Below are positions 1 to 64,000 of a DNA stretch of 64,000 bases, piece by piece (position 1 is the first letter of the stretch; the number at the start of each line of letters is the position of its first letter). The DNA lies in NCBI GenBank assembly GCA_009699015.1, contig WLOY01000002.1, positions 334 to 64,333 of the forward strand. Direction: 5' to 3'. The translations under genes were made by a program, and so were the position numbers. The stretch comes from Actinomycetota bacterium (lineage in GTDB: Bacteria > Actinomycetota > Actinomycetes > S36-B12). The notes under the pieces were generated by a model that saw nothing but the letters and a program-made list of their open reading frames with translations, was not told the origin of the DNA and ran no database searches.

Positions 1-68
1 CGGGAGACGAATTGCTCTTCGTCGCCGCCCCGGACCAGGAGCCCGAACTCCAGCGAATGCTCGGTCAC
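1..68 (-). CDS. 5' end of an unidentified CDS running off the window (partial)
   Basis: GTG at 68-66 overlaps the TGA stop (67-65) of the upstream DUF3159 gene (GTGA junction). It reads VTEHSLEFGLLVRGGDEEQFVS to the window edge, which is too short to assign a family. Confidence 0.3.
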   Translation of the reverse strand, partial: MTEHSLEFGLLVRGGDEEQFVS

Positions 69-817
69 CTCTGAGCGTCAGGCCCGTCGATCTCCCGGCG
101 CGCTGCCTGCTCGCGTTCTGCGCGCTTTCTCGACAGCACCGGGGCTAGCACGCGATACGTCCAGTATGCCGCCCCGAGGAAGAGCGGGTAGCCCATGACG
201 ATCTTCACGATTCCCTGGATCTCGACCCAGCCGGCGAGGTACATCGGCGTCTGGACGATGAGCCGGCTGAAGAACAGCACAACCCAGATCCAGGACGCTG
301 CCGCGTAGACACGGCGCAGTGCGGGGTCGCGGCGCCATTTCGTGCCCTCGCCGGTGAGGAATCCCATGACGATGCCGAGCAGTGGCCAGCGAAGGATGAT
401 CGAGATGAGGAAGGCCGAGCCGTAGCCGAGGTTCGTGAGCATCCCGGGCAGGTAGATGTCCGATGCGTTGTCGTTGCGCGAGGCCCACCAAGCGGAGATC
501 GCAAGACCGACGAACCCGGCGGCCACCTGCCCGAGCTTCTCCCGCCGGATGAGGCGCCAGATCACGATGATCATTCCGGCGATGATCGCCGCAATGATCG
601 ATGAGCGAAGGTTCTGCAATGTCACGATGAACGAGATGACGAACACTGCTGTCGGCAGGCCCGAGTCGATGATGCCCCGCCAGCCGCCGATCGCGCGTTC
701 GAGGAGGAGTGACTCCGCTCGGATGTCTTGCTTGTTCTCGTGGGCCAGGTGCTCGTGCGCCGCCGGCCCATCTGATTCGTTCGGCCGTGCCGGATCGACC
801 GGCTGGTCTGCGGACAT
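65..817 (-). CDS. DUF3159-like multi-pass membrane protein
   Basis: Track ORF 65..844. It has several hydrophobic helices after a GGWRGIIDSGLPTAVFV segment and sits in the conserved actinobacterial dut neighbourhood. ATG 817 is preferred because it lies 1 nt past the stop of the upstream OB-fold gene. ATG 844 is the alternative start. Confidence 0.7.
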   Translation of the reverse strand: MSADQPVDPARPNESDGPAAHEHLAHENKQDIRAESLLLERAIGGWRGIIDSGLPTAVFVISFIVTLQNLRSSIIAAIIAGMIIVIWRLIRREKLGQVAAGFVGLAISAWWASRNDNASDIYLPGMLTNLGYGSAFLISIILRWPLLGIVMGFLTGEGTKWRRDPALRRVYAAASWIWVVLFFSRLIVQTPMYLAGWVEIQGIVKIVMGYPLFLGAAYWTYRVLAPVLSRKRAEREQAARREIDGPDAQR

Positions 818-818
818 G

Positions 819-1178
819 TCAGGCCACCATCGGCTTGAGCTCATAACGGGGGTTGTACACGACCGGCTCGCCCGCGACCTGGTTCAGCCGACCGGTGACG
901 ACGAGCCTGCGGCCCGCGCTGATGCCCAGGATCCGCCTGCGTCCGAGCCAGATGACCCGAATGCACCCGGTGCCGTCGTAGAGGTCGATTTCGAGGGATG
1001 GCAATTCAGTGCGCGGCCGGAAGGTGATAGACCGGACGGTTCCCGCAATGGTGACCGTATCGCCCGGGGAGCAATCGCAAATCCTGCCGCATTCCCGGCC
1101 TTCGCTCTCACGCTGGAGCTCGCTGGCCTCCTGATCGGCGCGGCTTGTCATCAGTCGGTCCCACAGTGCGATGCCCAC
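819..1178 (-). CDS. OB-fold nucleic-acid-binding domain protein
   Basis: 119-aa ORF containing GDTVTIAGTVRSITFRP...LEIDLYDGTGCIRVIWLGRRRI.G...GRRLVVTGRL, a typical small actinobacterial OB-fold protein found next to DUF3159/DUF3710. Confidence 0.7.
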   Translation of the reverse strand: MGIALWDRLMTSRADQEASELQRESEGRECGRICDCSPGDTVTIAGTVRSITFRPRTELPSLEIDLYDGTGCIRVIWLGRRRILGISAGRRLVVTGRLNQVAGEPVVYNPRYELKPMVA

Positions 1179-1193
1179 GGACTCAGGTTACCC

Positions 1194-1814
1194 CTATCGG
1201 ATCTCGGTCAGCTCCGGTCCTCGCTCGAATGGGTTGACCGGCGGACGGCCACCGGGCCCCGCCTGCTCGATGGCCTCGGGAAGCCGCATGGCGATGGGAG
1301 CCCCGACGGGCATGGCCTCGCCGCCGCGAACGACGACGAGACCGCGCACGATGCCTTCGAGCGCTGTCGCCTCCGGCCCGGGCCGGGCCGACTTGCCGAG
1401 GAAGACCGCCCGGAGGAACCAGCGCGGGCCCTCGGCGCCGACAAACCGCGCCGGCTGGAGGGTCGTGCCGCCATCGGATGGCTTGACCTGCGCCCGCAGT
1501 TCAACACCGAAGGGACCGTCAGCCTCCTCGACGAGGCCACCCGAGGCACTGATCGACTTCTTGATCTGCACGCGGACGTCGTCCCACATGCCACCTGATC
1601 GCGGCGCCGCATAGGGCTGCACCTGCACGGCCGAGCCGAGCATCGCGAGGGTCACCTGGACGATGTTCCCCGACTGCTCGTCCACCTGAACCTGCAGGTC
1701 CATGCCCTCGGTCGACGGAACGAGAAGCGCGCCGAGGTCAACGCGATCGACTCCGTCCCCGAAGTCGACATCCGATTCATCCCACGGGCCCTGTGCTTGC
1801 ACATCATCGGTCAC
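1194..1814 (-). CDS. DUF3710 domain protein
   Basis: 206-aa acidic ORF immediately downstream of dut with a 4-nt overlap (1811-1814). The sequence pattern GPWDESD...DLGALLVP...VQV and the position match the DUF3710 family. Confidence 0.7.
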   Translation of the reverse strand: MTDDVQAQGPWDESDVDFGDGVDRVDLGALLVPSTEGMDLQVQVDEQSGNIVQVTLAMLGSAVQVQPYAAPRSGGMWDDVRVQIKKSISASGGLVEEADGPFGVELRAQVKPSDGGTTLQPARFVGAEGPRWFLRAVFLGKSARPGPEATALEGIVRGLVVVRGGEAMPVGAPIAMRLPEAIEQAGPGGRPPVNPFERGPELTEIR

Positions 1815-2272
1815 GGGACAACCGTACCGATGAACCCACCCGTGCTGCCAAAGCCGCCGCCGCCGCGGTGGGAGCCGGGCAGTTCGCTCACCTCAACCAT
1901 GACCGCAGACTCGACCGAGGTGATGACGAGTTGGGCGATCCGGTCGCCGCGGGCGATCGAGAACGACGCAGCCGGGTCATGGTTCACGAGGATGACGCTG
2001 ATCTCCCCGCGGTACCCGGCATCGATGGTCCCCGGGGCATTGAGGATCGTCACCCCGTGCCGGATCGCGATACCGCTTCGCGGGTGCACGAACGCCGCGA
2101 AACCCGGCCGCAGGGCGATCGCGATGCCGGTCGGCACCAGGCACCTGCCGCCCGGCTCGATGATCACATCGACGCGGCTTCGCAGGTCCATGCCCGCATC
2201 GCCTGGATGCTCGTAGGCCGGAAGCGGCAGCCCCGGGTCTAGTCGCTGCACGAGGACCTCGACCGGGCTCAT
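1811..2272 (-). CDS. dut: dUTP diphosphatase
   Basis: dUTPase motifs are readable: AGMDL, PRSG, GTIDAGYRGEI, RIAQLV and the C-terminal GGFGSTG. Confidence 0.95.
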   Translation of the reverse strand: MSPVEVLVQRLDPGLPLPAYEHPGDAGMDLRSRVDVIIEPGGRCLVPTGIAIALRPGFAAFVHPRSGIAIRHGVTILNAPGTIDAGYRGEISVILVNHDPAASFSIARGDRIAQLVITSVESAVMVEVSELPGSHRGGGGFGSTGGFIGTVVP

Positions 2273-2300
2273 GTGCCGCCTCCGAACCCTTCGCCGCTCA

Positions 2301-2888
2301 TCACGGGTTCACCTCGACGTCATGGCCGCCGGTGCGCCACGCCGGCCCGCCACTCGCCCGATCGATGATGGCCCTGCCGATCTGCTCCGGATTGCCATGC
2401 TCCATGAAGTGCTCGATCGGGACGCGGATGAACAGCGCCGAAGCCGTGACGGCGACGAGCCCCTTGGAGCCCCCTAGTCGGCCGACCGCCGCCGTGAACA
2501 CCTTGCGGCCGTGCACGCCGACGACCTCTGCATCGATGATGAGGGTCGATCCGACCGGGACCGGCCGCCTGAATTCGGTCTGAATCTTCGCGGTCACGAC
2601 GGGATCGCCGAGCAGCCAATTCAAGGAGCCGAGCACCTCATCGAAGGCCACGGTGAGCAGGCCACCGTGCGCCAGGCCGGGCGCACCCTGATGGTGCTCG
2701 GTGACGGTGAAGGCCCCGGTCACCCGAAGGCCATCGCCCGCAGTGATGCGCATGTGGAGGCCGGTCGGATGATCGACGCCGCACCCGAAGCACCACCGGT
2801 AGTGCGAGGGGATGGCCTCGCCCGGGGCCGGGGCATGCGCAGGCCGATCCGGGAGGGTCGCACCGGGCGGAGGGGCGATCGCAGGCAT
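2301..2888 (-). CDS. PaaI-family (hotdog fold) thioesterase
   Basis: CFGCG zinc-ribbon-like N-terminal segment followed by the HGGLLTVAFDEVLG hotdog core. Confidence 0.75.
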   Translation of the reverse strand: MPAIAPPPGATLPDRPAHAPAPGEAIPSHYRWCFGCGVDHPTGLHMRITAGDGLRVTGAFTVTEHHQGAPGLAHGGLLTVAFDEVLGSLNWLLGDPVVTAKIQTEFRRPVPVGSTLIIDAEVVGVHGRKVFTAAVGRLGGSKGLVAVTASALFIRVPIEHFMEHGNPEQIGRAIIDRASGGPAWRTGGHDVEVNP

Positions 2889-2935
2889 GGGGCAGACCCT
2901 ACCGAGGTCGCCCGCCCGCGGGCATCCAGATTACG

Positions 2936-3388
2936 GTGGTCCACGTGAAGCAGGCATCAGGGTTCCGCGAGCGACTCCTGCCCCGGTGGTGGGCTTTCGG
3001 CATTTCCCTTGCCCTCGTCTCGATGGTGGCGATCGCCTACGGAGCGGCCCTCGATCCCTGGTTCGGCTGGATCACGTTCGGATGCGGCGGCCTCGCCGTG
3101 TCATGGCTGCTGTGGATCGCCTCCCCCGTCATCGAGGTCACGGACACATCGCTCTTGGCAGGGCGCGCCAGACTCCCCCGCTCATCGATCGCCGGGGCCA
3201 TCGAGCTCGACGGCCCGCAGGCGAAGGCCCACCGGGGGCCGACCGCGGATGCCCGCACCTTCGTCCTCCTGCGCCCATGGCGAGCGGCGACGGCCGTCCT
3301 CGTGACCCTCGACGATCCGAGCGACCCGCATCCGGCCTGGCTGCTCACGAGCAAGCACCCTGACCGACTCGTCCGGGCGCTACAGTGA
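2936..3388 (+). CDS. DUF3093 domain membrane protein
   Basis: 150 aa with two N-terminal TM helices followed by a VTDTSLLAGRARLPRSSI segment. It sits in the conserved position divergent from dut. Confidence 0.7.
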   Translation: MVHVKQASGFRERLLPRWWAFGISLALVSMVAIAYGAALDPWFGWITFGCGGLAVSWLLWIASPVIEVTDTSLLAGRARLPRSSIAGAIELDGPQAKAHRGPTADARTFVLLRPWRAATAVLVTLDDPSDPHPAWLLTSKHPDRLVRALQ

Positions 3389-3428
3389 GGACAGGCCGAA
3401 GTCGCACCGCACCGCGTGCGCACGAGCA

Positions 3429-3722
3429 ATGGGAGCGATCGTGAACACCTCGGATGTGAAGCAGGTCCAGCCGGAGGAAGCAGAGCCCAGCCCGCTCCTT
3501 CACCTCGTGGCGCCGATCGTGGCGATCGGCGCAACCATGATCGTGCGCAAGGCCCTCAACGCCGGATACCGCAGGGCGACCGGCTCTGATGCCCCTGGAC
3601 CGCGCGATCCCGGCGTGAGCATCGGTCGGATCCTCCTGTGGTCCGTCGTCACCGCAGCCGCCGCAACTGCCGTCGAGGTCGCCGTCTTCCGCATCACGAA
3701 TCGCCCCACCCACACCGGCTGA
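3429..3722 (+). CDS. DUF4235 domain protein
   Basis: 97 aa with the pattern LVAPIVAIGATMIVRKALNAGYRRATG and a C-terminal hydrophobic helix. Confidence 0.65.
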   Translation: MGAIVNTSDVKQVQPEEAEPSPLLHLVAPIVAIGATMIVRKALNAGYRRATGSDAPGPRDPGVSIGRILLWSVVTAAAATAVEVAVFRITNRPTHTG

Positions 3723-3779
3723 CCGCGGGCATCACTGCCACCGTGCTCCTAGGAGCACTCGAACCACCGCCCCGTGCTC

Positions 3780-4076
3780 CTAGGAGCACTCCGTGCACAC
3801 TAAGCCGACGGCGTCCTCGTGGTCGAGTTGACTGCGGTGGTGCACGAGGAAGCACTTCGTACAAGTGAACTCGTCGGCCTGCCGTGGCAGCACCTCGACG
3901 GTGAGCCGCTCATCCGACAGGTCTGCCCCGGGCAACTCGAGGGTCTCGGCCAATTCCGCTTCGTCAACGTCGAGCATGGCGGACGACTTCTCAGCACGAC
4001 GTGCCTTGAGGTCCTCGATGCTGTCCTCCGCCAGTTCCTCATCAGTCTTGCGGGGCGTGTCGTAGTCGGTTGCCAT
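3780..4076 (-). CDS. DUF4193 domain protein
   Basis: Internal start MATDYDTPRK of track ORF 3780..4139. It has an acidic N-terminus and the C-terminal motif FTCTKCFLVHHRSQL...CTEC, which is characteristic of DUF4193. Confidence 0.85.
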   Translation of the reverse strand: MATDYDTPRKTDEELAEDSIEDLKARRAEKSSAMLDVDEAELAETLELPGADLSDERLTVEVLPRQADEFTCTKCFLVHHRSQLDHEDAVGLVCTECS

Positions 4077-4146
4077 CGTGAGTTCCTCCCCAAGTGGTGA
4101 CGTGCACATGCCGTGGAACGCAGAAGACGCGGGATGCATTCCCCCG

Positions 4147-4175
4147 CAACCCTTCCGCAGTCAACCCTTCCGCAG
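4147..4175. repeat. Tandem direct repeat 2 x CAACCCTTCCGCAG separated by 1 nt
   Basis: Read directly: copies at 4147-4160 and 4162-4175. They are flanked by a second 12-bp direct repeat GCACATGCCGTG at 4105-4116 and 4201-4212. Confidence 0.9.
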
Positions 4176-4273
4176 GCTCACCCACCGCGCGCCTGGCCAA
4201 GCACATGCCGTGACCGAAAATTGTGCACCATCCGGGGCGGCGTTGCACCGCGGCGGCGTACTAGCCTTCGGAC

Positions 4274-4792
4274 ATGCCCGTATACGCGCTTGGCGACAGG
4301 ATTCCGGTCATCGACCCATCGGCATTCGTCCACCCCGACGCCGTCATCATCGGCGACGTCCGCATCGGGCCCGAGTCGAGCATCTGGCCGACAGCGGTGC
4401 TCCGCGGCGATCACGGCGCGATCAGGATCGGGGCCCAGACCTCGGTCCAGGACGGAACGATCATCCACTGCACGGCAGAGCACGACACCGTCGTCGGCGA
4501 CCGCTGCGTCGTCGGGCACAACGTCCATCTCGAGGGGTGCACCGTGCTCGACGACTCTCTCATCGGATCGGGCTCGGTCGTCCTCCACGCCGTCACCATC
4601 GGACCCCATGCCCTCGTCGGGGCAAGTGCCCTCGTACCGGGCGGCATGACCGTCCCGCGCAACGCCCGTGCCCTCGGCGTCCCGGCGAAGGTCACCGAGC
4701 ACGCAATCCCCGACAACGCATTCGCGGAGGCCGTCGCGATTTACGTCCACAACTCGCACTGGTACAACGCAGACCTCCGCAAGATCTCCTAG
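4274..4792 (+). CDS. Gamma-class carbonic anhydrase family (hexapeptide-repeat) protein
   Basis: The N-terminus MPVYALGDRIPVIDPSAFVHPDAVIIGDV.IG and the left-handed beta-helix hexapeptide periodicity are visible. Confidence 0.85.
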   Translation: MPVYALGDRIPVIDPSAFVHPDAVIIGDVRIGPESSIWPTAVLRGDHGAIRIGAQTSVQDGTIIHCTAEHDTVVGDRCVVGHNVHLEGCTVLDDSLIGSGSVVLHAVTIGPHALVGASALVPGGMTVPRNARALGVPAKVTEHAIPDNAFAEAVAIYVHNSHWYNADLRKIS

Positions 4793-4818
4793 AGGGGCAT
4801 CTCCCAATGGGGCAACTC

Positions 4819-5643
4819 CTAGGTCCCGGCCCCAACTGCACCCAGCGCTGAGCGAAGCTCGACGTCGATGCCGGGAACCGCGGCCACAAACGTGCCCTCG
4901 TAGGGATCCGCTGACCGCAACCCGCCGACCATCGCCCCGGCCTCCAGGGCGATGAGCCCGCCCGCCGCGATGTCCCACCTGTTGAGCCCCCGCTCATAGT
5001 GCCCGTCGATCCGGCCGCAGGCCAGCCAGCACAGGTCGACGACCGCCGCCCCGCCCCGACGGAAATCCCGCACGAGCGGCGCGAGTCCCAGCACCACTGC
5101 AGCCTGTTCCACCCGTCGCTCAGCTGAATACCCGAACCCGGTGGAGACGAGGGCATTCGCCAGGCTCGAGCACTCCCGGACTGCGATCGGCCGCGCACGA
5201 TCACCCTGGATGCTCCATGCACCGCCTCCGCGAATGCCGATGTAGGCCTCGCCAAGCGCTGGCGCCACCACGACACCGATCTCGCTCTCCCCCTCCGCCT
5301 CGGCCGCGACCGACACCGCCCAGGACGGGATCCGATAGAGGTAATTCACTGTTCCGTCCAGCGGATCGACGACCCATCGCACGCCGGAGGTTCCCGGTCG
5401 CTCACCGCCCTCCTCGCCGAGGAGCCCGTCCGCTGGCCGGGCGCCCAGCAGTATCTCGATGAGCCGCGCCTCCGCCCCGCGGTCCATCTCGGTGACCGCA
5501 TCGGTCGGCGATGATTTCGTGTCGACGACGAGGGCATCGGGGCGCTCGTCATGGAGGTACGCCGCTGCTGCGTTTGCCGCCTTCCATGCCAGGTCGAGCA
5601 GGCGATGCCGGGCGAGCAGGTCAGCGAGGGGAACGGGCGTCAT
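4819..5643 (-). CDS. suhB: Inositol monophosphatase family protein (SuhB/ImpA-like)
   Basis: Motifs TEMD, WVVDPLDGT and WDIAAG are present. The internal start MTPVPLADLL (ATG 5643) is chosen because the upstream extension runs through a 23-bp non-coding tandem repeat. Synteny with dut resembles the mycobacterial suhB locus. Confidence 0.85.
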   Translation of the reverse strand: MTPVPLADLLARHRLLDLAWKAANAAAAYLHDERPDALVVDTKSSPTDAVTEMDRGAEARLIEILLGARPADGLLGEEGGERPGTSGVRWVVDPLDGTVNYLYRIPSWAVSVAAEAEGESEIGVVVAPALGEAYIGIRGGGAWSIQGDRARPIAVRECSSLANALVSTGFGYSAERRVEQAAVVLGLAPLVRDFRRGGAAVVDLCWLACGRIDGHYERGLNRWDIAAGGLIALEAGAMVGGLRSADPYEGTFVAAVPGIDVELRSALGAVGAGT

Positions 5644-5653
5644 GACGGCATTC

Positions 5654-5722
5654 TTCCGCCCGGCGGGAGGGCACTGTTCCGCCCGGCGGGAGGGCACTGT
5701 TCCGCCCGGCGGGAGGGCACTG
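5654..5722. repeat. Perfect tandem repeat, 3 x 23 bp (TTCCGCCCGGCGGGAGGGCACTG)
   Basis: Read directly: units at 5654-5676, 5677-5699 and 5700-5722, followed by a partial TCCG. The unit length is not a multiple of 3, and each unit contains the palindrome CCGCC-C-GGCGG. Confidence 0.95.
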
Positions 5723-5761
5723 TCCGGCACCCGCAGAGGCGAGGGAGTACCGTGCACATTC

Positions 5762-7060
5762 GTGCTCACCACATACCGCGAGGTCCTCCGCATCCCGGGT
5801 GCCTTCCGGTTCTCGGCCGCCGGATTCGTCGCGCGACTCCCACTGTCGATAATCGGCCTGGGGATCGTCGTCTACATCTCGGGCGTCACCGGCTCGTACG
5901 CCGTGGCCGGGCTCCTCGCGGCGGCCTTCCAGCTTCCGGCGGCGGGCTGCGCCCTGTGGACGAGCCGGCTCGTCGACCGCCACGGCCAGCACCGCGTCAT
6001 CCCCATCCTCGTCACCGTCCACGCCATCGGGCTCATCGCGTTCATCCTCACCGTCGAGTCCGGGCTCCCTGTCATCGTCCAGGCCCTTGCGGTCGCCGTC
6101 GCCGGCGCGAGCCAACCGGCCATCGGCGCGATCGTGCGCGCACGCTGGGCGTACACGATCGGCCGACTCGGCCAGCAATCCTCGCCGATGCTCCGAAGCG
6201 CCTTCGCTGTCGAGAGCATCGTCGACGAACTCATCTTCACGATCGGGCCACTCCTCGTCGCCACCCTGGCCGTTCGCCTCTCGCTCGCCTCGCCCCTCGT
6301 GCTCGCGGCAGCCCTCACGGTCATCGGCGGCCTGCTCCTGTCTGCGCAACGGGCCACCGAGCCGCCCGCCTCATCGACCCTGCCCCGCGCAACCGAGCAC
6401 CGCGGCTCCGCCATCAAGCTTCCGGGCCTGCTCCCCGTCGTCCTCGGAGCGATGGGCACCGGCTTCGTCTTCGGATCGTTCGAGGTTTCCGCGATCGCCT
6501 TCACCGTGCGCGCCGGCACGCCTGCCGCGGGTGGCTACGTCCTTGCGATCTGGGCCCTCGGATCCCTCGTCGGCGGCCTTTGGTTCGGCTCCCGCCACTG
6601 GCGAATCCGGCTGCCGACCCAGGCCATGCTCTGCTGCCTCGTCCTTGCCCTCGTCCTCATTCCCATGCCGTTCATCAGGTCGGTCCCGGCGCTCGCCATC
6701 GCAACCTTCATCTCCGGGGCGGCCGTCGCACCCGCACTCATCTCCGGCTTCACGCTCGCCGAACGCCTCGTCCCCGCGACCCTGCTCACCGAGGGGCTCA
6801 CCTGGAGCAACTCGGGGCTGGCCCTCGGGTTCTCCGCCGGCACGGCGCTCGCCGGCATCGCCATCGACAGCTCCGGCACGACGATGGCGTTCGTCCTTCC
6901 CATCGCCGGCGCGGCCATGGCCGTCATCGTCTTTGCCTCCACTCGGCGGCTCCTCATCGCGTCCGTCCAGCCTTACCACGAGGGTCCGCCCGGAGCACCC
7001 CTCAACGCCGACCCCATCCCGGGCCCGGCACCCGGAGCCTTTCGCGACGACGCCCGCTGA
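5762..7060 (+). CDS. MFS transporter
   Basis: About 12 hydrophobic helices run from LTTYREVLRIPGAFRF onward. The start is an in-frame GTG at 5762. The upstream part of track ORF 5459..7060 is Arg/Ala-rich shadow sequence that crosses the tandem repeat. Confidence 0.8.
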   Translation: MLTTYREVLRIPGAFRFSAAGFVARLPLSIIGLGIVVYISGVTGSYAVAGLLAAAFQLPAAGCALWTSRLVDRHGQHRVIPILVTVHAIGLIAFILTVESGLPVIVQALAVAVAGASQPAIGAIVRARWAYTIGRLGQQSSPMLRSAFAVESIVDELIFTIGPLLVATLAVRLSLASPLVLAAALTVIGGLLLSAQRATEPPASSTLPRATEHRGSAIKLPGLLPVVLGAMGTGFVFGSFEVSAIAFTVRAGTPAAGGYVLAIWALGSLVGGLWFGSRHWRIRLPTQAMLCCLVLALVLIPMPFIRSVPALAIATFISGAAVAPALISGFTLAERLVPATLLTEGLTWSNSGLALGFSAGTALAGIAIDSSGTTMAFVLPIAGAAMAVIVFASTRRLLIASVQPYHEGPPGAPLNADPIPGPAPGAFRDDAR

Positions 7061-7094
7061 TGTCCCCCGGTTGAACGGCTAGAAGCGGTACGTT

Positions 7095-8195
7095 ATGGGC
7101 GGTACGCAAGGGGCGTGCCACGCGCTCGGTGGACCCGGGTGCCGAAAATGGCTGGAGATCGTCCTGGAACCGCTGAGCCCCAAGGAGATTCAGGCGCGAG
7201 TTCGCGCCGGTTCCTCCGCGGAGGCAGTCGCAGCGGAGACGGGCTGGCCGCTCGACAAGGTGGAGCGCTACGCGGGCCCCCTACTCGCTGAGCGTGCCTA
7301 CGTGGCGCAACTCGCACAGGCGGTAGAGGTCAGACGATCAGGCGGCACAGTGACCGGAGTAGGCGTCACGCTCGCAGACACCGTGGCCCGGGTGCTGTGG
7401 GACGAGGGAATGATCCGCGCTTCCGTCGCCTGGGATGCCCGGCGCCGCGATGACGGCAAGTGGATCGTGACGGCGTCATTCACCACCTCCCGCGGACCAG
7501 TCCAGGCCTCGTGGACCTATGACAATGCCGGACGAAACCTGCACCCCATCGACGAGGCCGCCCGCCGGCTCATGGGGGTTGGTTTCGAGCCAGTGGACGA
7601 GGTGCGAAGCCCGACCCCCGGATTGACATCGGTCCACGACGTCCAGGATGCCGGCACCCGTGCCGGTCCCAGCGAGGTTCGCCCCCACCTGGTGTCCCTG
7701 CCAACCGCACCCGAGCTCGACGCCGATCCCTTCTTCGACCGCGAGGCCGTCGAGAGCCGGCTCGAGCAGGAGGAGCGCCTCCTCGAGCAGGAGCGCCGCG
7801 AGTACGAGCTGCGCGAACATGAGCTTCGCGAGCAGCAGATACGTGAGCGCGAGCTTCGCGAGCACGAACTGAGAGAGCATCAGCGTCGTGAGCATGAACT
7901 GCGCGAGCACGAGCTGCGTGAGCACCAGCGTCGCGAGCAGGAACTGCGCGAGCGCGAGTTCGAGCTGCGCGAGCAGCAGGCCCGCGAGGTGCAGGCCCGT
8001 GAGCAGCAGACCCGCCAGTCGGCTTCGGACGCCGTCGAGTACCGCGGCGCGGCTCATCAGCCAACGGTCGCCCTCACGCGCGAGGAGCCCCCGAACTCAG
8101 GCGGCAAGCCGAAGCCCAAGCCGAAATCCCGGCGGGCGAGCGTGCCGAGCTGGGATGAGATCCTCTTCGGTGCGACGAGAGGCGACGAGAGCTAG
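7095..8195 (+). CDS. sepH: Septation protein SepH homologue (DUF3071)
   Basis: LSPKEIQARVRAGSSAEAVAAETGWPLDKVERYAGPLLAERAYV matches the HTH-containing DUF3071 core recalled for SepH, and the ASWTYD motif is present. There is a long charged ELREH repeat and a basic C-terminal tail. Confidence 0.75.
   Translation: MGGTQGACHALGGPGCRKWLEIVLEPLSPKEIQARVRAGSSAEAVAAETGWPLDKVERYAGPLLAERAYVAQLAQAVEVRRSGGTVTGVGVTLADTVARVLWDEGMIRASVAWDARRRDDGKWIVTASFTTSRGPVQASWTYDNAGRNLHPIDEAARRLMGVGFEPVDEVRSPTPGLTSVHDVQDAGTRAGPSEVRPHLVSLPTAPELDADPFFDREAVESRLEQEERLLEQERREYELREHELREQQIRERELREHELREHQRREHELREHELREHQRREQELREREFELREQQAREVQAREQQTRQSASDAVEYRGAAHQPTVALTREEPPNSGGKPKPKPKSRRASVPSWDEILFGATRGDES
7771..8010 (+). repeat. 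In-frame low-complexity coding repeat (ELREH/ELREQ units) inside sepH
   Basis: The translation reads EYELREHELREQQIRERELREHELREHQRREHELREHELREHQRREQELREREFELREQQAREVQAREQQ. Confidence 0.85.
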
Positions 8196-8869
8196 TCGGT
8201 AGCGGTGGTGAACGGCAGGGTCTGCGATGACATGTGCTCCTGCCCGGCCGTCGCGGCCGTTCGTCTCGCCCGGTAGTGACGCCGGCACAGCACCTCGTAG
8301 GCCACGGCGCTCGACACGGCCGTTGCGCCGGTATCCCCCACCAACACCTGATCACCCTCCACGACCATCGACCCTGCGACGGTGCGAGCGTTGTGCGTTG
8401 CTCGGGCCCCGCACCAGCACAGTGCCTCGACCTGCAGCACCTGCACTCGGTCGGACAGTTCGACCAGCCGGCCCGATCCGGGGAACAGCCTGGTCCTGAA
8501 GTCGGTCATGATCCCGAACGCGTAGACATCGATGCGGAGGTCGTCGACAACCGCCGCGAGCTGCTCCACCTGCTCGGCGGAGTAGAACTGCGCCTCATCG
8601 CAGATGAGATAGTCGAGTGCGCCTCCTGCGGACAGCCTGTCGACGACGAACTGCCGGAAGTCGAGCTTGTCGGTCACCTCGATCGCGGGCACTTCAAGGC
8701 CGAGGCGGCTGGACAGGACCGAGTCCCCCGCGCGGTCGAGCCGGGTGAAGACGATCCCACGGCGACCCCGTGACGAGTGGTTATGGTCGGTCTGCAGCGC
8801 GAGTGTGGACTTTCCGCAGTCCATCGTCCCGGCGTAGAAGACAAGCTCCGCCACGCCCCCTCCTCCCAT
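8192..8869 (-). CDS. tdk: Thymidine kinase
   Basis: P-loop GTMDCGKST, the CDEAQF motif and the C-terminal zinc cysteines (C.C...CRRHY) are present. Confidence 0.9.
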   Translation of the reverse strand: MGGGGVAELVFYAGTMDCGKSTLALQTDHNHSSRGRRGIVFTRLDRAGDSVLSSRLGLEVPAIEVTDKLDFRQFVVDRLSAGGALDYLICDEAQFYSAEQVEQLAAVVDDLRIDVYAFGIMTDFRTRLFPGSGRLVELSDRVQVLQVEALCWCGARATHNARTVAGSMVVEGDQVLVGDTGATAVSSAVAYEVLCRRHYRARRTAATAGQEHMSSQTLPFTTATD

Positions 8870-8875
8870 GCCGGT

Positions 8876-9979
8876 TCAGCCCGGTGCCTCACCGCGGAAC
8901 ATCACCGCAGGTATCTGCCACTCGGCGGCCGTGAGAGCGCCATGCTGGCCGATGAGCGACGATACGCGGGTGTCCCGACGGCTCGTCATCGAGGTGCTCC
9001 CCTGTGCCACCGCGACCACATCGCCGATCCGCTCGGCGAGTGCATCGTCCGTCGGTCCGTAGAGACCTTCGGCCACGATCTCGTCCCTCGTGAAGACGCG
9101 CGCATGCTCACCGAGGCGGGCCGCCCAACGCGCTGCGACATCGCCCACATGCATGGGCCGCGCGTAGACATGACGCACGCGAGGCTCGCCCGCGATCGTC
9201 AGGACGTCCGCGACGAGATCGGGATGGGATTCGATGGCGATCCGGCTCGAGGGCGGGCAGTTCACCATTCCGTGATCCGCCGTGACGAGCATGGCGCAGT
9301 CGCGCGGCAGGATGGACTGAAGGCCGGCAACGAGGTCGTCCGCGCGGCGCACTGCCTCGTGCCACGCCTTGCTGCCCACTCCGCTCGCGTGGCCGACACG
9401 ATCGACCTCGGCCCAGTACACGTAGGTGAGCGTGCGACCCGTCCCGCTCGTCGCCGACTGAAGCGCCTGAACGCGCTGGGGGATGTCCTCGGCCGGCCGG
9501 TACTGCGCTCCTCGCAGGACGGCGCGCGTGAGCCCGGACTCGCCGTACGCGACCGGCCCGATACTCGAGACCGCGACACCCTGGCGTCCGACGACCTCGA
9601 AGATCGTCGGTTCGGGCTGCACCGCGATCGGGGACGTGGCGGCATCCCAGTGGAGTGGCGAAAGCACCTGCTCGGTCTCCGGCAGGAAGAACGAAGCGCC
9701 GACGAGGCCGTGCGCGCCGGGAAGGAGCCCGGTTCCCATCGACCCGAGCGCGGACGGGGTCGTGGTCGGAAAGACAGAGTCGATCGAACGACCGGGTGCC
9801 GCTGTCAGCGTCGGGGCATGCTCGCCATGCTCCTGGAGCAGTCGCCAGCCGAGTCCGTCGAGCAGGCAGATGACTGCGTGCTGGACGTCTCCGAAGCCGA
9901 GGGTGTCCGTGAAGCCGCGGACGCCCAGGCCAGCGGCCGCCGAGCCCAAGACGTCAACGAGTCCTGCCTGATGGGTCAT
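8876..9979 (-). CDS. Alkaline phosphatase superfamily / nucleotide pyrophosphatase-phosphodiesterase (NPP) family protein
   Basis: Internal start MTHQAGLVDV of track ORF 8876..10165. The metal and nucleophile region motifs LLDGLGW, FPTTTPSALGS, DRVGH and TADHGM are present. Confidence 0.8.
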   Translation of the reverse strand: MTHQAGLVDVLGSAAAGLGVRGFTDTLGFGDVQHAVICLLDGLGWRLLQEHGEHAPTLTAAPGRSIDSVFPTTTPSALGSMGTGLLPGAHGLVGASFFLPETEQVLSPLHWDAATSPIAVQPEPTIFEVVGRQGVAVSSIGPVAYGESGLTRAVLRGAQYRPAEDIPQRVQALQSATSGTGRTLTYVYWAEVDRVGHASGVGSKAWHEAVRRADDLVAGLQSILPRDCAMLVTADHGMVNCPPSSRIAIESHPDLVADVLTIAGEPRVRHVYARPMHVGDVAARWAARLGEHARVFTRDEIVAEGLYGPTDDALAERIGDVVAVAQGSTSMTSRRDTRVSSLIGQHGALTAAEWQIPAVMFRGEAPG

Positions 9980-9999
9980 GCTCCGGGACTGACGTGCCG

Positions 10000-10578
10000 C
10001 TAGCGCAGTCGCGCTGCGGTTGCCTGCGAGAGTGCCGACGCGAATGCAAGGGCCTGGCCCACGACTTCGGCCCCGTCGGCGACCTCCGAGACGCGCACCG
10101 ACAGGTCGTCGTTGCTCGAGGTCCCGGTGTAGCCGTGGTCTGCGTCGCACTGGGGGTCGCCGCACGTAGCCGGTTCAAGATCGATCCGGCTCACCGCGCC
10201 CCAGCCGATCGTGATGACCACCTCGGCGGTCCGGCCGCCGGGCTCGTGCTTCGCGGGATCGCTCACCACACGGGTCACGACGACCGAGTCGACGCGTTCG
10301 AGCCGGACAGCCTCGGTGGAGGCGGTCGCGAAGGGGACGGGCGTTGTCTCGTCGATCCCGTGCTCGTCGGTGTGGCCGACGATGAGGCGGGTCGGCGTGA
10401 GGGCAAGGACGGTGACATGCCGGCGGAGCTCATCATGGTCGAAGGTCGCCTCATGATGGACGAGGTAGGACTTGAGCGGCTCGCCAGCCAAGGACGTGTT
10501 CAGTGCATCGGCAACCAGGTCCGGGTAGTACCCACTTCGCTGAATGTCGCCACGCAACTGCTCGTCAAGCTCTGCCAT
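10000..10578 (-). CDS. DUF5998 family protein
   Basis: MAELDEQLRGDIQRSGYYPDLVADAL...HHEATFDHDELRRHVTVLALTPTRLIVGHTDEH matches the family that I recall invariably sits upstream of this NPP gene in Actinomycetota. Confidence 0.75.
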   Translation of the reverse strand: MAELDEQLRGDIQRSGYYPDLVADALNTSLAGEPLKSYLVHHEATFDHDELRRHVTVLALTPTRLIVGHTDEHGIDETTPVPFATASTEAVRLERVDSVVVTRVVSDPAKHEPGGRTAEVVITIGWGAVSRIDLEPATCGDPQCDADHGYTGTSSNDDLSVRVSEVADGAEVVGQALAFASALSQATAARLR

Positions 10579-10692
10579 GCGCCCATCCTGTCACCTGCAC
10601 CGGCGGGGGCACCGCCTACCATCGCCCAATCTCGCCCGGGCAGGGGTCCCTCCTCGTCCCGCGCTCCGTTCCCAGCGATTACGGTGGGGCCT

Positions 10693-11610
10693 GTGACCCA
10701 ATTCATCCGAGTCGCCGACGAGGTCGCCACCGCCCTTGCGGAGTCCAGGCCCGTCGTCGCGCTCGAGTCAACGATCATCAGCCACGGCCTGCCCAGGCCG
10801 GAGAACCTGCGCGTCGCCATCGAGGTCGAGGACATCGTCCGGGCCGGCGGTGCCGTGCCAGCCACCATCGCGATGCTCTCCGGCGTCGTCCACGTCGGCC
10901 TGTCGCCAGACCTGCTCGAGCAGGTCGCCAATCGCGACGACGTCGTAAAGGTGTCGGTCCGCGACATCGCAACCGTGGCGGCTCGAGGCGGCAACGGCGC
11001 GACCACCGTCGCAGCGACAAGCCAGATCGCGGCCCGGGTGGGCATCGAGGTGTTCGCCACCGGCGGCCTCGGAGGCGTCCATCGCGAAGCCCGCGAGAGC
11101 TGGGACGAGTCCGCCGACCTCACGACCATGGGCACGACGCCCATGACGATCATCTGCGCCGGCGTGAAGTCCATCCTCGATGTCGGCGCCACCCTCGAGC
11201 GCCTCGAGACCTTGAACGTCGGAGTGCTCGGCTACGGGACGAACGTCTTCCCGGGCTTCTACCTGAGCGACAGCGGCCACCTGGTCGACTGGGCGGTGTC
11301 GACCCCGGACGAGGTCGCCGCGATCATGCACGCGCGTCGAGAGTTCGGCATCGAGTCTGCCCTCGTCGTCGCGTATCCCCTCGCCGAGTCCGATCAGCTC
11401 GACCCCGACCTGCACGACCGGGTACTGCACGAGGGGCTGCGGCTCGCGTCCGCCAGAAACATCGTCGGCAAGGGCGTCACGCCCTTCCTCCTCGATCATT
11501 TCCACCGGGCCACCCACGGCGCGAGCCTCATCGCCAATGAGCGCATCATCGTCCACAACGCCGACCTCGCCGCGCAGATCGCCGTCGCTCGGAGCGCACG
11601 CTCCGCATGA
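10693..11610 (+). CDS. psuG: Pseudouridine-5'-phosphate glycosidase
   Basis: ALESTIISHGLPRP, VFATGGLGGVHR and GVKSILD motifs are present. The start is GTG 10693 (or 10684) inside track ORF 9994..11610, whose 5' part is antisense shadow of DUF5998. Confidence 0.9.
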   Translation: MTQFIRVADEVATALAESRPVVALESTIISHGLPRPENLRVAIEVEDIVRAGGAVPATIAMLSGVVHVGLSPDLLEQVANRDDVVKVSVRDIATVAARGGNGATTVAATSQIAARVGIEVFATGGLGGVHREARESWDESADLTTMGTTPMTIICAGVKSILDVGATLERLETLNVGVLGYGTNVFPGFYLSDSGHLVDWAVSTPDEVAAIMHARREFGIESALVVAYPLAESDQLDPDLHDRVLHEGLRLASARNIVGKGVTPFLLDHFHRATHGASLIANERIIVHNADLAAQIAVARSARSA

Positions 11611-12506
11611 CCGCGCGGTTCTTCCTCCTCGGCGACGTGATGGTCGACGTCACGGCGATCGTGGGCGAGCCGATCAACTACGCGAGCGACACCCCCGCCA
11701 AGGTGAGCATCCAGCCCGGCGGCGCAGCGGCCAACACTGCCCGCTGGCTCGCCCATGACGGACAGGACGCCACCCTCATCGGGGCCATCGGCAACGATCC
11801 GTTCGGAGCCCTCGTTAAGGCGGATCTCGAAGCGGTCAGGGTGAGCAGTGCGCTGGCGACGCTCGAGGGATCGCCCACCGGAGCCTGCATCATCATCGTC
11901 GATGAGCGAGGCGAGCGCACGATGCTGCCGGACCCCGGCGCAAACGCCCGACTCACCGTCGAAGACCTGCCCATCTCGTCCTTTCGGGTCGGCGACCACC
12001 TGCACCTGTCCGGGTACACCCTCCTGAACGCTGCCACCCGTGCCGTCGGGATGAGCGCCCTTCACCGGGCACGCGAGGCAGGCATGACCACCAGCCTCGA
12101 CCCGGCATCGGCCGCCCCGCTCTCGCATGATCCCGCAGTACTCGACCCCGCACTCCTCGTCATCGACCTGCTCATCGCGAATGACGCAGAGGCATCGATC
12201 CTCACCGGAATCACCGACCCCGACCTCGCGCTAGCCTCACTCGCCGGACGGGTGCCCACCGTCGTCGTCAAGCGCGGGCATCTCGGCTCGATCGCCCAGC
12301 GCGCCGGGGTCCGGAGCCAGACCGATGCCGTCCCCGTCACGGTCGTCGACACCACCGGCGCCGGCGACGCCTTCGCCGCGGGGTTCCTACCGCCCTGGAT
12401 TCTCGGACTGGACCTCGCACAGTGCCTCGGACGGGCATCGCTGTCCGCCGCGCGTGCGGTGGCCCGTGTCGGAGCAGGGCCCGGCTCCGCGTCCCCGGGA
12501 CAATAG
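11607..12506 (+). CDS. PfkB-family carbohydrate/nucleoside kinase (probable pseudouridine kinase)
   Basis: PGGAAAN and the C-terminal DTTGAGDAF motif are present. The start overlaps the psuG stop by 4 nt (11607-11610). Confidence 0.8.
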   Translation: MTARFFLLGDVMVDVTAIVGEPINYASDTPAKVSIQPGGAAANTARWLAHDGQDATLIGAIGNDPFGALVKADLEAVRVSSALATLEGSPTGACIIIVDERGERTMLPDPGANARLTVEDLPISSFRVGDHLHLSGYTLLNAATRAVGMSALHRAREAGMTTSLDPASAAPLSHDPAVLDPALLVIDLLIANDAEASILTGITDPDLALASLAGRVPTVVVKRGHLGSIAQRAGVRSQTDAVPVTVVDTTGAGDAFAAGFLPPWILGLDLAQCLGRASLSAARAVARVGAGPGSASPGQ

Positions 12507-12533
12507 GCCCACCACCCCCACGGAAGGACCATC

Positions 12534-14987
12534 ATGGCCAGGCGCTCCTCGCGGACCGCATCAGCGTCGCCCGGCGACGGCAGGATCGTCGATATCGACG
12601 TCTCAGACGAGATGCGATCCTCGTTCCTCGAGTACGCCTACTCGGTGATCTACGCGCGAGCGCTTCCCGATGCACGCGATGGACTCAAGCCGGTGCAGCG
12701 CCGGATCCTGTTCCAGATGGCGCAGATGGGCCTGCGTCCAGACCGCGGGCACGTGAAGAGCGCCCGCGTCGTGGGCGAGGTGATGGGCCGGCTCCACCCG
12801 CATGGCGACACCGCGATCTACGACGCCCTCGTGCGCATGGCGCAGTCCTTCTCCCTGCGCCTGCCCATGGTCGATGGCCACGGCAACTTCGGCTCGCCCG
12901 ACGACGGCCCGGCGGCGATGCGCTACACCGAGGCCCGGCTCGCCGCCGCCGCCCTCAGCATGACCGCAAGCCTCGATGAGGACGTCGTCGACTTCAACCC
13001 GAACTACGACGGCCGCGAGACCGAGCCCGCCGTCCTCCCCGCAGCGATCCCCAACCTGCTTGTCAACGGCGCCGCAGGCATCGCCGTCGGCATGGCCACC
13101 AATCTCGTCCCGCACAACCTCGGCGAGGTCATCGGCGCAGCACGTCACCTCGTGAGGCACCCGGACGCCTCGCTCGCTGACGTCATGCGCTTCATCCCGG
13201 GGCCGGACCTCCCCGGCGGCGGAGTCATCATCGGCCTCGACGGAGTTCGCGACGCCTACGAGACCGGCCGCGGCACCTTCAAGGTCCGGGCGCGAACCCG
13301 GGTCGAGCAGGTCAGCCCCCGCCGCAGGGGCATCGTCGTGACCGAACTGCCGATGAGCGTCGGTCCCGAGAAGGTCACCGAGCGCATCAAGGACCTCGTG
13401 CTGAGCAAGAAGCTCCAGGGCATCGCCGACGTCATCGATCTCACCGACGGCGACTCAGGGCTCAACCTCGTCATCGAGGTGAAGAACGGGTTCCATCCGG
13501 AGGCGGTCCTGGAGTCGCTGTTCAAGCTGACCCCCCTCGAGGACCAGGTGAATATCAACGCTGTCGCCCTAGTCGACGGCCAGCCGCAGACCCTCGGCAT
13601 CCTCCAGATGCTCCACGTGTTCCTCGGCCACCGGTTCGACGTCGTCCGGCGCCGCAGCACCTTCAGGCGCCAGAAGGCCATGGATCGGCTGCACCTCGTC
13701 GAGGGCCTCCTCATCGCCATCCTCGACATCGACGAGGTGATCCAGGTCATCCGCGAGTCCGATGATGCCCCCGCGGCCAAGGACCGTCTCATGACGATCT
13801 TCGACCTCAGCGACGCGCAGGCCAACTACATCCTCGACATGCCGCTTCGGCGCCTGACGAAGTTCTCCCGGCTCGAGCTCGAGAAGGAGTCCGACGTCCT
13901 CAAGCGCGAGATCGAGGAGCTCACCGCGATCCTCGACGACGACGGCATCCTGCGCAATGTCGTCTCCGACGAGCTCGCCGCCGTCGCCCAGCAGCACGCG
14001 ACGCCGCGTCGCACCCTCCTGCTCGAGGGCAATGCGGCTCCGGTGAGCGCCGCCGTCCCCCTCGAGGTGCACGACGAGCCCTGCGTCGTCCTCATGTCGA
14101 GCACCGGGCTCCTCGCCCGCTGCTCCGATTCCGCCTTCGATCCGCTGGCGGAGGTCGCCCGCGCAGCGCACGACGTGATCGTGAGCTCAGCGCCCGCCAC
14201 CACGAGGGGCGAGATCGGCCTCGTCACGACAGCGGGGCGAGTGCTGCGACTGTCGGTCCTCGACCTGCCGTCGATGCCCTCCGTCATGGGAATTCCGGCT
14301 CTTTCTGCCGGGGCCCCCATCGGCGCCTTCCTCGACCTGCCCGGCGATGAGCAGGTCCTGTGCCTCACCACCCTTGACGAAACCGGCGGCATCGCGCTCG
14401 CCACGGCGGGCGGGACCGTGAAGCGCGTGGTCGCCGACAGCCTCGGCAACAAGGACAGCTGGGAGATAGTCCGGCTCGACGAAGGCGACCGCGTCGTCGG
14501 CGCCGCCCGACTCGATGACATCGCCGCGAAGTCCGCCGAGCTCATCCTCGTCACCTCCGACGCGCAACTGCTCCGCTTCCCGGCGGCGTCCGTGCGACCG
14601 CAGGGCCGCGCCGCCCAGGGGATGGCGGGGATCAAGCTGAATCCCGGAGCCCGAGTAGTGTTCTTCGGCGCCTTCACCCCATCCGCTGACGCCATCGTCC
14701 TGACACTGTCCGGGTCCTCCTCCACCCTGCCCGGCATCGACGGCGGGAGCGTGAAGATCACGCCGCTCGCCGAGTACCCGGCCAAGGGCCGCGCAACCGG
14801 CGGGGTGCGATGCCATCGCTTCCGGTCGGGCGAGGACCTCATCACCCTCGCCTGGGTCGGCAATGGGCCGATCCGCGCGGCCAGCACCTCGGGTGTGCCT
14901 GCCGATCTCCCATCCGAGCCCGGCAAGAGGGACGCCGCGGGCATCCCCCTCACCAGCCCGGTGAGCTCGGTGGGCGGCCGACTGTGA
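12534..14987 (+). CDS. parC: DNA topoisomerase IV subunit A (GyrA/ParC family)
   Basis: [30 protein letters not shown] and the catalytic-Tyr context [10 protein letters not shown] are present. It is not adjacent to a gyrB-type partner and lies in the sigA-proximal locus typical of actinobacterial topo IV. Confidence 0.85.
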
Positions 14988-16006
14988 GCCTGAGCTGCTC
15001 AGCCGGCTCGCTCGCCGCGGCGGAGCCGATGGCCGGCACCGCTCCCCTGGCCCATTCGTGGATCATCATCGAGCAGCCCGGTCCGTGGGGCCGCCAGGCG
15101 CTCACCGACAGTCGACTCGACCCGGAACTCGGGGCAGCACTGAAGGCGGCCTCCGCGGAGTCGGGAACCACCGTCCTCCTCGCCCGGCATCCGGACCGGC
15201 TCGAGAGGGACCTGCAGGGAGCCGATCCGCAAGGAGGCGATCTGCACGCGCGTGAGCCACTCGACCGCACCGATGGCGCGGTCCGCAACATCTGGGTCGC
15301 CCACACTGCGCCAGGCGACACCCGCATGCGCCACGGGGTTACCGGCGACCTGTCCCAGATCGGCTCCTGGGACTTGTCCGCGATCGCCCGGGGCAGCCTG
15401 CCGCCATTCGGCGTGTCCGTGAAGGACTCCATCCTGTTCATCTGCACCCACAGCGGGCGCGACCAGTGCTGCGCCGTGCACGGCCGCGCGCTGCTGGGGG
15501 CCGCTCTCGGCCGGCTCCCAGGTCATGAGCGGGCCACAGTCTGGGAGGTGAGCCATATCGGCGGCCATCGGTTCGCACCCACCGCCCTCAGCCTGCCCTC
15601 GGGCGCCGTCTACGGCCGGCTCGGCATCGACGATGTCCTTCGCATTCGCGAGGACGATGCCCGGCGCATCGTCTCCACCCTCAACTACCGCGGCCGGTCT
15701 TCCTTCCCCCAGCCGCTGCAGCTCGCCGAGATCGCCGTCCGAGACATCGCCGGCGTCCTTGATCGCGACGTCCTCGACGTGCTGCTCGTCCGCGATGGCC
15801 GGGCAATACCCGTCAAGCCGGGTGGGTCGCTGCCGGACACCACGGCCCTGCAGCTTGAAGTCCGCCACGTCGACGGGCGCGCGTGGCAGGTGACCGTGCG
15901 CCGCGAGGCCCTCGCCACCCGGCGTGCAGAGTCCTGCGGGGGCGAGGAGCTCGACGCCCTCGTCTGGCGCACCGCAGGGGTCAGCCAGGCGACCCGCTGG
16001 GCCTAG
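14984..16006 (+). CDS. Sucrase/ferredoxin-like (thioredoxin-like [2Fe-2S]) family protein
   Basis: [11 protein letters not shown] and the [14 protein letters not shown] cysteine cluster are present. The GTG start at 14984 overlaps the parC stop (GTGA). Confidence 0.7.
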
Positions 16007-17364
16007 TCCGCTGAGGCCGCCAGCAGTGCACCGGTCTCATGAATGGTGGTCCTGGCCCGCCCCGCCGTTGCGCCGAGGGCTCGCTCCGCCGCATCGATCG
16101 ACCTCCACCCAGCGGTCGACACGGCAGCGATGCCGCGGCTTGCCAGGAGGTCGTCGAACTCACGTGCGCTACCCGCACTCGCGCTCGGCAGGGCTCCTGA
16201 CTCGGCGTCGGCCATGAGGGATGCGACGGTCGCGTTCGCGTCCTTCTTGTTCGTCCCGATGATGCCGGTCGGCCCGCGCTTGATCCACCCCGCCACGTAT
16301 TCGCCCGGAACCGCCTTCCCGTCCCGCTCGACCCTGCCCTCGGCATTGGGGATGACACCGCGCTTCGCGTCGAAGGGCACGTCATCGAGGCCGGTGCCCC
16401 GGTATCCGACGCTTCGAACAACGAAGTCGGCGGCGATGATCGTGAGCTCGCCCGTGCCGGTGACTCCCCCGGACCCGTCGAGCGCCGTCCGCTCGACGAC
16501 CACCTCGCGCACGCGATCGTCGCCGCGCAATTCGACCGGACGCGCGAGGAAGTGCACATGCACCCGGCGGCTGCGTCCGGCCGGCACCCTGGTCGACCAC
16601 TCCTTGATCACCTCGACGTTCCTCGCGATGGCCTTGTCCGTCCTGATCACCTCGTCGCTCGCCGCGTCGAACGCAAGGTCCGCCGGATCAACGATGACGT
16701 CGGCATCGAGGAGCTCGCCGAGCTCGCGCAGTTCCTTCGTCGTGAAGGTTGCCTGCGCCGGGCCGCGTCGGCCGAGGAGGTGGATGTCCGTGATGCGCGA
16801 GGTCCCGAGGGTGTCGAGCACGTGCTGCGGCATGTCGGTGTCGTCGAGCTCAGCGACCGTCTTGGCGAGGACTCTCGTGACGTCGATCGCGACATTGCCG
16901 ACCCCGACAACCGCCACCGAGGTGCTCGACGGGATGAGCCGTTCGAAGGTCGCCCTGTCCGCATCCGGGTGCCCGCAGTACCAGGCGACGAAATCCGTTG
17001 CGGCGACGCTGCCATCGAGGTCCTCGCCCTCGATCTCCAGCCGGCGATCGCGTGATGCGCCGTAGGTGAGGATGACGCCGTCGAAGTAGTCATGGAGCTC
17101 GGCGAGGGAGATGTCGCGGCCCACCTCGACGTTGCCGATGAAGCGCACGCCCGGCTTGTCGAGCACCTTGTCGAGGGTATCGCGCACCGAACGGATGCTC
17201 AGGTGGTCCGGCGCGACGCCGTAGCGCACGAGCCCGAACGGCACTGGAAGCCGGTCGATGACATCGACCGACACCTCGACATCGGACTGGCTCGCCAGGG
17301 CGTCTGCCGCATACATTCCTGATGGTCCCGAGCCGATAACCGCGATGCGCAGCGGACGTGTCAT
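16003..17364 (-). CDS. fprA: NADPH-ferredoxin reductase, FprA/adrenodoxin-reductase type
   Basis: IAVIGSGPSGMYAA, GVAPDH, VVGVGNVAIDV and GWIKRGPTGIIGTNKKDA closely match the recalled mycobacterial FprA. Confidence 0.85.
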   Translation of the reverse strand: MTRPLRIAVIGSGPSGMYAADALASQSDVEVSVDVIDRLPVPFGLVRYGVAPDHLSIRSVRDTLDKVLDKPGVRFIGNVEVGRDISLAELHDYFDGVILTYGASRDRRLEIEGEDLDGSVAATDFVAWYCGHPDADRATFERLIPSSTSVAVVGVGNVAIDVTRVLAKTVAELDDTDMPQHVLDTLGTSRITDIHLLGRRGPAQATFTTKELRELGELLDADVIVDPADLAFDAASDEVIRTDKAIARNVEVIKEWSTRVPAGRSRRVHVHFLARPVELRGDDRVREVVVERTALDGSGGVTGTGELTIIAADFVVRSVGYRGTGLDDVPFDAKRGVIPNAEGRVERDGKAVPGEYVAGWIKRGPTGIIGTNKKDANATVASLMADAESGALPSASAGSAREFDDLLASRGIAAVSTAGWRSIDAAERALGATAGRARTTIHETGALLAASAD

Positions 17365-17509
17365 TCGTCACTCCTCGTGTCGTGATTGAAGCAGTCGTCG
17401 TTCAGGTGGAATACCGCGTAAATGTAGTGCCCCGCTCATCTGCCGCAGTTGCGAGGTGCGCAGGTTCACTCGATCGCTACCCTCCACGCACGTCAATGAG
17501 GGAGGGCTC

Positions 17510-17686
17510 CTGCCGTGCGTCCAGATCACGATGCTCGAGGGCCGAACCATCGGGCTGAAGCACGACCTCATCAAGGGGCTCACCGATGCAACGGCCGAGG
17601 CACTCGGCGGGGACCGGCGGGGACCCGGCGCGGATCAGGGTCGGGTTGGTGGTGAGTGGTGCGTGGTGCGTTGGATGGTCGAGCGG
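17510..17686 (+). pseudogene. 4-oxalocrotonate tautomerase family remnant (frameshifted, no ATG/GTG before Pro-1)
   Basis: PCVQITMLEGRTIGLKHDLIKGLTDATAEALGG is a clear 4-OT N-terminal half. The codon before Pro is CTG, preceded by GAGGGAGG. A 10-bp tandem duplication CGGCGGGGAC (17605-17614 and 17615-17624) shifts the frame. The restored frame reads DPARIRVGLVVSGAWCVGW but has no nearby stop. Confidence 0.4.
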
Positions 17687-18223
17687 TCACGCGTCGACGG
17701 GGCGGATTGCCCCGGTGTGGACGTCGAAAATGACGCCGCCGACGACGAGCCCTGGCGGGAGGAGCGGGTGCGAGCGGATCCGGACGAGGTCGGTGCGCAG
17801 TGCCGCCTCCTGATCATCGACCGTGCGGAACTCGACGCTGCGGGTGTCGATGCCATGCTCCGCGAGGATGGCCGCGTGGATCTGCGATTCGGAGCCGCCG
17901 GCCATGCGGCAGTTCGTGTGCGGCATGACGAGAACCCGCGTGACCCCCAGGAGGTAGGTGGCCAGGATCAGCGTTCGCAGCATGTCGTCGGTCACCCGTG
18001 CGCCTGCGTTCCGCAGGATCTTCACGTCGCCCGGCTTCTTGCCGAGGACTCCGAGCGGGTCGATCCGCGAGTCCATGCAAGTGATGACGGCCAGACCGGA
18101 AGCGGCGGTTCCCGTGAGTCCCTCGTCAGCGAAGGACTTCACGTACTCGTCATTCGAGGTAAGCACGTCCTCGAACTCGTCCCTGGGAAACACTCCAAGT
18201 TCGTTCACGTTGAATATCGGCAT
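17687..18223 (-). CDS. Beta-class carbonic anhydrase
   Basis: CMDSR and the HTNC zinc-ligand motifs are present in a 178-aa protein. Confidence 0.85.
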   Translation of the reverse strand: MPIFNVNELGVFPRDEFEDVLTSNDEYVKSFADEGLTGTAASGLAVITCMDSRIDPLGVLGKKPGDVKILRNAGARVTDDMLRTLILATYLLGVTRVLVMPHTNCRMAGGSESQIHAAILAEHGIDTRSVEFRTVDDQEAALRTDLVRIRSHPLLPPGLVVGGVIFDVHTGAIRPVDA

Positions 18224-18290
18224 TGATGAAGGCTAGCGGGAGGCCATCGCGGTCGCGATTGGGCCCGTTCGTGGCATTGGCGAGGATTCG

Positions 18291-20411
18291 TCAGGCGTCG
18301 ATGCGATCGCGGTCCAGGCCCGACGCCCCTTCGACGATGAACTCCTTGCGCGGGGCGACATCGTTGCCCATGAGCAAGTCGAACACCTCACGGGCGGACT
18401 CGGCATCCCGCATCGTGATTCGCCGAAGGGTCCGATATGCAGGATCCATCGTTGTCTCGCGCAGTTGGGAGGCGTCCATCTCGCCGAGGCCCTTGTAGCG
18501 CTGCACTGGGTCCTTCACCTTCCGACCGCGCTTGTGCGCGTCGGCGAGAACGGCCTTCATCTCGGCATCGGAGTAGGTGTAGATCACCTCGTTGGCCTTG
18601 CTGCCTGCGTTGACGATCTCGACGCGGTGGAGCGGTGGCACGGCCGCGAAGACCCGGCCGGCGTCGAGCAGGGGCCGCAGGTAGGAGTGGATGAGCGTGA
18701 GGAGGAGGCATCGAATGTGAGCGCCGTCGACGTCAGCGTCCGACATCAAGATCACCTTGCCGTACCTGGCCTGATCGATTGCGAAGGAACGACCGGAACC
18801 CGCGCCGATCACCTGGATGATGGAAGCGCACTCCGCGTTCTTCAGCATGTCCGAGAGCGATGACTTCTGGACGTTGAGGATCTTGCCGCGAATCGGCAGC
18901 AGAGCCTGGTAATCCGAGCTTCGTGCGGTCTTGGCCGTGCCAAGCGCGCTATCGCCCTCGACGATGAACAGCTCACTTCGCTCGACCTCGTCGCTCCGGC
19001 AGTCGACGAGCTTCGCGGGCAGCGCGGAGGACTCGAGGGCGGTCTTGCGCCGCTGAGTATCGCGATGAGCGCGCGCCGACACCCTGGCGCGCATCCCGTT
19101 CGCGATCTTGTCCAAGACGGCCTTTGTCGCCGCCTTGTCGCCGCGGGGCGGCGACGCGAACCAGGAGGCGAGTTCCTTGGCCACCACGTTTCCGACGATG
19201 CGCGACGCCGCCGGCGTGCCGAGCACCTCCTTCGTCTGCCCTTCGAACTGCGGCTCGGCCAGCCTGATCGTGACGACGGCGGTCATTCCCTCGAGGCAGT
19301 CGTCCTTCGAGACGTTGTCCTCGCTGGCACGCAGCACCTTCGCTGCCCGGAGCTGATCATTGAGCACCTTGACGAGGGATCGCTCGAAACCGGCGATGTG
19401 GGTTCCGCCCTTCGGTGTCGCAATGACGTTGACGAATGATCGGATGTTGCTGTCGTAGCCGGTGTCCCAGCGCAGGGCGATGTCGACGCCCAGCTCACGA
19501 TCGACCTCCTCGGGGGTCATGTGTCCCTTGTCGTCGAGGACCGGGACTGTCTCGTGGAAGTGGCCGCTGCCCTGGAGCCGGATCACCGGGGAGACGGCTT
19601 CCCCGCTCGAGATCGCCTCGACGTACTCGCCGATGCCTCCCTTGTGCTGGAAGGTCTCCTCGAGCAGATCGGCGGCATCGCGGTTGTCGTGGATGGAGAT
19701 CGTGAGCCCCGGGACAAGGAAGGTGCTCTGGACGGCGCGCTCGCGCAGGGCCTCGCGGTCGTAGGCCGCATCCTTGGTGAAGACCTGCTTGTCGGCCCAC
19801 CAGCGGACCCTGGTCCCGGTGCGCGTGCGCGGGCAGGTGCCGCAGATCGTCAGTCCGCCCTTCTTGGTGAAGTCGGCCAACTCGTCGAGCCCATCGAACA
19901 TGCCTGGGACCCCACGGCGGAAGGACATCCCGTGCACCTTTCCCCCGCGGTCCACCTCGACGTCAAGACGGCTGGACAGCGCGTTCACGACGGAGGCTCC
20001 CACCCCGTGCAGGCCCCCGGACGCGTTGTAGGAACCCCCGCCGAACTTGCCGCCCGCGTGGAGCTTGGTGAGCACCACCTCGACGCCGGTCAGCTTCGTC
20101 TTCTTCTCGATGTCAACGGGGATACCGCGGCCGTTATCGGCCACCTCGGCGGAACCGTCGGGGTGCAGGGTGATGATGATCTTCGAGCAGTGGCCGCCGA
20201 GGGCCTCGTCGACGGAATTGTCGACGATCTCCCACAGGCAGTGCATGAGCCCCCGGCCGTCATTTGACCCGATGTACATGCCGGGGCGCTTTCGCACCGC
20301 CTCGAGGCCCTCGAGAACAGCAAGATTCTTCGCCGAGTATCCCTCGGCCGAATCCTTCTTCGCGCTCGTGGACGAGACGGCACGGGGGGACCGAGCGGGG
20401 GTCGTGGCCAT
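18291..20411 (-). CDS. parE: DNA topoisomerase IV subunit B (GyrB/ParE family)
   Basis: LEGLEAVRKRPGMYIGS, the GHKL ATPase motifs, the Toprim motif EL.IVEGDSA and PL.GKILNV are present. Confidence 0.88.
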   Translation of the reverse strand: MATTPARSPRAVSSTSAKKDSAEGYSAKNLAVLEGLEAVRKRPGMYIGSNDGRGLMHCLWEIVDNSVDEALGGHCSKIIITLHPDGSAEVADNGRGIPVDIEKKTKLTGVEVVLTKLHAGGKFGGGSYNASGGLHGVGASVVNALSSRLDVEVDRGGKVHGMSFRRGVPGMFDGLDELADFTKKGGLTICGTCPRTRTGTRVRWWADKQVFTKDAAYDREALRERAVQSTFLVPGLTISIHDNRDAADLLEETFQHKGGIGEYVEAISSGEAVSPVIRLQGSGHFHETVPVLDDKGHMTPEEVDRELGVDIALRWDTGYDSNIRSFVNVIATPKGGTHIAGFERSLVKVLNDQLRAAKVLRASEDNVSKDDCLEGMTAVVTIRLAEPQFEGQTKEVLGTPAASRIVGNVVAKELASWFASPPRGDKAATKAVLDKIANGMRARVSARAHRDTQRRKTALESSALPAKLVDCRSDEVERSELFIVEGDSALGTAKTARSSDYQALLPIRGKILNVQKSSLSDMLKNAECASIIQVIGAGSGRSFAIDQARYGKVILMSDADVDGAHIRCLLLTLIHSYLRPLLDAGRVFAAVPPLHRVEIVNAGSKANEVIYTYSDAEMKAVLADAHKRGRKVKDPVQRYKGLGEMDASQLRETTMDPAYRTLRRITMRDAESAREVFDLLMGNDVAPRKEFIVEGASGLDRDRIDA

Positions 20412-20606
20412 GCCGTCAACCTATCGACCGGCACTGACACTGGCCCACGCCTAGGATTCGTGTCGCCAGATGTGTGAGTCCCCTCACATGATCGCGTTCG
20501 CTTTAGGTGAACCTTCCCGGCGCGCCGACACGGGAACAAGCCGGGGGTGGGACACTGTTGTACAGAACGAGGGTCACCAACCGGATGATCTCGATCGACA
20601 GCGGAG

Positions 20607-20837
20607 GTGCTCACGTCCATGACAACCACGATGACTGCGCCGGCACTTAGTACGACAGACCGATGCGACCGCTGCGCCGCACAGGCGTACGTTCGCGTCG
20701 TGCTCCCCGGCGGCGTTGACCTGCTCTTCTGCGGCCATCACTGGACCCGCCACGAGCCGGTCCTTCGCGCCCAGGCTGTCGAGGTAGTCGACGAGACCCA
20801 CCGGCTCACCGCGGTTCCCGCTTCAGACAATCGCTGA
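20607..20837 (+). CDS. DUF7455 domain protein (small Cys4/His protein)
   Basis: DRCDRCAAQAYVRVVLPGG.DLLFCGHH matches the small conserved actinobacterial protein found near the principal sigma factor. Confidence 0.7.
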   Translation: MLTSMTTTMTAPALSTTDRCDRCAAQAYVRVVLPGGVDLLFCGHHWTRHEPVLRAQAVEVVDETHRLTAVPASDNR

Positions 20838-20852
20838 GGTACCGAACCCCTG

Positions 20853-21635
20853 ATGTCACTCCTGCGTATCGAGGCTTCAGAGCACGTCACCACGCTCGTC
20901 ATCTCAAATGCGCAGCAGCGCAATGCGCTGTCGAGCAGCCTGCTCCGCGAACTCATCGACGCCCTCATCTCCGCTGAGGCGAGGGCGACTCGCGCGATCA
21001 TCATTCGTGCCGAGGCAGGCGTAACCACCTGGTCCGCAGGCCACGACATCAGCGAACTCCCCGCCAATGGAACCGATCCGCTCACCTGGTCCAATCCACT
21101 CGAGGAGCTCTTCCGGACCATCAGGCGGGCGCCCTTCCCTGTCATCGCCGCAGTCGAGGGCGGAGTCTGGGGCGGCGCATGCGATCTCGTCCTCACCTGC
21201 GATCTCGTCGTGGCGATGCGAACCGCCAGTTTCGCGATCACTCCCGTGAAACTCGGCGTTCCCTACAACACCGCAGGCGTCGCCCACTTCGTGAGCGGGC
21301 TGCCCCTGAACATCGCCAAGGAGATGTTCTTCACCGCGAATCCGCTCACCGCCGAGCAGATGGCGGCCTTCGGCGTCGTGAACAGGCTCGTCTCGAGCGA
21401 GCCGGAGCTCACGAGCGAGGCAGGCGTCCTGGCCACCCGCATCGCCTCGCTCGCACCCCTGGCGATTTGCGCGATCAAGGCCGAGATGAGCGCGCTCACC
21501 GATGCATCCCCGCTCACGAGCAGCACCTTCGAGCATCTCACCAGCCGCCGCAATGCCGCCTGGCGGAGCGACGACTACCGCGAGGGAATCGCGGCCTTCA
21601 ACGAGCGCCGGACCCCGAACTTCACCGGGAAGTAG
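20853..21635 (+). CDS. Enoyl-CoA hydratase/isomerase (crotonase) family, methylmalonyl-CoA decarboxylase-like
   Basis: Crotonase fold motifs are present: NALS, W.AGHDISEL and AAVEGGVWGGACDL. Confidence 0.8.
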   Translation: MSLLRIEASEHVTTLVISNAQQRNALSSSLLRELIDALISAEARATRAIIIRAEAGVTTWSAGHDISELPANGTDPLTWSNPLEELFRTIRRAPFPVIAAVEGGVWGGACDLVLTCDLVVAMRTASFAITPVKLGVPYNTAGVAHFVSGLPLNIAKEMFFTANPLTAEQMAAFGVVNRLVSSEPELTSEAGVLATRIASLAPLAICAIKAEMSALTDASPLTSSTFEHLTSRRNAAWRSDDYREGIAAFNERRTPNFTGK

Positions 21636-21655
21636 CCGTCCGACGCCCCCCTCGA

Positions 21656-23107
21656 CTAGTCGAGGTAGTCGCGCAGCACCTGCGACCGCGAAGGGTGCCG
21701 AAGCTTCGACATCGTCTTGCTCTCGATCTGCCTGATCCGCTCACGCGTGACCCCGTACACCTTGCCGATCTCGTCGAGGGTCTTCGGCTGGCCGTCGGTG
21801 AGGCCGAATCGCATGCGGACCACCCCTGCCTCGCGGTCGGACAGGGTGTCGAGCACCGACTCGAGTTGCTCCTGCAGGAGGGTGAACGACACGGCATCTG
21901 ACGGGACGATGGCCTCGGAGTCCTCGATAAGGTCGCCGAACTCGCTGTCGCCCTCCTCGCCAAGCGGCGTATGGAGCGAGATGGGCTCACGTCCGTACTT
22001 CTGCACCTCGACGACCTTCTCGGGCGTCATGTCGAGTTCCTTGGCCAGCTCCTCCGGCGTCGGCTCGCGGCCGAGATCCTGGAGCATCTGCCGCTGCACG
22101 CGCGCGAGTTTGTTGATGACCTCGACCATGTGGACGGGAATGCGAATCGTCCGCGCCTGATCGGCCATGGCCCGGGTGATCGCCTGCCTGATCCACCAGG
22201 TTGCGTAGGTCGAGAACTTGTAGCCCTTGGTGTAGTCGAACTTCTCGACGGCCCGGATGAGGCCGAGGTTGCCCTCTTGGATGAGGTCGAGGAAGAGCAT
22301 GCCCCGGCCCGTGTAACGCTTGGCCAAGGACACGACAAGGCGCAGGTTTGCCTCGAGCAGGTGGTTCTTCGCCCGACGGCCGTCCTCTGCAATCCACTCG
22401 AGATCGCGCTGCATTTTCTTGTCGAGCTTCTTTTTCGGCTCGTTCAGCTTCTCCTCGGCGAACAGGCCCGCCTCAATGCGCTTGGCCAGTTCGACCTCCT
22501 GCTCCGCGTTGAGGAGCGGAACCTTGCCGATCTGCTTGAGGTAGTCCTTGACGGGATCTGCAGTTGCCCCCGCCACGGTGACCGTCTGCACGGGCTCGTC
22601 GGTATCGTCGACGTCGGAGATGGTGAAGCCCTGCTCCTCGGCTTCGACGGCCGGCTTCTCCTCCTCGACATCAGCCTCTGCCTCAACCTCTGCGATATCG
22701 ACAGCGATATCCGCCTCGAGATCCTTCTCCAGCACCGCCACGGCCTCGAGCTCGGCCTCCGGCACATCATCAGCATCAATCGCGACGAGGCCGTCCTCGG
22801 TCTCGAGCACCTCGACGAAGACCTCTTCCGACGGCGCATCCGCTGAAGCCAGCGCACCAGCCGTCTTCTTCGCGGGGGCAGCCTTCTTCGCTCCAGCTTT
22901 CTTGGCCGCGGGAGCCGCCTTCTTCACCGGGGCTGCCTTCTTCGCCGCGGCTGCTTTCACCGGGGCTGCCTTCTTCTCCGCGGCTGCTTTCACCGGGGCT
23001 GCCTTCTTGGCCGCCGGAGTCGCCTTCTTCACGGTCGGTGCGCTGCCAGTGCTCTTCGCTGATGCCATTGACGCGTCGTTGCCCTTCTCACGGTTTCCCC
23101 ACGACAA
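21656..23107 (-). CDS. rpoD: Principal RNA polymerase sigma-70 factor (RpoD/SigA/HrdB type)
   Basis: Regions 1.2 to 4 are readable: [60 protein letters not shown] and [11 protein letters not shown]. The N-terminus is Lys/Ala-rich and acidic. Confidence 0.95.
22925..23008. repeat. 33-bp in-frame tandem repeat (2.5 copies) inside the rpoD N-terminal region
   Basis: Units at 22925-22957 and 22958-22990 differ by 1 mismatch, and 18 nt of a third unit follow. They encode KAAA(E/A)KKAAPV. Confidence 0.9.
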
Positions 23108-23204
23108 GAGCCCGTGTCAAGCCGGAAGGCTTGGACGGGCCGTGAGGAGCACTCTCATTGTGTCACTCGATCCATCGTCCTGTCGCGCCGGGGGGCTCCA
23201 GCGG

Positions 23205-24110
23205 TCACGGAACGAGTACCGCCCGCGCCTGGCCGACCATCAGGACGGCCCCGGCCGTCTGCGTCACGGGGAGGGAAACCTGAAATGGGCCGAGCTCGTC
23301 GATCATGTAGCTCGCACTCCAGGTCGTCGTCACGCGCACCTGCATCCGCCCCCCTCGGGAGTACGTGTGCGACACCGTGCGGTCAGGGTAGGTGCTCCCG
23401 GGAATTGACGTTCGAAGGGATGTCCCGTCGCCGAAATCCCAGTTCCAGCTCGGCCGTGGGTAGAGGGTCACGCTCACGCCGTTGATGACATGGTCGCTCG
23501 CAGGCAGCCCGGACGGCTGGGTGGAGTGGAAGATCACCGGCAGGTAGGGCAGCACGCCCTGTCGAGGCTGATGGGTAAGCCCTGTGGCCGGGATCGCCCG
23601 CTCGAATTCCTCCGAGACCGACGAACCGACCTCCGCGACGGTCACCGGGCCGCCCGGGGGAATGCACACCAGGCCGAGATCACGCCAGGTCGCTCCCCCG
23701 TCATCCGATAGCCACACGCGCAGCAACTGCGCTGAACGGGCGCAGCCACGGGTGACGCTCATGCAGGCGGCATGGGCGCCGTCGTCTGGAGAACCGGCGC
23801 AGGGATCTGCCAGCCGCCATCGGCAGCCGGCGCAGGTGGCCACGCGCTGCCGGGTCTCGCGACCGACCGTCCCGGGCAGGACCAAGCCGCCGGATCCGAC
23901 GAAGCGATCGCCCGCATCGTCACCGACGACATCCACCGATGCCAGGCGCGAAGCCGCTGGATGACCCATGGGTGCCGCCGCTGCCGGTGCTGCGAACGGA
24001 ATCATGGACGCGACGAGGGCCAGGATCCCGCCAAGCAGGGCCATCGCGGTCAGGTGGGCTGAGGGCGCGGCAGGTGCAGGTGACGGGGACTGCTGGGACG
24101 CATGGCGCAT
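23205..24110 (-). CDS. Secreted hypothetical protein with C-terminal PKD-like domain
   Basis: Signal-like segment MALLGGILALVASMIPFAAPAAAAP, a Cys-rich middle region and a WDFGDGT...H.Y PKD-type motif. The start may be 24044. Confidence 0.55.
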   Translation of the reverse strand: MRHASQQSPSPAPAAPSAHLTAMALLGGILALVASMIPFAAPAAAAPMGHPAASRLASVDVVGDDAGDRFVGSGGLVLPGTVGRETRQRVATCAGCRWRLADPCAGSPDDGAHAACMSVTRGCARSAQLLRVWLSDDGGATWRDLGLVCIPPGGPVTVAEVGSSVSEEFERAIPATGLTHQPRQGVLPYLPVIFHSTQPSGLPASDHVINGVSVTLYPRPSWNWDFGDGTSLRTSIPGSTYPDRTVSHTYSRGGRMQVRVTTTWSASYMIDELGPFQVSLPVTQTAGAVLMVGQARAVLVP

Positions 24111-24200
24111 GCAGGCACGCTAGGCGCTCACCCTCCTCACTGCCCAGCCGACGGCAACGGCTGTGGATAACCAGGCGAGTCGGCGTCTGGACCTGCACGG

Positions 24201-24974
24201 TCACGAGGAGCGCGGCGTCTCCTCCACTTCGATGCCAGCCCGGAGCAAACCCCGCTCGAGGGACTCCACGACCGTCTCGACGACCTTGACTCGGGCATGC
24301 CGCTTGTCGTTCGCCTCGACCACGGTCCAGGGCGCGAACGAAGTATCCGTCCGCTCGAGCATCTCGGTCACCGCCGACTCGTACTCCGAGCGCTTCTCCC
24401 GATTGCGCCAGTCCTCCTCGGTGAGCTTCCATCGCTTCACGGGCTCCTGCTCCCTCGCGGTGAACCGTCGAAGTTGCTCGTCATGCGAGATGTGCATCCA
24501 GAACTTGACGAGGACCATGCCCTCGTCGGTCAGCATGCGCTCGAAGGACTTGATCTCGTCGTATGCGCGACGCCACTGGTCCTCGGTCGCGAAGCCCTCG
24601 ACCCGCTCGACGAGCACCCGTCCGTACCAACTGCGGTCCAGGACGCCCATGCCGCCCCAGCCAGGCAGCTGGGGCCAGAACCGGGTGAGGAAGTGGTGCC
24701 GCTTCTCGTCGTAGGTCGGTGCCGCAATCGACACGACGCGTACATGCCGTGGATCGAGCGGCTCGACGACTCGCTTGATCGCGCCCCCCTTTCCTGACGC
24801 ATCCCACCCTTCGAACACAAGGCACAGCGGCGGACCGAGGACTCCCGAGGCGTCGTAGATGCCACCGGCGAGCAATCGCAGGTACAGCAGGCGATCCTGG
24901 GCCGCGGAGAGCCTTCGCGCCTCCTCATCGCGGGAGAGCTTCTTGGTCAGGTCGAAGGTGTCGAGGAGTCCCAT
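24201..24974 (-). CDS. Polyphosphate kinase 2 family protein (short, single-domain; PAP/PPK2-related subfamily)
   Basis: FEGWDASGKGG Walker A, the DRSWY motif and the lid region KRWKL..EDW are present. Confidence 0.85.
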   Translation of the reverse strand: MGLLDTFDLTKKLSRDEEARRLSAAQDRLLYLRLLAGGIYDASGVLGPPLCLVFEGWDASGKGGAIKRVVEPLDPRHVRVVSIAAPTYDEKRHHFLTRFWPQLPGWGGMGVLDRSWYGRVLVERVEGFATEDQWRRAYDEIKSFERMLTDEGMVLVKFWMHISHDEQLRRFTAREQEPVKRWKLTEEDWRNREKRSEYESAVTEMLERTDTSFAPWTVVEANDKRHARVKVVETVVESLERGLLRAGIEVEETPRSS

Positions 24975-25019
24975 GGGACAGATACTGCACGATCGGCAGA
25001 TGCTTGGTGGCGAACTGCC

Positions 25020-26210
25020 TCAGGCATCCGAGCGAGCAGCCCCTTCGACGGCAAGGTGGACGAAGCTGGCCACCTGATCGTCCTCGACGAGGAAACCGTC
25101 GTGCCCGTGCAGGCTGTGCACGATATGCAGCGCATCGGCCCCCGGTACGAGGTCGACGATTTGCTGCTGCTGCGCAACGGGAAAGAGCCGGTCCGAGTCG
25201 ATCCCGACGACCGTCAGCGGGACCGTGATCGATCCGAGGGCCTTCTCGAGGCCGCCGCGACCTCGGCCGACGTCGAACAGGCTCATCGCGTCGGTGAGCG
25301 CGACGTAGGTGTTCGCATCGAATCGGCGCGCGAGCTTCTCTGCGTGGTGGTCGAGGTAGGAACCGATGGCGAACCGGCCGGAGCGCTTGCCCTGTGCCCA
25401 GTCGAAGGGGTCCTCGCCGGGCTGGGTGGTCCGCGCGAATCGCTCATTCAGCTCGGTGGCGCTTCGGTAGGTGAGGTGGGCGATGCGACGCGCGACGCCC
25501 ATCCCGGCGTGGGGTCCCTCCCCGTCGGGCATGCCGTAGTAGTCGCCCCCGCGGAATCGCGGATCGGCATAGATGGCCGACAACTGCGTCTCGTGGGTAC
25601 CGATCTGGTCGGCGTCGACGGCCGCCGTCGTGCCGAGGACGAGGCCGCCGCGCACCCGCCCCGGATGGCCGACGAGCCACTCGAGCACCCTCATCCCGCC
25701 GAGCGACGGGCCGAGCATGAGCGCCCACGAGTCGATGCCGAGTTCGTCGGCGACGCGGACCTCGATCTCGACCATGTCACCCACGGTGATCGTGGGGAAT
25801 CGACTCCCCCACGGACGACCGGCGCCGTCGAGCGACGACGGTCCTGTCGTGCCCTGGCAGCCGCCGAGCACGTTCGCGCACACGACGAACCAGCGATCGG
25901 TGTCGATGGCGCGCCCTGGGCCGACGAGGCTGTCCCACCAGCCACCAGTCTTGTGACCGGCACCAGCCGGGCCGGCCACGTGGGAGTCGCCGGTCAGCGC
26001 ATGGCAGACGTAGACGCCGTTGGACCGCTGCGCGTTCAGGGTCCCCCACGTCTCGTAGGCGACGCGCACGCTCGGGAACGTGAAGCCCGATTCGGTGGTG
26101 TAGGGGCCGAGGTCGAGGAACCGCCGCTCCCCCACCGGGTCTGCCTCCTGCCAGGCGGCGCTGGCAGGAGGCAGACCTTCGTAGGTGAGTTCACCGTACG
26201 ACGAAGCCAT
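25020..26210 (-). CDS. metX: Homoserine O-acetyltransferase
   Basis: The alpha/beta-hydrolase motif GPSLGGM and the typical start YETWGTLN...N.V.VCHALTG are present. It lies 3 nt downstream of metY. Confidence 0.9.
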   Translation of the reverse strand: MASSYGELTYEGLPPASAAWQEADPVGERRFLDLGPYTTESGFTFPSVRVAYETWGTLNAQRSNGVYVCHALTGDSHVAGPAGAGHKTGGWWDSLVGPGRAIDTDRWFVVCANVLGGCQGTTGPSSLDGAGRPWGSRFPTITVGDMVEIEVRVADELGIDSWALMLGPSLGGMRVLEWLVGHPGRVRGGLVLGTTAAVDADQIGTHETQLSAIYADPRFRGGDYYGMPDGEGPHAGMGVARRIAHLTYRSATELNERFARTTQPGEDPFDWAQGKRSGRFAIGSYLDHHAEKLARRFDANTYVALTDAMSLFDVGRGRGGLEKALGSITVPLTVVGIDSDRLFPVAQQQQIVDLVPGADALHIVHSLHGHDGFLVEDDQVASFVHLAVEGAARSDA

Positions 26211-26213
26211 GTG

Positions 26214-27527
26214 TTAGGCCTTCGTCGCCGCGAAGCCCGTCTCGAGGTCGGCAAGGATGTCCGCCTTGGCCTCGAGGCCGACCGCGAGGCGGACGAGGCC
26301 CGGGGTCACCCCCGATGCTGCCTGCTCCTCTGGCGTCAACTGCGAATGAGTCGTCGAGGCAGGGTGGATGACGAGACTGCGAACGTCGCCGATGTTCGCG
26401 ACGTGGCTGTGGAGGACGAGGCCTTCGACGAACTTCTTGCCGGCCTCAAGCCCGCCGACGATCTCGAAGGACAGCACGCCGCCGGTGCCGCGAGGCGCGT
26501 ACTTCTTGCCGAGCGCATGCCAAGGACTCGACGAGAGCCCGGCGTAGTTGACCGAGACGACCTCGGGACGAGCCTCGAGCCAGGTCGCCACCGCAAGGGC
26601 GTTGTCGACGTGGCGCTCCATCCGCAGCGAGAGCGTCTCCAGGCCCTGGGCGATGAGCCAGGCGTTGAACGGCGCCACAGCGGCGCCGAGATCCCGCAGG
26701 AGTTGCACCCGGGCCTTGAGGATGAACGCGAGGTTGACCCCGAACGCTCCGCCCACGCCGAGGTCCCGTGCATAGACGAGGCCGTGGTAGCTCGGGTCAG
26801 GGGTGTTGTAGTTCGGGAAGCGCTCCGGGTACTGGGCGTAGTCGAATGAGCCGCCGTCGACGATGACGCCAGCGACCGCGGTTCCGTGGCCGCCCATGTA
26901 CTTGGTCGCCGAGTGGACGACGATGTCAGCACCCCACTCGAGGGGCCGGATGAGGAACGGGGTTGCCACGGTGTTGTCGATGATGAGCGGAACCCCGAGG
27001 GAATGCGCGACCTCCGCGACGGCCGCGATATCGAGCACATCGTTCTGCGGGTTGGAGATCGACTCCCCGTAGAAGGCCTTGGTGTTCGGTCGTGCCGCGG
27101 CGCGCCAGGACTCGGGATCGCCCGGATTCTCGACGAACGAAACCTCGATGCCGAACTTCGGCAGCGTGTAGTGGAAGAGGTTGTACGTGCCTCCGTAGAG
27201 CGACGGGCTCGAGACGACGTGATCGCCTGCCTCCGCGATGTTGAGGATCGCCAGGGTCTCGGCTGCCTGCCCGCTCGCGACGAGCAGCGCACCGACTCCG
27301 CCCTCGAGTGACGCAACGCGGTCCTCTACCGCCGCCTGGGTCGGATTCATGATGCGCGTGTAGATGTTGCCGAGTTCCTTCAGTGCGAACAGGTTGGCAG
27401 CGTGGTTCGTGTCATTGAAGGTGTACGAGGTTGTCTGGTAGATCGGCAGGGCCCGGGCGTTCGTGGCCGAGTCCGGGGATTGACCAGCGTGGATCTGCCG
27501 GGTTTCGAATGACCAGTCTTGTGACAT
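26214..27527 (-). CDS. metY: O-acetylhomoserine aminocarboxypropyltransferase / sulfhydrylase (PLP-dependent)
   Basis: Internal start MSQDWSFETRQIHAGQ, and the PLP lysine context HSATKYMGGHG. The 73-codon upstream extension of the track ORF covers a riboswitch and is rejected. Confidence 0.9.
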   Translation of the reverse strand: MSQDWSFETRQIHAGQSPDSATNARALPIYQTTSYTFNDTNHAANLFALKELGNIYTRIMNPTQAAVEDRVASLEGGVGALLVASGQAAETLAILNIAEAGDHVVSSPSLYGGTYNLFHYTLPKFGIEVSFVENPGDPESWRAAARPNTKAFYGESISNPQNDVLDIAAVAEVAHSLGVPLIIDNTVATPFLIRPLEWGADIVVHSATKYMGGHGTAVAGVIVDGGSFDYAQYPERFPNYNTPDPSYHGLVYARDLGVGGAFGVNLAFILKARVQLLRDLGAAVAPFNAWLIAQGLETLSLRMERHVDNALAVATWLEARPEVVSVNYAGLSSSPWHALGKKYAPRGTGGVLSFEIVGGLEAGKKFVEGLVLHSHVANIGDVRSLVIHPASTTHSQLTPEEQAASGVTPGLVRLAVGLEAKADILADLETGFAATKA

Positions 27528-27605
27528 GGGAGATGCCCTTCTCAATGCAAGGACGCCGAAACGACGTCGAACGGGTACGCCTTCACCGGGGCCCTGCGTG
27601 CGCAA

Positions 27606-27710
27606 GACCCGCGCTTGCCTCCGAGGAGGCCTGGTCTTCACCCGGAGCACCCCACCGCGGTGGAGGGTTGCCGGCCAGCTAGCCGGGGCTTTTCGCTGAC
27701 ACTCTTGACC
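27606..27710 (-). promoter_or_regulatory. SAM-IV riboswitch (S-adenosylmethionine)
   Basis: The minus-strand RNA reads GGUCAAGAGUGUCAGCGAAAAGCCCCGGCUAGCUGGCCGGCAACCCUCCACCGCGGUGGGGUGCUCCGGGUGAAGACCAGGCCUCCUCGGAGGCAAGCGCGGGUC. This is nearly identical in its conserved core to the SAM-IV aptamer sequence I recall from mycobacteria. It lies about 80 nt upstream of the metY ATG. Confidence 0.85.
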
Positions 27711-27759
27711 TGCAAGGAATAGTAGCGGCTGTTCCCGCGCCTGCAACAGGGGGTCCGGC

Positions 27760-28902
27760 CTAGGCCGGCGGCGGGCTGTCCTGTGCTGCCGGCGGGCGCG
27801 CCCTGCACGCTTCGAGGGTGAGCCGGCCCATCACCTGCTGCCACGCCGATGGGGGCAGCCCTGCCGAGATCGACGTTCCTACGAGGATCGCGAGGGAGTA
27901 CGCGGGATCGTCGTTGAGTGCGCGGTCAATGGCGATCGATGCCCGAGCGCCGTCCCCGAGCAGCCACGCGGCAAGCGCCGCGCACGTCGCAATCGGCGCA
28001 ACATAGCCATTGGGAGCCAGTCGGAGCCCGATCAGGAGCCTGTCGAGGCAGCCGTAACGGTCGCTCGCGCCGTTGAGGTGCCACAGCAGCGTGTCCCGCA
28101 CCCGCACGTCGCAAAGCCCGACGAGCAGCGTGACCGTATCTGCATCAGACAAGTCGCCCCCTTCGAAGACCAGTGACATGAGGCGATCCACCTGCTCATC
28201 GCGCCACGACTCGACGGCTGCGCTGCCGCCGTCACCGAGCGCGTCATCGAGCTCCTGCTCCCGATCGACGACGAGAGGCTCGATCCGTGCCACGCCGCTC
28301 GGATCGGGCTCGAGCACCGACACCAGGTCTGCCCTCGACGAAAGCGCCGAGACGCCCCTCACGGCAAACGATGCCGCAACGGCGTTTGCCACGACCGGGT
28401 CGACGGCCCGGCCGGCGGGCGGGCAGCACTCCTCCACGCACAGGTAGCTGCGGAATCGGCCGCCGCTCACCTCGAGGGCATCCCGAACGGCGACGTCCAT
28501 GGCCGCAAGGACTCGCATGACCGCATCGACGAGTTCGCGCCTCGGCATCCGGGGCGCCCCGCCGCACTCGTTCCGCTGGCCAGGGGAGCCCTCCCGCCCG
28601 CCATCTTTGACGGTATGCCCAGCGCTACTGTCGGATGTTCCATCGCATGCGTCTTCGATGACCATGAGCACCGCCTCGTCCGGCTCGTGGTCCCTGAGGG
28701 GTTGCACGAGGATCCCCGCGAACTCCGCGAGGTGGACCCCATCGTCGGTCGCCGGCAGGTCGACTCGCTGGGTGAGGAGGAGTCGTCCCCCCTTCGTCCA
28801 CACGACGACGAGGCTCTCCAACGGCTGGAAGCCAAGCAGGAAGGGCAGTGAAGCCACGAGCTCATCGGGGCCGGTCATCTCAAGCGTTGGCTGCGTCGTC
28901 AT
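27760..28902 (-). CDS. DUF4192 domain protein
   Basis: Internal start MTTQPTLEMTGPDELVASLPFLLGFQPLESLVVVW, a typical DUF4192 N-terminus. Confidence 0.75.
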   Translation of the reverse strand: MTTQPTLEMTGPDELVASLPFLLGFQPLESLVVVWTKGGRLLLTQRVDLPATDDGVHLAEFAGILVQPLRDHEPDEAVLMVIEDACDGTSDSSAGHTVKDGGREGSPGQRNECGGAPRMPRRELVDAVMRVLAAMDVAVRDALEVSGGRFRSYLCVEECCPPAGRAVDPVVANAVAASFAVRGVSALSSRADLVSVLEPDPSGVARIEPLVVDREQELDDALGDGGSAAVESWRDEQVDRLMSLVFEGGDLSDADTVTLLVGLCDVRVRDTLLWHLNGASDRYGCLDRLLIGLRLAPNGYVAPIATCAALAAWLLGDGARASIAIDRALNDDPAYSLAILVGTSISAGLPPSAWQQVMGRLTLEACRARPPAAQDSPPPA

Positions 28903-29142
28903 GAACGCACCCTCGCCGCAGCCGTTGCAGTTCGGAAAGCCGGCGTGGCAGCCTGTGGACGTCCATCCGGTTCTACGCCGGGCTGTGGACGAGACGCCTT
29001 TCATGCAGTTCCCAGGCATGCAAGAGCCCGGCCGCCGAAGGCTTCCCCTCCCGCGACGACCGGGCTCCCAAACTCTAGGGAATGGCGACCGTGGTCCCAT
29101 GACGACACGCCGGAGCGCCGTCGAAGGGATCCGGCCGAAGAA

Positions 29143-30225
29143 TCACGCGGGCTTGGCCGGCCCGGACTTCGCGAAGGCCCGGCCGGCCCGCCTCGTCCAG
29201 GCGAGCAGCGCGAGGATGCCGATGAGGATCTGCGGGACGTAGGACGATGCCCGCCAGACGAGGTCGGCCGCGGTTGCGTCGCCCTTCTCGGCGCCGAGCG
29301 AGATGAGGATCGAGATCATGAGCGCATCGACCGTACCGAGGCCGCCAGGCGTGATGGGGACCATGAGCATGACCTGGCTGATGGCGAAGGCTGCGAACGC
29401 CGCGAGAATCGACGTACCGGGCGAATCCCAGCCTTGCACGCCCCTGAGGGCGACGTACAGGATGAGGAACTGGGCGGCCGAGACGGCTACCTGCGCCGCC
29501 GTGATGGCAGCCCAGCGGCGCTTGAGGACTTCGTACATGTCGCCCCGAAATTTCACAATGGGCGCTACTGCATCGAGATCGTGGAGGGACTTGACCCGAT
29601 TGCGGAGTGGTCCGATGGCCTTGTTGGTGAAGCGTCCGATCGAGAGCGCCAGCGGTTCGGACCTCATGACGAGTACGAAGACGACCACGGCGGCCACGAG
29701 GATGAGCAGGCCGACGATCCCCACCCACGTGTACTGGCTCGATCCGCCAACGGCCGCCAGGGCCACCACCCCGAGGATCGGGAAGCCGAGGCTGACGAAG
29801 GTGCTCCAGACTCCGACCGCGGTGATCGCGGCTGTCGCTGCGGTCGGCGCGATGCTGAAGGACGTGAGCATGCCGAACTGAACCGCGAGTCCGACTGCGC
29901 CACCCGCCGGCACTCCGTTGCTGATCGTGAAGGCGGCCTGGTTCACCTGCTGCGAGCGCCAGTAGTGCAGGCCCGGTGTCACCGCCATGAACGGCAGGCC
30001 GTAGGCGAGCAGGTACAGCACGACCATGACAACGATGAGCCCCATAGCAAGGGTTCCCATCGCTTGAAGGGCCGACCAGGCCTCTCCATAGTCACCGATC
30101 TGCGGGATCACCTTCCAGAAGATGAGCACCATGAACGCAAGTCCGATGCCGCCGAGGATGAGCGACTTCTTCTTGTCCAGCACCGGCGAGCCACTGCCCT
30201 GCCCCTGATCCATCGAGTTCGACAT
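29143..30225 (-). CDS. Lysylphosphatidylglycerol-synthase transmembrane-region (UPF0104, flippase-like) family membrane protein
   Basis: About 8 TM helices with the pattern SLILGGIGLAFMVLIFWKVIP...W and no C-terminal aminoacyl-transferase domain. Confidence 0.7.
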   Translation of the reverse strand: MSNSMDQGQGSGSPVLDKKKSLILGGIGLAFMVLIFWKVIPQIGDYGEAWSALQAMGTLAMGLIVVMVVLYLLAYGLPFMAVTPGLHYWRSQQVNQAAFTISNGVPAGGAVGLAVQFGMLTSFSIAPTAATAAITAVGVWSTFVSLGFPILGVVALAAVGGSSQYTWVGIVGLLILVAAVVVFVLVMRSEPLALSIGRFTNKAIGPLRNRVKSLHDLDAVAPIVKFRGDMYEVLKRRWAAITAAQVAVSAAQFLILYVALRGVQGWDSPGTSILAAFAAFAISQVMLMVPITPGGLGTVDALMISILISLGAEKGDATAADLVWRASSYVPQILIGILALLAWTRRAGRAFAKSGPAKPA

Positions 30226-30301
30226 GAGCGAAGACTGCCATAGCGACCGAATGCCGGGGGCCAGTTCGACGCAGGTTCGAGGGGTTGGCAGTATTCAGGC
30301 T

Positions 30302-30937
30302 ATGCGGCTTGATCACATGTCCTATGCCTGTACCTCCGGGGAACTCGCCGACGTCGTGCAGCGGATCGGATCCGACCTCGGCGCGACTTTCCAGGACGGC
30401 GGTCGCCACCCGCAGTTCGGGACGCGCAACTTCATCCTGCCGCTCGCGGGGGGGTGCTACGTCGAAGTCGTTTCCGCACTTGACCATCCCGCGGCCGAGA
30501 AGGCCCCGTTCGGCCAGGCCGTCTCGCGCCGGGCCTCCGATGGCGGGGGCTGGCTCTCCTGGGTTGTCGCGGTTGACGACATCGCCCCGCTGGAGTCGCG
30601 ACTGGGTCGCGAGGCCCGAGCCGGGCACCGGATCCGCCCCGACGGGCACGATCTCAATTGGAAACAGATCGGTGTCCTCGACGTCATGGCCGACCCGCAA
30701 CTGCCCTTCTTCGTCGAATGGGGCTGCGACACCACTGAGCACCCCTCAGCAGGGGCAGGGCCGGTTTCGGTCGACCGGATCGAGATCGCCGGCGACCCCG
30801 ACACCATCAGCGCCTGGCTCGGCGAGCCGAAGGACCACCCGCTGGACGACATCGAGATCGACTGGGTCGATGCAGAGGATCCGGGGATTGTTGCCGTGTG
30901 GTTCCAGACACCGCAGGGATCCATCCGGATCGACTGA
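30302..30937 (+). CDS. VOC / glyoxalase-like domain protein
   Basis: Internal start MRLDHMSYAC, followed by HP.FGTRN.ILPL and YVEVV, which fit a glyoxalase-like fold. Confidence 0.65.
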   Translation: MRLDHMSYACTSGELADVVQRIGSDLGATFQDGGRHPQFGTRNFILPLAGGCYVEVVSALDHPAAEKAPFGQAVSRRASDGGGWLSWVVAVDDIAPLESRLGREARAGHRIRPDGHDLNWKQIGVLDVMADPQLPFFVEWGCDTTEHPSAGAGPVSVDRIEIAGDPDTISAWLGEPKDHPLDDIEIDWVDAEDPGIVAVWFQTPQGSIRID

Positions 30938-30957
30938 CAGCGCACTGGCCCTTTCTC

Positions 30958-31566
30958 TCAATCCCCGGGAGCAGCGCAGCCGCTCAGGTGATCGTTCACG
31001 ACGCCGCAGGCCTGCATCGCCGCGTACATGGTGGTCGGCCCGACCCACGCAAGGCCGATCGCCTTCAATCGAGCGCTTAGGTCGCGGGAGCCGTCGGTAG
31101 CCGAGGCAACGTCCGCTATGGATCTCGGACGCCTTGGGAGCGGGCTCGGGGCGAAGGACCAGAACAGGGCGTCGAGCGCACCGTCCCCTTCATCGTCCAG
31201 GAGGGAGACCACGGCGCGGGCGTTGCCGATCGTTGCCTCGATCTTCCTGCGGTTCCTCACGATTCCTGCATCGTCCATCAGCCGGTCCACGTCAGAGGAA
31301 TTGAACTGCGCCACCGCCCGCGGATCGAACTGCGCGAATGCCGTGCGGAACGCAGGGCGCTTGCGCAGGATCGTGAGCCAGGAAAGGCCCGATTGGAATG
31401 CCTCGAGGCAGATTCGCTCGAATATCGCAGTGTCGCCCCGGACCGGCCGGCCCCACTCCTGGTCGTGATAGGTGACGTAGTCGGCAGACCCGGTGCACCA
31501 CGGGCAGCGGGCAATCCCGTCTTCCCCGATGACGACTCCGCCGTCGGAAGGCAACTCCTGGGCCAT
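30958..31566 (-). CDS. tag: DNA-3-methyladenine glycosylase I
   Basis: RCPWC, YHD.EWG.P, LE.FQSGLSW and ILRKR motifs are present. Confidence 0.9.
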   Translation of the reverse strand: MAQELPSDGGVVIGEDGIARCPWCTGSADYVTYHDQEWGRPVRGDTAIFERICLEAFQSGLSWLTILRKRPAFRTAFAQFDPRAVAQFNSSDVDRLMDDAGIVRNRRKIEATIGNARAVVSLLDDEGDGALDALFWSFAPSPLPRRPRSIADVASATDGSRDLSARLKAIGLAWVGPTTMYAAMQACGVVNDHLSGCAAPGD

Positions 31567-31574
31567 CGACGGGA

Positions 31575-32063
31575 CTAGCCTCGCGCGGACTCGCGCAGGT
31601 GGATGCCAAGCGACTCGACGATGAGCTCATGGTCGGCAACCTGCGGAAGGCCCGACACGCCGAACATTCCCACCATGCCCACTCCGGCGACCTTGACCGG
31701 CCACCCCCCGCCGTGAGCGGCGAACTCAGCCTCCGGCAGCCCGGTCGTCTCGTTGAACGTGCGGCCCTCCTCCTCGTGCGCCACGCGGACCGCGAGGGTC
31801 GACTCCTCGAATCGGGCGACCACGCGGAACTTCCGGCGCAGCCACTCGTCGTTGTCTGCGGTCGTCCCGGGAAGGGCCGCGCGATAGGCAACCCGCTGGC
31901 CGAGCACGACCTCGATGAGCACTGGCAGGCTCCGGTCGACGGCGATGCCGGTCGCAATGCGCCCCAGGCGCAGCGCATCAGCCAGCGAAAAGCCGGTGAG
32001 TTCGAGCGAATCAGCCTCATCTCGAAGTGCCGCCGAGGAGTATCCGCCGGTCGTTGCCGCCAT
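31575..32063 (-). CDS. UPF0303 / heme-degrading-domain (GlcG/HbpS-like) protein
   Basis: Internal start MAATTGGYSS. The motifs NDEWLRRKFRVVARF and GGGWP...GV.G...VSGLPQ..DHELIV are present. Confidence 0.7.
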   Translation of the reverse strand: MAATTGGYSSAALRDEADSLELTGFSLADALRLGRIATGIAVDRSLPVLIEVVLGQRVAYRAALPGTTADNDEWLRRKFRVVARFEESTLAVRVAHEEEGRTFNETTGLPEAEFAAHGGGWPVKVAGVGMVGMFGVSGLPQVADHELIVESLGIHLRESARG

Positions 32064-32071
32064 GCCGGGCC

Positions 32072-32368
32072 CTATCTCGCCGAGTAGAAGCGGAGCTCGG
32101 TCGGCTCGCGCAGCATGTCTGCGACGGCCGCATTGCCCGCGACGACATGAGCCGCGCCCATGTGTGACTCCCAGTGGGCGCGTGTCGACCACTTCTCGAG
32201 CATGAGCCAGGTGTCGGGCTCGTCATCGCCCACGACCAGGTCGTAGAACTCGCAGCCCGCCTCTGCCCGGGTCGCCGCCATCATGTTGCGCAGCACTTCG
32301 ATGACCTCTTCTGCTCGCTCGGCCCTCGGCTTGATCACGGCCACGAGATACAGCGGTTCCATGATCAC
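32072..32368 (-). CDS. Antibiotic-biosynthesis-monooxygenase (ABM, ferredoxin-like dimeric alpha+beta barrel) family protein
   Basis: 98 aa reading LYLVAVIKPRAE...C..YDL......PDTW.MLEKW....AHWESH, a typical ABM/quinol-monooxygenase pattern. Confidence 0.7.
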   Translation of the reverse strand: MIMEPLYLVAVIKPRAERAEEVIEVLRNMMAATRAEAGCEFYDLVVGDDEPDTWLMLEKWSTRAHWESHMGAAHVVAGNAAVADMLREPTELRFYSAR

Positions 32369-32444
32369 TCCTGCTCAGTTGGGTCTTGCGCCGACGGCGT
32401 TGCGTGATCCTACCTGCGACGCACGATGAAGGGCCCGCGAAGGC

Positions 32445-33215
32445 TCAACGCACTCGGGCGTAGGCCCTCGCTCCGGTGCACCACTTGCACTTGAGCACCT
32501 GCGCTCGAACCCAGGTCCCTGCGGCGAGGGCCGGTGCAATCCGCACGCTGAATGCCCCCTTCGGGCCAACCTCGGGCACGGCCACGTTCGCCCACACGGA
32601 GGATCCCGGCTCCCGCACTGCGATGACGACAATTCCCCCGGCCGCGATGCCGTCTCGCGCGATGACCGCACTGCCGCTGGCAACGATCCTCGATCCGCTT
32701 CGGCTCAGCGAGAATCCGGTGATCGACGTCCTGGCCTGGGTGACGGTGAAGGCCATCGCCGGGAATTCCGCGACGTCGGTTGAGTCCGACCCGATGAAGC
32801 TGGCAGTGCCGGAGAGGACATAGGGCCCGGGGCCGTCGGCGGGGCAGACGTAGACGTAGTCGGTGTAGTTCCCGGTTGCCGGCTCGCTCCGAGCCAGGAC
32901 GAACGAGTCGGCGTTCGAGACGGACGACCCGGGCCTGCGGACCGTCAGTTCACCAACGACGGTGACGTCGGGGCGTCGCTGCCATGCGATCTCCAGCGGA
33001 ATGAACAGGCACTTGGCCTCAATGAACTGCTGGGGCGACCGGAGCGACAGGGTGACCGAGCCCAACGGGGAGGTCACTTGCGTCTCCCGGGTGACGTCGG
33101 TGGCCGGTGTCGCACCGGCGATGGAGGTGGAGCCGAAGCCTGCGAGCAGCAGGCCCAGCGCGACGATCACCGGGCGCGCGATGAGCACCGGGCGGTTCTC
33201 ACTGCGCCGTCGCAC
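32445..33215 (-). CDS. Secreted hypothetical protein (beta-rich, Ig-like by composition)
   Basis: Signal peptide RPVIVALGLLLAGFGSTSIAGA. I recognise no family, and the C-terminus ends in CKWC. Confidence 0.5.
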   Translation of the reverse strand: MRRRSENRPVLIARPVIVALGLLLAGFGSTSIAGATPATDVTRETQVTSPLGSVTLSLRSPQQFIEAKCLFIPLEIAWQRRPDVTVVGELTVRRPGSSVSNADSFVLARSEPATGNYTDYVYVCPADGPGPYVLSGTASFIGSDSTDVAEFPAMAFTVTQARTSITGFSLSRSGSRIVASGSAVIARDGIAAGGIVVIAVREPGSSVWANVAVPEVGPKGAFSVRIAPALAAGTWVRAQVLKCKWCTGARAYARVR

Positions 33216-33507
33216 TCGGACTCCCCTTCTCGCTTTTCGCCACGCGAGCCGCCGGCGGTCTCTCTGGGGCGCCTCGTCCCGCGCAATGCCTCTTCAGCCT
33301 ACGTCAGCATGGGCGGCGTTCCCCCGGCCGCTGACCTCCCTGCGCGGCAGGCGACCCGAATTCGGGCGGGTTGATGTCGCCCTGTGCAGCGCAATCGGCT
33401 CATGACGCAGCATCGTCCCGCCCGCAAGACAATCAGGGACCGGTGAAACCGCATCAGGCTTTCGTGCGTCGTATGGTGCAAGAGGGTGCCGGACGAGGAG
33501 GGCGATC

Positions 33508-34452
33508 ATGAACCGCAAGCAGGGCTCACCGGGTGCGCAGCGGGCAAGGCGATCAACCATGGTGGCGAGTGCGCTTCTCCTCGCCGTCGGCCTGCTGGCC
33601 GCTTGCAGCGGCGGATCCGCGCCAGCCGGGATGACCCCCGGCGTGCCGATGCCTGCCGATGCCGCAGTCACCACGGAATATGGACCAGAAGGGATCCCCG
33701 GGGAGGCCAACAAGGCGGCGGTCACGGCCGAGCAGCAGGTCATCCGGACGGCCTCGGTCTCGCTTCGCGTCGATGACGTGGCCGGGGCGGGCACGCAGAT
33801 CGTTGCCCTGGTCACGGAGAGCAAGGGATTCATCCAGATGCGCGACCTCTCCAACTCCGGGGAAGCCACCTACCAGACGATCACCGCACGGGTCCCCGCT
33901 GACCGACTCGATGCCTTCCTCGCGGAGATCGCCCGCCTCGGCACGGTCGAGAACCTCTCCAGCCAGGCATCGGACGTCACGCAGCAGACCGTCGACCTCG
34001 AGGCTCGCATCGGTGCCCTCACGACCTCGGTCGAGCGGCTGCAGGAGCTGCTCGCCGCGACCGGGAACGTCGCCGACCTCGTGGCCGTCGAGACCGAGCT
34101 CGCGAATCGGCAGGCCGAACTCGACTCGCTCGTGTCCCAGCGCGACTACCTCGCCGATCAGGTCGCCTACTCCACGGTCACCGTGTCGCTTAGCCCCGTG
34201 GTCGAAGCCATCGGGGTGACGCCGCCTGGTTTCTGGTCGGGCCTCCAGAATGGCTGGACGACGCTCGCGACCCTCACCGGGGCGGCGATCACCGCGCTGG
34301 GCTTCCTCATCCCCTTCATCCTCCTGTCCGGCGTCATCGCGGTGCCGATCATCATCGCGGTCTCCGCGGCGAGCCGCCGGCGAAAGCGCGCCAGCCTCGC
34401 ATCCACCGACGCACCCCCCTCGTCGACGGGTTCCAATCCGGGGGCAACCTGA
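33508..34452 (+). CDS. DUF4349 domain lipoprotein
   Basis: Lipobox LLAAC, a coiled-coil middle region (LEARIGALTTSVERLQELL) and two C-terminal TM helices. Confidence 0.7.
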   Translation: MNRKQGSPGAQRARRSTMVASALLLAVGLLAACSGGSAPAGMTPGVPMPADAAVTTEYGPEGIPGEANKAAVTAEQQVIRTASVSLRVDDVAGAGTQIVALVTESKGFIQMRDLSNSGEATYQTITARVPADRLDAFLAEIARLGTVENLSSQASDVTQQTVDLEARIGALTTSVERLQELLAATGNVADLVAVETELANRQAELDSLVSQRDYLADQVAYSTVTVSLSPVVEAIGVTPPGFWSGLQNGWTTLATLTGAAITALGFLIPFILLSGVIAVPIIIAVSAASRRRKRASLASTDAPPSSTGSNPGAT

Positions 34453-34561
34453 CGAATCCCGCCGTGAAATCGCTGGATTCTGCAGCTCGCCCCATGAGCC
34501 GGGACAAACCGCGGAAGGGGTCGTAAGTGTCCTGAGTGACGGGTGGTTCCAAGGAGCCGTC

Positions 34562-36724
34562 ATGCCTCTGACAGACTCCGGTGCGCGAATGCCACCACCG
34601 CGGCCGAAGAAGGACATGTCCATGGGCTCCATCGAAGACGAGCAGGTCTTCATGGACGGCGCCTACGCCACCCTCGAGCGCCACATCGAGTATCTCGACG
34701 GCCGGGTCGCCCGCCTGAGAGCCGCCCCATCCGTCGGCACCGTCCAGGACGAGCTCGAGCGCCAGGCCCAGTTCGAGAACCTCATGCACCAGCTCAAGGC
34801 GGCCCGACTGGCGGGGGCTCGCCTGTGCTTCGGCCGGATCGACACCGCCGCTCATGACTCGTACCACATCGGCCGCGTCGGTCTCCGCGACGCCGACGGC
34901 GACCCGGTGCTCCTGGACTGGCGGGCCCCGAACGCGGCGGGCTTCTACCAGGCCACGACAGTCAATCCGATGGGCGTCACGCAGCGCCGGCGAATCATCA
35001 CGAAGGACCGTACCGTCACGCACGTCGAGGACGAAGTGCTCGCAGACCCCACCTTCGCCTCCTCGGACACCGACGCCGCAGCCGCGGCGGTCGAGGCGCC
35101 CCGTGAGGGCCGGATGGGCGACATCATCGCGACGATCGCAGCCGACCAGGACGCGATCGTGCGGAGCCCGCTCGCCCAGATCACCGTCGTCGAGGGCGGT
35201 CCTGGCACAGGCAAGACGGTCGTTGCGCTCCATCGCGCAGCCTGGCTGCTCTACACCTTCAGGGAGAAGCTCGCGAAGGACGGCGTGCTCGTCATCGGGC
35301 CCTCGACGGCATTCCTGCACTACATCGAGCAGGTGCTCCCGAGCCTGGGCGAGACCGATGTCGTGCTCCTCACCCCCGGGCAGCTCTTCCCCGGCATCAC
35401 GGCGACGCGGAGCGATCCTGCGGCCACTGCAGCGATCAAGGGCGACCTACGGATGACAGCCGTCATCGCCGCCGCCGTTGAGCACAGGCGACGGATCCCG
35501 GACCACGATGTCCCCATCACGCTCGACGACGGGTCGACGATCTCGATCACCGCGCGGCAGCTCGCCGATGCACGCAGGAGCGTTCCGAAGAACGCGTCAT
35601 TCCATGGCGGTCGGGAACAGTTCCTCACCCGGGCCCTGGACTCCCTGGCCAGGGATCGCTGTCGCAGGAGGTCCGAGGACCCGAGTGACGAGGACAATCG
35701 CCACGACGCCCTCGTCGACATCATCGACGATCCCGCGGTCCGGCGAACCCTGAACCTCATGTGGCTGCCGATCAGCCCCGAGCGCCTCGTCCACCTCCTC
35801 CTCACCGACCCCGCGGCCCTCAAGCAGGCATCGAACGGCATCCTCACGGCCGCGGAGCGGCGGGCGCTGACCGCGGTGAACGAGTCGGACTGGAGCGTTG
35901 ACGACGTGCCGCTCCTCGACGAGGCCGCGCACGTGCTCGGCGACTACGCACCACCAAGACCACGGCGGTCGGCCGAGTCCGACGACGGGATGTCGGAGCT
36001 GTCGGTGAGCGATCCCTTCGCGAGCGTCCTCACGACAACGGTCGCAGAGCGGGCGCTCGAGGATCGCGAATGGATCTACGGCCATGTCGTTGTCGATGAG
36101 GCGCAGGAGCTGTCGACGATGGCGTGGCACTGCGTCGCGCGGCGCTCAAGCCGCCGATCGATGACGATCGTGGGCGATCTGCAGCAGACAACCCACCCGG
36201 CAGGGGCACGGGACTGGGACGAGGCCCTTCGCGGCATCGGGGGAACCGTCAGCCTCCATACCCTCACCGTGACCTACCGCATCACGAAGCAGACTGCAGC
36301 GACCGCAGTCGAGTGGCTCACCCGGGCCGGCGGCCAGGCACCCCTGCTCCAGCCCATTCGCGACGGGGAGCCGGCCGACCTCATCACCTGCGCCGAGCCC
36401 GATCTCGCGGCGAGCATCCTCGCCTTCGTCGGCGATGCGGAGGGCCGGGCATGCGTCGTCCTCCCCGACCTCACCTACGCACGGCTGTCGCGGGAGCTCA
36501 GGGGCGTGAGCGATGAGTTCGGCAGCGGGGACGCTGCGTTGGACTCGCCGATCGCCGTGTTGACCGCGCGTGAGACGAAGGGACTCGAGTTCGACACGGT
36601 CATCGTGGTCGACCCGGACGCCATCAGCGCGCAGGCCGCCCGAGGCTCCGACATCTACGTCGCCTGCACGAGGGCGACCAAGCGCCTCGCGCTCGTGGCG
36701 TTCCTGCCGCCCGAACTGGGCTAG
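34562..36724 (+). CDS. helD: HelD-type (UvrD/helicase IV-like) RNA-polymerase-associated ATPase
   Basis: ATG 34562 is preceded by AAGGAG. The N-terminal HelD-specific segment CFGRID...YHIGR.GL.D..GDP.L.DWRAP is present, with Walker A GGPGTGKT, Walker B VVDEAQE and the C-terminal KGLEFD..IVVDP. The 5' part of track ORF 34250.. overlaps DUF4349 in another frame and is rejected. Confidence 0.8.
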   Translation: MPLTDSGARMPPPRPKKDMSMGSIEDEQVFMDGAYATLERHIEYLDGRVARLRAAPSVGTVQDELERQAQFENLMHQLKAARLAGARLCFGRIDTAAHDSYHIGRVGLRDADGDPVLLDWRAPNAAGFYQATTVNPMGVTQRRRIITKDRTVTHVEDEVLADPTFASSDTDAAAAAVEAPREGRMGDIIATIAADQDAIVRSPLAQITVVEGGPGTGKTVVALHRAAWLLYTFREKLAKDGVLVIGPSTAFLHYIEQVLPSLGETDVVLLTPGQLFPGITATRSDPAATAAIKGDLRMTAVIAAAVEHRRRIPDHDVPITLDDGSTISITARQLADARRSVPKNASFHGGREQFLTRALDSLARDRCRRRSEDPSDEDNRHDALVDIIDDPAVRRTLNLMWLPISPERLVHLLLTDPAALKQASNGILTAAERRALTAVNESDWSVDDVPLLDEAAHVLGDYAPPRPRRSAESDDGMSELSVSDPFASVLTTTVAERALEDREWIYGHVVVDEAQELSTMAWHCVARRSSRRSMTIVGDLQQTTHPAGARDWDEALRGIGGTVSLHTLTVTYRITKQTAATAVEWLTRAGGQAPLLQPIRDGEPADLITCAEPDLAASILAFVGDAEGRACVVLPDLTYARLSRELRGVSDEFGSGDAALDSPIAVLTARETKGLEFDTVIVVDPDAISAQAARGSDIYVACTRATKRLALVAFLPPELG

Positions 36725-36734
36725 CGTGGCAGGC

Positions 36735-37388
36735 ATGACCCCTCGGCAGCGTGCCCTCATGCCAGCGATCGCACTGGCCCTGATCGCCCTTCCCCTGTCC
36801 GCCTGCTCCTCCGAGCCGCAGGGATCGGGGGGCAATGCCATCGAATCCGTCCAGCCCTCCCCCACTTCGCCCCCGGTCGACCCGGTCGTCTCCTGGGCCG
36901 ACGGCGTCTGCGGAGCAGCATTCGGCATCCGCGACAACGTCCGTGCGATCGGCGAGGACCTCGCCTTCGATCCTGTCTCGGCTGCCACCGCCGGGGATCA
37001 AATCCGGGCGAACCTCGATGCACGGAGCGAGGCGGTCGGCCGGGCGGTCGAGGACCTCGGCACGCAGATCGGCAAGGTTCCCGTCGATTCGACGCAGGCA
37101 GTGGCCCTCGCCACCGACTTCGAGGCCGAGTACGCCGCCCTCGAGCGGTCGATAGCCGAGGCTCGGACTGCGATCGAGGCTGTCACTTCGGCGGGCGACG
37201 TCATCACATTCGGCCTCAATGCCGCGGCAGCGATCGCATCCATCCGCACTGCGTCTGAGGCGACCGGGGCGCTCGCGACCACCATCGGCGAGGCCACCTC
37301 CGGCGCTCAGGGATCGGCATCCGACGCCTTCGCGTCCTCGTCGGTCTGCGTCGCGCTCACCAACGGCGACCCCATCCCCGCGGGCTGA
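36735..37388 (+). CDS. Hypothetical lipoprotein (alpha-helical, Ala-rich)
   Basis: Lipobox PLSAC after MTPRQRALMPAIALALIAL. It starts 10 nt after the helD stop, and I recognise no family. Confidence 0.55.
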   Translation: MTPRQRALMPAIALALIALPLSACSSEPQGSGGNAIESVQPSPTSPPVDPVVSWADGVCGAAFGIRDNVRAIGEDLAFDPVSAATAGDQIRANLDARSEAVGRAVEDLGTQIGKVPVDSTQAVALATDFEAEYAALERSIAEARTAIEAVTSAGDVITFGLNAAAAIASIRTASEATGALATTIGEATSGAQGSASDAFASSSVCVALTNGDPIPAG

Positions 37389-37427
37389 GCCGCCAGCCTC
37401 CCTGAGCCTGCAGCAGATCTGAGCCAC

Positions 37428-38063
37428 CTAGCCGATCGTGTAGGCGCGGAACACTGCGTAGCCGTTCCACTGCCCTTCGACCGCGGGCGCCGATGCGCGC
37501 ACATTGCAGGAGCCGCCGCGCCGCACGAGGAGTCGAGTGGCTCCGCTGGCGGTGCGCACGACCTCGCATGAGCCCCGGCCCTTCGTGACACGCCAGGTGA
37601 CGGTCTGCCCAGCGGTCGTGACGAGCCCCGGCTTCCCGAGCCGCACCCGACTCCCCGGGTTGAGCGAGCCGCTCGCGGGAGCATCCAGTGGCGCGGTCTG
37701 CCATCCGGGGGCGAGGAGGATCCGATAGGAATTGGCTGCTCCCCCGTAGCCATTGCCGGGCCGGGTCAGTGCGGTGAGGGTGCACGACCCGGCCCCGGAC
37801 TGCGCCGTGATGCGGCCCCCTGCGAGGACGCAGGGCCCGGCCACCGCGAGCTGCACCGGCATCTGGGATTCCGATGCCGCGACGAGTGCCATGGACGTGC
37901 CGTTCATGAAGGTCACCGCCCCGCCGGGCGTCCACGCTCCGGCGGCACCTACCGGGTCGACGATGATCGAGTCCTCGCTCGCGGCCGAAGCCGGACCCGC
38001 TCCCAGGAAGGCCAAGAGGATGACGCCGGCGGCGGGGATCCATGCCCGGCGAAGGTCCCGCAT
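37428..38063 (-). CDS. Secreted hypothetical protein with paired cysteines
   Basis: Signal peptide MRDLRRAWIPAAGVILLAFLGAGPASA. Cysteines are at GPCV/GSCT and GSCE/GSCN. The alternative start is 38084. Confidence 0.55.
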   Translation of the reverse strand: MRDLRRAWIPAAGVILLAFLGAGPASAASEDSIIVDPVGAAGAWTPGGAVTFMNGTSMALVAASESQMPVQLAVAGPCVLAGGRITAQSGAGSCTLTALTRPGNGYGGAANSYRILLAPGWQTAPLDAPASGSLNPGSRVRLGKPGLVTTAGQTVTWRVTKGRGSCEVVRTASGATRLLVRRGGSCNVRASAPAVEGQWNGYAVFRAYTIG

Positions 38064-38193
38064 GATGCCCCGCGACCTCAGCATGAAGGTAGCCTCTCGC
38101 ACGCGCAGATCCCCTTTCGCAGATGACCGTGTTCGCAAGGACTTCAACATGGGTGCGGGGCCCCGCACCACCAATCCTAGGTTGCGGTGCGGG

Positions 38194-39537
38194 TCATTGG
38201 GAGTCCTCGGACGTAGGCTGCGTCCTCGTCCACTTCGTGGAGATCTCCCCCAGCCGCGACCCCTCCGGCCGCTCAGTCCGAGATGGCATGGTCGCCGGGA
38301 GGACGAGTGCCGCGACCGCGAGGAACGGCAGGAACGGGAAGACGTGCCGCCCGAAGTCCAGGCCATCGACGGCCCACACGGTGAAGAGGAAGGCGATGAT
38401 CGGGACGAGTGCGATGCACAGGCCGATGACTGCCCGGAACGTGACTCGCGGGCGCACGCCGGCAAAGGCTGCGAGCAGTGCGCCCGCCACGAGCGCCGCG
38501 AGGATGAGCAGCCAGGGGCTGGGACCGGGCATGAGGAATCCGTCCACCTGCCTTGGAAAAGCCGTGTCCTGCGTCCAGCGCAGCAGGGTCAGGCCGGGCA
38601 GGTCTGCCGCGAATCCCGAGAGCGCCTGCGAGGGGATCTCGCGCACCCAGGTAGATGCGAGGGTCGCATCGGACGCGAACCAGAGGAATGCCTCCGGGCA
38701 GGCACTCGGAAGGGCGGTCTCCAGGGCCATGGTCGATGGCCACGGGGTCGGCCCGCTCAGCCCGGCCGTGACGAGTTCGCACTGCGGCATGCGCGCAAGG
38801 GCGTAGTCGCGAAATGAGGAGTCCTTCGCGACGAGGTTGTGCAGGGCGTATCGAAACGGCCAGCGATCGTGGTCAGCGACCTGCCACACCCGGTAGGCCG
38901 CGAACACGGCGAAGGGGACCATCGTCGTCATCGCTGCGAAGGCCGCCCTGCCGGACCGCTCGTATCTCCCCCACCACACGAGGATGACGATCTGCGCCAT
39001 GACCAGCGCGAGCATCGCCTGAGGCCGGACGAGGGCCAAGATCGCGATCGTCGCAGCATTGGCGACGAGCGGACCTGCCTCGCCTCGCCTCGCCGTCGAG
39101 AGCCACACCACCGAGGCGAGCCAAAGGGTTGCCGCAGTGAACATGAGGCTCTCCGAGGCCAGGGCGAGGTGGCTCGACCAGAAGACGGGCATGAACGAGA
39201 TGACGAGGACGCCGATCGCGATGAGCCAGCCGGTCCAGTGCCCCCGCATCCTGACGACCACGGCGAGGGCGAGGAGTGACGACGCTGCCGCAAACGCGAG
39301 CACCTGCACCCCCGCGATGAGCACGGGCTCATGGATCAGGGCGAACAGCAGTGCCGTGGCCACTCCGCCGTTCAAGGGTTCGAGAACTCCGGAGAAATCC
39401 AGCCACTGGGCCCCGTAGTAGCGGTAGGAGTCGTCCGTCATCACCGCAGGGGCACCCGACCAAGCCCATGCCGTGTATGCCGCGTAGGCGAGGGCCAGCA
39501 GCCCTGCGAGCCACCATGCACGTCGCGACATCGACAT
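38194..39537 (-). CDS. Polytopic integral membrane protein (possible GT-C-fold glycosyltransferase)
   Basis: 447 aa with about 10 or more hydrophobic helices. The first-loop motif TDDSYRYYG resembles the D-D/E-x-R-Y loop of ArnT/PMT-like GT-C enzymes (weak inference). Confidence 0.6.
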   Translation of the reverse strand: MSMSRRAWWLAGLLALAYAAYTAWAWSGAPAVMTDDSYRYYGAQWLDFSGVLEPLNGGVATALLFALIHEPVLIAGVQVLAFAAASSLLALAVVVRMRGHWTGWLIAIGVLVISFMPVFWSSHLALASESLMFTAATLWLASVVWLSTARRGEAGPLVANAATIAILALVRPQAMLALVMAQIVILVWWGRYERSGRAAFAAMTTMVPFAVFAAYRVWQVADHDRWPFRYALHNLVAKDSSFRDYALARMPQCELVTAGLSGPTPWPSTMALETALPSACPEAFLWFASDATLASTWVREIPSQALSGFAADLPGLTLLRWTQDTAFPRQVDGFLMPGPSPWLLILAALVAGALLAAFAGVRPRVTFRAVIGLCIALVPIIAFLFTVWAVDGLDFGRHVFPFLPFLAVAALVLPATMPSRTERPEGSRLGEISTKWTRTQPTSEDSQ

Positions 39538-39690
39538 CGCCCCCCGGAGTGGGCCGGCAGATCAGCCGGCCGCCTTCTTGGGGAGATCCCGAAAGGCTAA
39601 CCGCGACACCCGCTCGAACACGGATTTTGCGGTCGCACCTGCGGGCCCGCCGGCATCCAGAGACCTTCGGCACTCGCGAAGGCGCTCCCG

Positions 39691-40254
39691 ATGGCCCAGC
39701 CTTTGGGCATGGGGAAATGGTGGGTGGCACTCCTTGCCGCCGCGACGGGCGTCATCTTGACCGGCGTTCAGACGGTCGAGCGAATAACCCTGCTCAACGA
39801 TCCGTCAGCCGGACTCGTCTGCGACGTCAATGAGGTCCTGTCCTGCTCGCAAGTTCTCGACGCCTGGCAGTCGAGCGTGGTGCTCGGCATCCCGAATGCG
39901 TTCATCGGAGGCGCGATCTTCGCGGTCCTCGGATCCGCCGCGCTCTCGAGCATCCTGGGATCGACGCTCAGCCGGGCCTTCCTCCTCGCCATTTGGGCGC
40001 TCGCCCTCTTCTTCGGGGTCTTCGCCACCTGGTACATGCTCCAGACCGGGTTCGTGATCGGGGCACTATGCCTGTGGTGCATAGGCAACACCACCGCCGT
40101 GGGCCTCATCGGGGCAGTCCTCACGCACGCTGTCGCAAAGGCCGGGCATCTGGGTGCATGGGCCAGTACGGCCGCGGATGCCGGACTCGACGTCATGGTC
40201 TGGCTCGGTTGGTGGCTTGCGCTCGCCGCCCTCGTCGCCATCGCCCTCATCTGA
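39691..40254 (+). CDS. Vitamin K epoxide reductase (VKOR) family protein
   Basis: Four TM helices, a loop cysteine pair (VCDVNEVLSC) and the active-site motif CLWC. Confidence 0.8.
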   Translation: MAQPLGMGKWWVALLAAATGVILTGVQTVERITLLNDPSAGLVCDVNEVLSCSQVLDAWQSSVVLGIPNAFIGGAIFAVLGSAALSSILGSTLSRAFLLAIWALALFFGVFATWYMLQTGFVIGALCLWCIGNTTAVGLIGAVLTHAVAKAGHLGAWASTAADAGLDVMVWLGWWLALAALVAIALI

Positions 40255-40281
40255 CGGGCCCGCGCCCGCGCCCGCCGCGAA

Positions 40282-40566
40282 CTAGTTCGAGGAGTTGTAA
40301 CGGCCCTGGGCGGCGCGGCTTCCATAACTGCTCAGGTCGAACAGCAGGCCGAGGACCACGACCGCCCAGCCCACGCCGGTCACCCCGCCTGCAGGCGACC
40401 ATGCGAGGACGTAACCCAGTGCGGTCCACGGGAGCAACAGGACGCCGAGGAGCGGGAGCCAGAATCCACCGGCGAATGCCTCGGTGACCCGAGAGGTGAA
40501 GATCCATGCGTACAGGAACGCCAGCCGCGGGCCGAGGAACGCGAGGATGAAGACGAAGCAGCACAT
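40282..40566 (-). CDS. Small hydrophobic membrane protein (hypothetical)
   Basis: 94 aa with three predicted TM segments and GC3-rich coding. I recognise no family. Confidence 0.5.
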   Translation of the reverse strand: MCCFVFILAFLGPRLAFLYAWIFTSRVTEAFAGGFWLPLLGVLLLPWTALGYVLAWSPAGGVTGVGWAVVVLGLLFDLSSYGSRAAQGRYNSSN

Positions 40567-40645
40567 GACTGCACACTAAGCGACGACAAGGCCGGACGCC
40601 ACGCTTCTTGCTCAAGGGTGTCGTGAGCGCCGTGGCACCAGTGCG

Positions 40646-42361
40646 ATGATCCGTGACGTGACCGCAAACGCCTCGCTTGTCGACCTGCCCAATCGCCGCG
40701 TCGTTCGGCGGGCACCGAGCACCGTCGGGCTCATCGGCGCCGCCTTCGGCTATGCCGCCGCCCTCACTCCGTCGCTCCTCCCCCACGCCCTCACCTTCCT
40801 CCTCCTTCTCACAGCGCTCGGCACGCTGGCCGGCTACGCAATCGGGGCCACTGCCAGCTGGGCCGCGAACAAGATCCCGTGGGTGCGCCGCCACCATCCG
40901 AGGCGCTGGATCCAGTTCGCGATCGTCGCGGTGACCTGGCTGCCCGCACTCGTCTTCACCCCGGTTTCCGTCGGCTGGCAGGCCGAGCAGCAGAGCGCGC
41001 TGGACATGCCGTCAACCCTGCCCGGCACCGTGACGGTCGTCGCCGTCACCGCCGTGGTCGCGGCGCTGCTCCTCATCGCCGGACGCTCGATCCGACTCGC
41101 GACGAACAAGATCGCTGCCCTCCTCACCCGCCGCGGCCCCTTGCACGGCTGGGTCTCGCGTCGCCAGCCGAGCCATGTCCACCGATCGGTACTCGCCGTC
41201 CGGGTCGCCGTCGCAGGAGTCCTCATCGTCGCCGGGTTCGTCGCGATCCAGGTGGGCCTGGGCCTGCTCATCTCCTCCTATGACGCAGAGAACGCAGGCG
41301 CCTCCGGGCAGTCTCCCGCACGCGTGGGTGCCAACAGCGGCAGTCCCGACAGTCTCGCCCCATGGTCGACGCTGGGGCGGGAGGGCCGGTTCTACGTCTC
41401 CAATGCCATGGCCCCCGCCGCGATCGAGGCAGTGACCGAGGAGCCGGCCGAGGTTCCCGTACGCGTCTATGTCGGCATGCAGCAGGGCCAGACACCCGCC
41501 GAGCGCAGCGACCTCGCGGTCGCGGAACTCGATCGCGTTGGCGCCTGGGACCGCGAGTACCTCGCGATCATGGCCGCCACCGGCACCGGGTGGATCGACC
41601 CCGACGCCATCAACTCCATGGAGATCGTCACCGGGGGCGATGTCACGAGCGTGGCCGTCCAGTACTCGGCCGTTCCGAGCTGGATCGGCTTCGTCGTCGA
41701 TCCCGAGACGACCCAGGTGCAGAACGACAGCACCGTGAACGCGATCCTCGCCGCCTGGCGAGCGAAGCCGGAGGGCGAGCGGCCCACGCTCATCTTGTTC
41801 GGAGAGTCCCTGGGCGCCTTCGGGAGCCAGGCCGCCTGGCCCGAGGGCTCGACCCCGGAGGAGGTCACCGCCGAGATCAAGCACATCGTCTGGATCGGGC
41901 CTCCCTCCCAGTCGCGGCTGTGGAAGCAGTGGCAGGCAGACCGCACGGCGGGCCCGATGTGGCAGCCAGTCATCGGTGACTCAGCCATCGCGCGCACGTA
42001 CATCAGCGATGTCGAACTCGAGCAGGCCATCCCGAGCGAGGGACCCGTCATCACCTTCTCCGCCCACCCGAACGACCCGGTCGTCTACTGGAGCCCCGAC
42101 CTGCTCCTGCAGAAGCCGGACTGGCTCGATCAACCGCTCGGCCCCGGGGTCGATCCGCACATGCGGTGGTTCCCGGTCATCACCTACCTGCAGGTGGGCA
42201 TGGACCTCATCAGCGGCGGCGCGCCGCCGGAGGTCGGTCACAACTACGCTGCGGACGCCGGCCCGGCGATCGCCCTCACGGTCAATCCAGCGGGCTGGAC
42301 GCCGGCCAAGACACAGTCGCTCGTCAAGGCGCTGCCGTCACTTCACTACGAAACGGGGTGA
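40646..42361 (+). CDS. Membrane-anchored alpha/beta-hydrolase family protein (Abhydrolase_9-like)
   Basis: N-terminal multi-TM region plus a C-terminal catalytic domain with [10 protein letters not shown] (G-x-S-x-G). Confidence 0.7.
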
Positions 42362-44687
42362 CCTGCTCCGTCTTGGGGGCGGTACCGATGGACGAGTGAA
42401 AACGTCGAAGCCGCAGGCTGTTCGTGACGACGAACACCGAGCTGAAGGCCATCGCTGCACCGGCGATGAGGGGGTTGAGCAGTCCCGCTGCCGCCAGTGG
42501 GATCGCCGCGACGTTGTAGGCGAAGGCCCAGAACAGGTTGCCCTTGATCACGGCTAGTGTGCGCCGGGAGAGCCTTATGGAGTCGGCCGCTGACCTTAGG
42601 TCACCCCGAACGAGGGTGATGTCGCTCGCCTCGATTGCGACATCGGCCCCCGTTCCCATGGCCATCCCGAGGTCAGCCTGGGCCAGCGCAGCCGCATCAT
42701 TCACGCCGTCGCCGACCATCGCGACGACGCGACCCTGCGCCTGAAGCATGCGCACGACATCGACCTTCGCAGCCGGGAGCACTCCGGCGATGACGTACGC
42801 GCCGTCGATTCCCAGCGCCGACGCGACCGCATGGGCGGTCCGCTCGTTGTCACCGGTGAGGAGGTAGGGCGTGAGCGAGAGCGCGCGCAGGGCATCGACG
42901 CCGGCCCGGCTCTCCGGCTTCAGGTCATCAGCAACGGCCATGACCGCGCGCACCCCGCCGCTCCAGCCGACCATGACCGCCGTCTGCCCGAGTCCCTGGG
43001 CGGAATCCTGCGCCGCCCGCATCGAGGCAGGGATCACGCAGCCATGCTGCTCGACGTAGGAAGCCTGCCCGACGCTCACCCGCAGGCCATCGACCATGCC
43101 GGTCGCTCCGAGCCCTGGCGTGCTCTCGAATCCGGTGACGCCCGGAAGCCCGCCGGCCTCGCTCGCGGCGGCCCCGGCGATCGCCTGGGCGACGGGATGC
43201 TCGGACGCCGCCTCGACACCACCGGCAAAGCGCAGGGCGTCTTCCCTCGCAGCGCCAGCTTCGGTGATGACGTCGATGAGCACCATGCGGCCCATCGTCA
43301 CCGTGCCGGTCTTGTCCATGATGATCGTGTCGACGCGGCGGGTTGACTCCAGAATCTGCGGGCCCTTGATGAGGATGCCGAGTTGCGCGCCCCTCCCGGT
43401 GCCGACGAGGAGGGCGGTCGGGGTCGCGAGGCCAAGGGCGCACGGGCAGGCGATGATGAGGACGGCCACGGCCGCGGTGAACGCTTGGGCCGCGCCGGCA
43501 CCGCTCATGAGCCATCCGGCCAGCGTGGCGAGCGCGAGGACGAGGACGACGGGCACGAATACTGTCGCGATGCGATCGGCGAGCCGCTGGACCGGGGCCT
43601 TGCCCGACTGCGCCGCGGTCACGAGCCGGGCGATCTGCGCGAGTGCGGTATCGGCGCCCACGCGAGTCGCGCGGACCACGAGTCGTCCGCCCGCGTTCAC
43701 GGTGGCGCCGAAGACGTCGTCGCCGGGACCGACCTCGACCGGAACCGACTCGCCGGTGAGGAGCGACGTGTCGACAGCCGAGGCCCCCTCCTCGACAACG
43801 CCATCGGTGGCGACCTTCTCCCCGGGCCGGACGATGAACAGGTCGCCGACGACGAGGTCCCCGATCGGCAGGCGAACCTCGCCTCCGGATCGCAGGACGA
43901 CCACCTCCTTGGCCCCGAGCCTGAGCAGGGCCTCGAGGGCGGCTCCTGACCGCGACTTCGCCCGAGCCTCAAGGTAGCGGCCGAGGAGGATGAGGGTCGT
44001 GACGCCAGCCGCGACCTCGAGGTAGATCATCGGCCCCGAGGTCGCCGATGACGTCCACTCGAAGGGCATGTGCATCCCGGGGACACCCGCTCCCCCGAGG
44101 AAGAGCGCCCACAACGACCAGGCGAATGCCGAGAGGACCCCGATGGAGATGAGCGTGTCCATCGTGACCGCGCCATGGCGGGCATTCATCACGGTGGCCC
44201 GATGGATCGGCCAGGCTCCCCACACGACCACGGGTGCGGCAAGGGTGAGGGACAGCCACTGCCAGAAGTCGAACTGGAGGAACGGCACCATGGCTAGGGC
44301 AACCACCGGCGCAGTGAGGGCAACGCAGATGAGGAGGCGTGACCGCAGTTCGCGCGCCGCTGCGCAGGCGGGTTCGCCCCCCGTGCCGTCCTGGGATTCC
44401 TCGGAGCCCGAGGTCGGCAGTCCGACGTTCTCGCCTTCGGGCGCTGGGAGCCGCGCGGAGTAGCCGGTGGCCTCGACCTGCTCGATGAGTTGGTCAGCGC
44501 TCACGGTGTCGGGCTCGAATTCGACCGTCGCGGTGCCGGTTGCGTAGTTGACCGAGGCGACGACCCCGGGCAGGCGATTCAGCTTGCGCTCGATCCTCAT
44601 CGCGCAGGAGGCGCACGTCATTCCGCCGACGGCGATGTCGAGGTGTCGCATTCGCCCCTCCCCTTCGTGCTCGCGAACCGACGTCAC
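42324..44687 (-). CDS. copA: Copper-translocating P1B-type ATPase
   Basis: N-terminal HMA motif GMTCASC, TM motif CPC ([13 protein letters not shown]), DKTGT and [10 protein letters not shown] are present. The start overlaps the copZ stop. Confidence 0.9.
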
Positions 44688-44890
44688 ACGAGCACGTAGC
44701 CGGCCTCGTCAACCGCGTCTGCCAGGGCCTGCCGAGAAGCATCTCCGGTGACCGTCAGCATCCCTTGCTCCAAGTCGACGATGGCATCGGATATTCCCGG
44801 CACCTTGCGCACCTCGGTCGTCACCGCCGCAACGCAGTGCTCGCAGGTCATTCCCTCGACAGCGTAGGTGCGGGTCGTCATGTCCGTCAT
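44684..44890 (-). CDS. copZ: Copper chaperone CopZ (heavy-metal-associated domain)
   Basis: 68 aa with GMTCEHC, preceded by the RBS GGGAGGAGA. This is the internal part of track ORF 44684..45325. Confidence 0.85.
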
Positions 44891-44936
44891 TCTCCTCCCG
44901 ATCGTTCCCCGGAGGCACCTGCCCGCGTGCGTGCAC

Positions 44937-45680
44937 CTAAGGCACTCGCGTGCCCATGAGCGGCCGCAACCCGAGCGCTGCCCAAGGCGATTCTCCAATG
45001 AGCCCGCCCGCAGGCGTGATCGATGGCAGGCCGAGCATCCCGAGCGCGCTTGCGACCAACACATCGAGCACCGTCTCACGGGTCGACTCCGGCGACCGGT
45101 CGCCGCAGGCCCACCGATAGATGGCGAATTCCCTGCCCTCGACGTCGCCGTGTCCCCCACCCGGGACGAGGACCCCGAACACTCCGTCGCGCCGCGGACG
45201 CAGCCAGTCTGCGAGGCCGCCTTGTCGGTTGCACCGGCTCGGCTCGGCGCAGACATCGAACACCGGCAGATGCGCCACCTGCGACCAGGCTCCCGCAATG
45301 AGGCGGGTCGGGGACTCGACGCCATCCGCGTAGACGAGGCCCCGCATGTCGACGCCGCGGCCGATGAGCTCCGCGGCCATCCAGGTCCCGGCTGCGGCGC
45401 CGGCCGAGTGCCCGATCACGACCCAGCGCAGGGCTGGGTCGAGGCCAATCCCGTGGATCTCGTCGACAATGATCGCGAGGGCACTGGCGCGGCTCATTGC
45501 CGTGCGCGGCGAAAGCGCCCCGAGCCGCGGCCGGATGACCGTGAGCCCCTCATCGGCCAATCGATCGGTGAGCGCCTGCAGCCGTTCCGGGGAGCGGGTG
45601 AATCCGTGCACCAGGAGAACCGCGCCACGAGCAAGGGGCGCGCGGTCGATGACGATCCTCCCGTCAGACGACGTGGACAT
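44937..45680 (-). CDS. Alpha/beta hydrolase
   Basis: Internal start MSTSSDGR. LLVHGF and the nucleophile elbow GHSAG are present. Confidence 0.7.
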   Translation of the reverse strand: MSTSSDGRIVIDRAPLARGAVLLVHGFTRSPERLQALTDRLADEGLTVIRPRLGALSPRTAMSRASALAIIVDEIHGIGLDPALRWVVIGHSAGAAAGTWMAAELIGRGVDMRGLVYADGVESPTRLIAGAWSQVAHLPVFDVCAEPSRCNRQGGLADWLRPRRDGVFGVLVPGGGHGDVEGREFAIYRWACGDRSPESTRETVLDVLVASALGMLGLPSITPAGGLIGESPWAALGLRPLMGTRVP

Positions 45681-45728
45681 CACGCTGCGATGGTGCCATA
45701 CCTGCCCCTTTGGCCATAGCCTTGGCGA

Positions 45729-47318
45729 ATGACCGAGCCGACCTCCGCGCCTCACACGGCCCCGACGACACCCGCGGCGCCCGCAGCCAGCCGCCCCATG
45801 ACCCTGCCGTTGAGCGTACGCACGACCACCGTGGCCCAGCGGGAGGCAGCCGGGCGCGCGGCACGCGACCGCCGTGCGAGGACGAGCATCGGGCAGTTCG
45901 CTCCCAGCCCCGACCGTGCCAATCCCGTCGCGCTCCTCGCCGGGCAGGAGCTCATCCGAGCCCAGCCGCTCCTGCCCTTGCGCCACGCCAGGATGTCGGT
46001 GTCACCGTTCACCTTCTACCGGGGCAGCGCCGGCATCATGACGGCCGACCTCGCATCGATGTCGAGCTCGGGCCTGGTGACCCAGCTCTGCGGCGACGCC
46101 CACCTTTCGAACTTCGGCATGTTCGCAGCCCCCGACCGCAGCCTCATCTTCGACATCAATGACTTCGACGAGACGAATCCCGGGCCTTTCGAGTGGGATG
46201 TCCTGCGGCTCGCAACCTCCTTCGTCCTCGCCGGTCGCGACCTCGATCTCCCGAACGACACGATCGCAGCGGCGGCCGAGGTCGCCGGTTCCGCCTACCG
46301 CACGCAGATGCAGGTCTACGCCGGCATGCCGGACCTCGGCATCTGGTACGACCGGGTGAGCGTCGAAATGCTGTCCGAGTGGGCTTCCGCACAGGGCGAT
46401 TCGCGTACCCAGCGGATCATCACCCGAAGCGTGACGAAGGCCCGGACCCGTGATGCGTGGTCCGCCGTCTCCAAGCTGACGGAGGTCGTCGACGGCAAGC
46501 GTCAGTTCAAGGACCTCCCGCCGCTCCTCATGAGGATTCCCCTCGACGACTCGCTCATCACGCAGATCAACGACCTCTTCGTGCAGTACCGCACGACCCT
46601 GCCCCGCGATCGGCAGTCCTTGCTTCGCCGGTACCAGGTGCGCGACTTCGGACACAAGGTCGTGGGCGTCGGGAGCGTTGGCCTCCTCGCATTCGTCATC
46701 CTCCTCGAAGGCCGTGACGAGAACGACCTGCTCGTCCTGCAGGTGAAGCAGGCAGTGCAAAGCGTCCTCGAGCCTGTCACCGCGCCCTCGGTGTACGCCA
46801 CGGGCGGCGAGCGGGTGGTCGTCGGGCAGCAGCTCATGCAGGCCGCATCAGATTCGTTCCTCGGATGGATCACCGGACCGGGGGGTCGCCAGTACTACGT
46901 ACGCCAGCTACGCGACATGAAGTTCGCCCCGGATCCCTCGCGGTTCACGAGCGAGACCCTCACCTCTTATGCCAGCATCTGCGGACGCACCCTCGCGCGA
47001 GCTCACGCGAGGGCCGGGGATGCGGTGATGATCGGGTCGTACCTCGGCACGAGCACCAAGTTCGACCGAGCAGTCCGGGACTTCTCGCTCGCCTACGCAG
47101 ATCAGGTCGCGGCGGACTACGTCGAGTACCGCGCCGGCATCGACAGCGGGGCCATCTCAGTCGCCGCAGACAGCGACACGTTCGACCACCGATTCGTGAC
47201 GCAGCCGACGGGCGCCCTTGTCATGACCGGGCCCGTCCACGAATCAAGCCAGCCCACAGAACAGGTCGTGGCACCCCCTGTCGACGAGCAGGCACCGCCC
47301 CAGGGGAGCGCTACCTGA
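45729..47318 (+). CDS. DUF2252 domain protein
   Basis: PFTFYRGSA, CGDAHLSNFG and IFDINDFDET motifs are characteristic of DUF2252. Confidence 0.8.
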   Translation: MTEPTSAPHTAPTTPAAPAASRPMTLPLSVRTTTVAQREAAGRAARDRRARTSIGQFAPSPDRANPVALLAGQELIRAQPLLPLRHARMSVSPFTFYRGSAGIMTADLASMSSSGLVTQLCGDAHLSNFGMFAAPDRSLIFDINDFDETNPGPFEWDVLRLATSFVLAGRDLDLPNDTIAAAAEVAGSAYRTQMQVYAGMPDLGIWYDRVSVEMLSEWASAQGDSRTQRIITRSVTKARTRDAWSAVSKLTEVVDGKRQFKDLPPLLMRIPLDDSLITQINDLFVQYRTTLPRDRQSLLRRYQVRDFGHKVVGVGSVGLLAFVILLEGRDENDLLVLQVKQAVQSVLEPVTAPSVYATGGERVVVGQQLMQAASDSFLGWITGPGGRQYYVRQLRDMKFAPDPSRFTSETLTSYASICGRTLARAHARAGDAVMIGSYLGTSTKFDRAVRDFSLAYADQVAADYVEYRAGIDSGAISVAADSDTFDHRFVTQPTGALVMTGPVHESSQPTEQVVAPPVDEQAPPQGSAT

Positions 47319-47348
47319 CCACCGAAGCCGCTCGGTCAGCGAAGCCAC

Positions 47349-48719
47349 TCAGCCCGCCCGGGCGATGATGCGCACGTAGTGCTTGATCTTGTCCCGGGCA
47401 ACGAGCTTGATGCGGAACCGGCCATTGTTCTCGAATCGCAGTGCCGGCACCGAGGCGATCCCCTTGCGGCCGGACCGCACGGATCCGGCCGCGACCCAGC
47501 GGCCGTTGATCTTCACGAGGACCCGGTAGGAGGTTCGAGGCGTCAGGCTGCGAACACGAGCAGTGACGAGTCTGTTGAGCGGAGCCCGGGCAGTCTGCTT
47601 CGCGCCGAGCCGCGGCGTCGACGCAGCACTGGCGAGCATGACCTTCAGCCGGGTGTACTCACCCGAGCGGACGAGCCACACGCCACCACCGAGGTGAGTG
47701 CCATTGGTGGCCGGCGCGGCACCCTGGGGTCGCGTGACGACGACAGAGTAGGCCTTCGTGCGCTTGTCCGTCGCCGTGACGAGGACAGTAATGGTCGTGG
47801 GCCCGAACGCAAGGGGTATCGCTCCCGATGCAGCCCCGGCAGCCACCTCGGTGCCATTGACACGCACAGAGGACGAAGAGGCCGCCACCGTGGCGGTGAC
47901 CGTCACTGCGGCGGTTGAGTCCAAGGCGGTGGCCGTGTAATCGGAGACCGCGGGGCTGAAGGCGGGGCTCAGCGTTCCATCGCTGACGCGAAGGCCGATG
48001 AGCTCAACCTCCGATGCGCGACGGACGGTGAGCGCGTACCGCTTCAAGGAGAGGTCCTGGGCCTTCACCACGATGGAGATATCGTTGTCACCCACTGCGA
48101 GGACCACCGCATCGGACGTACCGCCGGACGTGACCGCCTGGCCATTGACCTTCACCGTCGAGGACTCCGCGGAGACGGTGGGCGTGATCGTGATTCGCTC
48201 GGTCGTGAACGCAACCTCCGCCGTGTAGGCGTCGATCGCCTTGTCGAAAGCGGGGCTTACCTGACCGGCGCTCAGCTTGAGTGCCGCCAGATCCCTGTCA
48301 GCCGGCGTCGACCGCTGGACCGTGACCGTATACGTCCGCTGCGTCACGCCGTTTCCAGCGGTCACGACCGTCGTGAGGGTGTTCGTCCCCACGGTGAGCG
48401 CAACCGGAGCCGAGGCGGCTCCCGAGACGACGGCCGCGCCGTTCACCGTGACCGTTGCCCCCGGGGCAGCGGTCGGGGTCAGCGTGACGGACGGAGTCGT
48501 GTTCGTGACCACTGCCGTGTAGTTCAGGGTTCCTGAGTCGAATGCGGGCGTGAGGGTACCGGCGGATATAGCGAGGAGATCGAGCGAGGCGTCGGAGGAC
48601 GCAGCGTGTGCCGGAGCCGGCTGGACCGCGAGGATCGCGGCGAGCGCAACGGCCGTGAACGTGAATATGCCGGATCGGCTCATGCGTAAGTTCTTCCCCA
48701 TGACTACCACACGATCCAA
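47349..48719 (-). CDS. Secreted protein with three cadherin-like beta-sandwich repeats and a basic C-terminal domain
   Basis: Signal peptide ...FTFTAVALAAILAVQPAPAHA. There are three units of about 95 aa with the pattern L..L.(L/V)S.G.L(S/T)PAF......YTA.V.........V.VNG..V..G......L..G.N.I...V.A......Y...V.R. The start may be 48701 or 48683. Confidence 0.7.
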   Translation of the reverse strand: MDRVVVMGKNLRMSRSGIFTFTAVALAAILAVQPAPAHAASSDASLDLLAISAGTLTPAFDSGTLNYTAVVTNTTPSVTLTPTAAPGATVTVNGAAVVSGAASAPVALTVGTNTLTTVVTAGNGVTQRTYTVTVQRSTPADRDLAALKLSAGQVSPAFDKAIDAYTAEVAFTTERITITPTVSAESSTVKVNGQAVTSGGTSDAVVLAVGDNDISIVVKAQDLSLKRYALTVRRASEVELIGLRVSDGTLSPAFSPAVSDYTATALDSTAAVTVTATVAASSSSVRVNGTEVAAGAASGAIPLAFGPTTITVLVTATDKRTKAYSVVVTRPQGAAPATNGTHLGGGVWLVRSGEYTRLKVMLASAASTPRLGAKQTARAPLNRLVTARVRSLTPRTSYRVLVKINGRWVAAGSVRSGRKGIASVPALRFENNGRFRIKLVARDKIKHYVRIIARAG

Positions 48720-48883
48720 CTTATGCGTGGGCCAAAGATACTTGGGGCCTCCGACACGCCGATGATCGGTTTTTGTGATTCTCGCGATTTCACCTCGCCC
48801 TTAGTCCTGCATCTGCGAACATCGTCAGCACGCCTTAGTGCCCCCTCCCGTGAGCAGCTAGCCGAAATACGAAAGGGCCCGCC

Positions 48884-50419
48884 ATGTTCAGCAGTCCACT
48901 CGCCGATGTCGACATCCCGGACGTCCCGCTCACCGACTACGTGCTCGCCCGAGCAGATGAACTCGGCGAAAAGCCAGCCCTCGTCGACGGCGCCTCGGGG
49001 CGCACGCTCACCTACGCCGGACTCGCGGCAGCCGTGCGATCCCTCGCCGGCGGACTCATCGCCGGCGGATTCCAAAAGGGCGACGTCGTTGCCCTCATGT
49101 CCCCGAACATCCCCGAGTTCGCGATCATCTTCCATGGCGTCGCCGCAGCCGGCGGCATCATCACGACGGTCAACCCGACCTACACCGAGCCCGAGATCCG
49201 CAAGCAGCTACTCGACTCAGGTGCAACGATCTTCGTTACGGTCGGCCCGCTCCTGCCCCTTGCCACCGCAGCCGCGGCCGGAACCCCGGTTCGCGGGATC
49301 TACGTGCTCGGCGAGACCGAGGGCGCCACGCCGGTAACGGCGCTGTTCGGGGCCCCGATCACGGCCCATGTGCCGGTTTCTTCCGGCGACCTCGTGGTGC
49401 TGCCGTATTCCTCGGGCACGACCGGCCTCAACAAGGGCGTCATGCTCACCCACCGCAACCTCATCGCGAACGTCGCGCAGGTGCTCTCGGCAGCGAATGT
49501 CCGCGAGGACGAGACCTTCATCGCCGTGCTGCCCTTCTTCCACATCTACGGGATGCAGGTGCTCATGAACACCGGCCTGCGGGCCGGCACGACCATCATC
49601 ACGATGCCCCGGTTCGATCTCGAGGAGTTCCTGCGCCTTCACCAGGAGTACGGCGTGACGCGGTCCTTCGTCGCCCCGCCGATCGTCGTCGCCCTCGCCA
49701 AGCATCCGATCGTCGACAACTACGACCTGTCCAAGCTCGAGCAGGTGTTCTCCGGCGCTGCGCCGCTCTCGGCCGAGCTTTCGCTCGAGGCCGGCGCCCG
49801 CCTCGGGTGCGACATCGTGCAGGGATTCGGGATGACCGAGCTCTCGCCGGTCTCCCACCTCACGCCACCTGGCATGTTCAAGCCGGGCTCATGCGGCGTC
49901 ACCGCCCCGAACACGCAGAGCCGCATCATCGACCCGGAGACCGGAGCGGATCTCGGGGTGGACCAAAGCGGCGAGCTGCTCGTACGCGGCCCTCAGGTGA
50001 TGATCGGCTACCTGAACAACCCCGAGGCAACCCAGAGCACGATCGACGCCGATGGCTGGCTCCGCACCGGGGACATCGGCTACATCGACTCGGACGGTCA
50101 CCTGTTCATCGTCGACCGGCTCAAGGAACTCATCAAGTACAACGGTTTCCAGGTGCCTCCCGCCGAACTCGAGGCGCTCCTCCTCACCCACCCTGCCGTC
50201 GCCGATGCCGCGGTCGTCGGGCGACCCGACGAGCAGTCCGGCGAGATCCCGATCGCCTACGTCGTGCTCCGTCAGGACGGCCAGGCCAGCGGCCAGGAGA
50301 TCCAGGACTACGTGGCCGGGCAGGTCGCCCATTACAAGCAGATCCGGGAGGTCATCTTCATCGACACGATTCCCAAGTCCGCATCCGGGAAGATCCTGCG
50401 CCGCCTGCTGCCGCGCTGA
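48884..50419 (+). CDS. AMP-binding acyl/aryl-CoA ligase (4-coumarate-CoA ligase-like)
   Basis: YSSGTTGLNKGV, GYGMTE-like FGMTE, TGDIGY.D.DG and SGKILRR motifs are present. Confidence 0.85.
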   Translation: MFSSPLADVDIPDVPLTDYVLARADELGEKPALVDGASGRTLTYAGLAAAVRSLAGGLIAGGFQKGDVVALMSPNIPEFAIIFHGVAAAGGIITTVNPTYTEPEIRKQLLDSGATIFVTVGPLLPLATAAAAGTPVRGIYVLGETEGATPVTALFGAPITAHVPVSSGDLVVLPYSSGTTGLNKGVMLTHRNLIANVAQVLSAANVREDETFIAVLPFFHIYGMQVLMNTGLRAGTTIITMPRFDLEEFLRLHQEYGVTRSFVAPPIVVALAKHPIVDNYDLSKLEQVFSGAAPLSAELSLEAGARLGCDIVQGFGMTELSPVSHLTPPGMFKPGSCGVTAPNTQSRIIDPETGADLGVDQSGELLVRGPQVMIGYLNNPEATQSTIDADGWLRTGDIGYIDSDGHLFIVDRLKELIKYNGFQVPPAELEALLLTHPAVADAAVVGRPDEQSGEIPIAYVVLRQDGQASGQEIQDYVAGQVAHYKQIREVIFIDTIPKSASGKILRRLLPR

Positions 50420-50464
50420 GACGGCCCCGGCAAGAGTTGAGACGGCCCCGGTAAGAATGGGCTC

Positions 50465-51472
50465 ATGACCATTCGAGTTGGGATCATCGGTACCGGCAAC
50501 ATCGGCACCTCGCACGCCGCAAATCTTGCGCGCGTCGTCTCAGGGTCGTCCGTCAGCGTCGTCTTCGACGCCGACGCCGCCCGGGCTCGCGAGGTGGCGG
50601 GCGATTTCGGTGCACGCGTCGCGCCGACCGTCATCGACGTCATCGAAGCCGATGACGTCGATGCCGTGCTCATCGCCTCGCCAGACGCCATGCATGCCGA
50701 GCAGGCGCTCATCGCAATCGCAGCCGGCAAGCCGATGCTGTGCGAGAAGCCCCTCGCCGTCGGCGACGTCAATGCGAGGAACGTCGTGGACGCCGAGGTC
50801 GCATTCGGCCGCCGGCTCATCCAGGTGGGCTTCATGCGGCGCTTCGACCCCGGATACAACCGCCTCAAGGCCGAGCTCACGGCGTCCGGCATCGGTGAGC
50901 CGCTCATCGTTCACAACGTCCACCGCAACACGTCGGCGCCCTATGGCCTGCGCACCGAGCAGACCCTCACGAACATGGTCACCCATGAATTCGACATCAA
51001 TCGCTGGCTGATCGGCGAGGAGCTCACCTCGGTCATGGTGCTCCCCGGGAAGCGCGGCCCGCTCACCCCCGAGGGCGAGAGCGATCCGATCCTCGTCGTC
51101 CTGCAGTCGCAGACCGGTGTCCTCATCGAGGTCGAGGCGTTCTGCAACGCCCAGTACGGGTACGAGGTGCAGTGCCGCGTCACCGGATCCCGGGGGCAGG
51201 CCGTGATGGGCGATGGCGCGTGGGTGACACGGTCCGCCGATTTCGTCCGGGGGACCGAGCTCCCCGAGTTGTGGCTCGGCAGGTTCGCCGAGGCCTACCG
51301 GATGCAATTGCAGTCGTGGATCGACTCCCTGAAAAGTGGAGGGCCTCTGCTCGGCGCCAGCGCCTGGGATGGCTATGCCGCGGCCGTCATCTCAGACCGC
51401 GCAATCGAAGCCCACCGCACCGGCAGGCGGGTCGACATCGAGCTTCCGGCGAAGCCACCCCTGTACTGCTGA
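50465..51472 (+). CDS. Gfo/Idh/MocA family oxidoreductase (inositol 2-dehydrogenase-like)
   Basis: Rossmann N-terminus VGIIGTGNIG and the EKP motif (MLCEKPLA) are present. Confidence 0.8.
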   Translation: MTIRVGIIGTGNIGTSHAANLARVVSGSSVSVVFDADAARAREVAGDFGARVAPTVIDVIEADDVDAVLIASPDAMHAEQALIAIAAGKPMLCEKPLAVGDVNARNVVDAEVAFGRRLIQVGFMRRFDPGYNRLKAELTASGIGEPLIVHNVHRNTSAPYGLRTEQTLTNMVTHEFDINRWLIGEELTSVMVLPGKRGPLTPEGESDPILVVLQSQTGVLIEVEAFCNAQYGYEVQCRVTGSRGQAVMGDGAWVTRSADFVRGTELPELWLGRFAEAYRMQLQSWIDSLKSGGPLLGASAWDGYAAAVISDRAIEAHRTGRRVDIELPAKPPLYC

Positions 51473-51519
51473 GGTGCTGGGGCGCGAAGGCCGGCCCGAC
51501 CTACCATGCGCCGCAGTGG

Positions 51520-52437
51520 TCAATACCGCTCGGGGATGTGTCGTAGCGGCAGTTCCGGCTCCTGGTAGCCGTCGGGGAGCTGCCTCGCCGGCAGTCCTAC
51601 GTCCCGGTCGGGCAGTGGCTCATATGGCACGCGGCTCAGGAGGTGACTGATGATGTTGAGCCTCGCCCGCTTCTTGTCGTCCGTGTGGGCGATGAACCAG
51701 GGAGCCCATGCATTGTCAGTGGCGGCGAACATCGCATCGCGAGCGCGTGAGTAGTCGAACCAACGGCTGTACGACAGCAGGTCCATGTCCGAGAGCTTCC
51801 AGACCTTGCGCGAATCGTCGATGCGGCTTTCGATCCGACGCATCTGCTCGTCTGGGCTCACCTCCAGCCAGTACTTCAGCAGGATGATCCCTGAGTCGAC
51901 CATCGCCCGCTCCACCCCCGGCGCCATCATCAGGAACCGATCGGCCTGCTCCTCGGTGCAGAATCCCATGACCCGCTCGACCCCTGCCCGGTTGTACCAG
52001 CTGCGATCGAAGATCACCACCTCGCCGGCGGCAGGCAGGTGCGGCACGTACCGCTGCAGGTACATCTGCGATTTCTCCCGCTCGGTTGGGGCCGGCAGCG
52101 CCACGACCCTGAACACTCGTGGACTCACCCGTTCGACGATGCGCTTGATGGTGCCGCCCTTGCCTGCTGTGTCACGGCCCTCGAAGACGATGCAGACCTT
52201 GGCGCCCGCTGACCTGACCCACTCCTGCATCGCCACGAGCTCGGCCTGGAGCGTCGCTAGCTCGCTCTCGTAGGCCCTGCGACTCATCTTCCCGCTGCCT
52301 CCCGGGACCGCTGCGGCTGATGTCGTCCCCCGTTTGGACCCCTTCAGCGTCACCTCCGACCCACTCGGTGCTTCGGCGAGTCCGTGCCGACCCTTCTTCC
52401 GATCCCTCTTGTGCTGCCCCTTCTTGCCCTTTGCCAT
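51520..52437 (-). CDS. Polyphosphate kinase 2 (class-I-like, polyP:NDP phosphotransferase)
   Basis: Internal start MAKGKKGQHKRDRKKG at ATG 52437. FEGRDTAGKGG Walker A, DRSWYNRAGVE and KVWKLS..D are present. It lies 2 nt downstream of the ATPase stop. Confidence 0.88.
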   Translation of the reverse strand: MAKGKKGQHKRDRKKGRHGLAEAPSGSEVTLKGSKRGTTSAAAVPGGSGKMSRRAYESELATLQAELVAMQEWVRSAGAKVCIVFEGRDTAGKGGTIKRIVERVSPRVFRVVALPAPTEREKSQMYLQRYVPHLPAAGEVVIFDRSWYNRAGVERVMGFCTEEQADRFLMMAPGVERAMVDSGIILLKYWLEVSPDEQMRRIESRIDDSRKVWKLSDMDLLSYSRWFDYSRARDAMFAATDNAWAPWFIAHTDDKKRARLNIISHLLSRVPYEPLPDRDVGLPARQLPDGYQEPELPLRHIPERY

Positions 52438-52439
52438 GG

Positions 52440-55196
52440 CTACCGCCTCCGGTCTCGGTTGGAACCCGCTGATGCACGTCGTCGTCGGACCCACTTGGCG
52501 GACTCGATCACGACCGGCAGCAGCATCGCCAGGCCAATGCAGGCCAGCCACTCCGAGCCGCTGAGCGGGACGGTGAGCAGCGCCCGCTGCAACCCCGGCA
52601 GTTCCGTTGCCAGGTAGAGCATGGCCACGGGGACCATCGAGATCGCCAGCGCCTTGAGGACGGGGGCGGTGAGGCCGCTCGTCGGATCGCGGCGGTTCGT
52701 CAGCGCGTTGAGCACGGTGCCCAGGCCCATGACGATGAACGCCATCGTCATCGAGGCGCTTGCCGAGTCAGCGCTCGGCTCGTCGGGCCCGAGCACCAGG
52801 GGGACCATCGCTGCCACGAACAGGACCAGCGCGTAGACGATCCAGAACGTGATGGCGGCTCGATTGGTGATCGGCACCCTCGGATCCCTGGGCGGACGGC
52901 TCATGACGTCGGGGTCGCCGGGATCGACCGCAATGACGACGACGCCGGCCGCCGTCACGAAGAACAGGAGGAAGAGCACCATGGACGGGGTCAGGGCGAC
53001 CCCATCGTTCACATCGAACGCCGTCGCCGCGACGAACAGCATCACGAGGGCGAGCAGCTGTGTCATCTGGAACCGGACGTATGACACGACCTTCGCGTAG
53101 ACCCGGCGACCGAGCTCGACGGCGTGGACAAGCGTGCCGAAATTGTCGTCGGTGAGGATCATGCGGGCAGCCTGCTTCGTGACCTCGCTGCCGCTGCCCA
53201 TCGCGACGCCCATGTCGGCCTGCTTGAGGGCCGCCGCGTCATTCACCGCGTCGCCCGTCATGGCGACCACGAGTCCCTGCTGCTGCATCACCCGGGCCAG
53301 CCGCAACTTGTCCTCCGGCGAGACCCGGCCGAAGACGTGCAACTGGGGCAGCCGCGCAGCAAGCTCCTCATCCGACATGGCGTCGAGCTCAGTGCCGCTG
53401 ATGGCCCCCGGACCCAGCCCGAGGGTCTCTCCGATCGCCCGGGCAGTGACCGCGTAGTCACCGGTGATCATCCGCACATCGATGCCGGCGCGCTGGGCCA
53501 CCGAGACGGCAGACTTCGCCTCAGCGCGCAGCGGATCGATCATTCCGACCATGCCCACGAAGCCCAGGTCGGAAGCCAACGACATCGGGTCTGACGACAG
53601 ACTCGGTTCCTCGTCCTCATCGATGAACCGTGCAGCAAAAGCCAGTACGCGCAAACCTTTCTCGGCCATTCGGGAGTTGGCCTCGGTAATCGCCTGACGC
53701 GCCTTGCCGATCGGCACCTGCAGGTCGCCGTCCGGCCGGCCTGCGTGGCTGCAGCGCGCGAGAACGACATCCGGGCCGCCCTTGACCAGTTCGATGGTTC
53801 GGCTCACCCCGTCGATCTCTACCCGATGGAAGGTCGCCATGAACTTGTACTCGGAATCGAACGGCACTTCAGCGATGCGCGGGTAGGCGCTGCGAGTCTC
53901 GACGGCATCGACGCCAAGCTTGGCAGCGAGCACGACGAGCGCAGCCTCCGTCGGATCGCCGACCACGGCACCGTCGTTCGAAACGGTCGCATCGCTGCAC
54001 AGGCACAGGCCGAGCGCGAGCCTGGTGAAGTCAGGGACGGGCGAGCCTGCCACCGAGCGAATGGTCCCCTGCTTGCGGTACCCCTCTCCATCGACGGTGA
54101 ACCAGGACCCATTGCCGTAGATGTCGGACACCATCATCTCGTTCAGCGTGAGCGTGCCGGTCTTGTCGGTGTTGATGGCGCTGGTCGCACCCAGCGTCTC
54201 GACGTCGGTGAGGTTCTTCACGATCGCCTTGGCCGCAGCGAGCTGCTTGGCTCCGGACGCCAGCATGCCGGAGACGAACGCGGGCAGCCCGGTCGGGATC
54301 GCGGAGATAGCCATCGCCGTTCCGAGCAGGAGAAGCTGGCTCGCGGGCAGGCCACGAACGAGGCCGACCACCACGATGAAGGCCACAGCCGTCCACGCGA
54401 TGATGCCGAGCACACGCGTGAGCCCGTCGAGCTCCTGCTGCAACGGCGACCGAGTTCGCTTGACCGAGGTGAGCATCGACGCGATCTGACCCATCTGGGT
54501 GCCCATGCCCGTCGCGGTGACCGCGATCGATGCGGTGCCTCGCGTCACCGACGTGTTCTGGAAGGCCATGTTCGATCGGTCGCCGATCGGCACATCACGT
54601 TCCGGAATCCGCGCGGGATCCTTTGCGACGGGCGCGCTCTCGCCAGTGAGCGCGGCCTCCTGCACCTCGAGGGTCGCCGAGCGCAGGATGCGCCCGTCCG
54701 CAGGCACGATGTCGCCGGGCTCGAGTTGGACGATGTCGCCGACCACGACATCGACGGACGGCACGAGGCCGAGCACCCCGGACCGAAGCACCTTCGCCTG
54801 CGTCACCTGCAGGGTCGCGAGCGCATCCACGCTGGCGCGCGCCTTCATCTCCTGTCTGGTCGCAAGCGAGATGTTGAACGCGATGAGGACTCCGACGACA
54901 ATCGCCGTCGACCATTGGGCGATAAGCGCACTGACCCCGACAACGGCGATGAGCATGAGGTTCATCGGGTCGCGCAGTTGGCCCAGCGCTACGACGAGGA
55001 TCGACGGTGGTCGCTCGGCGGCAATCCGGTTCGGACCGAGCCGCTCCAGCCGGGACGCCGCCTCCTGCAGGCTCAGCCCGCCGGCCGGATCGCACCCGAG
55101 CTCGTGGCAAACATCGGCCCAATCACGTTCGTACGGCGTCGCGGCCCCGGTCGACCGGCCCCCGCCATGTTCTCCTGATTCGGTTTCCCTGCGCAT
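52440..55196 (-). CDS. Cation-transporting P-type ATPase (P2-type, Ca2+/Mg2+/alkali-cation-like)
   Basis: N-terminal cation-ATPase domain (GLS..EA..RL...GPN), TGES, DKTGTLT, MITGD, GDAVNDAAALK and about 10 TM helices. There is no CPC/HMA motif, so it is not P1B-type. Confidence 0.9.
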   Translation of the reverse strand: MRRETESGEHGGGRSTGAATPYERDWADVCHELGCDPAGGLSLQEAASRLERLGPNRIAAERPPSILVVALGQLRDPMNLMLIAVVGVSALIAQWSTAIVVGVLIAFNISLATRQEMKARASVDALATLQVTQAKVLRSGVLGLVPSVDVVVGDIVQLEPGDIVPADGRILRSATLEVQEAALTGESAPVAKDPARIPERDVPIGDRSNMAFQNTSVTRGTASIAVTATGMGTQMGQIASMLTSVKRTRSPLQQELDGLTRVLGIIAWTAVAFIVVVGLVRGLPASQLLLLGTAMAISAIPTGLPAFVSGMLASGAKQLAAAKAIVKNLTDVETLGATSAINTDKTGTLTLNEMMVSDIYGNGSWFTVDGEGYRKQGTIRSVAGSPVPDFTRLALGLCLCSDATVSNDGAVVGDPTEAALVVLAAKLGVDAVETRSAYPRIAEVPFDSEYKFMATFHRVEIDGVSRTIELVKGGPDVVLARCSHAGRPDGDLQVPIGKARQAITEANSRMAEKGLRVLAFAARFIDEDEEPSLSSDPMSLASDLGFVGMVGMIDPLRAEAKSAVSVAQRAGIDVRMITGDYAVTARAIGETLGLGPGAISGTELDAMSDEELAARLPQLHVFGRVSPEDKLRLARVMQQQGLVVAMTGDAVNDAAALKQADMGVAMGSGSEVTKQAARMILTDDNFGTLVHAVELGRRVYAKVVSYVRFQMTQLLALVMLFVAATAFDVNDGVALTPSMVLFLLFFVTAAGVVVIAVDPGDPDVMSRPPRDPRVPITNRAAITFWIVYALVLFVAAMVPLVLGPDEPSADSASASMTMAFIVMGLGTVLNALTNRRDPTSGLTAPVLKALAISMVPVAMLYLATELPGLQRALLTVPLSGSEWLACIGLAMLLPVVIESAKWVRRRRASAGSNRDRRR

Positions 55197-55291
55197 GGCA
55201 CGCCCCCAGCAGTCGGCACGATGGTTGAGCGACTCAATGACGCTACCCCGGGCCGGCGCGCGATGGCGTGCCAGAAGGACGATTCGGGCGG

Positions 55292-55780
55292 CTACTCCGT
55301 GATGGGCACGGTCGCGAGATCCGCCTCGATGACGCCTCGATCATCATCGTCGAGGTCGATTGCGGCGCCATAGGCGAGATTGCGTTCGGCCCGGGCGGCG
55401 TCCATGTCGCCACGCACGGCGTGGGCCCGTGCCAGTGCCTCATGCGCGGAGGCGGGCACGAATGAGCCGATCTCGTACTCCTCGCAGACCGCTAGGCAGC
55501 GCTGGGCGTGATAGAGCGACTGATCCCCGCGACCGAGGACGGCATAGACCCTGCTGCAGAGCCAGTCGCCGATCGCCCATTGCTCGGCCCCGCCGACCTT
55601 GCCCCAGTGCCAGCGACTGGCATGGGCGGCGTGGATCATCGAGTCGTCCTGCGCCGGGGTGCGCGACTGCATCGCGAGGTAGTCCCACGTGATGTTGAAC
55701 AGCTCACCGGCCAGCTTGCGCTCCCCCAGCAGTTCGAGCATTCCATTGTCGTCGGCTGCCGGTGGCGCATCACTGAACAT
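55292..55780 (-). CDS. Conserved hypothetical protein (helical, TPR-like by composition)
   Basis: 162 aa with MIHAAHASRWHWGKVG...W...WLCSRVYAVLGR, a pattern I recall from uncharacterised actinobacterial proteins. It overlaps the LysE stop by 11 nt, and the alternative start is 55741. Confidence 0.55.
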   Translation of the reverse strand: MFSDAPPAADDNGMLELLGERKLAGELFNITWDYLAMQSRTPAQDDSMIHAAHASRWHWGKVGGAEQWAIGDWLCSRVYAVLGRGDQSLYHAQRCLAVCEEYEIGSFVPASAHEALARAHAVRGDMDAARAERNLAYGAAIDLDDDDRGVIEADLATVPITE

Positions 55781-56414
55781 GGCTGGAATATACGGCGGCC
55801 CCGGTCACGAGTGCGAATACGCCGAAGGCGGCAAGCACTCCGCCGGAGATTCGGTTCACGATGACCATCGCCCGGTCGCTGACGGCATGCCGCACGGCCC
55901 ACACGCCCGTAGAGAGCGCCAGCCACCACGCCAGGGAGCCGCAGGCAACACCGGCCGTGACGACGACGGCGCCACCCGGCCCCGGCTGGGCGGCGAGTCC
56001 GGCGCCGGCGAAGATCGCGGCGAACGCCATGATCGTCATCGGATTGGTGAGGGTCAGGCCCACCGCGCTGGCAAACAGCGTGGTCAGTCGGGTCGAGTCT
56101 TGCGCCTTGGCTGCGGCGAGGGCCGGCGGGGTCCTCATGGCCCGCCAGCCGAGCCACATCAGCGCGAGACCGCCGATGATCCGAAACTGCGCCTGGTAGT
56201 CGATCATCGCCTGGGCCACGGCCGACAGCCCGAACGCCGCCAGTGCGGCGAACAGGGCGTCAGCGAATGCGATGCCGGTGCCGGTTGCGAGCCCTGCCCG
56301 CCATCCGTGCGCCAGAACCCTCTGGATGCAGAGGATGCCCATGGCACCCACCGGTGCGGCTACGACGACCCCGATGATGAAGGTCCGGGCGAAGAGGCCT
56401 GCGCTCGCACCCAT
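55770..56414 (-). CDS. LysE-family amino-acid/metabolite exporter
   Basis: 214 aa with six hydrophobic segments. The N-terminal motif APVGAMGILCIQR is typical of one LysE/RhtB subgroup. The start lies 2 nt after the ABC permease stop. Confidence 0.65.
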   Translation of the reverse strand: MGASAGLFARTFIIGVVVAAPVGAMGILCIQRVLAHGWRAGLATGTGIAFADALFAALAAFGLSAVAQAMIDYQAQFRIIGGLALMWLGWRAMRTPPALAAAKAQDSTRLTTLFASAVGLTLTNPMTIMAFAAIFAGAGLAAQPGPGGAVVVTAGVACGSLAWWLALSTGVWAVRHAVSDRAMVIVNRISGGVLAAFGVFALVTGAAVYSSHVQ

Positions 56415-56416
56415 GA

Positions 56417-57217
56417 TCAGGAGGAACCCCGGGGGGTCCATCGGAATACGAGCATGGCGAGGATGAATCCGCCGATCGTCCACCCAATGAGGACCAGTGC
56501 GCACAGCCCGAGCTGCCACGACCCGGAAACCTCGATCGCGGAGGCTCCGTCCGGCAGGAAGACGTAGCGCATCGCCTGGGTGAGCCACTTGAGCGGGAAG
56601 ATGGATGCGAAGTTCTGCATCCACGACGGGAGCTGATTGAAGACGAAGAAGACACCGGACGTGAACTGGAGCACGAGAACGATCGGCGCAACGATCGCCG
56701 AGGCTCCTCGGCCATGCTTGGGAACAACCGAGAATGCCAAGCCCAGCAGCGTGCACGAGAGCAGGCCGAGGACGCTCACCCAGGCGAATGTCATCCACTT
56801 TCCGGCACTGGACGGCAGGTCGATCCCGTAGAACAGGACTCCGACGGTCAGGAGCACGGTGACCTGCGCGATGTAGGCGACGAACACCAGCCCGACCTTG
56901 CCCAGGAAATAGGAGGCCTTCGGCATCGGCAGGCCCTGCAGGCGCTTGAGCGTGCCGTCCTCCCGCTCCATTGGAATGGCAATCGCGAGATTCTGGAAGG
57001 AGGTGTAGAGCACCCCGGAAGCGATCATCCCTGCGAGGAAGTACTGCGAGAACGTCACGTCCCCGAAGCCCACGCTCTGCTCAGCGAACACCGAGCCGAA
57101 GATCACGAGCAGGATCATCGGCAGGGCGAAGTTGAAGATGGCGGACTCCCGGTCTCGGAAGAACTGCCGCAGTTCGATCCCGACACGCTTTCGACCGAGG
57201 TACAGGGTGCGGTTCAT
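56417..57217 (-). CDS. ABC-2 type transporter permease
   Basis: 266 aa with 6 TM helices. It has a 4-nt overlap with the upstream ABC ATPase gene. Confidence 0.8.
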   Translation of the reverse strand: MNRTLYLGRKRVGIELRQFFRDRESAIFNFALPMILLVIFGSVFAEQSVGFGDVTFSQYFLAGMIASGVLYTSFQNLAIAIPMEREDGTLKRLQGLPMPKASYFLGKVGLVFVAYIAQVTVLLTVGVLFYGIDLPSSAGKWMTFAWVSVLGLLSCTLLGLAFSVVPKHGRGASAIVAPIVLVLQFTSGVFFVFNQLPSWMQNFASIFPLKWLTQAMRYVFLPDGASAIEVSGSWQLGLCALVLIGWTIGGFILAMLVFRWTPRGSS

Positions 57218-58065
57218 GACTCACCCCCCGGCAGGTCATCGATGAGCGCGAGATAGGTGTCCTCAAGGGTCGGGCGATGCACCGAGAGCTGCGGTACCTC
57301 GCCACCGAGCCGCTGGGCGAGCGCCAGGACATATGCCGTGGGCGAGTCCGTCGTCGACTGCCGCTCACGACCGTCCTCGATCCAGCTCACGCGTGCGATT
57401 CCGTCAGAGCGATCCCCGAGCTGCGACGGCCGGTCGCACGCGATGATCCGGCCGCCCGCGATCACTGCAACCCGATCGGCGAGCCGCTCTGCCTCGTCGA
57501 GGTAGTGCGTGGTGAGCAGGATGGTCGTGCCTTCAGCCTTGAATGATTCGATGAGGGCCCAGAACTCACGCCGCGCGGCGGGGTCGAATCCCGTCGTCGG
57601 CTCGTCGAGAAACAGAACCTCGGGACTCCCGATGATGCCCAGTGCCACATCGAGCCGACGGCGCTGGCCACCGGAGAGCCGGTCATTGCGCGACTTGGCC
57701 TTGCTGCCCAACCCCACCGCTTCGATGACCTCCTCCGGGTCGCGTGGCGACGGAAAGTAGGCGGCGAAGTGGCGCACCGCCTCACGGACGGTGAGGTCCC
57801 CCAGGTCGCGATCGGCTTGCAGGACGATTCCGAGCCGAGCCTTCCAGTCCAGGCCGCCATGGCGGGGGTCCACGCCAAGTACGCGCACCTCGCCGGAGTC
57901 CGCGTGACGGAAGCCCTCAAGGACCTCGGTGGTCGTTGTCTTGCCTGCGCCATTCGGCCCCAGCAGGGCCAGGCACTCACCCTGCCCAACCTCGAAGCTG
58001 ATGTCATTCACTGCCACGAGGTCGCCGTAGCGCTTCGTCAGTCCGCGCACGGAGATAGCGTTCAT
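57214..58065 (-). CDS. ABC transporter ATP-binding protein (DrrA-like exporter ATPase)
   Basis: Internal start MNAISVRGLTKRYG. Walker A GPNGAGKTT, signature LSGGQRRR and Walker B LFLDEPT are present. Confidence 0.9.
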   Translation of the reverse strand: MNAISVRGLTKRYGDLVAVNDISFEVGQGECLALLGPNGAGKTTTTEVLEGFRHADSGEVRVLGVDPRHGGLDWKARLGIVLQADRDLGDLTVREAVRHFAAYFPSPRDPEEVIEAVGLGSKAKSRNDRLSGGQRRRLDVALGIIGSPEVLFLDEPTTGFDPAARREFWALIESFKAEGTTILLTTHYLDEAERLADRVAVIAGGRIIACDRPSQLGDRSDGIARVSWIEDGRERQSTTDSPTAYVLALAQRLGGEVPQLSVHRPTLEDTYLALIDDLPGGES

Positions 58066-58230
58066 GGTCGTCCCATGGAAGGACAGTAGCCAACTTGATT
58101 CCGGGATAGCATCTCGCGCATAACCTCGGCACGAGTGGGGTTGTGGCCCGCACGAACGTTGGGCAGGATCCTGAACGAAGCAGGCACTCTGGGAGGCGGG
58201 CATGTTGGTGAAGGTGGTGGTCGACCGAGC

Positions 58231-58947
58231 ATGGACATGACAACCTCGATGACTGCCCTTCTGGACGCGGATGGGATCGACGCGGCCGTGCGTGCGAATC
58301 ATCCGCACTACACAGCCGTACTCATCGGGGTCCAAAACCTCATCCCGGGGCCATCCACCAAGGAGAGCGATGCCCTGCTGGCACTTGCTGAAGCAAAGGC
58401 GCAGTCATTGCTTGCAGGACGCGAGCCTCATGAATTGCCAGAGGTCCAGGCGTGGCGGGAAGCGTTCTTGTCCTTCGGGGTCAAGCCGCGCGAAGCCCGC
58501 TCCAGCGTCGAGGCCCTACTTCGCCGAGCCACCTCCGGCCTTCCCCGCATCGACCGATTGACCGACGTCTACAACGCAGTATCCGTGATGAGGGTGGTGC
58601 CCATCGGCGGAGAGGACTTCGACTGCTACCAAGGACCCGCGCGTCTCGTCGTCGCTACCGGTGACGAGACCTTCGACACCGTGGCCGACGGACAGCCGGC
58701 CTTGGGCACGGCTGATCCCGGGGAGATCATCTGGCGCGATGACATCGGCGTGACGTGCCGGCGGTGGAACTGGCGCCAGTGCGTGCGCACCAGACTCACC
58801 GACACCACGACTGATGCGCTCTTCATCATCGACGGGCTCGGGCCCGACTCGCAGTCACGAGCCGAATCCGCGGCAGCCGAACTTATCGAGCGCCTTGCCG
58901 AAGGCTCCCCCACCGCCATCTTCACCACTCGAACCATTGCTGGCTGA
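58231..58947 (+). CDS. B3/B4 tRNA-binding-domain protein (PheT-B3/4-like)
   Basis: Internal start MDMTTSMTAL. The pattern WREAF..FGVKP...RSS.EAL.RR....LPRI..L.D.YN fits stand-alone B3/4 domain proteins. Confidence 0.65.
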   Translation: MDMTTSMTALLDADGIDAAVRANHPHYTAVLIGVQNLIPGPSTKESDALLALAEAKAQSLLAGREPHELPEVQAWREAFLSFGVKPREARSSVEALLRRATSGLPRIDRLTDVYNAVSVMRVVPIGGEDFDCYQGPARLVVATGDETFDTVADGQPALGTADPGEIIWRDDIGVTCRRWNWRQCVRTRLTDTTTDALFIIDGLGPDSQSRAESAAAELIERLAEGSPTAIFTTRTIAG

Positions 58948-59053
58948 GAGCACGCATGGTCAGGTGCCAAACTCGGCTGAGTGAAGGCCAGAGTTCAAAA
59001 CCCGCGGTCCCCAATTCGGTTCGAACCCTTCTGTAACCGCTACCCTCCCAAGC

Positions 59054-59740
59054 ATGACCACGGACCATACTGCGACTCCCGAATCCGTTCGCGTCCATCG
59101 CATTCCCGAGCGCGGGCATTACGACCGAGAGACCATCGATGCGATCCTCGACGCATCGATCGTCTGCCATGTCGCGACCATCGACCACGATGGTCGGCCA
59201 CTTGTGATTCCCAACCAGCATGCGCGCGTTGGGGATTTCGTGTATCTCCACGGGTCAGCTGCGAGCCGAAACCTCAAGAGGGCCGGTCAAGGGGTCGATA
59301 TCAGCCTTTCGGTCACGCTGATCGACGGCCTCGTCATTGCCCATCGACTCTTCAACCACAGCATCAATTACCGATCGGTGGTGTTGCGTGGAATCGCTCA
59401 ACAGGTTGAATCGAACGAAGAAAAGCTCATCGCACTAGAAGCGTTCACCGAACGCATCCTCCCCGGACGCTGGGCGGAAGCGATCGCCCCGGACGAGCAG
59501 GAACTGAAGTCCACGATCGTTCTACGGTTGCCGATCACAGAAGCATCGGCAAAGATCCGCACCGGAATGCCCGGGCATGTCGATGAGGAAGAAGATCTCA
59601 CCAAACTCTGGGTCGGGGTCATCCCAATCGAGATGGTCGCTGGGGATCCGATCCCTCACCCCGATATCCCTGCCGACCTAGCTGTTTCTGGATCAGTATC
59701 GGCCTGGGCGGCTGCCCACGTGTCAGGAAGCGCAGGGTAG
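59054..59740 (+). CDS. Pyridoxamine 5'-phosphate oxidase family (FMN-binding split barrel) protein
   Basis: RIPERGHYDRETIDAILD....CHV and P....R.G...Y.HGS...R match the typical PNPOx-like flavin-binding family. Confidence 0.7.
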   Translation: MTTDHTATPESVRVHRIPERGHYDRETIDAILDASIVCHVATIDHDGRPLVIPNQHARVGDFVYLHGSAASRNLKRAGQGVDISLSVTLIDGLVIAHRLFNHSINYRSVVLRGIAQQVESNEEKLIALEAFTERILPGRWAEAIAPDEQELKSTIVLRLPITEASAKIRTGMPGHVDEEEDLTKLWVGVIPIEMVAGDPIPHPDIPADLAVSGSVSAWAAAHVSGSAG

Positions 59741-59898
59741 GTAGGAGCGCGGGAGCACAACCGGACCGAACCGCCGATGCACCCCGACTGAGGACGTCGC
59801 ACTTGCATGCCGGCGACAGGAGCGTTGAGTTCTTCGTGGCTCACCGGCCGAGGCTTCAGCATCGCCGACCTCGACCGAATCCCAGCAGCCTGAACGCC

Positions 59899-59929
59899 AA
59901 GTGCCCCACTCCATCGGGGTGGGGCACTT
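59899..59929. terminator. Bidirectional intrinsic-terminator-like hairpin between convergent PNPOx-like gene and nrdJ
   Basis: Perfect 11-bp stem AAGTGCCCCAC / GTGGGGCACTT with a 9-nt loop. There is no clear U-tract on either strand. Confidence 0.6.
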
Positions 59930-60056
59930 CGACATGTACCGAAACGCTATGTCTCAGCTGATGATGAAGACCAGGGTGCCCGGACTATGACACTCCATAG
60001 CCGTTCGTAGGCCCATCCTGTCCGTATGACCGTGGGAATTATCGATCTGTTCAGAT

Positions 60057-62897
60057 TCACGAGCAGCCGGATGTGCTTCCGCATCCCTCGCAGACATAGC
60101 AGCTGCCCGCAGGGCGCATCTTGATACCGCATGTCATGCACAGCGGCGCATCGGAAGCGGTCCCGGTGATCTCCTCGAGGAGTTCGGCACTCGAATGCGC
60201 CCTACTCACCGATGGCCGGCCACCGATTGGTGCCAGTGCGGCGCCTTCGACTGCGTCCGACTCGATCGCGAGGTCGGCTGCCGGTGCTGTCGGTGCATAA
60301 TTCAGCGCGACCGTTGCGGTCCGCTCATCGGCGGTGAAGATGCCGAGCGCCTCCCGCTTGTCGTAGTCGAGGTAGTCCAGTGCGAGGCGACGGAAGATGT
60401 AGTCCATGATCGACTGCGAGATCCGGATGTCAGCATCGTCGGTCATGCCTGCGGGCTCGAATCGCATGTTCACGAACTTGCTCACGAAGGCCTCGAGCGG
60501 AACGCCGTACTGCAGCGCGATGCTGATGGCGATCGAGAACGCATCCATGACGCCGGCGAGGGTCGAGCCCTGCTTACCGAGCTTGAGGAACACCTCGCCC
60601 AGTGCGCCATCGTCGTATGACCCAGCAGTCATGTAGCCCTCGGCACCTGCGACGGAGAAACTGGTCGTGCGGCTCGGCCTGGACTTCGGGAGCCTGCGGC
60701 GGATCGGCTGTCCGGCGATCGAGGCGATCGCATCGGCCGTCGCCTCGACGATCTCATCGACCTTCTTCGCACCGTCGCTGAGAGGCTGGCCGACCTTGCA
60801 GTTGTCGCGGTAGATCGCTAGCGCCTTGATGCCCATCTTCCATGCCTGGAAGTAGATGTCCTCAACCTCATCGATGGTCGCAGACTCCGGCATGTTCACG
60901 GTCTTGGAGATGGCACCCGAGATGAACGGCTGCACCGCGGCCATCATCCGAACATGGCCGAGCGGCGTGATCGACCGGACGCCCATGGCCGTGTCGAACA
61001 CCGCGTAGTGCTCGTGCTTCAGTCCCGGGGCATCGATCACGTGACCGTTCGTCCCGATGTACTCGATGATCGCCTCGTTCGTCTCCTCGGTGTAGCCGAG
61101 ACGGCGCAAGGCCTGCGGGATCGTCTGGTTCACGATCTGCATGGAGCCACCACCGACCAGCTTCTTGAACTTCACGAGCGAGAAGTCAGGCTCGATACCG
61201 GTGGTGTCGCAGTCCATCATGAATCCGATGGTTCCGGTGGGCGCGAGGACGGATGCCTGCGCGTTGCGCCAGCCGCTCTTCTCGCCGATCTTCAGGCACT
61301 GCTCCCACGCCTTGTTCGCGACCTTCAGCACATCGCCGTCAAGGCTCGTGATGGTGCGCACGTTGTCGTTGGCCGCGGCATGCTTGCGCATGACCCGCCT
61401 GTGGCCATCCTGGTTGCGGGCGTAACCCTCATAGGGACCGACGATCGCGGCGAGTTCGGCGCTGCGCCTGTAGGCAACGCCCGTCATGAGGCTCGTGATG
61501 GACGCCGCGAACGCGCGACCGCCATCGGAGTCGTACGGAAGGCCGGTGGCCATGAGCAGTGCCCCGAGGTTTGCGTACCCGATGCCCAGCTGCCGGTAGC
61601 GACGAGTCGTATCGCCGATCGCCTCGGTCGGGAAATCGGCGAAGCAGATCGACATGTCCATCGCCGTGATGACGAACTCGACCGCCTTGGCGAAGCGAAC
61701 GGCATCAAAGGTGTCATCGGCCTTGAGGAAGGTGAGGAGGTTGAGCGACGCGAGGTTGCACGACGAGTTGTCGAGGCTCATGTACTCCGAGCACGGGTTG
61801 GAGGCGTTGATGCGCCCGGTCTCGGGGTTCGTGTGCCAGTCGTTGATGGTGTCGTCGTACTGGATGCCGGGATCGGCGCACGCCCAGGCCGCCTCGCTCA
61901 TCGTGCGGAAGAGTCGCTTCGCATCGACAGTCTCGACGATTCGCCCGTCAGTGCGAGCGGTGAGGCCGAACGGCTCGCCGTTCTCGACCGCGCTCATGAA
62001 CATGTCGGACACCCGAACCGAGTTGTTCGCGTTCTGGTACTGCACCGACGAGATGTCCTTGCCACCGAGGTCCATGTCGAAGCCTGCGTCGCGAAGGACG
62101 CGGATCTTCTCCTCCTCCCGGACCTTCGTCTCGATGAACTCCTCGATATCGGGATGGTCGACATCGAGGACGACCATCTTCGCGGCCCGGCGAGTGGCGC
62201 CACCGCTCTTGATGGTGCCGGCAGACGCATCCGCGCCTCGCATGAACGAGACGGGACCGGATGCCGTGCCGCCGGACGACTTCAGCAGCTCCTTGCTTGA
62301 GCGGATCCGCGACAGGTTGAGCCCCGCACCTGACCCGCCCTTGAAGATGAAGCCCTCCTCCTTGTACCAGTTGAGGATCGACTCCATCGTGTCGTCGACC
62401 GACAGGATGAAGCAGGCACTCACCTGCTGCGGGGCCGTGGTTCCGACGTTGAACCACACTGGGGAGTTGAAGCTGAACACCTGGTGCAGCAGCATGTAGG
62501 TGAGCTCGTGCTCGAAGATCTCGGCGTCTGCGTCGGTCCGGAAGTAGCCGTGCTCGCGACCGGCCTTCACGTAGGTGAGCACGACCCGGTCGATGAGCTG
62601 CTTCAGGCTCCACTCGCGCTGCTCGGTGCCGAGAGCGCCGCGGAAGTACTTCGTCGTCACGATCGTCGAGGCGTTCACGCTCCAGGAGTCGGGGTATTCG
62701 ACCCCGCGCTGCTCGAAGACGATCTCACCGCTCTTCCAGTTCGTCTGGACGACGTCGCGGCGCTCCCAGTTGACGGAGTCGTAGGGGTGCTCCCCGGCAG
62801 TCGTGTAGAGCCGCTCGATGACAAGCCCGGGCTTGCGAAGCGTGTTGTGGACGAATGCCGCTGCGTCGATCGACGAGCTGGTGGTGGTCACGGACAT
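60057..62897 (-). CDS. nrdJ: Vitamin B12-dependent (class II) ribonucleotide reductase
   Basis: 946 aa with N-terminal TTAGEHPYD.V.WERRD, the active-site region NPCSEY and a C-terminal Cys-rich tail CMTCG...C..CEGCG. Confidence 0.92.
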   Translation of the reverse strand: MSVTTTSSSIDAAAFVHNTLRKPGLVIERLYTTAGEHPYDSVNWERRDVVQTNWKSGEIVFEQRGVEYPDSWSVNASTIVTTKYFRGALGTEQREWSLKQLIDRVVLTYVKAGREHGYFRTDADAEIFEHELTYMLLHQVFSFNSPVWFNVGTTAPQQVSACFILSVDDTMESILNWYKEEGFIFKGGSGAGLNLSRIRSSKELLKSSGGTASGPVSFMRGADASAGTIKSGGATRRAAKMVVLDVDHPDIEEFIETKVREEEKIRVLRDAGFDMDLGGKDISSVQYQNANNSVRVSDMFMSAVENGEPFGLTARTDGRIVETVDAKRLFRTMSEAAWACADPGIQYDDTINDWHTNPETGRINASNPCSEYMSLDNSSCNLASLNLLTFLKADDTFDAVRFAKAVEFVITAMDMSICFADFPTEAIGDTTRRYRQLGIGYANLGALLMATGLPYDSDGGRAFAASITSLMTGVAYRRSAELAAIVGPYEGYARNQDGHRRVMRKHAAANDNVRTITSLDGDVLKVANKAWEQCLKIGEKSGWRNAQASVLAPTGTIGFMMDCDTTGIEPDFSLVKFKKLVGGGSMQIVNQTIPQALRRLGYTEETNEAIIEYIGTNGHVIDAPGLKHEHYAVFDTAMGVRSITPLGHVRMMAAVQPFISGAISKTVNMPESATIDEVEDIYFQAWKMGIKALAIYRDNCKVGQPLSDGAKKVDEIVEATADAIASIAGQPIRRRLPKSRPSRTTSFSVAGAEGYMTAGSYDDGALGEVFLKLGKQGSTLAGVMDAFSIAISIALQYGVPLEAFVSKFVNMRFEPAGMTDDADIRISQSIMDYIFRRLALDYLDYDKREALGIFTADERTATVALNYAPTAPAADLAIESDAVEGAALAPIGGRPSVSRAHSSAELLEEITGTASDAPLCMTCGIKMRPAGSCYVCEGCGSTSGCS

Positions 62898-62959
62898 CTG
62901 TGGTGCCTTCCTGATTCGAGCGGATAGCGGACTGGGAAGTGGGTGGGTGTACTTGCGGC

Positions 62960-63469
62960 CTAGCGGACGCGTTGTTCTTGGTTGGCAATCGCGGTCATGT
63001 CGGAGGGTTCCTCGCCCGTTGCATCGCCCTCGGCGCGCAGCAGGGCTATCTCGGCCTCGAAGTCCTCAAGGGTGTCGAATGATCGGTAGACCGAGGCGAA
63101 CCTCAGGTAGGCGACCTCATCCAGTTCGCGAAGTGGGCTGAGGATGGCCAGACCGACCTCCATGGCCGGAACCTCTGCATGCCCGCCCGCGCGCAGTGCG
63201 TCCTCGACGCGCTGAGCCAAGAGCGCAAGGTCGTCATCGCTCACCGGCCGGCCCTGGCATGCCTTTCGCACGCCCGTCACGACCTTTGCCCTGCTGAAGG
63301 GCTCGACCACGCCGGAGCGCTTCGCGACGAGGAGCACCGAGGTCTCGGCGGTCGTGAACCGCCGGCCGCATGCCGCGCACTCACGGCGACGACGGATCGC
63401 CGCCCCCTCATCAACCGTGCGCGAGTCGACGACCCGGGAGTCATCCACCTTGCAGAACGGGCATCGCAT
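62960..63469 (-). CDS. nrdR: Transcriptional repressor NrdR
   Basis: MRCPFC......VVDSR zinc ribbon (C..C...C..C) plus an ATP-cone domain ([11 protein letters not shown]). Confidence 0.92.
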
Positions 63470-63587
63470 TGCGGGCCACCCCCTTCACATCTCGCTCCTA
63501 CGCCACTCCCGTCACACCAGATGCGCCGCCTGAGTATCCATGGGGAAGGTTCTGGGGAGACCCTGTGGATAGCCTGTGACTACGTGA

Positions 63588-63603
63588 CCACAACCTGTTG
63601 ATG
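63588..63603 (-). promoter_or_regulatory. Candidate NrdR box (proximal)
   Basis: CCACAACCTGTTGATG matches about 9 of 16 positions of the recalled consensus acaCwAtATaTwGtgt. It lies 119-134 nt upstream of the nrdR ATG. Confidence 0.45.
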
Positions 63604-63619
63604 AATCACACGGCTGTGA

Positions 63620-63635
63620 CTACTACATCTAGGGG
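63620..63635 (-). promoter_or_regulatory. Candidate NrdR box (distal)
   Basis: CTACTACATCTAGGGG matches about 10 of 16 positions of the consensus. It starts exactly 32 bp from the proximal box, the integer-helical-turn spacing described for tandem NrdR boxes. Confidence 0.45.
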
Positions 63636-63721
63636 TGAGACGTTAGTCTCCAAACGCCTCAAACGCAAGGCAAGCACCGTCGGCGCGCCGCATTCAGGCT
63701 GGTCCCTGTCCGGACAGATCT

Positions 63722-64000
63722 TCAGGCCCCTACCGGCACCACGAGACGCTGGCCTGGGACGATCACCGAGTCGTCGAGGCCGTTCAGCTCGCGGATCCGC
63801 TCGACGGTCTCGCGCGGGTCCGCGCTGCGCTCGACGGCGGTCGCGAGGCTCCAGAGGGAATCCCCCGATTGGACCGTGACGGTGGCCGTGGCTGACTCCG
63901 GCCCAGGCGTATCGCTCGCCCCTGCGAGCTGCCCGAATGCCACCACGAGACCGACCAGCGTGAGGATCGTCGCGGCGAACAGCAGGATCCGACCGCGCAG
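63722..64000 (-). CDS. LysM peptidoglycan-binding domain protein (5' end beyond window)
   Basis: C-terminal LysM motif VQSGDSLWSLA......ELNGL....I.PGQ.L.VP. The reading frame stays open to the window edge through a TM-like segment (ILLFAATILTLVGLVVV), so the true start is outside the window. Confidence 0.75.
   Translation of the reverse strand: MRGRILLFAATILTLVGLVVAFGQLAGASDTPGPESATATVTVQSGDSLWSLATAVERSADPRETVERIRELNGLDDSVIVPGQRLVVPVGA

What the first reader, a model, noticed from the sequence alone, without database searches (positions are those of the whole stretch)
51520..55196. P2-type cation ATPase abutted (2-nt gap) to a class-I-like polyphosphate kinase 2
The ATPase stop TAG (52442-52440, minus strand) and the PPK2 ATG (52437) are separated by only 2 nt, which implies co-transcription and probably translational coupling. 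The PPK2 has an unusually basic N-terminal tail (MAKGKKGQHKRDRKKGRHG). Polyphosphate is a major chelator of divalent cations. A hard-wired gene pair linking a cation pump to a polyP-driven nucleotide kinase is not a pairing I know to be described. It could represent polyP-coupled cation homeostasis or local NTP regeneration for the pump.
Basis: partly seen in the sequence, partly recalled or inferred. Interest (0 to 1): 0.55.

Follow-up and report, generated by a model that had tools for sequence, protein, structure and literature searches.

The report
Polyphosphate kinase paired with atypical ion pump
A polyphosphate-using kinase sits 2 bases behind a membrane pump that has lost all its usual ion-binding acidic residues, and this pairing recurs across many actinobacteria, which suggests an undescribed link between the cell's polyphosphate store and a pump whose cargo is unknown.

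Summary
The ATPase ORF (52440-55196, minus strand) ends in TAG. Two bases later the PPK2 ORF (51520-52437) starts at ATG, with a GGAGG 8 nt upstream.

The pairing is not a lineage accident. In 80 species-level genomes carrying a close PPK2 relative, 45 have a P-type ATPase within 6 kb. In 33 of them it is directly adjacent on the same strand, in either gene order, across Actinomycetes, Acidimicrobiia, Thermoleophilia and Chloroflexia. Among ATPase orthologues with enough flanking sequence, 18 of 62 are followed by a class I PPK2 and 5 by an unrelated class III PPK2. A SulP anion transporter is a frequent third partner. A second PPK2 paralogue in the same window showed no ATPase in 6 contexts.

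The new point concerns the pump. It resembles P2A calcium pumps and keeps DKTGT and TGES. However, every canonical ion-site residue is replaced (Glu to Thr in TM4, Asp to Thr in TM6, and others). All 118 ATPases recovered in these loci lack the TM6 Asp. "Cation pump" is therefore unproven.

The best reading is a co-expressed polyphosphate-mobilisation module, in which PPK2 regenerates ATP for an atypical pump. I found no published description. The function is inferred, not shown.

The parts
52440..55196 (-). P2A-like P-type ATPase gene of 918 aa with about 10 hydrophobic segments. Catalytic motifs are intact but the ion site is non-canonical.
   Evidence: Pfam E1-E2_ATPase 7.8e-47, Cation_ATPase_N, Cation_ATPase_C and Cation_ATPase. 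Best solved relative is the Listeria Ca-ATPase LMCA1 6ZHF at 4e-133. Below the NCBIfam Ca-ATPase equivalog cut-offs: 508 vs 798.3 and 438 vs 703.4. Hydropathy profile.
51520..52437 (-). Class I polyphosphate kinase 2 gene of 305 aa.
   Evidence: PF03976 1.9e-92. TIGR03707 scores 349 bits, above the 301.8 cut-off. PDB 5LL0 1.8e-79 and 3CZQ 4e-70.
52435..52450 (-). Gene junction: GGAGG (52450-52446), ATPase stop TAG (52442-52440), CC spacer, PPK2 ATG (52437-52435).
   Evidence: Direct reading, verified by script.
52381..52437 (-). Lys/Arg/His-rich N-terminal tail of PPK2, MAKGKKGQHKRDRKKGRHG (residues 1-19).
   Evidence: Translation. Homologues start MGKGKKK or MAKKxKK, and some are His-rich, e.g. 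VAKHHGKHHGKHHEKEH.
52288..52380 (-). Poorly conserved low-complexity linker (residues 20-50) between the tail and the PPK2 domain.
   Evidence: The Pfam domain starts at residue 51. Length is roughly conserved but sequence is not. In-frame GC3 is 0.76.
52153..52179 (-). PPK2 Walker A / P-loop, GRDTAGKGG (residues 87-95).
   Evidence: Aligned with the Francisella PPK2 P-loop.
54153..54167 (-). ATPase phosphorylation motif DKTGT (Asp344).
   Evidence: Invariant in all 118 related ATPases.
54636..54647 (-). ATPase actuator-domain motif TGES (residues 184-187).
54282..54302 (-). TM4 motif AIPTGLP. Thr302 replaces the Glu of the canonical PEGL motif.
   Evidence: Alignment to LMCA1. Clade alignments.
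53046..53081 (-). TM5 segment YVRFQMTQLLAL. Leu714 and Leu717 sit at the positions of SERCA Asn768 and Glu771.
   Evidence: SERCA numbering is from my own knowledge of the SERCA1a sequence.
52944..52979 (-). TM6 segment VLFLLFFVTAAG. Leu744, Val747 and Thr748 replace Asn796, Thr799 and Asp800.
   Evidence: Most of the 150 nearest cluster representatives keep N..TD here.
52701..52751 (-). TM8 segment MTMAFIVMGLGTVLNAL. Thr827 sits at the position of SERCA Glu908.
55197..55291 (-). 95-nt intergenic region upstream of the ATPase, the likely promoter region of the two-gene operon.
   Evidence: ORF map. No sigma-70 consensus and no Rfam match. Partly similar to the upstream region of the closest metagenomic relative, L081.

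Best explanation
The two genes form a co-transcribed module that recurs widely in Actinomycetota and some Chloroflexota. It joins a polyphosphate-dependent nucleotide kinase to a divergent P2A-like P-type ATPase.

Proposed mechanism:
1. PPK2 (class I) transfers phosphate from polyphosphate to ADP. It regenerates ATP and removes the ADP that the pump produces.
2. The pump can therefore run on the polyphosphate reserve when respiration-derived ATP is scarce, for example in starvation, hypoxia or dormancy.
3. The pump moves an ion whose identity is unknown. Its site is lined only by uncharged polar residues (Thr, Gln, Asn), which fits a monovalent ion better than Ca2+ or Mg2+.
4. In many genomes a SulP-type anion transporter is a third member. 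It may handle the anion, possibly phosphate, released in the net reaction polyP(n) -> polyP(n-1) + Pi.
5. The Lys/His-rich N-terminal tail of the PPK2 probably tethers the enzyme to polyphosphate or to the acidic membrane surface.

Shown: the gene architecture, the family assignments, the conservation and flexibility of the linkage, the class III substitution, and the loss of canonical ion ligands.

Inferred: co-transcription, the direction of the PPK2 reaction in vivo, energy coupling, the transported species, and the role of the tail.
For: - The junction has a 2-nt gap and an internal SD. No terminator or promoter consensus was found.
- PPK2-centred sample of 80 genomes: ATPase present in 45, directly adjacent on the same strand in 33 (19 ATPase-first, 14 PPK2-first). 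It spans four classes and cultured genera: Arthrobacter, Planobispora, Geodermatophilus, Actinoplanes, Couchioplanes and Nakamurella.
- The ATPase was the most frequent neighbour family.
- ATPase-centred sample: 18 of 62 loci have a class I PPK2 immediately downstream. Another 5 have a class III PPK2 (TIGR03709 363 bits; PDB 6AN9 1.8e-88) followed by SulP. Two PPK2 classes that share only polyP-dependent nucleotide phosphorylation occupy the same slot.
- Specificity control: the window's second PPK2 paralogue lies in a different conserved synteny, with 0 of 6 contexts showing an ATPase.
- All 45 PPK2-linked ATPases, and all 118 in the combined set, lack the TM6 Asp. Canonical E-N-E-N-T-D pumps dominate the 150 nearest 50%-identity clusters. 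The link is therefore specific to atypical pumps.
- The site residues are conserved within the window clade: RFQMTQLL, the invariant TM6 Thr, and GTV(F/L)NALTNR. This indicates a functional site under selection.
- SulP is tightly packed with either partner, with gaps from -8 to 25 nt.
Against: - There are no expression, biochemical or genetic data.
- The linkage is facultative. 39 of 62 ATPase orthologues and 35 of 80 PPK2 relatives have no partner within the sequence held, and adjacency is patchy on the PPK2 tree.
- Energy supply alone does not explain why only this pump group is linked.
- In at least one actinobacterium (Corynebacterium glutamicum PPK2B, from my own knowledge) a class I PPK2 works mainly as a polyphosphate synthase in vivo. 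The reaction direction is therefore uncertain.
- Many loci sit among other recurrent membrane or stress genes: MFS, DAGK-like, LuxR-type, DUF1269, SHOCT, DUF7144 and Abhydrolase_9. Island co-residence could explain part of the signal.
- Samples are the best 80 hits of capped scans, are dominated by MAGs, and were analysed with a home-made gene caller.
Confidence: 0.45

Rival explanations
1. The coupling is through substrate, not energy. The pump imports or exports the counter-ions (K+, Mg2+, Ca2+, Mn2+) that are bound when polyphosphate is made and freed when it is consumed. PPK2 may run in either direction. The two genes are co-expressed so that ion balance tracks polyphosphate turnover.
For: Polyphosphate granules carry K+, Mg2+ and Ca2+, and polyP breakdown in phosphate-accumulating bacteria is accompanied by K+ and Mg2+ release (established knowledge). 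The conserved linkage and the SulP anion transporter as third partner fit an ion-balance module. This rival is compatible with the class III substitution.
Against: The pump has none of the carboxylates that coordinate divalent cations in every characterised P2/P3 pump. Site residues differ strongly between linked clades: Thr, Leu, Glu, Asp or Cys in TM4, and Leu, Lys, His or Asn in TM6. That is odd for a single shared cation.
Confidence: 0.25
2. There is no direct functional coupling. Both genes belong to a mobile, co-regulated stress or membrane-homeostasis gene neighbourhood, and they end up adjacent by frequent local rearrangement.
For: Recurrent co-neighbours are unrelated to polyphosphate: MFS, DAGK-like kinase, LuxR-LAL regulator, DUF7144, DUF1269, SHOCT/PLDc_N, PAP2, Abhydrolase_9 and DUF2252. 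The window itself has Abhydrolase_9 and DUF2252 within 10 kb. Adjacency is patchy and often absent.
Against: The ATPase is by far the most common neighbour of this PPK2 (45 of 80 loci, against 17 for SulP, the only other neighbour counted over the same 80 loci). The genes are usually directly abutting on the same strand, with gaps from -4 to about 100 nt, in both orders. A non-homologous PPK2 class fills the same slot. Only Asp-less pumps are ever linked.
Confidence: 0.2
3. The pump is not a metal-cation pump at all. Having lost all acidic ligands, it transports an anion or another non-metal substrate (phosphate, short polyphosphate, or a lipid or polyamine-like molecule), or it acts as a polyphosphate-fuelled electrogenic pump. 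PPK2 and SulP are its metabolic partners.
For: The site contains only Thr, Gln, Asn or hydrophobic residues in the window clade. Sister clades have Lys or His at the TM6 Asn796 position. There is no charged residue in the cores of TM4, 5, 6 or 8. It is associated with an anion transporter and a phosphate-polymer enzyme. P4 and P5 pumps show that P-type ATPases without the classical carboxylates carry non-metal cargo (established knowledge; review PMC10654040).
Against: Overall sequence is closest to bacterial Ca2+ pumps. No anion-pumping P-type ATPase is known. Neutral oxygen ligands can also bind Na+ or K+. The inference rests on alignment, not on structure or assay.
Confidence: 0.1

Closest known systems
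Prokaryotic P2A Ca2+-ATPases (Listeria LMCA1, PDB 6ZHF; also SPCA1 and SERCA)
   Same: Full-length homology at 4e-133 to LMCA1. Same domain set and about 10 TM segments. DKTGT, TGES and the TGD / GD(A)VND motifs are intact.
   Different: All ion-site residues are replaced: Glu309 to Thr, Asn768 to Leu, Glu771 to Leu, Asn796 to Leu, Thr799 to Val, Asp800 to Thr and Glu908 to Thr. It scores below both Ca-ATPase equivalog cut-offs. It is linked to PPK2, which was not seen for canonical pumps in this sample.
Class I PPK2 (Francisella FtPPK2 5LL0/4YEG; Sinorhizobium SMc02148 3CZQ; the Pseudomonas PA0141 type, TIGR03707)
   Same: Single PPK2 domain, P-loop GRDTAGKGG, and a score above the equivalog cut-off. 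About 50-55% identity over the domain to FtPPK2 (my estimate from the alignment).
   Different: It carries a 50-residue N-terminal extension with a Lys/His-rich tip, shared by its actinobacterial clade. It is genomically linked to a P-type ATPase and often to SulP.
TCDB functionally uncharacterised P-type ATPase family 23 (FUPA23, TC 3.A.3.23)
   Same: Described as type-2, 10-TMS actinobacterial pumps of unknown function. Streptomyces coelicolor has two (PMC3924187).
   Different: Membership could not be tested. I know of no PPK2 link reported for that family.
Polyphosphate-based metal tolerance model (polyP hydrolysis plus metal-phosphate efflux, alongside copper P1B ATPases in acidophiles)
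   Same: It links polyphosphate turnover to ion export and mentions P-type ATPases and PPK2 in the same physiology (PMC5328820).
   Different: That model uses PPX and Pit and unlinked P1B copper pumps. It involves no operon, no PPK2-pump pair and no atypical P2-like pump.
M. tuberculosis P2-like pumps CtpE (proposed P6), CtpF, CtpH and CtpI
   Same: Actinobacterial type-II P-type ATPases, partly of unclear specificity (PMC3573892, PMC10654040).
   Different: All four keep a PEGL or PEGM motif in TM4. None is reported next to ppk2. The window pump has PTGL and no TM6 Asp.

Membership tests
PPK2 class I (TIGR03707 equivalog) | Single PPK2 domain of about 230 aa that scores above the curated equivalog cut-off | tested here: met
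   349 bits against a cut-off of 301.8. The class II and III models are below their cut-offs. PF03976 covers residues 51-273.
PPK2 class I (TIGR03707 equivalog) | P-loop (Walker A) and the downstream DRS/WYNR motif aligned with solved class I enzymes | tested here: met
   GRDTAGKGG (residues 87-95) and FDRSWYNRAGVERVMGF align without gaps to Francisella PPK2 5LL0.
PPK2 class I (TIGR03707 equivalog) | PolyP-dependent phosphorylation of NDP to NTP | not testable with these tools
   Needs an enzyme assay.
P-type ATPase superfamily | DKTGT phosphorylation motif, TGES actuator motif and an HAD-type P domain | tested here: met
   DKTGT at residues 344-348 and TGES at 184-187. TIGR01494 scores 236 bits against a cut-off of 62.3.
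P2A Ca2+-ATPase (SERCA / PMR1 / LMCA1 type) | Score above the curated equivalog cut-offs (TIGR01116, TIGR01522) | tested here: not met
   438 against 703.4, and 508 against 798.3.
P2A Ca2+-ATPase (SERCA / PMR1 / LMCA1 type) | Glu in the TM4 PEGL/PEAL motif (SERCA Glu309) | tested here: not met
   AIPTGLP, with Thr302.
P2A Ca2+-ATPase (SERCA / PMR1 / LMCA1 type) | TM6 Asn and Asp (SERCA Asn796 and Asp800) | tested here: not met
   Leu744 and Thr748. No Asp in any of 118 related pumps, whereas most of the 150 nearest cluster representatives have N..(T)D.
P2A Ca2+-ATPase (SERCA / PMR1 / LMCA1 type) | Type II topology with Cation_ATPase_N and Cation_ATPase_C domains and 10 TM segments | tested here: met
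   Pfam domains. Hydropathy peaks are consistent with 10 TM segments.
TCDB FUPA23 (3.A.3.23) | Sequence membership in the TCDB family | not tested
   No TCDB sequences are available in the tools. Only a description of the family was found.
Conserved operon / functional gene pair | Same-strand adjacency retained across distant taxa, above chance | tested here: met
   33 of 80 loci directly adjacent across four classes, in both orders. The paralogue control gave 0 of 6.
Conserved operon / functional gene pair | Co-transcription on one mRNA | not testable with these tools
   Only architecture is available: a 2-nt gap and no terminator.

The most novel reading that the evidence does not exclude
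The PPK2-linked pumps form a previously unrecognised functional class of P-type ATPase. They have abandoned carboxylate-based metal binding and are dedicated to polyphosphate physiology. Either they are pumps energised directly from the polyphosphate store through a partner PPK2, keeping ion gradients or membrane potential alive in non-respiring cells. Or they are the first P-type ATPases to move an anion such as phosphate, working with the SulP partner.
Probability: 0.12. Interest if true: 0.85.

Novelty: new variant of a known kind. Interest (0 to 1): 0.6.

Why it matters
Polyphosphate has long been described as an energy and cation reserve, but few specific cellular processes have been shown to draw on it directly. 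A conserved gene module that ties a polyP:ADP phosphotransferase to one particular group of membrane pumps gives a concrete, testable case. Cultured carriers are available: Couchioplanes, Actinoplanes, Arthrobacter, Planobispora and Geodermatophilus.

The analysis also flags several clades of P2A-like ATPases that databases label "Ca2+-transporting" although they lack every Ca2+ ligand. Their substrate is open. Determining it would extend the known chemistry of P-type pumps and correct a widespread annotation.

Tried and rejected
1. Alternative PPK2 starts. GTG 52551 (from the mechanical ORF list) would overlap the ATPase by 112 nt, and Met51 would leave a 152-nt gap. Both were rejected because homologues conserve the Lys-rich N-terminus and GC3 supports coding.
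2. The tail as a signature of the pairing. Rejected: Lys/His-rich tails are about as frequent in PPK2s with no ATPase nearby (54%) as in linked ones (61-86%).
3. Regulatory RNA or classical promoter or terminator around the operon. None was found. I read the upstream sequence and compared upstream regions of 35 loci by eye. I saw no DosR-like or PHO-box-like motif and no motif shared across clades, only within-genus conservation. This was not a rigorous motif search.
4. A third gene in the window's own operon. The upstream 162-aa ORF (55292-55780) has no Pfam or NCBIfam match and is not conserved in related loci. No SulP gene is present in the window.
5. Literature. Six full-text searches found no description of a PPK2-P-type ATPase or PPK2-SulP module. 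The SulP search was polluted by "sulphate". The key TCDB paper (Chan et al. 2010) is not held.
6. My first gene caller mis-called an antisense ORF in place of PPK2. It was replaced. It is still imperfect, so the counts reported come from tblastn coordinates.
7. Structure prediction was not run. The tool returns no coordinates, so it could not test the ion-site inference.

Full report
**Observation**

On the minus strand the 918-aa ATPase ORF (52440-55196) ends with TAG at 52442-52440. Two bases (CC) follow. The 305-aa PPK2 ORF then starts at ATG 52437 and ends at TGA 51522-51520. A GGAGG lies at 52450-52446, 8 nt before the ATG and inside the last codons of the ATPase.

A convergent GFO/IDH/MocA oxidoreductase gene ends 47 nt downstream of PPK2. 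A 95-nt intergenic region precedes the ATPase. The unit therefore looks like a two-gene operon. No sigma-70-type promoter, intrinsic terminator or Rfam element was detected around it. These scans say little for a high-GC actinobacterium.

**Identity of the two proteins**

The PPK2 matches PF03976 (1.9e-92). It passes the NCBIfam class I equivalog TIGR03707 (349 bits, cut-off 301.8), while the class II and III models stay below their cut-offs. Its closest solved relatives are the class I enzymes of Francisella (5LL0, 1.8e-79) and Sinorhizobium (3CZQ). The P-loop GRDTAGKGG and the DRSWYNRAG motif are aligned.

The ATPase has the full P2-type domain set. It is most similar to the Listeria Ca2+ pump LMCA1 (6ZHF, 4e-133) and to SPCA1. 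It falls well below the curated cut-offs for PMR1-type and SERCA-type Ca2+-ATPases (508 vs 798; 438 vs 703). Public sources label its close homologues "Ca2+-transporting ATPase" or, generically, "cation-translocating P-type ATPase".

**Start codon and basic tail**

The mechanical ORF extends to a GTG at 52551, and the Pfam domain begins at Met51. The ATG at 52437 is nevertheless the best start, for three reasons:
- The nearest homologues, called independently, begin MAKGKKG or MGKGKKK.
- GC3 is highest in this frame over the first 50 codons (0.76).
- Related loci show the same layout of a Lys-rich tip, a variable linker of 20-35 residues, then the conserved "..KM(K/S)RK.YE" domain start.

In some orthologues the tip is His-rich (VAKHHGKHHGKHHEKEH in L146; VAKHHGNHHEKGH in L089). 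The tail is a property of the clade, not of the pairing. At least 5 Lys/His in a 15-residue window occur in 54% of PPK2s with no ATPase nearby, against 61-86% of linked ones.

**Conservation of the pairing**

A scan of one genome per species for relatives of the PPK2 returned 80 loci at 65-80% identity.
- A P-type ATPase lies within 6 kb in 45 of them.
- It is directly adjacent on the same strand in 33: 19 ATPase-first and 14 PPK2-first.
- The hosts are Actinomycetes, Acidimicrobiia, Thermoleophilia and Chloroflexia.
- Cultured carriers include Arthrobacter humicola and three other Arthrobacter species, Planobispora takensis, Geodermatophilus sp., Actinoplanes sp., Couchioplanes caeruleus and a Nakamurella genome.
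- The few proteobacterial loci in the sample lack the ATPase.
- Gaps between the two genes range from a 4-nt overlap to about 110 nt.
- The ATPase was the most frequent neighbour family.

A reciprocal scan of metagenome contigs with the ATPase gave 80 orthologous loci at 60-85% identity. Of the 62 with at least 900 nt downstream, 18 have a class I PPK2 immediately downstream, 5 have a class III PPK2, and 39 have none.

On a neighbour-joining tree of the 80 PPK2s the linkage state is patchy with some phylogenetic signal. Nearest neighbours share the state in 40 of 80 cases, against 23.5 +/- 4.7 after shuffling. The linkage is therefore inherited locally but repeatedly rearranged, lost or gained.

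As a specificity control I used the window's second PPK2 paralogue (24201-24974, 42% identical). Its homologues sit in a different conserved synteny (DUF4192 - PPK2 - PKD - principal sigma factor - a GyrB-type topoisomerase subunit). No P-type ATPase was found within 5 kb in 6 contexts.

**Two findings that sharpen the picture**

First, in five loci (L106, L115, L117, L122, L124) the same ATPase clade (70-72% identity) is followed by a class III PPK2 instead of a class I enzyme. That protein scores 363 bits against TIGR03709 (cut-off 247) and matches the Cytophaga class III structure 6AN9 at 1.8e-88. It is only 32-34% identical to the window PPK2. Two PPK2 classes that share little beyond polyP-dependent nucleotide phosphorylation occupy the same slot. 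This argues that the activity itself is what is selected next to the pump.

Second, a SulP/STAS anion transporter (TIGR00815, 413 bits) is a recurrent third member. It is tightly packed with either partner in several orders, for example PPK2-ATPase-SulP in L007 and L024 with gaps of 20 and -8 nt, and ATPase-PPK2(III)-SulP in L122 with gaps of 15 and 19 nt. The window itself has no SulP gene.

Other recurrent neighbours are an MFS transporter, a DAGK-like kinase, a LuxR-type regulator, DUF7144, DUF1269, SHOCT/PLDc_N, PAP2, Abhydrolase_9 and DUF2252.

**The pump is atypical**

Alignment to LMCA1 and multiple alignments place the following window residues at the canonical ion-site positions. SERCA1a numbering is from my own knowledge of that sequence.

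| SERCA1a position | Helix | Window residue |
|---|---|---|
| Glu309 (PEGL motif; here AIPTGLP) | TM4 | Thr302 |
| Asn768 | TM5 | Leu714 |
| Glu771 | TM5 | Leu717 |
| Asn796 | TM6 | Leu744 |
| Thr799 | TM6 | Val747 |
| Asp800 | TM6 | Thr748 |
| Glu908 | TM8 | Thr827 |

No charged residue lies in the hydrophobic cores of TM4, TM5, TM6 or TM8. DKTGT and TGES are intact.

Within the window clade the polar residues are strongly conserved: RFQMTQLL, the invariant TM6 Thr, and GTV(F/L)NALTNR. The site is therefore under selection rather than decaying.

All 118 ATPases of the combined loci have the catalytic Asp, and none has Asp at the TM6 position. The linked pumps fall into several clades at 37-76% identity with different signatures:

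| TM4 motif | Distinctive TM5/TM6 residues | Note |
|---|---|---|
| PTGLP | Leu..Thr in TM6 | Window clade |
| PTGLP | Lys in TM6 | |
| PDALP | His in TM6 | Arthrobacter |
| PEALP | His..Asn in TM6 | |
| PLALP | Glu in TM5, Asn..Asn in TM6 | |

An exhaustive HMMER search of 1.84 billion cluster representatives found 84,770 relatives. Among the 150 best, the canonical signature E-N-E-N-T-D dominates from about 545 bits downward. The closest representatives are non-canonical. The window pump thus belongs to a divergent branch next to ordinary bacterial Ca2+ pumps. In my sample only such divergent pumps are ever PPK2-linked.

**Mechanism**

Shown: the architecture, the family assignments, conservation in both orders, the class III substitution, the SulP partner and the loss of canonical ligands.

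Inferred: the genes are co-transcribed, and PPK2 uses polyphosphate to rephosphorylate the ADP produced by the pump. P-type ATPases are reversed by ADP at the E1P step (established knowledge), so ADP removal would also push the cycle forward. The pump can then run on the polyphosphate store when ATP is scarce.

The net reaction releases phosphate, which a SulP partner might export. The uncharged Thr/Gln/Asn site fits a monovalent ion better than Ca2+ or Mg2+. The cargo is unknown. The Lys/His-rich tail plausibly binds polyphosphate or acidic lipids.

I put 0.45 on this energy-coupled module, 0.25 on coupling through polyphosphate counter-ions, 0.2 on mere co-residence in a stress-gene neighbourhood, and 0.1 on a non-cation substrate.

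The main uncertainties are the reaction direction in vivo and the facultative nature of the linkage. On direction, Corynebacterium PPK2B, a class I enzyme, is mainly a polyP synthase (my own knowledge).

**Comparison with what is known**

Six full-text searches found no description of a PPK2-P-type ATPase or PPK2-SulP module. The known polyphosphate-metal tolerance model involves PPX, Pit and unlinked copper pumps (PMC5328820).

The M. tuberculosis P2-like pumps all keep PEGL or PEGM (PMC3573892). A recent review states that prokaryotic P-type diversity is still undescribed and proposes CtpE as a new family, P6 (PMC10654040).

TCDB's functionally uncharacterised family 23 (type-2, 10 TMS, present in Streptomyces; PMC3924187) may include this pump. 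I could not test that.

**Verdict**

The finding is a new variant of known kinds. It is an undescribed, widely recurring gene module built from a class I (or III) PPK2 and an atypical P2A-like pump of unknown substrate.

**Caveats**
- The samples are the best 80 hits of capped scans and are rich in MAGs, some with probable long-read frameshifts.
- Gene calls are heuristic.
- The ion-site inference rests on alignments.
- The literature search covers open-access text only.
- The source is a freshwater actinobacterial MAG related to "Candidatus Nanopelagicales" entries.

Noticed in passing
window 24201-24974 (-): A second PPK2 paralogue of 257 aa, 42% identical to the ATPase-linked one. It most resembles the C-terminal half of class II polyP:AMP phosphotransferases (TIGR03708, 346 bits, below cut-off). 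It sits in a conserved DUF4192 - PPK2 - PKD-domain - principal sigma factor synteny seen in several freshwater actinobacterial contigs. Some public records mislabel it 'UDP-galactose-lipid carrier transferase'.
   Followed up: yes
L122 4367-5296 and 5316-7088; also L106, L115, L117, L124: Orthologues of the window ATPase are followed by a class III PPK2 and then a SulP transporter. This looks like non-orthologous replacement of the class I PPK2.
   Followed up: yes
L007, L024, L005, L031, L013, L114, L147, L107, L070, L015 (loci): A SulP/STAS anion transporter of about 570-620 aa is packed against the ATPase or the PPK2 with gaps of -8 to 25 nt. In a few loci (L070, L015) it sits next to PPK2 with no ATPase. 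It is absent from the window.
   Followed up: partly
L146 about 2310-2380; L089 about 5065-5110: In these orthologues the N-terminal tail of PPK2 is histidine-rich (VAKHHGKHHGKHHEKEH; VAKHHGNHHEKGH) instead of lysine-rich. Both kinds of tract are known polyphosphate-interacting sequences (my own knowledge).
   Followed up: no
L011, L012, L015, L020, L022, L023, L042, L084: about 25 nt upstream of the PPK2 start: The leader directly upstream of the PPK2 start translates to a conserved '..(H/N)P(S/L)EVSDM', which implies a conserved SD-plus-spacer DNA stretch across distant loci. It is not present in the window and is unexplained.
   Followed up: no
window 42324-44687 (-) and 44684-45325 (-): A second P-type ATPase of the heavy-metal P1B type (HMA domain) sits with an upstream HMA-domain gene whose stop overlaps its start by 4 nt. 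This is an ordinary copper or metal efflux pair, unrelated to PPK2.
   Followed up: partly
window 40646-42361 (+) and 45729-47318 (+): Abhydrolase_9 and DUF2252 genes lie within about 10 kb of the operon. They belong to families that recur near PPK2 or the ATPase in other loci (clusters c8 and c12). This hints at a looser shared neighbourhood.
   Followed up: partly
L008, L010, L046, L054, L055, L072: The ATPase next to PPK2 is split into two or more frames or pieces. These are either pseudogenes or frameshift errors of long-read MAG assemblies. In L046 and L054 a small SHOCT/PLDc_N gene sits between the ATPase and PPK2.
   Followed up: no
window 55770-56798 (-) vs 56417-57217 (-): The LysE-type ORF overlaps the ABC-2 permease ORF by about 380 nt as listed. 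The LysE Pfam domain begins at residue 145, so the real start is probably much further downstream.
   Followed up: no
window 55292-55780 (-): A 162-aa ORF directly upstream of the ATPase has coding-like GC3 (0.83) but no Pfam or NCBIfam match. It is not conserved upstream of the pair in related loci.
   Followed up: partly
P0275, P0284, P0289, P0290, P0292, P0296, P0305, P0323, P0335, P0381: Among the nearest cluster representatives are proteins of 1400-1700 aa in which a canonical P2A pump forms the C-terminal half. This is reminiscent of the double-length CtpH/CtpI (FUPA24) architecture.
   Followed up: no
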